DNA of 32,000 bases, from assembly GCA_900234795.1 (NCBI GenBank), contig LT962688.1:4140001-4172000 (forward strand), in the 5' to 3' direction. A program made the position numbers and the translations under genes. The notes under the pieces were generated by a model. The model saw only the letters and a list, made by a program, of their open reading frames with translations. It had not been told where the DNA came from and ran no database searches. Position 1 is the stretch's first letter. Every line of letters begins with the position of its first letter. Positions 1 through 32,000 of the stretch are shown here, in pieces. Source of the stretch: Methylorubrum extorquens. GTDB taxonomy: Bacteria; Pseudomonadota; Alphaproteobacteria; Rhizobiales; Beijerinckiaceae.

Positions 1-804
1 CCTCGTCGACGAGGTCGAGCACCTGCTCAGCGGCGACCGCGGCGGCGACGAGACGGCGGGTCTCGACGTCGTTCTCCAGACCCTCGAACCGAGCCGCGAG
101 CCAGTACGGCACCGAGGCGCCGGTGCGGCGGGCGAAGTTGGCCGCCTGCTTGAAGTTCTGCACCGGCAGGATGCCGGGGATGATCGGGATGTCGATACCG
201 GCCGCGCGCACCTTGTCGCGGTAGCGCAGATAGATCTCGTTATCGAAGAAGAACTGGGTGATCGCCTGATCGGCGCCGGCATCGACCTTGGCCTTGAGGG
301 CCTCGATGTCGGCGTCGAGCGAGGCGGCCTCGGGATGCTTCTCCGGATAGGCCGAGACCGAGACCTTGAAGTCGCCGATCCGCTTGATGCCGGCGACGAG
401 GTCGCAGGTCTGCGCGTAGCCGCCGGGATGGGGCCGGTAGCTGTGGCCGACGCCCTCGGCCGGGTCGCCGCGCAGGGCCACGATGTGGCGCACGCCCGCA
501 TCCCAGTAGGACTGCACCACCCCGTCGATCTCTTCCTTCGTCGCATCGACGCAGGTGAGGTGGGCGGCGGGCTTGAGGCTCGTCTCGCGCACCATGCGCG
601 CCACGGTGTTGTGGGTGCGCTCGCGGGTGGAGCCGCCGGCACCGTAGGTCACCGAGACGAATTTCGGCTGGAGCGGCGCGAGACGCTCGATCGAGGACCA
701 GAGGATCTTCTCCATCTCCTCGGTCTTCGGCGGGAAGAACTCGATCGAGACCCGGATCGGGCGGAAGCCGTCGCGGCTGGCGCGGTGTTGGGAGGCGTTG
801 GGCA
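1..804 (-). CDS. metF: 5,10-methylenetetrahydrofolate reductase (C-terminus lies beyond window start)
   Basis: This frame is absent from the ORF track because it runs off the window. Hand translation from the ATG at 804 gives MPNASQHRASRDGFRPIRVSIEFFPPKTEEMEKILWSSIERLAPLQPKFVSVTYGAGGSTRERTH...AHLTCVDATKEEI...GVRHIVALRGDP...AITQFFFDNE. This is the typical MetF/MTHFR motif set. A GGAG-type RBS lies upstream. Confidence 0.9.
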
Positions 805-904
805 TCTCTTCGTCCCTTCTCCTGGACGTCTGTCGTGGTGTCGGTCGTCGATGGAAGTCGGCTTGAACCGTGAGGCTCGGACCGTGAAGCTTGGATCTTG
901 AGGC

Positions 905-1956
905 TCAGGCCACGGCGCGCTCCGGGGCGCGGGCCGGGGCATGTTCCGGCGTCTGCGCCTCGATCGCGGCGGTGTCGTGCGCGAGCCAGAGAGTAACGGT
1001 GAGCGGATGCTCGATGCCGTCCTCGGGCGCGAGATCGCGGCTCTCGACATCGCCCAGGCCCGCCTGGACGAGCCAGCCCGTGATCTGCTCCGCGCCGAAA
1101 CCGAGGCGGCGATGGGCTTGGCTTTCGCGCAACTGCTCCAGGGTGTGGGGCGCGAAATCGACCACGAGCAACCGCCCGCCCGGCGCGACGAGGCGGGCCG
1201 CCTCGCGCAGTGCCCGAGCCGGGTCGTCGAGGTAGTGCAGCACCTGATGCAGCACCACGAGATCGAAGCCACCGCGGCCGAAGGGCGGCGCGTGGAGGTC
1301 GCCCTGGCGCAGATCGACTCGCGACAGGCCCATCCGCTCCAGATTGGCCCGGGCGACCGAGAGCATGGCATGGCTCGAATCGAGCCCGGTGGCGCGACCG
1401 GCCAGGGGGCGCCAGCAGGCCGAGCATCTTGCCTGTGCCGGTGCCGAGATCGATCACGTGGCGGATCGGCCGGTCTCCGAGCGCGTCGAGCACCGCCGCC
1501 TCGACGGCAGCCTCGGGCACGTGCAGGGAACGCAGGCCGTCCCATTTGGGGGCGAGCCGGGCGAAGAAGGTCTGCGCCGCCTCGGCCCGTTGGGTGCGCA
1601 CCGAATCGAGCCGGGCGCGATCCTCGGAGAGCGGGGGGCGCGGCGCGCTCCAGCGCCGCGATCAGCGGCTCGACGAAGCCGATGGCGGCCTCGCTCAGGC
1701 GGAAGAACGCCCAGGCCCCCTCGCGGTGGCGCTCGATCAGTCCTGATTCGACGAGGAGCTTGAGATGGCGCGAGATTCGCGGCTGCGACTGACCGAGGAT
1801 GTCGGTCAGGTCGGAGACCGACAACTCGCCCTCGGCCAGCAGCGCCAGGATGCGCAGGCGCGTTTCCTCCGCCGCCGCCCGCAGCACGGCAAGCGCCTCG
1901 GCGAAGGGCACCGGGACTGGGGTCGCGCTGTTCGTTGGGCCACTCTCGCTAGACAT
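905..1956 (-). pseudogene. ArsR-family HTH fused to a class I SAM-dependent methyltransferase, broken by two +1 frameshifts
   Basis: One protein is spread over three minus-strand frames. The ArsR HTH (RLRILALLAEGELSVSDLTDILGQSQPRISRHLKLLVESGLIERHREGAWAFFRL) is in the frame of ORF 649..1992. The middle part (RPPLSEDRARLDSVRTQRAEAAQTFFARLAPKWD...VIDLGTGTGKMLGLLA) is in the frame of ORF 240..1601. The C-terminal part (PLAGRATGLDSSHAMLSVARANLE...DLVVLHQVLHYLDDP...LVAPGGRLLVVDF) is in the frame of ORF 905..1366. The switch points coincide with a G6 run at 1633..1638 and a G5 run at 1405..1409. The span is 1052 nt, so removing 2 nt restores a 349-aa ORF. Confidence 0.75.
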
Positions 1957-1972
1957 AAAGATATCTTTATGT
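1953..1972. promoter_or_regulatory. Perfect 20-bp AT-rich palindrome ACATAAAGATATCTTTATGT, candidate operator of the ArsR-type regulator
   Basis: I paired it base by base: 1953-1972 through 1962-1963 are all complementary, and the symmetry breaks at 1952/1973. It overlaps the ATG (1956..1954) of the ArsR-MTase gene. Its composition stands out against the GC-rich background. Confidence 0.5.
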
Positions 1973-2012
1973 GCGTAACGAGCCGGTGGCAAGGGGTTTC
2001 GCTGACGGTTTA

Positions 2013-2038
2013 GCTGACGACCCGGCCCCTTCGTCAGC
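2013..2038 (-). terminator. Hairpin GCTGACGA-N10-TCGTCAGC downstream of the patatin gene
   Basis: There is an 8-bp perfect stem with a 10-nt loop, 10 nt after the patatin stop codon. No U-tract follows, so intrinsic-terminator function is uncertain. A third GCTGACG copy lies at 2001..2007. Confidence 0.3.
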
Positions 2039-2047
2039 GGCGGGCCG

Positions 2048-3307
2048 CTACTGATAAGCCTGCTTGAGGTCGAGGGTGCAGCGCACGCCGACCTCGTCGT
2101 AGCCCTCTGCGAGCCAGACCTTGGCGGCGGCGCGGCCCTTGTCGCGCAGGCGCTCGATCATCCCCCAGCGCGCATCGGTGCGCGAGGAGGCGGCGAAGCC
2201 GTCGAGCGAGTCGGTTCCGTCGATGCGGTGGAGGAAGACGCGTTCCAGGCCCGGAACCTGCCCCTGTCCGCCCTCGTCGATCAGGCCGTGCACGAAGTCG
2301 ATGGAGCGCAGCTCCCGCATCAGGTTGGCGTTGAAGGTGATCTCGTTGAGCCGGTCCTGGATGTCGCTGGCCGAACGCGGCGTCTCGCGGCGCTCCACGG
2401 GGTTGATCTGCACCAGCAGGATGTCGCGGGTGCTCGCTTCGTGCAGCGGGTACAGGGCCGGATTGCCGAGATAGCCGCCGTCCCAATAGGGCACGCCGTC
2501 GATCTCGACCGCCTGGAACACCGTCGGCAGGCAGGCCGAGGCCATCAGGTGATCGACCGTCAGGCTATCGCGCCCGAACACGGCGAGCTTGCCGGTCCAG
2601 ACATTGGTCGCCGAGACGAACACCTTGGCGGTGTCGGCCGCGCGCAGGCGATCGAAATCGACGGTCTGCTCCAGCGCGTCGCGCAAGGGATTGAAGTTGA
2701 ACGGATTGGTCGCGTAGGGGCCGGGGTTGAGCGCCTTCACCCAGGCCTCGAAGAACGGGTTGCCCTTCCAGAACCGGAACAGGCCGTCGATCAAGCCCTT
2801 CTGCGAGGGGCGCAGGTCGGCATCCAGGCTCGCCTCGCGCCAGAACTTCTCCAGGGCCGCGCGGGCCCCTTCGGGGCCGCCCGCGAGCCAGCCGTCCACG
2901 AGGACGACGGCGTTCATCGCGCCCGCGCTCGCGCCCGTGACCGCCTCGAAGGCGACGCGCCCGTCCTCGATCAGCGCATCGAGCACGCCCCAGGTGAAGG
3001 CCCCGTGCGAACCGCCGCCCTGGAGCGCGAGGGAGACCGCCTTCTCCGCCCGCGGCCCGGCCAAGCCGCGGAAATTCTCGCCCGGCCGTGTCGAATCGGC
3101 GATGGGGTCCGGAACGGCCGTAGCGGGATTGTGGGCGTCGTCGCGCGTTCCGGTCCGTGCCCGGGTGTCCAGGGGCGCCGAGACGTCGCGCCGAGACCCG
3201 TCTTCAGGGCCGGACCCGTGTCGGGACTCGTCGCGCAGTCCTTGCGGTGTCGCACCATTGCTGGCCTGAGGTTCGGGGCTCGTCGTGTCCATCTTGCCTC
3301 GCGTCAT
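2048..3307 (-). CDS. Patatin-like phospholipase family protein
   Basis: The motifs are the oxyanion loop [18 protein letters not shown], the nucleophile motif GASAGA (GxSxG), and the catalytic Asp region [10 protein letters not shown]. The N-terminal ~95 aa are low-complexity. An alternative start at 3292 is preceded by GAGG. Confidence 0.85.
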
Positions 3308-3623
3308 TTATTGCGGCGCACCTTCAAATGGTGCAAAGCAGCAAGTGTGCCCGTGCGGTTCTTTGACCCGCGGGCAGGCGAATGCAAGATATGATAAGGC
3401 GCTTTCGCCTGTCGGCATCCTTGCATCTGCACGGCATACGCTCGACATCCCGATCCGGATGCGACATGGAAGCGGCCTTGGCGATCGAGGCGCGCCGCGC
3501 ATCCGTTCGCGCGGTCGCGGCGGCAGGTCGCGGACCGCGCCGGTTTCGGTTAGGATCGCCCCTGCGCCTGCGGGACGCCCCCGGCCGGCACGCGCGGACA
3601 ACAGTTTGACCCGCGAAGGCACG

Positions 3624-4952
3624 ATGGAAGTCATGGAAGCTCCCGACGCCCTGGCAAACCCGATCGACTCCCGCAGCCCCAGCATGACGGGGCCGGAGAT
3701 CGCCGGTCCGGCACCGCGCCACCGCACCGTCGGCGTGCAGATCGGCAGCGGCGAAGGGGCCGTCACCGTCGGCGGCGGCGCCCCGATCGTCGTGCAGTCG
3801 ATGACCAACACCGACACGGCCGACATCGACGGCACCGTGGCCCAGGTCGCCCAGCTCGCCCGCGCCGGCTCGGAGCTGGTGCGCATCACCGTCGATCGCG
3901 ACGAGGCGGCGGCCGCCGTGCCGAAGATCCGCGAGCGGCTCGACCGCATCGGCGTGCACGTGCCGCTGATAGGCGACTTCCACTACATCGGTCACAAGCT
4001 CCTCTCCGACCATCCGGCCTGCGCCGAGGCGCTGGCCAAGTACCGGATCAATCCGGGCAATGTCGGCTTCAAGGAGAAAAAGGACACCCAGTTCTCGACC
4101 ATCGTCGAGCAGGCGGTCCGCTACGGCAAGACGGTCCGCATCGGCGCGAACTGGGGTTCGCTCGATGGCGAACTCCTCACCCACCTGATGGACGAGAACG
4201 CCAAGCTGCCCCGCCCCATCGATGCCCGCGCGGTCATGCGCGAGGCGATGGTGCAGTCGGCACTGACCTCCGCCGACCGGGCGGTGGCGCTCGGCCTGCC
4301 GAAGGACCGCATCATCCTCTCGGCCAAGGTCTCGGCGGTGCAGGATCTGATCGCGGTCTACCGCGAGGTGGCGCGCCGCTCCGACTACGCAATCCATCTC
4401 GGCCTGACCGAAGCCGGTATGGGCTCGAAGGGCATCGTCGCCGCCTCCGCCGCCATCGGCGTGCTGCTGCAAGAGGGCATCGGCGACACGATCCGCTACT
4501 CGCTGACGCCCGAGCCCGGCGGCGACCGGACCGTGGAAGTGAAGGCCGCGCAGGAACTCCTGCAGACCATGGGCTTCCGCACCTTCGTGCCGCTCGTGGC
4601 GGCGTGCCCCGGCTGCGGCCGGACGACCTCGACGACGTTCCAAGAGCTCGCCCGCGACATCCAGAACTGGATCTCCACCTCCATGCCGGAGTGGAAGAAG
4701 TCCTATCCGGGCGTGGAAGGCCTCAACGTCGCGGTGATGGGCTGCATCGTGAACGGTCCCGGCGAATCGAAGCATGCCGATATCGGCATCTCGCTGCCCG
4801 GCACCGGCGAGAGCCCGAGCGCCCCGGTCTTCATCGACGGCAAGAAGGCGATGACCCTGCGCGGCGCGACGCTCGCCAAGGACTTCGAGACGATCGTGGT
4901 CGATTACATCGAGCGCCGCTTCGGCCAGGGCAAGCGCGACGCCGCCGAGTGA
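3624..4952 (+). CDS. ispG: 4-hydroxy-3-methylbut-2-en-1-yl diphosphate synthase (flavodoxin)
   Basis: Motifs seen are [46 protein letters not shown] and [11 protein letters not shown] chose the ATG at 3624, which is preceded by GAAGG. The ORF-track extension back to 3285 is Arg/Gly-rich and not homologous. Confidence 0.95.
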
Positions 4953-5271
4953 GCCCCTCGGGTGGGCCGGCTCCCGAAACCTTCGCGGTGAGGGAAGCGG
5001 CCCGCCCGTCTTTGTCCGAAACGGCCCGCCCTGTCGGCGGACCGCTCACGCTGCCCTCCGCCCCGCCTCGCGCCCGCCGTGCTCTCCGGTTCGCGCCGCG
5101 CGAACCGAACGCGGGTGGTTTTCCCGTGCCGCGAGACGGCGTGCGGTGGTATGGCCGCCTCAGGGGCGCCGCGGTGACCGGCGCGCATCGATCCGCATCT
5201 CCGACGCATTCCCTTCATGCGACTCCGGCACACCCGGCCGGACGACGCGCGAGCCCAGGCACGCCTGCCCG

Positions 5272-7278
5272 ATGACCCAACCCGCCAGCCCCCATACCGC
5301 CGGATCCACCCTGCCGGACGGCCCCGTCGCCGCGACCGCGGGCGGGCCGGCGCCCGGCGAGGGAGGCCCGGTCGCGGCCTCGGCGGGCGCGGTCGATGCG
5401 TCTCCGGAGGAGGCGCACGGCCACGCCAAGACCGGCTTCTGGGCCCTCACGGTCGGCTCCGTCGGCGTCGTCTACGGTGATATCGGCACGAGCCCGCTCT
5501 ACGCCTTCCGCGAGGCGCTCGCGCCTTCGCGCAGCGACGGCATCCTGCTGGCCGAGGAGGTGATCGGCACCGCCTCGCTCATCATCTGGGCGCTGCTCCT
5601 GATCGTGACGATCAAGTACGTCGCGATCCTGCTGCGCATGGACAATAACGGCGAGGGCGGCATCCTCTCGCTGATGGCCCAGGCCCGCCACGCGCTCGGC
5701 GGCTCCAAGATCGTGTTCATGCTGGGCCTGCTCGGCGCCTCGCTGTTCTACGGCGATTCCGTCATCACCCCGGCGATCTCGGTGCTCTCGGCGGTGGAGG
5801 GCCTGAAGCTCGTCACGCCGGCCTTCGAGGACTACGTGCTGCCGATCACGGTGGCGATCATCCTCGGCCTGTTCGCGGTGCAGAGCCACGGCACGGCGCG
5901 GGTCGCGACCTTCTTCGGGCCGGCCATGGTGGTGTGGTTCCTAGCCATGGCCGCCGCCGCCCTGCCGCACATCGCCGGCAATCCCGGCGTGCTGGCCGCC
6001 TTCAATCCCTGGTACGCCGTGCATTACCTCCTCGGCCACGGCACCGGCGCGCTGGTGGCGCTCGGCGCGGTGTTCCTGGCGGTCACCGGGGCGGAGGCCC
6101 TGTTCGCCGATCTCGGCCATTTCGGGCGCCGCCCGATCCAGGTGGCGTGGCTCGGCCTCGTCGCGCCCTGCCTCGTCCTGAACTATCTCGGCCAGACCGC
6201 CCTCGTGCTGGCCAAGCCCGAGACCACCGATCCGTTCTATCAGCTCGTGCCGGAATGGGGCCTGATCCCCATGGTGCTGCTGGCCACGCTCGCCACGGTC
6301 ACGGCGAGCCAGGCGGTCATCACCGGCGCGTTCTCGCTGTCGCGGCAGGCGATCCAGCTCGGCATGCTGCCGCGCATGGAGATCCGCCACACCTCGGAGG
6401 CGCATTCGGGCCAGATCTACCTGCCGCAGATCAACACCCTGCTCGCTCTGGGCGTGGTGATCCTGGCGATCAGCTTCCGCTCCTCCTCGGCGCTCGCCTC
6501 CGCCTACGGCATTGCGGTAACGGGCACGATGCTGCTCACCGCCTCCATGGCCTACGTGGTGCTGTGGAAGGTCGTGCGCCTCTCGCCGCTGGTCTCGGCG
6601 GCGATCATCATGCCCTTCATCGTACTCGAGTCGCTGTTCCTGCTCTCGAACCTGCTGAAGCTGCACGAGGGCGGCTACGTGCCCCTGATGCTCGCGGGCG
6701 GCCTGATGCTGATGATGTGGACCTGGGTGCGGGGCGTCACGATCCTCTTCAACAAGACCCGCAAGACCGACGTGCCGTTGGTCGAACTCGTCGGCATGCT
6801 GGAGAAGAGCACCTCCTACCAGCGGGTGAAGGGCACCGCGGTCTTCCTCACCAGCGATCCTGAGATCGCCCCGGCCGCGCTCTTGCACAACATGAAGCAC
6901 AACAAGGTGATCCACGAGAAGAACGTGGTGCTCACCGTCGAGACCATGGACCGGCCCCGCGCCACACAGAGCGAGCGCGTGCGCATCGAGCCCGTGGGCT
7001 TTGGCTTCTACCGGGTGGTGATGCGCTTCGGTTACATGGAGACGCCCAACATCCCGCGCACCCTGACGCTGCTCAAGCGCGAGGGCTTCAAGTTCGACAT
7101 CATGTCGACCTCGTTCTTCCTGTCGCGCCGTTCGATCCGCCCGGCCGCCCATTCCGGCATGCCGCTCTGGCAGGACCGGATCTTCATCACGCTGGCCAAG
7201 AACGCCAACGACGCCACGGACTTCTTCCAGATCCCGACCGGCCGCGTCGTCGAGGTCGGCACGCAAGTAACCGTGTAG
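5272..7278 (+). CDS. kup: KUP/HAK/KT family potassium transporter
   Basis: Motifs seen are [23 protein letters not shown] and [11 protein letters not shown]. There are multiple hydrophobic segments and the typical C-terminal cytoplasmic domain (AVFLTSDP...[11 protein letters not shown]). Confidence 0.95.
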
Positions 7279-7287
7279 CATCGAGCA

Positions 7288-7303
7288 CCCGCCGCGCGGC
7301 GGG
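7288..7303 (+). terminator. 16-bp GC palindrome CCCGCCGCGCGGCGGG just after kup
   Basis: This perfect inverted repeat starts 10 nt after the kup stop codon. No T-tract follows. Confidence 0.3.
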
Positions 7304-7461
7304 GTCGCCAAACGGTCGCTCTCCCCAAAGACGACACTCGATGGTTGCGCGGAGATCCTGTGGCCGGCTCGCTACAGGACGGTCATTTGCGCGCGACTGT
7401 CTTGCGTGCCCGCGCGCCGTCTCTTACGGCTGAGCTTACGAAAAGTAAGCAACAACAACAG

Positions 7462-7478
7462 TTTAGCATAATTCCAAA
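7462..7478. promoter_or_regulatory. Irr-type iron control element (ICE)-like box TTTAGCA-TAA-TTCCAAA
   Basis: It matches the published ICE consensus TTTAGAA-N3-TTCTAAA at 12 of 14 specified positions. It lies about 70 bp upstream of the TonB-dependent receptor start, in a locally AT-rich patch. The inverted repeat GCTTAC-GAAAA-GTAAGC is adjacent at 7434..7450. Confidence 0.5.
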
Positions 7479-7549
7479 CAACAGACCGATCCCAGTCCGC
7501 GCGTCCCTGCGGAGGCTGTCGGCTGTTCTGGGCAGATGGGGTCAGGAGT

Positions 7550-9784
7550 ATGGGGTCGGTTCGCACTCTCGTCGGCGTCCGCGCCCTGCGGACGATGGCG
7601 CTGACAGGCGCCTCGTTGATGGCCCTGACCCTTGCAGCCGCCGCGCAACAGGCGACGGCACGGTTGGAGGAACTGTCGGTCGAAGGCAGCGGCCGGGGCG
7701 CCGGCGCCACCGGCGGGCCGCCGGCCCAGCGCGGCGCCGACGGACGCGCGGCGCCTGAGGATCCGCGCGGCCCCGTCGCCGGCTACGTCGCCACCCGCTC
7801 GGTCACCGCGACCAAGACCAACACGCCCCTGATCGAGACGCCCCAGGCGATCACCGTGATCGGCCGCGAGCAGATCGAGGCGCAGGGCGCGCAGACGCTG
7901 ACCCAGGCGACGCAGTACACCGCCGGCATCTATTCCGGCGTCTACGGCGCCGATGAGCGCGTCGATTTCTTCACCCTGCGCGGCTTCGTGGCGAGCGATT
8001 ACGGGATCTACAAGGACGGCCTGCAACTGCTGAACTACGGCTTCGGCACGCTGAAGACCGAGACCTTCGGGCTGGAGCGCATCGAGGTGCTGCGCGGCCC
8101 CGCCGCCGTGCTGTTCGGCGCCGGCAACCCCGGCGGCCTCGTCAACCAGGTCACCAAGCGCCCGACGCTCGCGCCCTTCGGCTATGTCGAGATCGCCGGC
8201 GGCTCGTTCGGGCAGGTCTACGGCGCCTTCGACGTCGGCGGCCCGGCCGACGATTCGGGCCACCTGTTCTACCGCCTCACCGGTATCGGACGTCAGGGCG
8301 GCACCCAGGTCGAGGGCGCGGATTCCGACCGCGCCTACATCGCTCCGGCCTTCACGTGGCGGCCGGATGCCGGCACCACCTTCACGGTGCTGACGAGCTA
8401 TCAGCGCGATTCCACGGCTGTGACCGCGAACTTCCTGCCCTATGCCGGCACCGTGCGCCCCAACGCGAGCGGCCTGCGCATCGACCGCTCCCTCAACGTC
8501 GGTGACCCCCGCATCAACAGCTTCCAGCGCGAGCAGGTCTTCGCCGGCTACGAGTTCGAGCACGCGGTCGATGACGTGTGGACCGTGCGGCAGAACTTCC
8601 GCTACTCGTTCTCGGACGCGACGCAGAATTCGTATATCGGCCAGCTCGGCTACGCCGACCTGCCGCAGACCCAGCTCGCCCGCTACCAGTTCCAGTACAG
8701 CGACAAGGTCAGCCTGTTCCAGGTCGACAATCAGGCCGAGGCCCGGTTCTCCGATGGGCTCGTCGCCCACGACGTGCTGTTCGGCATCGATTACAAGAAC
8801 TACTCGCTCTACGACAATCAGGCCTCGCTCTTCCCCGCGCCGAACCTGAGCATCATCAACCCGCTCTACGGGCAGATCGTCGGCCGGCCCCTGCCCTATC
8901 AGGTCGACGTCAACAGCTTCCGGCAGCTCGGCTTCTACGCCCAGGACCAGATCAAGCTCACCGACCGGCTGAGCCTGATCGGCGGCCTGCGCTACGACAT
9001 CGCCAACAGCGACGTGCTCAGGAAGCTCGCGCCGGACACAAGCACCTCCCGTACCGATACGGCGCTCACCGGCCGCATCGCGCTGCTCTACAACTTCGAT
9101 CCCGGCATCGCGCCCTACGTCGCCTACTCAACCTCGTTCCAGCCGCAGATCGGCGTCGATGCCATCACCGGAGGATCGCTCTCGCCGGATCGGGGCGAGC
9201 AGATCGAGGTCGGCTTGAAGATCGAGCCGGTTGGCGAGCGCTTCTCCCTCAACATCGCCGCCTTCGACCTCGTGCGCGACAACCCGCCCTTCCCGGTCAT
9301 CGTCGGCTTCGGCAGCACCCAGCTCGGCACCGTGCGCTCGCGCGGCATCGAGGGGCAGTTCGTGGCAAGCCTCGCGGAAGGCTTGAACGTCGTCGCGGCG
9401 GTGACCCACTACGATCTCGAATACACCCGGGTCCGAGACGCCGCCCTCGGCGACCTCGTCGGCAAGACCCCGACCAACGTGCCGGAGACCTTCGCCTCGG
9501 TCTTTGCCGACTACACGATCCCCCTGGGCGACTGGCGCGGCTTCGGCTTCGGCGGCGGCGTGCGCTATGTCGGGCGGTCCTACGCCGACCAGCTCAACAA
9601 TCTGAAAGTGCCGGACTACGTCCTGTTCGACGCGACCGTGCACTACAACTGGGAGCGCTGGCGCATGGCGATCACCGCCGCCAATCTCGGCGACCGCCGC
9701 TTCGTCACCTCGTGCCAGTCGGCCAATTCCTGCTTCTACGGCGAGGCCCGCCGCGTGCTGGCGAGCGTGAGCTATCGCTGGTGA
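7550..9784 (+). CDS. TonB-dependent siderophore receptor
   Basis: Features are a signal peptide (MALTGASLMALTLAAAAQQ), a TonB-box-like LEELSVEG, the plug motif ATKTNTPLIETPQAITVIGREQIE, IEVLRGPAAVLFG, and a long beta-barrel ending in the aromatic terminus SYRW. The start could instead be 7595. Confidence 0.9.
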   Translation: MGSVRTLVGVRALRTMALTGASLMALTLAAAAQQATARLEELSVEGSGRGAGATGGPPAQRGADGRAAPEDPRGPVAGYVATRSVTATKTNTPLIETPQAITVIGREQIEAQGAQTLTQATQYTAGIYSGVYGADERVDFFTLRGFVASDYGIYKDGLQLLNYGFGTLKTETFGLERIEVLRGPAAVLFGAGNPGGLVNQVTKRPTLAPFGYVEIAGGSFGQVYGAFDVGGPADDSGHLFYRLTGIGRQGGTQVEGADSDRAYIAPAFTWRPDAGTTFTVLTSYQRDSTAVTANFLPYAGTVRPNASGLRIDRSLNVGDPRINSFQREQVFAGYEFEHAVDDVWTVRQNFRYSFSDATQNSYIGQLGYADLPQTQLARYQFQYSDKVSLFQVDNQAEARFSDGLVAHDVLFGIDYKNYSLYDNQASLFPAPNLSIINPLYGQIVGRPLPYQVDVNSFRQLGFYAQDQIKLTDRLSLIGGLRYDIANSDVLRKLAPDTSTSRTDTALTGRIALLYNFDPGIAPYVAYSTSFQPQIGVDAITGGSLSPDRGEQIEVGLKIEPVGERFSLNIAAFDLVRDNPPFPVIVGFGSTQLGTVRSRGIEGQFVASLAEGLNVVAAVTHYDLEYTRVRDAALGDLVGKTPTNVPETFASVFADYTIPLGDWRGFGFGGGVRYVGRSYADQLNNLKVPDYVLFDATVHYNWERWRMAITAANLGDRRFVTSCQSANSCFYGEARRVLASVSYRW

Positions 9785-9817
9785 GCCGCTGGCGCGGGCG
9801 ACCGTGCACGAATCGCC

Positions 9818-9841
9818 GCAGGACCCGTCCGCGGGCCCTGC
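9818..9841 (+). terminator. Hairpin GCAGGACCCG-TCC-GCGGGCCCTGC region after the receptor gene
   Basis: This is an imperfect GC-rich stem with one mismatch, 34 nt after the stop codon. No T-tract follows. Confidence 0.3.
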
Positions 9842-9930
9842 GTCAGCTTGGAGGCGGCGGGCGGGCGGGCTATCTCGGGTTTGTCTAAGCGGATCGTGAG
9901 AATCCGTATCTCGAGGAACGCCCCACCGCC

Positions 9931-10416
9931 ATGATCGTCCGCTCCCTCATCGCCGCCGCCCTGATCGGCGGCATGGCTCACCCTGCCGCCGCGCAGGACA
10001 CCGCCCCGCCCCCCGCCGCGACTGCGCCGCAGGAGCCCTCGCAAGAGCCTTCGCGGGAGGCCGCCCCGCCGCGGCCGATCCGCAACGCGCCGAGCCCGCG
10101 GGCGCTGGAATTCGCCGCCTACATCTTCTCGGCGGTCAATGTCTGCGGCTATCGGCTCAACGCGTCCGAATTCGAGGCGCTGCTCGCCAAGCAGAACACG
10201 CGGCCCGAGGACGTGAGCCCCCGCGGCCCCTTCGGCAACCGGGTGATCGGCATCTTCACACTGATGTCCAACCAGATGAACCTCAACCGCGAACAGGCCT
10301 GCCTCGCGGTGGCCGGCGAGTACGGCCCCGAGGGGAACGTGGTGAAGAACGTCCTGCTGCCGCCGGGCGCCGGCGAGCCGGTCCCCGCGCCGGGAGGCAA
10401 GCCGGCGCAGCCGTAA
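9931..10416 (+). CDS. Secreted hypothetical protein (signal peptide, Pro-rich linker)
   Basis: Features are the N-terminal signal sequence MIVRSLIAAALIGGMAHPAAAQD, a Pro-rich linker, and then a globular-looking region with two Cys residues. The ORF occupies an otherwise empty gap. I did not recognise a family. Confidence 0.55.
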   Translation: MIVRSLIAAALIGGMAHPAAAQDTAPPPAATAPQEPSQEPSREAAPPRPIRNAPSPRALEFAAYIFSAVNVCGYRLNASEFEALLAKQNTRPEDVSPRGPFGNRVIGIFTLMSNQMNLNREQACLAVAGEYGPEGNVVKNVLLPPGAGEPVPAPGGKPAQP

Positions 10417-10439
10417 CCGCCCCCGCCGGCCGAGGGAGT

Positions 10440-10459
10440 GCCGCCGCAAAGTCGGCGGC
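10440..10459 (+). terminator. Hairpin GCCGCCG-CAAAGT-CGGCGGC
   Basis: There is a 7-bp perfect stem with a 6-nt loop, 24 nt after the stop of the 161-aa ORF. No T-tract follows. Confidence 0.3.
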
Positions 10460-10530
10460 TCCCCGTGCCCGCGAAATGCTGTAGAGGGACGGGCGATACC
10501 CGCGTCCGTCTCTCCCGCTGGCCCTGGCCC

Positions 10531-11649
10531 ATGTCCGCAACCGATCCCGTGCTTCGCCCTCAGCCGCGCCCCGGCGTGCTCGCCATCGAGGCCTACGTGC
10601 CCGGCAAGAGCGCCGCGCCGGGCGTGGCGAAGATCCACAAGCTCTCTTCGAACGAGACGCCTTTGGGCCCGAGCCCGCACGCGATCGAGGCTTTGCGGGC
10701 CGAGGCCGCGACGCTGGCCCTCTATCCCGACGGCAGCGCGACCCGCCTGCGCACGGCGATCGGCGCGCGCTACGGCATCGATCCCGCCCGCATCGTCTGC
10801 GGTGCCGGCTCGGACGAATTGCTGACGCTGCTGGCGATGGCCTTTGTCGGGCCGGGCGACGAGGGCATCTTCTGCGAGCACGGCTTCCTCGTGTACCGGA
10901 TCGCGATCCTGACGGCGGGCGGCACGCCGGTGGTGGCGCCGGAAACGAACCTGACGGCGGATGTCGATGCCATCCTCGCCGCGGTCACGCCCCGCACCCG
11001 GATCGTCTACCTCGCCAACCCCAACAACCCGACCGGCACCTACCTGCCATTCGAGGAGGTGCGCCGCCTGCATGCCGGCCTGCCCGGCAACGTGCTCCTC
11101 GTGCTCGACGGGGCCTATGCCGAGTACGTGCGCGCCAACGACTACACCGCCGGCCTCGAAATGGCGCTCGATGCCGCCAACGTCGTGATGACGCGCACCT
11201 TCTCGAAGATCCACGGGCTCGCGGCGCAGCGCATCGGCTGGATGGTCGGCTCCGAAACCGTGGTCGATGCGATCAACCGCATCCGCGGACCGTTCAATCT
11301 CTCGGCGGGCGGCATCGCCGCCGGGGCGGCGGCGATCGCCGACGAGGCCCACGTTGCCGCGGCGGTGGCCCACAACGACGAATGGCTCGCCTGGCTCACC
11401 CGCGAGGTCGAGGCGCTGGGCCTCACCGTGACGCCGAGCGTCGGCAACTTCCTGCTCGTCCACTTTTCGGACACGCCCGACCGCACGGCGGCGGAAGCGG
11501 ATGCGCATCTGACACGCGCGGGCGTGATCGTGCGGCGCGTCTCCTCCTATGGCTTGCCCAACGCCCTGCGGGTGACCGTCGGCGGCGAGGAGGCCAATCG
11601 CGCCTTCGTGGATGCGCTGGCCGCCTTCCTGGGAGCCCAGCGTTCGTGA
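10531..11649 (+). CDS. hisC: Histidinol-phosphate / aromatic aminotransferase (class II PLP)
   Basis: Motifs seen are [38 protein letters not shown] and [16 protein letters not shown] (the PLP lysine motif). The start at the ATG at 10531 gives [16 protein letters not shown]. Confidence 0.9.
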
Positions 11650-12584
11650 CCGAGGGGGTGGAGCGCCTCGCCATCGTCGGGCTCGGCCTGATCGGTTCCT
11701 CGATCGCCCGCGGCGCCCGGACCTATGGGCTGGCGCGGGAGATCGTGGCGGTCGACCGCGACGCGGGCGTGATCGAGCGCGTCAAAGCCCTGAATCTGGC
11801 GGACGAGGCGAGCACCGAAGCCTCGGCGGTGGCTAGGGCCGATCTCGTCATCCTCTGCGTGCCGGTGGGCGCCATCGGCGCGGTGGCGGCCGAGATCGCG
11901 CCGCATCTGAAGCGGGGCGCGGTGGTCTCCGATGTCGGGTCGGTCAAGGCCGCGGTGGTGGCCGCCGTCGCGCCGCATCTCTCCCCCGCTAATCCGTTCG
12001 TTCCGGCGCATCCGGTGGCGGGCACCGAGTATTCCGGGCCGGACTCGGGCTTCGCCACCCTGTTCTCGAACCGCTGGTGCATCCTCACGCCGCCGGAGGG
12101 GACGGATCCGGCGGCGGTCGAGCGGGTGCAGGGCCTGTGGCAGGGCTTGGGCGCCATCGTCGAGACCATGACGCCCGAGCACCACGACCTCGTGCTCGCC
12201 ATCACCAGCCATGTGCCGCACCTGATCGCCTACAACATCGTCGGCACCGCGGCCGACCTCGAAGAGGTCACCCAGTCGGAGGTGATCAAGTTCTCCGCCG
12301 GCGGCTTTCGCGATTTCACCCGCATCGCCGCCTCCGACCCGACCATGTGGCGCGACATCTTCCTGACCAACCGCGACGCGGTGCTGGAAATGCTCGGGCG
12401 CTTCAACGAGGATCTATCCGCCCTGTCGCGGGCGATCCGCTGGGGTGACGGCGAGGCGCTGCACGAGCTGTTCACCCGCACCCGCACCATCCGCCGCGGC
12501 ATCGTCGCCATGGGCCAGGAAACGGCCGAGCCGGATTTCGGCCGCGCCCGCAACGCGGCGGCGCCCGCGGCGAAGCAGAGCTGA
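11646..12584 (+). CDS. tyrC: Prephenate/arogenate (cyclohexadienyl) dehydrogenase
   Basis: Features are the Rossmann motif [29 protein letters not shown] and ITSHVPHL. The GTG start overlaps the hisC stop codon (GTGA), indicating translational coupling. Confidence 0.85.
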
Positions 12585-12601
12585 AGGAAAGGGCGCCCGA
12601 G

Positions 12602-13546
12602 ATGCGCACATTCGCCATCGTTGCCGTCGTCGAGGGGGCGGCGCCCGAGCTGTTCGAGTGGCTCGCCTTCCACCGGGCGGTCGGCGTGCGCCACTTCGTG
12701 ATCTACGACAACGGACTCGACGGCGAGGCCGCGGCGTTCCTGAAGGCGCAGGCGGCGATCGGCGTCACCACCCTGCCCTGCCCGACCCGCGTCGACCGCA
12801 CCCCGCTTTTTGCGGCCTACGACCATTTCCTCGCCTCGTGGGCGCGGCTGTTCCGCTTCGCCGCCTTCCTCGGCACCGATGAATTCCTGGTGCCAGCGCC
12901 CGGCCGTTCGATCGAGGACTGGATCGCCCGCATCCCGCCGCATGCCGGCGCGGTGGTGGTCAACCGGCGCGTCTTCGACACCGCGGCGCCGGAGGGGCCC
13001 GCCTCCGGGCTCGTCCTGCGCCGTTTCCCTCGCTCTCTCGCGCAGGCCGACCACGCGGAGAACCGCGTCGTCACATCGATCTACCGGCAGGGCGCCATCA
13101 CCACGATCGCCGACCCGCACATGACGGAACTCGTGCGGGGCGAGCGACTGATGAGCGATTTCGGCCCCGCCGAGCCGGACCCGCAGCGGCCCGGCGCGAT
13201 CCTCGCCGTGCGGCACGGGGAGATCCGGCTCAACCACTATCCCCGTCCCGTTCCGGGCGCGCCGCCACCCGAAACGCGCGCGGAGACGGAGCCGTGCACC
13301 CGGACGGCCAGCTGGGTCCGGCCGACCCTCGACGAGATGCGCCATCTCCTGGCTTACGTGGAGAGTGTCGCCCCGTCCGAGGCCGCGCGGCTGCGCGCAC
13401 GCAGCGCCGCCGTGCCCGAGCTGGCGCAGCCGGTCGCGCCGCGGGAGCATCGCCTGTGGCGGCTGCACCATCTGCACAGGCCGCGGGTGGAAGCCGCCGG
13501 GCGCTTCGTCCGGCGCAAGATTTTTGGGGCGCCGCGCCCCTGGTAG
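12602..13546 (+). CDS. Glycosyltransferase family 92-like (DUF23) protein
   Basis: The N-terminus reads FAIVAVVEGAAPELFEWLAFHRAVGVRHFVIYDNGLDG, and a D-x-D-like FLGTDEFLV is present. Both resemble the GT92 signature. The C-terminal ~100 aa are Pro/Arg-rich and unassigned. An AGGAAAGGG RBS lies upstream. Confidence 0.55.
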   Translation: MRTFAIVAVVEGAAPELFEWLAFHRAVGVRHFVIYDNGLDGEAAAFLKAQAAIGVTTLPCPTRVDRTPLFAAYDHFLASWARLFRFAAFLGTDEFLVPAPGRSIEDWIARIPPHAGAVVVNRRVFDTAAPEGPASGLVLRRFPRSLAQADHAENRVVTSIYRQGAITTIADPHMTELVRGERLMSDFGPAEPDPQRPGAILAVRHGEIRLNHYPRPVPGAPPPETRAETEPCTRTASWVRPTLDEMRHLLAYVESVAPSEAARLRARSAAVPELAQPVAPREHRLWRLHHLHRPRVEAAGRFVRRKIFGAPRPW

Positions 13547-13582
13547 GTGAGGGTCGGAGCGTCTCTGTATCGGGCGCCCAGA

Positions 13583-13942
13583 TCAGGCCGCGATGCGGAT
13601 CGTCGAGGTGATCTCGTCCACGTCGCTCGATAGGCGGCCGTCGGCTTCTCGCGTCACCAAGCCGAGTTCCGTCAGCGCCACCACATCCTCGTGCACGCGT
13701 CGAACATCCCGCCCGAGCGATCGGGCGAGGGCACGGATGCCGCTCTCGGGTGAGCGCCGGAGGTGCCGCAGGAGTTCGTAGCGTTTGGGCGTCAGAACCG
13801 CGCACAAGGCCGCCCAATCCCGGAACAGGATGCGGTCGCTCGCAGGAGCCGGCGGATCGCCCTGCGCGGCTTTCCAAGCCTTCGCCACGTCCGCCGCGGC
13901 CTCGCGCAGGGACCGGCCGACCTCGATCTCAGTCTTTGCCAT
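13583..13942 (-). CDS. Winged-helix DNA-binding antitoxin-like protein (partner of the DUF6516/TumE-like toxin)
   Basis: Translation is MAKTEIEVGRSLREAA...LTPKRYELLRHLRRSPESGIRALARSLGRDVRRVHEDVVALTELGLV. This is a wHTH of the type found next to DUF6516 genes. The start overlaps the upstream ORF by 14 nt. Confidence 0.6.
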   Translation of the reverse strand: MAKTEIEVGRSLREAAADVAKAWKAAQGDPPAPASDRILFRDWAALCAVLTPKRYELLRHLRRSPESGIRALARSLGRDVRRVHEDVVALTELGLVTREADGRLSSDVDEITSTIRIAA

Positions 13943-14195
13943 GGTCCCTTCTCCAGCTCTCGACGGCTGCGACGAAGTCGTCGAGCAAACGATCGACACC
14001 CAAGAAGCGATACGGCGTTTCCACGCCGCCATCGTGCCGGTGGTCGCCCTTGCCGCGTTCGTTGTCGAAGCCGATCACCCGCACCCCGTCCACGATATAG
14101 ACGAGGTGACACTTGAAGCGGTGCGCCGCTGGCGGAACCGGCTCAGGCACACGCCACACCACCAGTTCCGCGAAATCCCGGTCGCCGAAAATCAA
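13929..14195 (-). CDS. DUF6516/TumE-like toxin-family protein (start codon uncertain, possibly N-terminally truncated)
   Basis: The core VVWRVPEPVPPAAHRFKCHLVYIVDGVRVIGFDNERGKGDHRHDGGVETPYRF matches my recollection of the DUF6516 signature (DNE-GKGDHRH). The only start in the frame is the TTG at 14195. The in-frame upstream codons read IKAALVIRRR back to a TAA. Confidence 0.55.
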   Translation of the reverse strand: MIFGDRDFAELVVWRVPEPVPPAAHRFKCHLVYIVDGVRVIGFDNERGKGDHRHDGGVETPYRFLGVDRLLDDFVAAVESWRRDHGKD

Positions 14196-14231
14196 GCGAC
14201 GGCGTATGACGAGCGCCGCCTTTATATTGGC

Positions 14232-14259
14232 ATGTTATGACAACAGCCTTTGTCGTCAA
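14232..14259 (-). promoter_or_regulatory. Sigma70-like promoter TTGACG-N16-TAACAT upstream of the toxin-antitoxin pair
   Basis: The minus strand reads cTTGACGacaaaggctgttgtcaTAACATgccaatATAAAG. The hexamers are at 14259..14254 and 14237..14232, and the predicted TSS is near 14225. A short GACAA/TTGTC inverted repeat lies in the spacer. Confidence 0.35.
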
Positions 14260-14277
14260 GCACCGGGCGGCACCCGC

Positions 14278-15381
14278 TCAGTACAGGGCCGGCAGCACCA
14301 CGTTCGGCACGGCGAGCGGGCCGAGCATCAGGCGCCCGTCGCCCAGGCGGAGCGTCGGTAGGGGCTTGAGGCCGTTGGGGCTGTCGGCCGCCTGCACCTC
14401 GCCGGCGGCGCTCTCGCGCTTGCGCAGGCCACCCAGGAACTGGCCCACGAGGTTGCCGATTAACGCGCCCTTGTCCGAGCCGTAGCGCTGGCCCATCACC
14501 TGCCCGACCAGGGCTTCGAGCCCGAGCGCGCGGATCTCAAAGCGTCCCTCAGGGCGATGCGCCTCGTCGAGGCCGACTTCGCCCTTGGCCTGAAGACGGC
14601 GCTCGCCCTTGGCGATCGACAGGCGGGTCACGTCGAGGCGGCCGTCGGCCTGACGCCATTTCTCCAGTTCCCGCGCCACCGTGCCGGTGCGCAGCACCGT
14701 GGCCCGCTCGATGGTCGTGTCGAGATCGACATCGGCCGGGTCGCTGCTGCCGCTCAGGGCGTCGAGCTGCGGCACGGCCGCCTTGGCGAGGCGCAGGCTG
14801 ATGTCGACGGCGCCGTCGCTCTCGAAACGGCCCGGAGTCGGCCGGGCGTGGAGTTCGAGGTGCTGGACGGCGAAGTCCACGGGGCCCGGATCGGGGGATT
14901 GCACCGTGCCTTTGGGGCCATCGACCACGAGGGAGGCGCGGCTGAAGCCGTTCGAAGCGGCGTGGAAGCTCGCTTCAAGAGACGTCCAGGTCACGTCGGC
15001 GGTCAGATCGCCCTGCTCGACACGGAAGGGGCCGGCGACTTCGAGAACGGCGTGGCGCGGATCGTAGACCTGCACCACGGCGGTGGTCGGCCCGAGGGTG
15101 AAATTGCCGTCGGAGCGGGCGAAGCGGACCGAGCCGCAGCGCAGTTCGAGGCGGAAGGGATAGCCGGTGATCGAGCGGTCGGCGCAGGTCCATTGCCGGC
15201 CGGCCTGCGCTTCACGAGCGAGCCAGGCATCCATCTCGCTCTCGGCCTTGCCGCGGATGAAGAACCACGCGGCGGTCCAGGCGACGACGAGAATGGCAAG
15301 CAGGATGTAGGGAAGGAACAGGCCGATTCGCCGCCGCCGGGGGGGCGATCCGCCGGGAATGGGATCGAGTGTCTGCGCCAT
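14278..15381 (-). CDS. DUF2125 domain-containing membrane-anchored protein
   Basis: There is an N-terminal TM anchor (RRRRIGLFLPYILLAILVVAWTAAWFF), followed by WTCADRSITGYPFRLELRC and a long beta-rich body. This architecture is typical of alphaproteobacterial DUF2125. I chose the start at 15381 (MAQTLDP). Confidence 0.7.
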   Translation of the reverse strand: MAQTLDPIPGGSPPRRRRIGLFLPYILLAILVVAWTAAWFFIRGKAESEMDAWLAREAQAGRQWTCADRSITGYPFRLELRCGSVRFARSDGNFTLGPTTAVVQVYDPRHAVLEVAGPFRVEQGDLTADVTWTSLEASFHAASNGFSRASLVVDGPKGTVQSPDPGPVDFAVQHLELHARPTPGRFESDGAVDISLRLAKAAVPQLDALSGSSDPADVDLDTTIERATVLRTGTVARELEKWRQADGRLDVTRLSIAKGERRLQAKGEVGLDEAHRPEGRFEIRALGLEALVGQVMGQRYGSDKGALIGNLVGQFLGGLRKRESAAGEVQAADSPNGLKPLPTLRLGDGRLMLGPLAVPNVVLPALY

Positions 15382-15470
15382 CGGCCTCGTTCCTGCGCGG
15401 CCCGGCAGGAGAGGCCGGACGCCCCGTGTTTGGAGACCGGGGCTGTCCAAGGCAAGGGCCCTGCCCTCCC

Positions 15471-15490
15471 GCTGGCTTTCACAGGCCAGC
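15471..15490 (-). terminator. Hairpin GCTGGC-N8-GCCAGC downstream of the 147-aa ORF
   Basis: There is a 6-bp perfect stem 26 nt after the stop codon at 15516. No U-tract follows. Confidence 0.25.
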
Positions 15491-15515
15491 GAGTGGACAC
15501 CGGCCGGGCACGGGA

Positions 15516-15959
15516 TCAGGCGTTCCCCTGCTCCGTGTCGGCGGCGAGGTCGAGCACGACGGCGCGACGCTCGGTCTCCCCCTCGGCGAGGCGGTGAACA
15601 TGCATCTCCGTCGCGCCTTCCTGGCGGGCGCGGGCCAGCCAGTTGCGGTGCAGGCGCTCGCGCGGCCCCTTGCCGGTCGCGGCGATGGACACGGCCTGAG
15701 CAATGCCGGCCTCGTCCCGCCGCACGGCGATGACCACCGCCTCATCGACCTCGGCGAGGTCGGGCTCGGCAAGTTCGTGGACGCCGACGACGTAGCGGCG
15801 GCCGGACCGCCCGCGCCACGCGCTCAAAGCGGGGGCGGCAACGCCGCGCAGGCCCGCCATGGTTCGGAGACGCTCCTCGCGCACATCCGCTCTCCGGGAT
15901 CGATCGTCCTTCAGATCGCGGAGCGCGACCGACCAGGACAGGGCTCGTTTGTTCGCCAT
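15516..15959 (-). CDS. Hypothetical protein (147 aa)
   Basis: This ATG-initiated ORF fills the gap between DUF2125 and lptE and has plausible, non-repetitive composition. I did not recognise a family. Confidence 0.45.
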   Translation of the reverse strand: MANKRALSWSVALRDLKDDRSRRADVREERLRTMAGLRGVAAPALSAWRGRSGRRYVVGVHELAEPDLAEVDEAVVIAVRRDEAGIAQAVSIAATGKGPRERLHRNWLARARQEGATEMHVHRLAEGETERRAVVLDLAADTEQGNA

Positions 15960-16257
15960 TTGTTCTGTTCTACAGCGCTCGTCCGATCGCCGTCAAGGCG
16001 CTGGTTCGGAACGGTTTCCGGGGTCAGGATAAGGTGGGGATTGCCGCTTGGTTCCACAAGCGACTGGGTCGCCCGGCGTCCCAATTCGGTCGAACGATCT
16101 TGGTCCTGCCGCACAGCATTCTTAAAGCACGAGTCTGGCAGGGTGACCGGGCGCGATGCCTGCCGTACAAGCGGAGCGGTGTGCTGCGCTTGGGGTCGAA
16201 GCGCCGGTTTTCGGACGGATCGACGTGACGCAGCGAGGAACAGCCTTGGGGCGGGGA

Positions 16258-16812
16258 ATGGGTGTGGCGAGGAACAGGCCGGGGGTTCGGATCGCGCGGC
16301 TCGCGCTCGCGGCCGGCCTCGCGCTGAATCTCGGTGCCTGCTTTCGTCCCCTCTACGGGCCGACGGCGTCGGGCGAATCGATGCAGGGCCTGCTCGCCGC
16401 GATCCAGGTCGATGACGTGAACATGGCGCAGGATCAGGAGCGCCTCGGGCACTACCTGCGCAGCGAGCTGATCTTCGATCTCGACGGCTCCGGCCAGGCT
16501 GCCGTGCCCAAGCGCTACCGGCTGAAGATGCAGGGCTCCGAGCAGGTCCAGACGCCGATCGTCTCCTCGACCACGGCGCGGGCGGAAGCCGGCACCATCG
16601 TCGGCACGGTGAAGTTCTCGCTGGAGAGCCTGGACGGGCGCCGCGTCCTCACCGAGGGCGTCGCGACCGGCACCGCGACCTACGATCGCTCGATCCAGCG
16701 GTTCGCCTCGCTGCGCGCCGCGCGCGACGCCGAGATCCGCCTCGCCAAGGTGCTCGCCGAACAGATCAAGACCCGGATCGCTTCCGTCCTCACCGTCAAG
16801 ACGAACCCCTGA
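16258..16812 (+). CDS. lptE: LPS-assembly lipoprotein LptE-like
   Basis: A lipobox is present (MGVARNRPGVRIARLALAAGLALNLGAC). The size is about 180 aa, and it sits immediately upstream of holA, as in the classical leuS-lptE-holA arrangement. Confidence 0.7.
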   Translation: MGVARNRPGVRIARLALAAGLALNLGACFRPLYGPTASGESMQGLLAAIQVDDVNMAQDQERLGHYLRSELIFDLDGSGQAAVPKRYRLKMQGSEQVQTPIVSSTTARAEAGTIVGTVKFSLESLDGRRVLTEGVATGTATYDRSIQRFASLRAARDAEIRLAKVLAEQIKTRIASVLTVKTNP

Positions 16813-16822
16813 CGGGCGTGGC

Positions 16823-17854
16823 ATGACGGCGGTCAAAGCCGGCGATGTCGAGGGGCTGGTCCGGCGCGGCCCCGATCCGCGCATTGCGGTCGTTCTGGTC
16901 TACGGGCCGGATGTCGGCCTCGTCGCTGACCGGGCGATGCGGCTGGTCCGGGGGATGGTCGCCGACCCCGACGACCCCTTCGCGCTCATCAGGATCGACG
17001 GCGACACCCTCGCCTCCGACCCGGGCCGCTTGGTCGACGAGGCCGGCACCGTCGGCCTGTTCGGCGGCAGCCGCACGATCTGGGTCCGCTCCGGCAGCCG
17101 CAATTACGCGCCGGCCGTCGATGCAGTGCTGAAGGCGCCGACCGAAGGCGCCCGCATCGTCGTGGAGGCAGGCGACCTCGCCCGCTCCGCCCCCCTGCGC
17201 ACGCTCTGCGAGGGATCGCCCAAGGCGCTCGCCCTGCCCTGCTACCCCGACGACGAGCGCACGCTCGCCGACCTGATCGAGCGCACATTGCAGGAGGACG
17301 GACTGCGCATCGACCGCGACGCCCGCGACCTGCTGACGGGCAGCCTCGGCAGCGACCGCCGCGCCAGCCTGTCCGAGATCGGTAAGCTCGCCCTCTATGC
17401 CCACGGCCAGGGCAGCGTCGGCGTGGACGACGTCGAGGCGATCGTCAGCGATGTCGGGGCAAGCGTGCTCAACGCCCTGATCGACGCGGCCTTCGCCGGC
17501 CGCGCCAGCGAGGCCGAGCGCGAGTATCGCCGCTTCCGCCACGAGGGGATGGACCCTTCGGCGATGCTCGGCGCCGGGTTGCGCCACGCGCTCACCCTGC
17601 TCTCCCTACGCCTCGACAATCCGCGCGGCAGCGCGAGCCAGATCGTCGCCAATTGGCGCGGCCTGCATTTCCGGCGCAAGGCGCTGGCCGAAACCCAGCT
17701 CGCCCGCTGGTCGGCACCGGGGCTGCAACAGGCCGTGGCATGGCTCCAGGACGCCGTGCTCGCCTGCCGCCGCTCGGAGCCGGACCTCGCCCACGCCCAG
17801 GCGCAGGGCGTGTTCCTGCGGATCGCCATCGAGGCCGCGCGGCGGCGCGCCTGA
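16823..17854 (+). CDS. holA: DNA polymerase III subunit delta
   Basis: The product is 343 aa, with N-terminal VLVYGPDVGLV...LFGGSRTIWV and a helical C-terminal half. The position directly after lptE supports the call. Confidence 0.8.
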   Translation: MTAVKAGDVEGLVRRGPDPRIAVVLVYGPDVGLVADRAMRLVRGMVADPDDPFALIRIDGDTLASDPGRLVDEAGTVGLFGGSRTIWVRSGSRNYAPAVDAVLKAPTEGARIVVEAGDLARSAPLRTLCEGSPKALALPCYPDDERTLADLIERTLQEDGLRIDRDARDLLTGSLGSDRRASLSEIGKLALYAHGQGSVGVDDVEAIVSDVGASVLNALIDAAFAGRASEAEREYRRFRHEGMDPSAMLGAGLRHALTLLSLRLDNPRGSASQIVANWRGLHFRRKALAETQLARWSAPGLQQAVAWLQDAVLACRRSEPDLAHAQAQGVFLRIAIEAARRRA

Positions 17855-17915
17855 GGGCGGCACCGGGCTCTTCTCAGCCCTAGCGCTCGCTTCGTGAGAG
17901 CGGCGGTTTAGCCCC

Positions 17916-18818
17916 TCAGGCTCCGCCGAGCTTGCGGCAGAGCGCGTCGCGCTCCTCGGCGCTGGTGTAGCGGATACGGATCTCGCCCTCCCCGCTAGCC
18001 TTGGCCTTCACCGCCACGCTGTAGCCGAGTGCTCGGCCGAGCACGTCTTCAAGCGAACGCAGGGCGGCATCGCCCTCGGCGGAGCGGCGCGGACGGCCGG
18101 GGCGCGGCGTGTCGTCCTGCGGAGCCTCTGCCGAGGCCAGCGCCTCGACCTCACGCACCGATAGCCCCTCGGCCACGATCCGGCGGGCCACCGCCTCCGG
18201 GTCGCGCACGGAGAGAAGCGCGCGGGCATGGCCGGCGGTGATCTCGCTGGCGATCACCCGGTCCTGAATCGCGGGAGGAAGCTGGAGTAGGCGCAGGGTG
18301 TTGGCGAGATGGCTGCGGCTCTTGCCGAGCAGGTCGGCCAGCTCGGCCTGGGTATATTTGAACTCGCCCATCAGCCGCTCGTAGCCCGACGCCTCCTCGA
18401 TGGCGTTCAGGTCGGCCCGCTGGACGTTCTCAAGGATCGCGTATTCGAGCGAGGTGCGGTCGTCGATCTCGACCACCACCACCGGCACCTCGTTGAGGCC
18501 CGCCCGCTGGGCCGCACGCCAGCGCCGCTCGCCGGCGACGATCTCGAAGGTGCCGGGTACCCCCGAAAGCGCACGAACGACGATCGGCTGGATCACGCCG
18601 CGCTGGCGGATCGAGGCCGCCAGTTCGTCGAGTTCCGGCTCCGAGAAGCGGCGGCGCGGGTTGCGCGGGTTCGGGCGCAGGAACTCCACCGCCACCTTGC
18701 GCTGCGCATGTCCGGCGGTGCGGGCCGCCTCCTCCGGCGCGTCGTCGGAAAAGTCGCCGATCAGCGCCGCAAGGCCGCGGCCGAGCCGCGGGCGCGCCGT
18801 ATCATCCGCCATTGCCAC
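17916..18818 (-). CDS. parB: Chromosome partitioning protein ParB
   Basis: Motifs seen are LGRGLAALIG, IQPIVVR, EIVAGERRWRAAQ, the HTH QAELADLLGKSRSHLANTLRLLQLP, and ITAGHARALL. Confidence 0.95.
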   Translation of the reverse strand: MAMADDTARPRLGRGLAALIGDFSDDAPEEAARTAGHAQRKVAVEFLRPNPRNPRRRFSEPELDELAASIRQRGVIQPIVVRALSGVPGTFEIVAGERRWRAAQRAGLNEVPVVVVEIDDRTSLEYAILENVQRADLNAIEEASGYERLMGEFKYTQAELADLLGKSRSHLANTLRLLQLPPAIQDRVIASEITAGHARALLSVRDPEAVARRIVAEGLSVREVEALASAEAPQDDTPRPGRPRRSAEGDAALRSLEDVLGRALGYSVAVKAKASGEGEIRIRYTSAEERDALCRKLGGA

Positions 18819-18845
18819 GATCGAAACTCCAAACTTTCAAAAGAC

Positions 18846-19706
18846 TTAGGCGGCTGCGGCGGGCGGGGGCGCCCGGCCCTCGCGTTGGATCACTTCGGAA
18901 GCGAGCCGCAGATAGGCCTGCGAGCCGGCGCATTTGAGATCGTAGAGCAGCACCGGCTTGCCGTGCGAGGGGGCCTCCGAGACGCGCACGTTGCGCGGGA
19001 TCATCGTCTCGTAGACCTTGTCGCCCATGAAGCCGCGGACATCGGCGACCACCTGGGTCGAGAGGTTGTTGCGCGGGTCGTACATGGTCAGCACGACGCC
19101 CTGGATCTGGAGCTTGGGGTTCAGGGCTCCGCGAACCTGCTCGACGGTGCGGAGCAACTGGCTCAATCCTTCGAGGGCGAAGAACTCGCATTGCAGCGGC
19201 ACCATCACCGCGTCGGCAGCGGCGAGGGCGTTGATGGTAAGCAGGTTGAGCGAGGGCGGGCAGTCGATCAGCACGTAACTGATCGGTTCGATCCCCTCCG
19301 GCATGGTGAGGTCGCGCAGGATGTTGCGCAGGCGGTGGGCCCGGTCGGAGGCGCTCGCCAGTTCGAGTTCGAGGCCGAGCAGGTCCATCGTCGAGGGGGC
19401 GACCGAGAGGCGCGGCACCGCAGTCGGCGTGATGGCGTCCACCAGCGGGGCCTCGCCGGCCATGACATGATAGGTCGAGACCTTGCGGCGACGGCGATCG
19501 ATGCCGAGACCGGTCGAGGCGTTGCCCTGCGGATCGAGGTCGATCACCAGCACCTGCTCGCCGATGGCGGCCAGCGCCGTGCCGAGATTGATCGCCGTCG
19601 TGGTTTTGCCGACACCGCCCTTCTGGTTGGCGAGCGCGAGCACGCGCAGCGGTTTGGGATGAGCAGGAGCAACCTGCGTCGGTGAGGCCGTGGATGAGTC
19701 GGTCAT
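18846..19706 (-). CDS. parA: Chromosome partitioning ATPase ParA
   Basis: The deviant Walker A motif LANQKGGVGKTTT is present, along with VLVIDLDPQGNAS and DCPPSL. The start ATG at 19706 overlaps the rsmG stop codon (ATGA). Confidence 0.95.
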   Translation of the reverse strand: MTDSSTASPTQVAPAHPKPLRVLALANQKGGVGKTTTAINLGTALAAIGEQVLVIDLDPQGNASTGLGIDRRRRKVSTYHVMAGEAPLVDAITPTAVPRLSVAPSTMDLLGLELELASASDRAHRLRNILRDLTMPEGIEPISYVLIDCPPSLNLLTINALAAADAVMVPLQCEFFALEGLSQLLRTVEQVRGALNPKLQIQGVVLTMYDPRNNLSTQVVADVRGFMGDKVYETMIPRNVRVSEAPSHGKPVLLYDLKCAGSQAYLRLASEVIQREGRAPPPAAAA

Positions 19707-20338
19707 GGGTCCACGCGGGAAAGCGACGTGACGCGCACGATCCGTGCCTGCGAGTCGGTGCGGCTCGGAATCAGGTCGCGGGTGAATGTCCACTCATCCT
19801 CGGCCTCGGTCAATTCCGTGGCTGCATCACGTCCCTTCGGAAACAGCCCGATGGTGCCGCTTGTCAACAAAGGTTCGGTCCAGGCGAGCAGTTGCGAGAG
19901 CGGGGCGAGGGCACGGGCGCAGACGATCTCGGTGTCGGTGAGGGTGCCGATCACCGCTTCGATGCGCGCATTGTGGACAGTGACCGGAGCCCCGGTGAGG
20001 CGCGCCGTCTCGGAGAGGAAGGCGCATTTGCGCGCGTTGCTCTCGACGAGACGGACGTGAAAGCCCGGCCGTTCCTTACCGGCTAGGGCGAGGATGAGAC
20101 CGGGGATGCCGGCACCCGATCCGAGATCGAGCCAGCGGGTCGCCTCGGGGGCGATGCTGAGAAGCTGGAGGGCGTCGGCAATGTGCCGGTGCCAGACCTC
20201 CTTCAGCGTTGCGGGGCCGACGAGGTTTTTGACGGTCTGCCAGCGGGTGAGCTGTGCAACGTAGAGATCAAGAGACGCGGCTGTTTCACGTGAAACATGA
20301 TGCTCGCTGAGGACGCGTGTGCGCAGATCAGTGCTCAT
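19703..20338 (-). CDS. rsmG: 16S rRNA (guanine527-N7)-methyltransferase
   Basis: Motifs seen are VSRET...WQTVKNLV and the SAM motif WLDLGSGAGIPGLILA, plus VESNARKCAFL. The start at 20338 gives MSTDLRTRV. Confidence 0.9.
   Translation of the reverse strand: MSTDLRTRVLSEHHVSRETAASLDLYVAQLTRWQTVKNLVGPATLKEVWHRHIADALQLLSIAPEATRWLDLGSGAGIPGLILALAGKERPGFHVRLVESNARKCAFLSETARLTGAPVTVHNARIEAVIGTLTDTEIVCARALAPLSQLLAWTEPLLTSGTIGLFPKGRDAATELTEAEDEWTFTRDLIPSRTDSQARIVRVTSLSRVDP
20282..20297. other. parS: parS centromere-like site, perfect consensus TGTTTCACGTGAAACA
   Basis: This is an exact 16/16 match to the canonical parS palindrome. It lies inside rsmG, where GTT TCA CGT GAA ACA encodes V-S-R-E-T. Confidence 0.85.
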
Positions 20339-20372
20339 TCTGCCGTCCTCGGGTCGGGGCAGGCCGGCCTTC

Positions 20373-22247
20373 TCATGCCGACGCCTGAACCCGGCCTCGG
20401 CGGGCATGGGCCGCGAGCAGGGTCAGGGCGGCCGGTGTCACGCCCTCGATGCGCGCGGCCTGCCCCAAAGTGGTCGGGCGCACGCCGTCGAGCTTCACCC
20501 GCATTTCGTTCGAAAGGCCGGCGATGGCGCTGTAGTCGAGGGAGGTCGGCAGGCGCACCGCCTCGTCGCGGCGGAAGGCCGTGATGTCGGCCTGTTGTCG
20601 ATTGAGATAGACGGCGTAGGTCGCGTCCGTCCGGAGGCGCTCCGCGACCCGCGAGGGCACCGCTGCCAGTTCGGGCCAGACCGCCGCAAGCCGGTCCCAG
20701 CCGATTTCCGGATAGGACAGGATCTGGAAGGCGCTGCGGCGCAGGCCGTCATGGTTGAGGGCAAGGCCGTGCTGGGCCGCTTCATTCGGGGTGAGGCTCA
20801 GGGTATCGAGCCGGGCGCGTGCCTCGGACAAAGCGGCCTGGGACGCTGCGAAATGCGCGGCCCGCACCGAGCCGACACAGCCGAGAGCTGCGCCGCGGGG
20901 CGTGAGGCGCTCGTCGGCATTATCGACGCGCAAGCTCAGGCGGTACTCCGAGCGGGAGGTGAACATGCGGTAGGGCTCGCTCACCCCGTGGGTGACGAGG
21001 TCATCGATCATCACGCCGAGATAGGATTCGGCCCGGTCGAAGATCGCGAGATCGGAGCCGCCCGCCAGCCGGGCCGCGTTGAGGCCGGCGACAAGCCCCT
21101 GCCCTGCCGCTTCCTCGTATCCGGTGGTGCCGTTGATCTGGCCTGCCAGGAACAGGCCCGGCAGACGTTTGGTCTGGAGCGTCGCGTCGAGTTCGCGGGG
21201 ATCGACGTAATCGTACTCAATGGCGTAGCCGGGACGCAGGATGCGGGTCCGCTCCAGCCCGGGGATGGCGGCGATGATGCCTGCCTGAACCTCTTCGGGA
21301 AGAGCCGTCGAGATGCCATTCGGGTAGACGGTCGGATCGTCGAGACCCTCCGGCTCCAGGAAGATCTGGTGGCCCTCGCGGTCGCCGAAGCGCACGACCT
21401 TGTCCTCGATCGAGGGACAATAGCGCGGGCCGCGGCTGCTGATGCCGCCGGAATACATCGGTGAGCGGTGGAGGTTGGCCCGGATCAGGTCGTGCACCGC
21501 CTGGGTCGTGCGGGTGATGCCGCAGGCGATCTGCGGCGTGGTGATCCGCTCGGTCAGGGTCGAGAACGGCACGGGCTCCGCGTCTGCGTGCTGCATCTCC
21601 AGCGCTGCCCAATCGATCGTGCGTCCATCGAGGCGCGGCGGCGTGCCGGTCTTCAGGCGGCCGAGGCGGAAGTCGTGCCGGTCGAGCGTGCGCGCCAGCC
21701 CCACGGCAGGCTCTTCGCCGACGCGGCCGGCGGGGATCTGCCGCTCGCCGATATGGATGAGGCCGCGCAGGAAGGTGCCCGTGGTGATGACGACGGCCGC
21801 CGCGGTGAGCGCGCGCCCGTCCGTAAGCGTCACGCCCGCCACACGGCCTGAATGCACCGTCAGGTCGTCGGCCTCGCCCTCGATCACGGTGAGTTCCGGG
21901 GTCTCCGCGACCGCCGCCTGCATGGCTCGGGCGTAGAGCGCCCGGTCGGCCTGGGTGCGCGGGCCGCGCACGGCCGGGCCCTTGCGGCGATTGAGCAGGC
22001 GGAACTGGATGCCGGCGGCGTCCGCGACACGGCCCATCAGCCCGTCAAGGGCGTCCACCTCGCGCACGAGATGGCCCTTGCCGAGGCCGCCGATGGCCGG
22101 GTTGCACGACATCGCGCCGATGGTGGCCGCCCGGTGCGTCACCAAAGCGGTGCGGGCGCCGACGCGCGCGGCTGCCGCGGCCGCCTCGACACCGGCATGG
22201 CCGCCGCCGACGACGATAACGTCGTAACTGAAAGAATGGGCGTGCAT
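20373..22247 (-). CDS. mnmG: tRNA uridine-5-carboxymethylaminomethyl modification enzyme MnmG
   Basis: Motifs seen are [50 protein letters not shown] and [17 protein letters not shown]. The product is a full-length 624 aa. Confidence 0.97.
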
Positions 22248-22349
22248 GACCCGTGCTTATGCGCGCGCCATCAGCGAGGTCAACGCAGACCCGCCTCATC
22301 GCCTAGTTTGGCGAGGGCTCGGAGCCTTCGGCCCTGCCCGCTTTTCCGA

Positions 22350-22358
22350 TGTCGGTCC
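22350..22358. repeat. Left copy of the 9-bp direct repeat TGTCGGTCC flanking the inserted module
   Basis: An identical 9-mer recurs at 24084..24092. Together the two copies bracket 22359..24083. Confidence 0.5.
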
Positions 22359-22420
22359 TGCAAAACGCTCCGGTTGCCGCTCAAGCCTGATGGCCGGCGA
22401 AGCGCTTTGTGCGGTTCAGG

Positions 22421-22687
22421 TCAGGCGGCCGACCGGGATGGCTCCGAGGCGGTCGAGGCAAGGGAAGGGCGTATCTGGAGGTCGATGCGGAAGGCCGAGG
22501 ACGTCGCCTCTTCGATCACTTCCAGGGACCACGTATCCCCCAGGGTCAACCGATGGCCCGATTCCTTGAGCAGCGAACCGGCATAGTGGACGGCTGCGCA
22601 CAGGGCCGCGTCCAGATCGGCGCATTCGACCCCGTCGTCATCCACGATGCCGAGGCCGTCGTGCACGTTGAAGAAGTACCTTGGCAT
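22421..22687 (-). CDS. DUF6894-like small protein
   Basis: It starts MPRYFFNVHDGLGIVDDDGVECADLDAALCAAVHYAGSLLKE. That is the characteristic MPRYFF-x-V/I-x-DG...D-x-G-x-E N-terminus of this small-protein family, which is common in Methylobacterium and Bradyrhizobium. The upstream 30 codons of the ORF-track entry lie in AT-rich spacer and were excluded. Confidence 0.65.
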   Translation of the reverse strand: MPRYFFNVHDGLGIVDDDGVECADLDAALCAAVHYAGSLLKESGHRLTLGDTWSLEVIEEATSSAFRIDLQIRPSLASTASEPSRSAA

Positions 22688-22699
22688 GTCGCATTCGGT

Positions 22700-22935
22700 C
22701 ATTGAGCCTAAAGACAAGCAATGATGCCTGATGGCTCGACGCGAATAAAGACTCTGCTCAGCATTTTTTTTGAGCATTTTGTGCTCATATGGCGCAATGA
22801 CAATCTACGCATTTCCAGAAACTGGTCTATTTCTCTCACGATTGGAATAATATGTTACAGCATTTAAGCAAAATAGTTCGCTGCGTATCGCCGGCAATAA
22901 AGTTGCGCAAAATGAAGATATGCGGGGACGAGCAT
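22700..22935. promoter_or_regulatory. AT-rich divergent control region with three TGCTCA/TGAGCA hexamers and a T8 tract
   Basis: This stretch is much more AT-rich than anything else in the window. TGCTCA is at 22755..22760, T8 at 22764..22771, TGAGCA at 22771..22776 and TGCTCA at 22782..22787. It lies between the divergent DUF6894 and PAS-XRE genes. Confidence 0.5.
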
Positions 22936-23055
22936 TCAGTCCGTCGGTCGGGATAGCGGGCGGTTCTCGCAGATCAGCCCGGTTCCCCGGTGAGAGGTGA
23001 GCAAAAATCGCTCAGGCCCTTCCGTATCGCGCAGCCTTCCGGCATCGACCCATCG

Positions 23056-24078
23056 ATGAACGCGGCGGATCTCAGCTTCACCTCGTCCGACTTCCTCCGG
23101 CTTCTGGAAGGTCTTGGCCTCACCGGTAGCTGGGGCTGGACGCTTGCAACGGGGGACCAAGTTTGGTCGCCCGGCCTCTTCCGCCTGCTCGGGCTTGAGG
23201 TCGGCGAGGTCACACCGAGCTATGAACGGCTGATCCAGTTCGTACACCCGGAGGATCGGGACCGGCTCGAGCGAGCGGATGACGTCAGACGCGACGGTTT
23301 GCTCGGCACGCACACGGTCCGTGTGCTGCGCCCCGACGGGGCCCTGCGGATCCTGAACCTTCAGGGCACCGTCTATCACACGCCCGAAGGCCGCCCGCGC
23401 GCGGCGGCCGGCATCGTGCTGGATGTGACGGATCGCGAGCAGATCGCGGCGGCGTTGCGCATGGAGCGCCGTCGCCGATGGGCCCTGTTCGAGGTGCTGC
23501 AATCCTGGTCCAATGCCGCGCTCTATGTCGGCGGGCAGCGGACAGCGTCGCCCGAGATCCTCAGTCTGACCGGTGTGAGCGCGGAGGTGTTCAGGGCCGA
23601 TTGCGACCGGATCGTCGCCCCGGACGACCGCGCCCGCATGCGAGCCCACATTCAGGCCATGATCGCCGAGGGGAAGTCGTTCGAGGTCTCGAAGCGCCTG
23701 CTCTTGGCGGATGGCGACCAGGGCGCGTTCCGCTTTCTTTACACCCCCGTTCGCGACGCCGCGGGGCGCACCGAGACCTGGGCGACCTACGCCTCGCGGC
23801 TCGGTGGCCCAAAGGCTCCTGTCATCGATCCGGTGCGCCGAGGGCTGGTGCAGGGCATCGATGGCAGCCATTTGCGGGCGGCGCGGGCGCTGCTCGGCTG
23901 GTCGATGCAGGATCTGGCTCAGGCGGGCGGGCTGTCCTTCGCCACCGTCCGCCGCCTCGAAGAGAATGCCGGTGGGCGTCGAGCCCACAGCCATGAGAGG
24001 GCCGTCGCCGCGCTTCAGAAGGGCGGGATCGGCTTTCAGATCGTCGAGGGCAACCGGATCGCGCTGTTCCGGCGCTGA
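23056..24078 (+). CDS. PAS-PAS sensor fused to a C-terminal XRE-family HTH (transcriptional regulator)
   Basis: The first PAS is PAS_3-like (GSWGWTLATGDQVWSPGLFRLLG...FVHPEDRDRL...RVLRPDGALR...GIVLDVTDRE). A second, degenerate PAS follows (IVAPDDRARMRAHIQAMIAEGKSFEV...FRFLYTPVRDAAGR). The HTH is LRAARALLGWSMQDLAQAGGLSFATVRRLEEN. An alternative GTG start is at 22990. Confidence 0.7.
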   Translation: MNAADLSFTSSDFLRLLEGLGLTGSWGWTLATGDQVWSPGLFRLLGLEVGEVTPSYERLIQFVHPEDRDRLERADDVRRDGLLGTHTVRVLRPDGALRILNLQGTVYHTPEGRPRAAAGIVLDVTDREQIAAALRMERRRRWALFEVLQSWSNAALYVGGQRTASPEILSLTGVSAEVFRADCDRIVAPDDRARMRAHIQAMIAEGKSFEVSKRLLLADGDQGAFRFLYTPVRDAAGRTETWATYASRLGGPKAPVIDPVRRGLVQGIDGSHLRAARALLGWSMQDLAQAGGLSFATVRRLEENAGGRRAHSHERAVAALQKGGIGFQIVEGNRIALFRR

Positions 24079-24083
24079 GCCCT

Positions 24084-24092
24084 GTCGGTCCC
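24084..24092. repeat. Right copy of the 9-bp direct repeat TGTCGGTCC
   Basis: It sits in the 14-bp gap between the PAS-XRE stop codon (24078) and the mnmE stop codon (24093). It is identical to 22350..22358. Confidence 0.5.
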
Positions 24093-25427
24093 TTATTTGC
24101 CGATGCAGAAGCCGGCGAAGAGGCGGTCCAGCATCTCCTCGACGCCGACATGCCCCCCGACCTCGCCCAGCGCCCGGACGGCGAGCCGGAGATCCTCCGC
24201 CACCAGTTCCGGCGGGAAGCCGGCCGATGCGGTGGCGACGCGGTCGAGATGCGCCGCGGCCCGGGACAAAGCCTCGCGATGACGCTCACGGGTGACGAGG
24301 GCGTCGCCCTGACCGAGGGCAGTTTGGGCCGCGGCCTGGATGGCATCCAACAGCGCATCGAGCCCGGCCCCCGTGACGGCCGAGATGGCGAGGCCGCCCT
24401 CCCCCGGCACCTCCGGCGCGAGGTCGGTTTTCGTGCGAACGAGAAGGACCGGGACGTCTGCAAAGCGCCCCGCGTCGGTCTCGCCGTTCGCCGGCACGAG
24501 ATGGAGCACGAGGTCGGCGCTGCGGATCCGGCTTTGCGTACGCTTGACGCCCTCCGCCTCGATCGCATCCGCCGTCTCGCGCAGGCCCGCGGTATCGACC
24601 AGCACGACCGGTAGCCCGCCAAGATCGCAGCGCACCTCGATGGCATCGCGGGTCGTGCCGGGAATATCGGAAACGATGGCCGCGTCGCGCCCGCTCAGCG
24701 CATTGAGCAGGGTCGATTTTCCGGCATTGGGAGCGCCCGCCAGCACGACGCAAAAACCCTCGCGCAGGCGCTCGCCCCGGCGCCCGTCGGCCAGCGCGTC
24801 TTGGATCGCATCGCGCAAGGCTGTGGCGCGGCCGGACAGGGCGGCGTCGAGGCTGGCGTCATCGACATCGCCTTCATCGGCAAAATCGAGGGCCGCTTCT
24901 GCTCCGGCGAGCAGATCGATGCCGGTCTCGCGCCATGCCGCGACCTGACGGCCGAGGGCGCCGTCGAGCTGACGCAGGGCCTGGACACGCTGCGCTTCGG
25001 TCTCGGCGTCGATGAGGTCGGCGATCCCCTCCGCCTCGGTCAGGTCGATCCGGCCGTTGAGGAAGGCGCGGCGGCTGAATGCTCCGGCCTCCGCCAGCCG
25101 GCAACCCGGCACACCTGAGAGCGCCCGCAGCACGGCGGACCGCACGGCGAGGCCCCCATGCAGGTGCAGCTCGGCCATGTCCTCGCCGGTGGCGGTGGCA
25201 GGGCCCGGCAGCCATGCCACGAGGGCCTGATCGAGGATGTCGCGGGAGTCAGGGTCGCGCAGGCGGCGCAGGGAGAGACGGCGCGGCTCCGGGCGCCCGC
25301 CGGCCAGCCGGTCGAGCGCAAGCCCCGCCGCCGGCCCGCTGATGCGCACCACCGTCACCGCCGCACGGCCGAAGCCGCTCGCCGGGGCGAAGATGGTGTC
25401 GTCGCGGTCGGGAAGGGGTTGGGGCAT
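24093..25427 (-). CDS. mnmE: tRNA modification GTPase MnmE
   Basis: Motifs seen are TIFAPASGFGRAAVTVVRISG, the G1 motif GAPNAGKSTLLNAL, the G3 motif DTAGLRE, and the C-terminal FCIGK. The start at 25427 gives MPQPLPDRDD. Confidence 0.95.
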   Translation of the reverse strand: MPQPLPDRDDTIFAPASGFGRAAVTVVRISGPAAGLALDRLAGGRPEPRRLSLRRLRDPDSRDILDQALVAWLPGPATATGEDMAELHLHGGLAVRSAVLRALSGVPGCRLAEAGAFSRRAFLNGRIDLTEAEGIADLIDAETEAQRVQALRQLDGALGRQVAAWRETGIDLLAGAEAALDFADEGDVDDASLDAALSGRATALRDAIQDALADGRRGERLREGFCVVLAGAPNAGKSTLLNALSGRDAAIVSDIPGTTRDAIEVRCDLGGLPVVLVDTAGLRETADAIEAEGVKRTQSRIRSADLVLHLVPANGETDAGRFADVPVLLVRTKTDLAPEVPGEGGLAISAVTGAGLDALLDAIQAAAQTALGQGDALVTRERHREALSRAAAHLDRVATASAGFPPELVAEDLRLAVRALGEVGGHVGVEEMLDRLFAGFCIGK

Positions 25428-25517
25428 GGTGCTGAACGCTGTCCCGCCGCCGCGCCTCATTCCTCTTGCGGGGGAGAGACGCGGCAGCCGCGAGACCTGT
25501 TTTATGCGAGAGGCCGG

Positions 25518-28145
25518 TCAGACCACCAGATTGACGATCCGCCCCGGCACGACGATGACCTTGCGCGGGGCCCGGCCTTCGAGGGCGCGTTGCACCGGTT
25601 CCAGGGCCAGCGTCGCCGCCTCGACGGCCTTGGCGTCCGCATCGCGCGGAACGGTCACGTCCGCCCGCTTCTTGCCGTTGATCTGGACCGGAAGGGTGAT
25701 CTCATCCTCGACCAGCAGCGCCTGATCGGCCACCGGCCAAGCCGTCTCGGCGACGAGCCCCTTCCCGCCCAGCACGCGCCAGGATTCCTCGGCGAGATGC
25801 GGCATCATCGGTGCGATGAGCTGCACGAGGATGCGGGCCGCCTCGCCCGCCGCGGCCTTCGAGGCACCTCCGCGCAGGCCCTCGTCGAGGGCGTTGGCTA
25901 GGGTGTAGATGTGGGCCACGCAGCGGTTGAAGCGCAGGCGCTCGATATCCTCGCCAACGGCGGCGAGCGCCTTGTGGGCGGCCTTGCGCAGGGGAGCATC
26001 GGCGGTGCCGCCGGGCCCGTTCGCGGCCGTCGCGCCGTGGACGAGGCGCCAGACGCGCTGCACGAAGCGGGCCGCACCCTGCACGCCCTCTTCGGTCCAG
26101 ATCACATCACGCTCGGGCGGCGAGTCGGAGAGCATGAACCAGCGCGCGGTATCAGCGCCGTAGCTGGCGATGATGTCGTCGGGGTCGACGACGTTCTTCT
26201 TCGACTTCGACATCTTCTCGGTCGGGCCGATCTCGATCGGTTCGCCGGTTTTCACGTGAAATGCCTTGCGCGCTCCGTCTTGCGTCTCGAAGCGAATCTC
26301 GGCGGGCGGCGTCCAGGCGCCGGCCGCATCCTTGTAGGTCTCGTGGACGACCATGCCCTGCGTGAACAGGCCCGCAAACGGCTCGGACACCCCGGACCAG
26401 CCCGTCGCCTGCATCGCCCGCATGAAGAAGCGCGAGTAGAGCAGGTGCAGGATCGCGTGCTCGACACCGCCGATATACTGGTCCACGGCCAGCCAGTGAT
26501 CGACCGTCTTACGGTCGGTCGGCGCGTCGGCGAGCCAGGGCGCGGTGAAGCGGGCGTAGTACCAGGACGAATCGACGAAGGTATCCATGGTGTCGGTCTC
26601 GCGCCGCGCCGCCGCGCCGCAGCGCGGGCACGGCACTTGACGCCACGCTTGGTCCCGCTCCAGCGGGTTGCCGGGCTGGTCGAACGAAACCTCGTCCGGC
26701 AGCTTCACCGGCAGGTCTTCCACCGGCACCGGCACCGGGCCGCAGGCCTCGCAATGGATGATCGGGATCGGGCAACCCCAGTAGCGCTGGCGCGACACGC
26801 CCCAATCGCGCAGGCGGAACTGGACCTTCCGGCGGGCGACCGGGGCATCACCCAGCGTCTCGCCCTCGAGGCGGTCGGCGACGGCCTTGAACGCGTCGTC
26901 GGTGGTCATGCCGTCGAGGAAGCGCGAATGGATCATCCGCCCGTCCCCGTCATAGGCGGTGTCGGTGATGAGGAAGGCGTCCGGGTCCTGGCCCTCGGGG
27001 CAGACCACCGGCGTGTTGCCGAGCCCGTACTTGTTGGCGAAGTCGAGGTCGCGCTGGTCGTGGGCCGGGCAGCCGAACACGGCGCCGGTGCCGTACTCCA
27101 TCAGCACGAAGTTCGCGACGAAGACCGGCAGCTCCCAGGACGGATCGAGCGGGTGGCGCACCGTGAGTCCGGTGTCGAACCCGAGCTTCTCCGCCGTATC
27201 GATCGCCTCCTGCGCCGTGCCGATGCGGCGGCACTCCTCGGCGAAGGCTTGCAGCTCCGCGGCCTTCGGGCCGGATTCGGCCAGCGCCCGGGCGAGCGGG
27301 TGATCGACGGAGATCGCCAGGAACTTGGCGCCGAACAGCGTGTCGGGGCGGGTGGTGTAGACCGTCACCTCGTCCGTGCCGGCGAACGGCGCGGCGAGGG
27401 CGAAGCGCACCTCCAGCCCCTCCGAGCGGCCGATCCAGTTGCGCTGCATCAGCCGGACCTTTTCCGGCCAGCGCTCCAGGCCGTCGAGGGCGTCGTGCAG
27501 ATCCTGCGCGAAATCGGTGATCTTGAAGAACCACTGGGTCAGCTCGCGCTGCTCGACGAGCGCGCCCGAGCGCCAGCCGCGCCCGTCGATCACCTGCTCG
27601 TTGGCGAGCACGGTGTGATCGACCGGGTCCCAGTTCACCTTCGCCGTGCGGCGGGTGACGAGCCCCTTGCCCAGGAAGTCGAGGAACATGCGCTGCTGGT
27701 GCTTGTAGTAGTCGGGATCGCAGGTCGCGATCTCCCGGCTCCAGTCCAGCGACAGGCCCATGCTCTGGAGCTGTCCGCGCATGGTGGCGATGTTGGCGTA
27801 GGTCCACTCCCGCGGGTTGACCTTGCGCTCCATGGCGGCGTTCTCGGCCGGCAGGCCGAAGGCGTCCCAGCCCATCGGGTGCAGCACGTTGTGGCCCTTG
27901 GCACGCTTGTAGCGGGCCACCACGTCGCCCATCGCGTAGTTGCGCACATGGCCGATATGGATGCGCCCCGACGGGTAGGGGAACATTTCCAGCACGTAGT
28001 ATTTGGGGCGGGGATCGTCGTTCTTCGTCTCGAACAGCTTGGCCGCATCCCAGGCCTGCTGCCAGCGCGGCTCGGCGTCCTTGGCGTTGTAGCGCTCTTG
28101 GTGGCGCTCCTGCGCGGTCGGGGAGGGCTGTGCGGAATCGGTCAT
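25518..28145 (-). CDS. leuS: Leucine--tRNA ligase
   Basis: The HIGH motif ([15 protein letters not shown]) and the KMSKS motif (EKMSKSKKN) are present, along with the CP1 editing domain and a zinc-like CPRCG. The start at 28145 gives MTDSAQPS. Confidence 0.97.
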
Positions 28146-28450
28146 CGGGAGCGCCGGGATCAGCGGAAAAGGGAGTGGCCGCACGCAACGGTGTCGCGGG
28201 GCCGAAGCCCGGCACGTAGCATATCCGTGCGGCCAAGGGTCAACGCTCGGCGCGGTTCAGATCTGCTGATAGACTGCCACCACGCGATCGGAGCGGCGCC
28301 TGCGCGCGTTGGGCCTGGGCGTCGGTGGGCGTATCGAACATCGGCGGGGCTTCTCCGCTCGAATCGGGAGAGGCCAGATATCGCCGGCGCGAAGCTGGGA
28401 AACACGCCACGACCCTTGAAGTCGCGTCTGCGCCGCCGCAAGGAGGGCCC

Positions 28451-29194
28451 ATGATGGATGAGAGCCAGACCCCGGATCAGATCTTGGATCAGACCCTGGA
28501 CGCCAAGCCGCCGGTCGGCGAGGCCGATGTCGCCGCCGGGCTCGCGGAGGTGCGCGCGAGCATCCGCCGGGCCGCCGAGGACAACGAGCGCGATCCGGCC
28601 AGCGTCCACCTCGTCGCCGTCTCGAAGACGGTGCCGGCCGAGGGCATCCTGCCGGCTTTGGAGGCCGGCCAGCGGCTCTTCGGCGAGAACTACGTGCAGG
28701 AATCCAAGGCCAAGTGGCCCGCGCTTCGAGAGCGCTTTCCGGATGTCGAGCTGCACCTCGTCGGCCCGCTCCAGTCGAACAAGGCGCGCGAAGCGGTCGA
28801 GCTGTTCGACGTGATCCATTCCCTCGACCGGCTGTCGCTCGCTGCGGCGCTCGCCAAGGAGATCGAGCGGAGCGGCCGGGCGCCCAAGCTCCTGATCCAG
28901 GTCAATACCGGCGACGAGACGCAGAAGGCGGGCGTCTCCCCCGATCAGGTCGACGTCCTGCTCTCAGAGTGCCGTGAGACCCACAATCTCGCGATCCACG
29001 GCCTAATGTGCATCCCGCCGGCCGAAGACCCGCCCTCCCCTCATTTCGCCCTGCTGGCCCGCATCGCCGAGCGCCACGGCCTGCCGATCCTGTCGATGGG
29101 TATGAGCGCGGATTTTCCGGCGGCGATCCAGATGGGCGCCACCCATGTCCGCGTCGGCACGGCCATCTTCGGCCGGCGGACGAAGCGGGCTTGA
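28451..29194 (+). CDS. yggS: YggS-family pyridoxal phosphate homeostasis protein
   Basis: Motifs seen are LVAVSKT (the PLP lysine), FGENYVQE, HLVGPLQSNK, LSMGMSADF and HVRVGTAIFG. An AGGAGG RBS lies 4 nt upstream of the ATG at 28451. Confidence 0.9.
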   Translation: MMDESQTPDQILDQTLDAKPPVGEADVAAGLAEVRASIRRAAEDNERDPASVHLVAVSKTVPAEGILPALEAGQRLFGENYVQESKAKWPALRERFPDVELHLVGPLQSNKAREAVELFDVIHSLDRLSLAAALAKEIERSGRAPKLLIQVNTGDETQKAGVSPDQVDVLLSECRETHNLAIHGLMCIPPAEDPPSPHFALLARIAERHGLPILSMGMSADFPAAIQMGATHVRVGTAIFGRRTKRA

Positions 29195-29233
29195 ACGGCT
29201 GCCCGCACTATCGATGAGCCGGTTAACGACCGA

Positions 29234-29827
29234 TCATCGTCCAATCTTCATCCGCGTTCGCGGCCCGAGGCGGCGGAGCAGGCGCAGCAGGTCGGCGGGT
29301 TTCAGGGCGACGCAGCCTTCCGTCGGCCGGTAGCCACTGCGGGCGATGTGCAGGAAGATCGCCGAGCCCCGGCCCGGACGGATCGGACCGCGGTTGTAAT
29401 CGAGGTCGATCACGAGGTCGTAGAGCCCGTCGTCGCGCCAGAGCTGCTCGGCGCTCGCCGCCGTGCTCGGCAGCCGGATCGGCCGGTTGTAGCGGCGATC
29501 CTGGGGCGCGTCGCACCAGCCGTCGTCCCGTCGCGTCGCCCGGAGAGGAAGCCCACTGACGGGGCGGACGGGGAAGCGGTCGGGCCGATAGAACCCGCCC
29601 CGCAGGCGAAAGATGCCCCGTGGCGAGGCCCCGTCCCCTTCCCGCTTCTGCGTCGTGATGCCGGAACGTCCGAGGGCACAGGGAATCACGACCCCGCCTG
29701 CGATCAGCGTGCCGCGGGTCGGATCGCCCGGCAGCGGGCGCACCCGCAGCAGGCCGAGGGCGCCGGACGGCCTTCCCTTTGCTGAAGTGGCGGCCCCAGT
29801 CTGCTTTGCAACTTGAGCGCGGCGCAT
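29234..29827 (-). CDS. L,D-transpeptidase catalytic-domain (YkuD-like) family protein
   Basis: Motifs seen are KREGDGASPRG, DGWCDAP..RYNRPIRLP, SAEQLWRDDGLYDLVIDLDYN, and the catalytic SAIFLHIARSGYRPTEGCVAL (His...Cys). The start is uncertain, with ATGs at 29827 and 29875. No signal peptide is visible. Confidence 0.65.
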   Translation of the reverse strand: MRRAQVAKQTGAATSAKGRPSGALGLLRVRPLPGDPTRGTLIAGGVVIPCALGRSGITTQKREGDGASPRGIFRLRGGFYRPDRFPVRPVSGLPLRATRRDDGWCDAPQDRRYNRPIRLPSTAASAEQLWRDDGLYDLVIDLDYNRGPIRPGRGSAIFLHIARSGYRPTEGCVALKPADLLRLLRRLGPRTRMKIGR

Positions 29828-30117
29828 TGCCAGTTTGTCCCAGCTTGCTCCGAGCTTTGCCCGGCCTGACGTCATGTCGCGGCAAAGAAAGGTGGAACAT
29901 GGCGAAAATTCTGCATAAGCGCGCAATCTGGATTTCCCGGCGCGCAAAACGAACTAGGTTTGTCGTCAGGCGGCACCGTATGGGTTCCGTCCGCGGCCAA
30001 CCAATGGGCCATATGCCTATTCGGATCGGCGTGCCGCGATGAAATCGTCTTGGCCGCCTGCGTGATCTCCGTGCGACGTCCAGGTGTCCGGAAAGCTTGT
30101 TGAGAGCCGCTGCGTCG

Positions 30118-30804
30118 ATGTCCAACCCCTATTGCCTCCTCGTCTGTGACGACGACGACGCCCTGCGTGAGGCATTGACGGAACAGATCGACGCCTACGA
30201 CGAATTCTCCGTCATCGGCGAGCCGACGGCGACTGGGGCGCTGAACCGCGTCACGCAGGAGCCGGTCGATCTCGTGGTGATGGATGTCGCGTTGCCGGAC
30301 ATGGACGGGCGCGAGGCCGTGCGGACCCTGCGCCGCAACGGCTATCGCGGCCCGATCATCATGCTGACTGCGCAGGAATCCGACGACGACATGGTCGAGG
30401 GCCTCGAGGCGGGCGCCAACGATTACGTGGTCAAGCCATTCAAGTTCGCCGTGCTTCTCGCCCGCATCCGGGTGCAACTGCGCCAGCATGAGGCGAGCGA
30501 GGATGCGGTGTTCCGCATCGGCCCCTACACCTTCCGGCCCGGTGCCAAGCTGCTGGTCGGGGAGCGCGGCTCCAAGCTGAAGCTCACCGAGAAGGAGACG
30601 GCGATTCTGCGCTACCTCTACCGGGCGGGCCGCGAGGTGGTCGGGCGCGATACGCTGCTCGCCGAGGTGTGGGGCTACAATGCCCACGTCACCACCCACA
30701 CCCTCGAAACGCACATCTACCGGCTGCGCCAGAAGATCGAGCCGAACCCGGCGGTCGCCGCGATCCTCGTCACCGAAGGCGGCGGCTACAAGCTGCTGCC
30801 CTGA
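30118..30804 (+). CDS. OmpR/PhoB-family response regulator (no adjacent histidine kinase)
   Basis: The receiver domain has LLVCDDDD, the phospho-acceptor context LVVMDVALPDMDG, MLTA and VVKPF. The winged-helix output domain has LTEKETAILRYL...THTLETHIYRLRQKIE...GGGYKL. Confidence 0.9.
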   Translation: MSNPYCLLVCDDDDALREALTEQIDAYDEFSVIGEPTATGALNRVTQEPVDLVVMDVALPDMDGREAVRTLRRNGYRGPIIMLTAQESDDDMVEGLEAGANDYVVKPFKFAVLLARIRVQLRQHEASEDAVFRIGPYTFRPGAKLLVGERGSKLKLTEKETAILRYLYRAGREVVGRDTLLAEVWGYNAHVTTHTLETHIYRLRQKIEPNPAVAAILVTEGGGYKLLP

Positions 30805-30990
30805 GGGCCGATCCGGCACCGGTATCCACGGTCCCGCACAGCCTGCGGCCGGGCAGCGTATCGCATCGCCTCCGCATCGGTTAAGCTTGCGCCCGGATCG
30901 TCAAGCATCGTCCCGAAAGGTGGTCGCCGGCTTTCGGAAGCGAGGCGATGCAAAAGGCGTAGCGTATCGCGGCCAAGGGGCGGAGAGGCG

Positions 30991-31458
30991 TTGGGGCTCG
31001 ACGACGACATCGCGATCCTCGCCGCGGCCCCCGTGTTCGAGCTGTTCGGGCGCGACGCCCTGCGCCTGCTCTGCTTTGCCGGCGAGCGCCGCCTCCTGGG
31101 GGAGGGCGACCTGCTGTTCGCCCGCGGCGAGCCGTCCGACGGCGGCTACGTCGTCATGTCCGGCACCATCGCCCTCGTCCCCCTGCGGTCCGGTGCGGAG
31201 CCGGTGACGGTGTCCCGCTCCGGAGTCATCGGGCGCAATGCCCTCTTCCGCCCAGTCGAGCGGCCGGCGGATGCGCGCGCGGCCGAGCCGTCCGAAGTGA
31301 TGCGCGTGACGCCCTCGGTGATGAGCCGCGTCCTGCGCGAGTTTCCCGACGCGGCGGCGGCGATCCGTGACGGCATGGCCGAGGAGCTGCGCGATCTCGT
31401 GCAGGGCCTGTCCGGCGTGCGCGAGCGGCTTGTGGGCCTCGTGCCACGCAAACGGTGA
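30991..31458 (+). CDS. Cyclic nucleotide-binding domain protein (stand-alone, no HTH)
   Basis: The sequence FELFGRDALRLLCFAGERRLLGEGDLLFARGEPSDGGYVVMSGTIAL...IGRNALF resembles a cNMP-binding beta-roll. The start is TTG, and the product is 155 aa. Confidence 0.55.
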   Translation: MGLDDDIAILAAAPVFELFGRDALRLLCFAGERRLLGEGDLLFARGEPSDGGYVVMSGTIALVPLRSGAEPVTVSRSGVIGRNALFRPVERPADARAAEPSEVMRVTPSVMSRVLREFPDAAAAIRDGMAEELRDLVQGLSGVRERLVGLVPRKR

Positions 31459-31506
31459 CAGGACCGGGCGGCTTTTGTAAGCACGACCACCTTTTACGCT
31501 GAACGC

Positions 31507-31540
31507 GAGACGCCGGCCCGATCGCATCGGCCGACGTCTC
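31507..31540 (+). terminator. Long imperfect hairpin GAGACGCCGGCC-N10-GGCCGACGTCTC
   Basis: The stem pairs at 11 of 12 positions. It lies 49 nt after the cNMP-domain gene and 80 nt before dapD. A pyrimidine-rich tail follows, but no clean U-tract. Confidence 0.3.
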
Positions 31541-31620
31541 TCGATCCTCGTGTCAACGTACATTCTCTCGACGAACCGGTTGCCGCTTCGTCGGAATGCC
31601 CTTCAGTCCGGAAAACCCCG

Positions 31621-32000
31621 ATGTCACACGCCGATCTCGAAAAGACCATCGAAGCCGCCTGGGAGGAGCGCGCCGGCATCTCGACCGCGACCACCGGCGC
31701 CGTGCGCGAGGCGGTGGACGAGGCGCTGAACCTGCTCGATTCCGGTCAGGCCCGGGTCGCCGAAAAGGCGGGCGATTCCTGGCAGGTCAACCAGTGGCTC
31801 AAGAAGGCGGTGCTGCTCTCCTTCCGCCTCAACGACATGGTGCCGATCGAGGGCGGACCCGGCTCCTCCGCGTGGTGGGACAAGGTGCCCTCGAAGTTCG
31901 CCAACTGGGGCGAGGCCGAGTTCCGCGCCGCCGGCTTCCGCGCCGTGCCGGGCTGCTTCGTGCGCCGCGGCTCCTACATCGCACCGGGCGCGGTGCTGAT
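31621..32000 (+). CDS. dapD: 2,3,4,5-tetrahydropyridine-2,6-dicarboxylate N-succinyltransferase (N-terminal part; continues past window end)
   Basis: Hand translation gives [73 protein letters not shown]...WWDKVPSKF...GFRAVPG. This is a typical DapD N-terminal domain. Confidence 0.9.

Follow-up and report, generated by a model that had tools for sequence, protein, structure and literature searches.

The mnmE and mnmG genes of Methylorubrum extorquens lie 1845 nt apart in the 32,000-nt stretch of DNA analysed here (the window), and two further genes occupy the space between them. How these genes came to lie there, and whether they work together, are the questions that the locus raises. An earlier note on this DNA described a divergent gene pair, encoding a DUF6894 protein and a PAS-PAS-XRE regulator, in a gap of about 1.85 kb, and interpreted it as a mobile insertion bracketed by a 9-bp target-site duplication. 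The measured gap length and the Pfam matches agree with the description; the interpretation as a mobile insertion is not supported. We assign a probability of about 0.6 to the joint explanation that the pair is an old, vertically inherited cassette, that the 9-bp match is coincidental, and that the PAS-XRE protein would control the DUF6894 gene and its own gene via palindromic sites. This reading is based on gene content, phylogenetic distribution, relics, purifying selection and motif conservation.

Genes of the mnmE-mnmG interval

The MnmG protein encoded in the window is identical to SOR31020.1 (Methylorubrum extorquens), the PAS-XRE regulator is identical to M. extorquens SOR31022.1, and the 88-aa DUF6894 sequence is that of WP_245438405.1 (named M. 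zatmanii). The genes for DUF6894 and PAS-XRE are the only credible ORFs within 22248-24092 (Table 1), and a scan of the whole window at Rfam gathering thresholds found no RNA family. A promoter-like block just before mnmG is conserved in 8 of 9 aligned loci, with and without the module, and is not evident in L007. Of the whole gap, nothing but this block has a match in the empty sites L002, L003 and L004. Hence, it is the mnmG-side boundary of the inserted DNA and, as judged by its conservation, a putative mnmG promoter.

Table 1. Features of the mnmE-mnmG interval, with coordinates in the window.
Feature	Coordinates	Strand	Basis or remark
mnmG (gidA)	20373..22247	-	Pfam GIDA, E=5e-164; flanking housekeeping gene
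Promoter-like block GCGTTGACC-N17-ATAAGC, ~9 nt before mnmG ATG	22248..22289	-	Conservation
mnmG-side 9-mer TGTCGGTCC	22350..22358	+	Reads as a chance match; perfect in the window strain only
DUF6894 gene, 88 aa	22421..22687	-	Pfam PF21834
Divergent intergenic region, DUF6894/PAS-XRE	22688..23055	.	Composition profile, alignment of orthologous regions
O1, candidate operator, perfect palindrome TGAGCA-N5-TGCTCA	22771..22787	.	Motif scan and conservation
Predicted sigma-70-like DUF6894 promoter, TTGTCA-16-CAAAAT	22776..22803	-	Consensus scan
O1', second conserved block, GGCAAAAAnTGCTCA in relatives, degenerate in window (TGGTCT)	22813..22828	.	Window identity 0.67
O2, candidate autoregulatory operator, TGAGCAAAAATCGCTCA, 1 mismatch	22998..23014	.	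42 nt upstream of PAS-XRE start
PAS_3-PAS_4-HTH_3 (XRE) regulator gene, 340 aa	23056..24078	+	Pfam, all above gathering cutoffs
Domains of the regulator	PAS_3 ~23164-23415, PAS_4 ~23545-23790, HTH ~23872-23967	+	Pfam
mnmE-side 9-mer TGTCGGTCC	24083..24091	+	Inside the 14-nt spacer separating two convergent stop codons
mnmE (trmE)	24093..25460	-	Pfam TrmE_N, MnmE_helical, MMR_HSR1; flanking housekeeping gene

The regulator matches PAS_3 with 80.8 bits, PAS_4 with 40.5 bits and HTH_3 with 27.1 bits (cutoff 23). Its start was placed at ATG 23056 and not at GTG 22990, as all full-length homologs are ~340 aa long. Neither HisKA nor HATPase_c was detected by Pfam at E<=0.01, and no other domains were found. 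The database name 'sensor histidine kinase' was therefore rejected, as these two domains are lacking and the C-terminus is an HTH; the name is an annotation carry-over. With PAS and HTH_3 domains in one polypeptide and no phosphotransfer domains, the protein is, by its predicted domain content, a one-component XRE regulator. The PAS_3 domain resembles the PAS of sensor kinases such as FixL, no solved PAS domain matches more strongly than E=2e-8, and inspection of the translated regulator found no LOV-type NCRFL motif. Among 85 full or partial PAS-XRE homologs, those with an organism name are all from Methylobacterium or Methylorubrum, with several paralogs per genome. In a metagenome scan with the PAS-XRE alignment, 76 of 80 loci matched the C-terminal HTH part only, and 3-4 were full-length relatives. 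The literature held nothing relevant on PAS/XRE in Methylobacterium and no characterised member with the PAS_3-PAS_4-HTH_3 architecture.

The 88-aa protein matches PF21834 (E=4e-16, 59.3 bits, cutoff 24.1) over profile positions 1-68 of 69. It starts at a conserved MP(R/K)YFFN, orthologs align from M1, and the N-terminal MPRYFF, D10, D16, G19 and E21 are conserved. Its AlphaFold2 model (mean pLDDT 86.5) has a strand-helix-strand-strand order. Foldseek searches with this model gave E values no lower than 0.5 in PDB and 0.05 in BFVD, and a profile search of PDB sequences gave spurious helical-repeat matches only. A tautomerase or dodecin fold, suggested by the invariant Pro2 and the order of secondary structure elements, was dropped because neither 4-oxalocrotonate tautomerase nor dodecin appeared in Pfam at E<=1, among PDB sequences, or in the top 50 Foldseek matches listed. 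The members of PF21834 are stand-alone proteins, most of them 75-130 aa long, in over 12,000 sequence clusters; no papers found in the literature mention DUF6894, and the family is without a described function or a solved-structure match.

Gain and loss of the cassette

The module is present between mnmE and mnmG in L005, L006, L007, L174, L175/176 (M. populi), L177 and L178. It is absent from 49 co-linear mnmE-mnmG junctions of other Methylobacterium, Microvirga and Hyphomicrobiales loci, where the median gap is 141 nt; the intermediate-sized gaps of L016 and L050 contain no convincing genes. All orthologs found for either gene, in the genome and assembly collections and, for the genome under study, in the 32-kb window, sit between mnmE and mnmG. 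As judged by this distribution, the module is a derived addition to an ancestrally contiguous junction, as the earlier note had proposed. Its premise that the block is normally uninterrupted was too strong, since the junction is often broken in Methylobacterium.

A neighbour-joining tree built from mnmE and mnmG places all carriers together in a single group, with low bootstrap for the group as a whole. Deep-node bootstraps are unreliable because of the rooting, and only well-supported shallow clades were therefore used. Module-less loci nest among carriers in three of these, (L004, L178) at 96%, (L001, L177, window, L174) at 100% and (L007, L008) at 95%. Relics of PAS-XRE were found in L001 and L004, and a 17-nt piece in L003. 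The regulator is deleted in L001, and frameshifts remove its HTH in L174 (a 1-nt deletion at window position 23763) and in L007. Other M. extorquens strains carry HTH-only fragments (76 and 68 aa) or a shortened 297-aa version. Some of the PAS-XRE frameshifts could be assembly errors.

The module and its neighbours mnmE and mnmG diverge in step at synonymous sites (dS), and PAS-XRE relics persist at empty sites within the clade. Together these observations speak against a recent event, and one old gain followed by several losses is therefore indicated. The dN/dS values of 0.17-0.32 for DUF6894 and 0.12-0.25 for PAS-XRE are those of genes under purifying selection, as estimated from the aligned sequences. 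The cassette would have been gained once, by the ancestor of the Methylorubrum-type clade of Methylobacterium, and would have been inherited vertically at the mnmE-mnmG site since then. Given that the PAS-XRE family is confined, among named hits, to Methylobacterium and Methylorubrum and has several paralogs per genome, the PAS-XRE gene is most likely, in origin, a duplicate from within the genome; how the cassette arrived has left no recoverable trace. The cassette has been deleted or inactivated repeatedly and is, on this evidence, dispensable, and that the regulator was lost more than once counts against its being important.

The divergent intergenic region and proposed control of the pair

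The 368-nt region between the two genes is relatively AT-rich, with GC down to 41%. An origin of replication was considered for it and rejected, as close relatives are without the entire region. The sequence TGAGCA-N5-TGCTCA, allowing up to 2 mismatches, has two matches in 32 kb, both in this region, compared with a background rate of 0.027 per kb in 1.24 Mb of other loci. O1 recurs at the corresponding place in every one of the 9 orthologous loci, and no 17-nt window of the region is better conserved (0.83 versus a mean of 0.41). Its poorest copies, with 2 mismatches, are those of L001, which has lost the regulator by deletion, and of L007, whose HTH is frameshifted. O2 has a counterpart with up to 2 mismatches at the equivalent place in 5 of the 9 loci, is visibly conserved but more degenerate in L177, and was not detectable in L006 or L007. 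A minus-strand scan for sigma-70-like promoters found 1 site versus 0.2 expected, and O1 overlaps the second hexamer of this site. O1 and O2, both identified from conservation, are thus candidate operators. The conserved divergent arrangement and the common cis-elements favour the earlier proposal of a regulatory pair.

The DUF6894 and PAS-XRE genes probably form a local regulatory unit. The PAS-PAS-XRE protein would act as a cytoplasmic one-component regulator that binds TGAGCA-N5-TGCTCA as a dimer, with half-sites 11 bp apart centre to centre. With O1 placed across part of the predicted DUF6894 promoter and O2 in front of the regulator gene, the protein would control both the small DUF6894 gene and its own gene once its PAS domains sense a signal. 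The output of this circuit would be DUF6894, acting as a small stand-alone protein in its own right. DNA binding by PAS-XRE, the direction of regulation and the signal are matters that we infer from sequence. Several observations count against such a mechanism: the palindromes could be bound by another factor, PAS-XRE paralogs have no O1-like palindrome upstream though their HTH is well conserved, O2 was not detected in two loci, and the DUF6894 promoter is a consensus match only, its first hexamer being kept in close relatives only.

The two genes may instead be unlinked neighbours that arrived together or successively, with the palindromes bound by an unrelated regulator. A general partnership between DUF6894 and PAS-XRE, which had also been suggested, was not found: a DUF6894 gene is near none of 6 PAS-XRE paralog loci, and a PAS-XRE-type gene is near none of 13 other DUF6894 loci. 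DUF6894 also outlives the regulator, being intact and constrained in L001, L174 and L007, and any coupling is therefore not obligatory. These findings, and the paralogs without a similar palindrome, fit unlinked genes. However, every carrier has retained the divergent arrangement to a dS of ~0.8-1.2, copies of one palindrome precede both genes, the most degenerate O1 copies belong to loci without the HTH, and elsewhere DUF6894 genes also tend to lie near the gene of a sensory transcription factor. On balance, unlinked neighbours are rather unlikely, and control of both genes by PAS-XRE is preferred.

The association of DUF6894 with sensory transcription factors comes from the other DUF6894 loci, 8 of 13 of which (independent loci) have a Crp/Fnr regulator gene within ~2 kb; on two plasmids, the sole Crp/Fnr gene directly adjoins the sole DUF6894 gene. 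Neither FNR/FixK-type boxes nor shared palindromes were found upstream of the other DUF6894 genes. We suggest, tentatively and with more doubt than confidence, that DUF6894 proteins may serve cytoplasmic one-component sensory transcription factors as dedicated partners or as outputs, the factor usually being of the Crp/Fnr type and, in the Methylorubrum lineage, PAS-PAS-XRE. If so, the mnmE-mnmG cassette would exemplify a 'sensor regulator plus DUF6894' module that is widespread and as yet undescribed.

The same Crp/Fnr associations could mean that DUF6894 is not a mere target but a protein-level partner or modulator of the adjacent PAS-XRE or Crp/Fnr protein, acting as an anti-regulator or co-sensor, and the small, single-domain character of the protein, its large stand-alone family and the lack of an enzyme-like fold match are in keeping with this. 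Such a role is improbable, as DUF6894 is under purifying selection even where no intact PAS-XRE is present, and regulators of such different families fit poorly with one specific interface. A toxin-antitoxin or addiction pair, with the XRE-HTH protein as antitoxin or repressor and DUF6894 as toxin, is suggested by the frequency of XRE HTH domains in antitoxins and by sub-threshold matches to a Y4mF/HipB-type antitoxin (E=0.0014, 18.5 bits, cutoff 71.65) and, weakly, to capH (E=1.7e-4), and is very unlikely given that the genes are divergent and form no co-directional operon, that toxin or defence families show no match to either protein (defence and toxin-antitoxin libraries gave sub-threshold HTH matches only), and that L001, L007 and L174 retain an intact DUF6894 beside a deleted or frameshifted regulator, a state that would not be tolerated if DUF6894 were a repressed toxin.

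The repeated 9-mer and comparison with known systems

The module is an addition relative to outgroups, and its reading as a recent mobile insertion that generated a target-site duplication was based on the 9-mer TGTCGGTCC. Both identical copies exist, though the second lies at 24083-24091 and not, as first placed, at 24084-24092. The 9-mer is not a common word: its two copies, one per flanking gap, are the only ones in 32 kb, where 0.4 are expected. The chance of the flanking gaps sharing some 9-mer is 1.2% under the strictest post-hoc definition (173 nt versus 14 nt) and rises to 4-10% with the right flank widened to 30-60 nt. Within 22200-24150 there are 19 repeated 9-mers (~15 separate direct repeats of at least 9 nt).

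The repeat is not a feature of the cassette elsewhere. It is missing at both junctions of 7 of the 8 related module-gene loci (L001, L005, L006, L007, L176, L177 and L178), and the closest relative, L174, has the mnmE-side copy only. Empty sites with a single copy were likewise not found, TGTCGGTCC being absent from all 49 other co-linear junctions, none of which has the full module. At position 22352 the window has T, whereas L174, L177 and L178 have C, and hence the perfect repeat arose by recent substitution: T22352 is a derived, strain-specific C-to-T change that made the mnmG-side copy perfect, which is the opposite of a decaying duplication. A ~32-nt stretch around this copy is missing from L001 (Leaf123), and a weak terminator-like hairpin at 24069-24088 has the mnmE-side copy as its 3' arm.

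As the earlier note had stated, and as ORF and repeat scans agree, the interval contains no transposase or integrase ORF and no terminal inverted repeats just inside the 9-mers. The nearest inverted repeats (22366-22378/24049-24061 and 22314-22326/24071-24083) are 13 nt long, imperfect and non-terminal, and such short imperfect inverted pairs number 69 in 1.95 kb. One arm of the former pair is PAS-XRE coding sequence, and the left arm of these nearest repeats is not conserved in L177. Given also the module dS that follows the flanking genes and the single genomic site of every ortholog, a recent mobile insertion is already contradicted and is now extremely improbable; the 9-bp 'target-site duplication' is, as judged by these comparisons, a chance match.

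A false lead is thereby removed, with no target-site duplication and no hidden mobile element, and a lineage-specific gene gain is dated and mapped in a model methylotroph, within its conserved mnmE-mnmG-rsmG-parAB block. The old, vertically inherited cassette offers a directly testable regulatory hypothesis in the genetically tractable M. extorquens, with defined candidate operators at 22771-22787 and 22998-23014 and with natural loss-of-function regulator variants for comparison. The proximity (~2 kb) of DUF6894 to Crp/Fnr genes could give a first handle on a large uncharacterised family. Wider importance is limited because the cassette is dispensable and narrowly distributed, and overall the finding is modest and lineage-specific.

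Like transposon and IS insertions, the locus has extra DNA in a conserved junction and a 9-bp direct repeat in both flanks, but it differs from them in having no transposase, terminal inverted repeats or conserved repeat, and in its single site and vertical inheritance. The DUF6894 protein is a full-length PF21834 match with the conserved MPRYFF, D10, D16, G19 and E21; its ortholog group is linked to the mnmE-mnmG site and a PAS-XRE gene, whereas 8 of 13 other members are near Crp/Fnr genes. The PAS_3 domain is similar to the PAS of sensor histidine kinases, from which the regulator differs by its C-terminal HTH and by having neither HisKA nor HATPase_c. It is closest to one-component regulators. 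Among named hits, its PAS_3-PAS_4-HTH_3 architecture is restricted to Methylobacterium and Methylorubrum, and its HTH resembles widespread small XRE-type HTH sequences. It shares with one-component regulators two PAS domains placed directly on a C-terminal HTH_3, with no transmitter or receiver domain, and, within the divergent promoter region of its own gene, a candidate operator that is a palindrome with half-sites spaced 11 bp apart.

Gene content and boundaries of the module

Two divergent genes, one for a DUF6894 protein and one for a PAS-PAS-XRE regulator, were confirmed at the mnmE/mnmG junction by their open reading frames and Pfam domains. All three domains of the regulator exceeded the curated Pfam cutoffs, and no further Pfam domain was found in it. 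The start of PAS-XRE was assigned from its full-length homologs, which are all ~340 aa, and the DUF6894 protein begins with the conserved MP(R/K)YFFN. The PAS-XRE and MnmG sequences have exact matches in M. extorquens records SOR31022.1 and SOR31020.1, and the match for the DUF6894 sequence is WP_245438405.1, a record under the name M. zatmanii. The divergent intergenic region is 368 nt long, and its GC content drops to 41% versus ~65-75% locally.

Genes of the mnmE-mnmG locus (window positions)
Gene	Position	Strand	Remarks
parB	17916-18818	-	
parA	18846-19793	-	
rsmG	19703-20407	-	longest ORF
mnmG	20373-22247	-	
DUF6894 gene	22421-22687	-	88-aa ORF; Pfam DUF6894 over whole model, E=4e-16
PAS-XRE gene	23056 (start ATG)-24078	+	Pfam PAS_3, PAS_4, HTH_3
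mnmE	24093-25460	-	
leuS	25518-28184	-	

The longest rsmG ORF (234 aa) shares 35 nt with the 3' end of mnmG. As RsmG is annotated as 211 aa, without overlap, in three relatives (L174, L177 and L178), rsmG probably starts further downstream than this ORF does.

On the mnmG side, homology with empty sites stops at a conserved 42-nt block (22248-22289, - strand) that includes a promoter-like GCGTTGACC-N17-GCATAAGC (TTGACC-N17-ATAAGC), the last hexamer of which ends ~9 nt before the mnmG ATG. The block is common to eight of the nine aligned clade loci, with or without the module, and is not evident in Leaf118 (L007). Given that it bounds the inserted DNA, it suggests that mnmG probably retains its own predicted promoter, the leader of which would be very short.

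The earlier note took the mnmE-mnmG block to be normally uninterrupted, which does not hold for Methylobacterium, where this junction is a recurrent breakpoint. A 3.46-kb insert in L022 (8318-11780) carries a gene for a 747-aa Trypsin_2-Endonuclease_NS fusion protein. In L017 (8294-12603), L033, L035 and L049, the mnmG-rsmG-parA-parB block lies inverted with respect to mnmE, and L010 (8339-11700) is a further example. In ~12 loci for which the whole 7 kb downstream could be read, no mnmG lies within that distance of mnmE. The 302-nt gap of Methylobacterium sp. Leaf456 (L008:8468-8772) holds a long inverted repeat, rich in GC (CCTCATCCTGAGG ... CCTCAGGATGAGG), which resembles a repetitive extragenic element.

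Origin and history of the cassette

A scan for MnmE in one genome per species gave 80 loci (92% to 50% identity), and mnmE is followed by a co-linear mnmG in 53 of these. The full module is present in three (L005, L006 and Leaf118) and the DUF6894 gene alone in Leaf123 (L001), while the remaining 49 junctions have no full module and a median gap of 141 nt. Four further carriers came from searching by PAS-XRE orthologs, namely the closest relative (L174, GCA_054300855.1), M. populi (L175/176), L177 and L178, all with the same gene order (rsmG, mnmG, DUF6894, then PAS-XRE, mnmE, leuS).

In the mnmE+mnmG tree, the carriers all fall in one Methylorubrum-type group, for which the overall bootstrap is low. 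Nested inside it with good support are several loci without the full module: M. aminovorans groups with L178 (96%), Leaf123 joins the window group (100%), and Leaf456 pairs with Leaf118 (95%). Relics were found in Leaf123 (three module-homologous blocks: the PAS-XRE 3' end, an internal piece, and the intergenic region through DUF6894), in M. aminovorans (two small PAS-XRE pieces) and in strain R2-1 (17 nt). The empty sites within the carrier clade are secondary. Frameshifts, subject to possible assembly error, remove the HTH in Leaf118 (L007:8373-9385) and in the close M. extorquens relative L174 (1-nt deletion at window position 23763; gene L174:3501-4634), and records of other M. extorquens strains include the PAS-XRE protein as HTH-only fragments (76 and 68 aa) and in a 297-aa form. 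The dS of both module genes tracks that of mnmE and mnmG in all pairs, and their dN/dS is 0.12-0.32. The picture drawn from these comparisons is one old gain, then vertical inheritance under purifying selection, with at least four independent deletions and several regulator inactivations.

A mobile insertion had been proposed from a 9-mer, TGTCGGTCC, read as a target-site duplication. Two copies are indeed present, at 22350-22358 and at 24083-24091, the second one nucleotide from where it had been placed, and the 9-mer is infrequent rather than a common word. In the 1.95 kb around the module, 19 repeated 9-mers recur directly (~15 distinct repeats, each 9 nt or longer), and the chance of a 9-mer shared between the two flanks is 1.2% under the strictest post-hoc definition and 4-10% under looser ones. 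A true target-site duplication is most perfect in the ancestor and decays afterwards, and by the comparative data, which settle the question, this repeat behaved in the opposite way. The 9-mer is at neither junction in seven of the eight related loci with module genes (L001, L005, L006, L007, L176, L177 and L178), and the eighth, L174, has only the mnmE-side copy despite 96.6% identity to the window across the junction. Position 22352 is C in L174, L177 and L178, so the T that completes the repeat arose recently in the strain of the window. Leaf123 lacks a ~32-nt stretch around the mnmG-side copy, and not one of the 49 co-linear junctions without the full module carries the 9-mer. The target-site duplication is thus contradicted. 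No transposase, integrase or terminal inverted repeat was found at the module either, and a mobile-element footprint is rejected. What stands of the insertion is the added DNA itself, an old, vertically inherited, often lost accessory cassette.

DUF6894 proteins and their neighbours

The DUF6894 family is large, with 12,130 cluster representatives at E<=0.001. Almost all of these are stand-alone proteins 73-130 aa long; exceptions are one of 3527 aa, in which 13 stretches match, and one of 193 aa, in which two do (P0211 and P0207). AlphaFold2 gave a confident model (mean pLDDT 86.5) made up of a strand, a helix and two further strands. No solved or viral structure matched it significantly, the sequence had no match in the PDB, and no paper mentioning the family was found. 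Toxin-antitoxin and defence readings of the module are unsupported.

A Crp/Fnr-family regulator gene lies within ~2 kb at eight of 13 independent DUF6894 loci outside mnmE-mnmG (L083, L084, L086, L179, L180, L181, L183 and L184, but not L087, L090, L182, L185 and L186). The eight are from M. iners, a metagenome scaffold, Roseomonas nepalensis, four Methylobacterium plasmids and a Microvirga plasmid. On pNYY1_3 (52 genes) and pNYY1_2 (67 genes), the sole Crp/Fnr gene directly adjoins the sole DUF6894 gene. Hence, the wider notion that a small DUF6894 protein is encoded beside a sensory transcription factor has support, though with a regulator family other than PAS-XRE, and this association is the most useful by-product of the analysis. 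No FNR-type box was seen upstream of the DUF6894 genes outside mnmE-mnmG.

The regulator and its candidate operators

The intergenic region contains a perfect palindrome, O1 (TGAGCA-N5-TGCTCA, 22771-22787), and a second copy with one mismatch, O2 (22998-23014), which lies 42 nt upstream of the PAS-XRE start. These are the sole two matches to the motif in 32 kb at up to two mismatches, against a background of 0.027 per kb in 1.24 Mb of other loci. O1 occurs at the homologous position in 9/9 orthologous loci, and no other 17-nt stretch of the intergenic alignment is as well conserved (0.83 vs a mean of 0.41); O1', a related block, comes third and O2 fifth. The 11-bp spacing of half-site centres suits a dimeric HTH protein such as XRE-type regulators. 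O1 overlaps the second hexamer of the sole predicted sigma-70-like site on the DUF6894 strand, and degenerates most in Leaf123 and Leaf118, both without a working HTH. A third half-site, TGCTCA (22755-22760), lies 10 nt before O1. Together with the first half-site of O1 it makes up a weak hairpin with a T-run after it, which the scan marked as resembling a terminator on the + strand.

All carriers retain the divergent arrangement, which, together with the conserved palindromes and the degeneracy of O1 without a working HTH, supports a functional link between the two genes at this locus. Most likely, the PAS-sensing XRE regulator would control both the divergent DUF6894 gene and its own gene by binding the palindromes. 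The functional pair suggested previously is supported to this extent, and the pairing does not recur at the other loci examined: a DUF6894 neighbour is absent at two M. terrae PAS-XRE paralogs and four full-length or partial metagenomic relatives (0/6), a PAS-XRE-type gene was found at 0/13 other DUF6894 loci, and no DUF6894 gene was found in 1.18 Mb and 0.3 Mb of other DNA examined.

Named matches to the PAS-XRE family are confined to Methylobacterium/Methylorubrum, where each genome has several paralogs. The HTH part of the protein is similar to small XRE-type HTH sequences that are widespread. In many metagenome contigs from soil and aquatic sources (L098-L173), short stretches that seem to be small XRE-type HTH genes match its last 60-70 residues (AARALLGWS...TVRRLE...), which points to the PAS fusion as the lineage-specific part. 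The name 'histidine kinase' used in several databases is rejected, as the protein has no kinase domains. By its domains, the regulator is a one-component system. The cassette belongs to a known kind of system and is of modest general interest.
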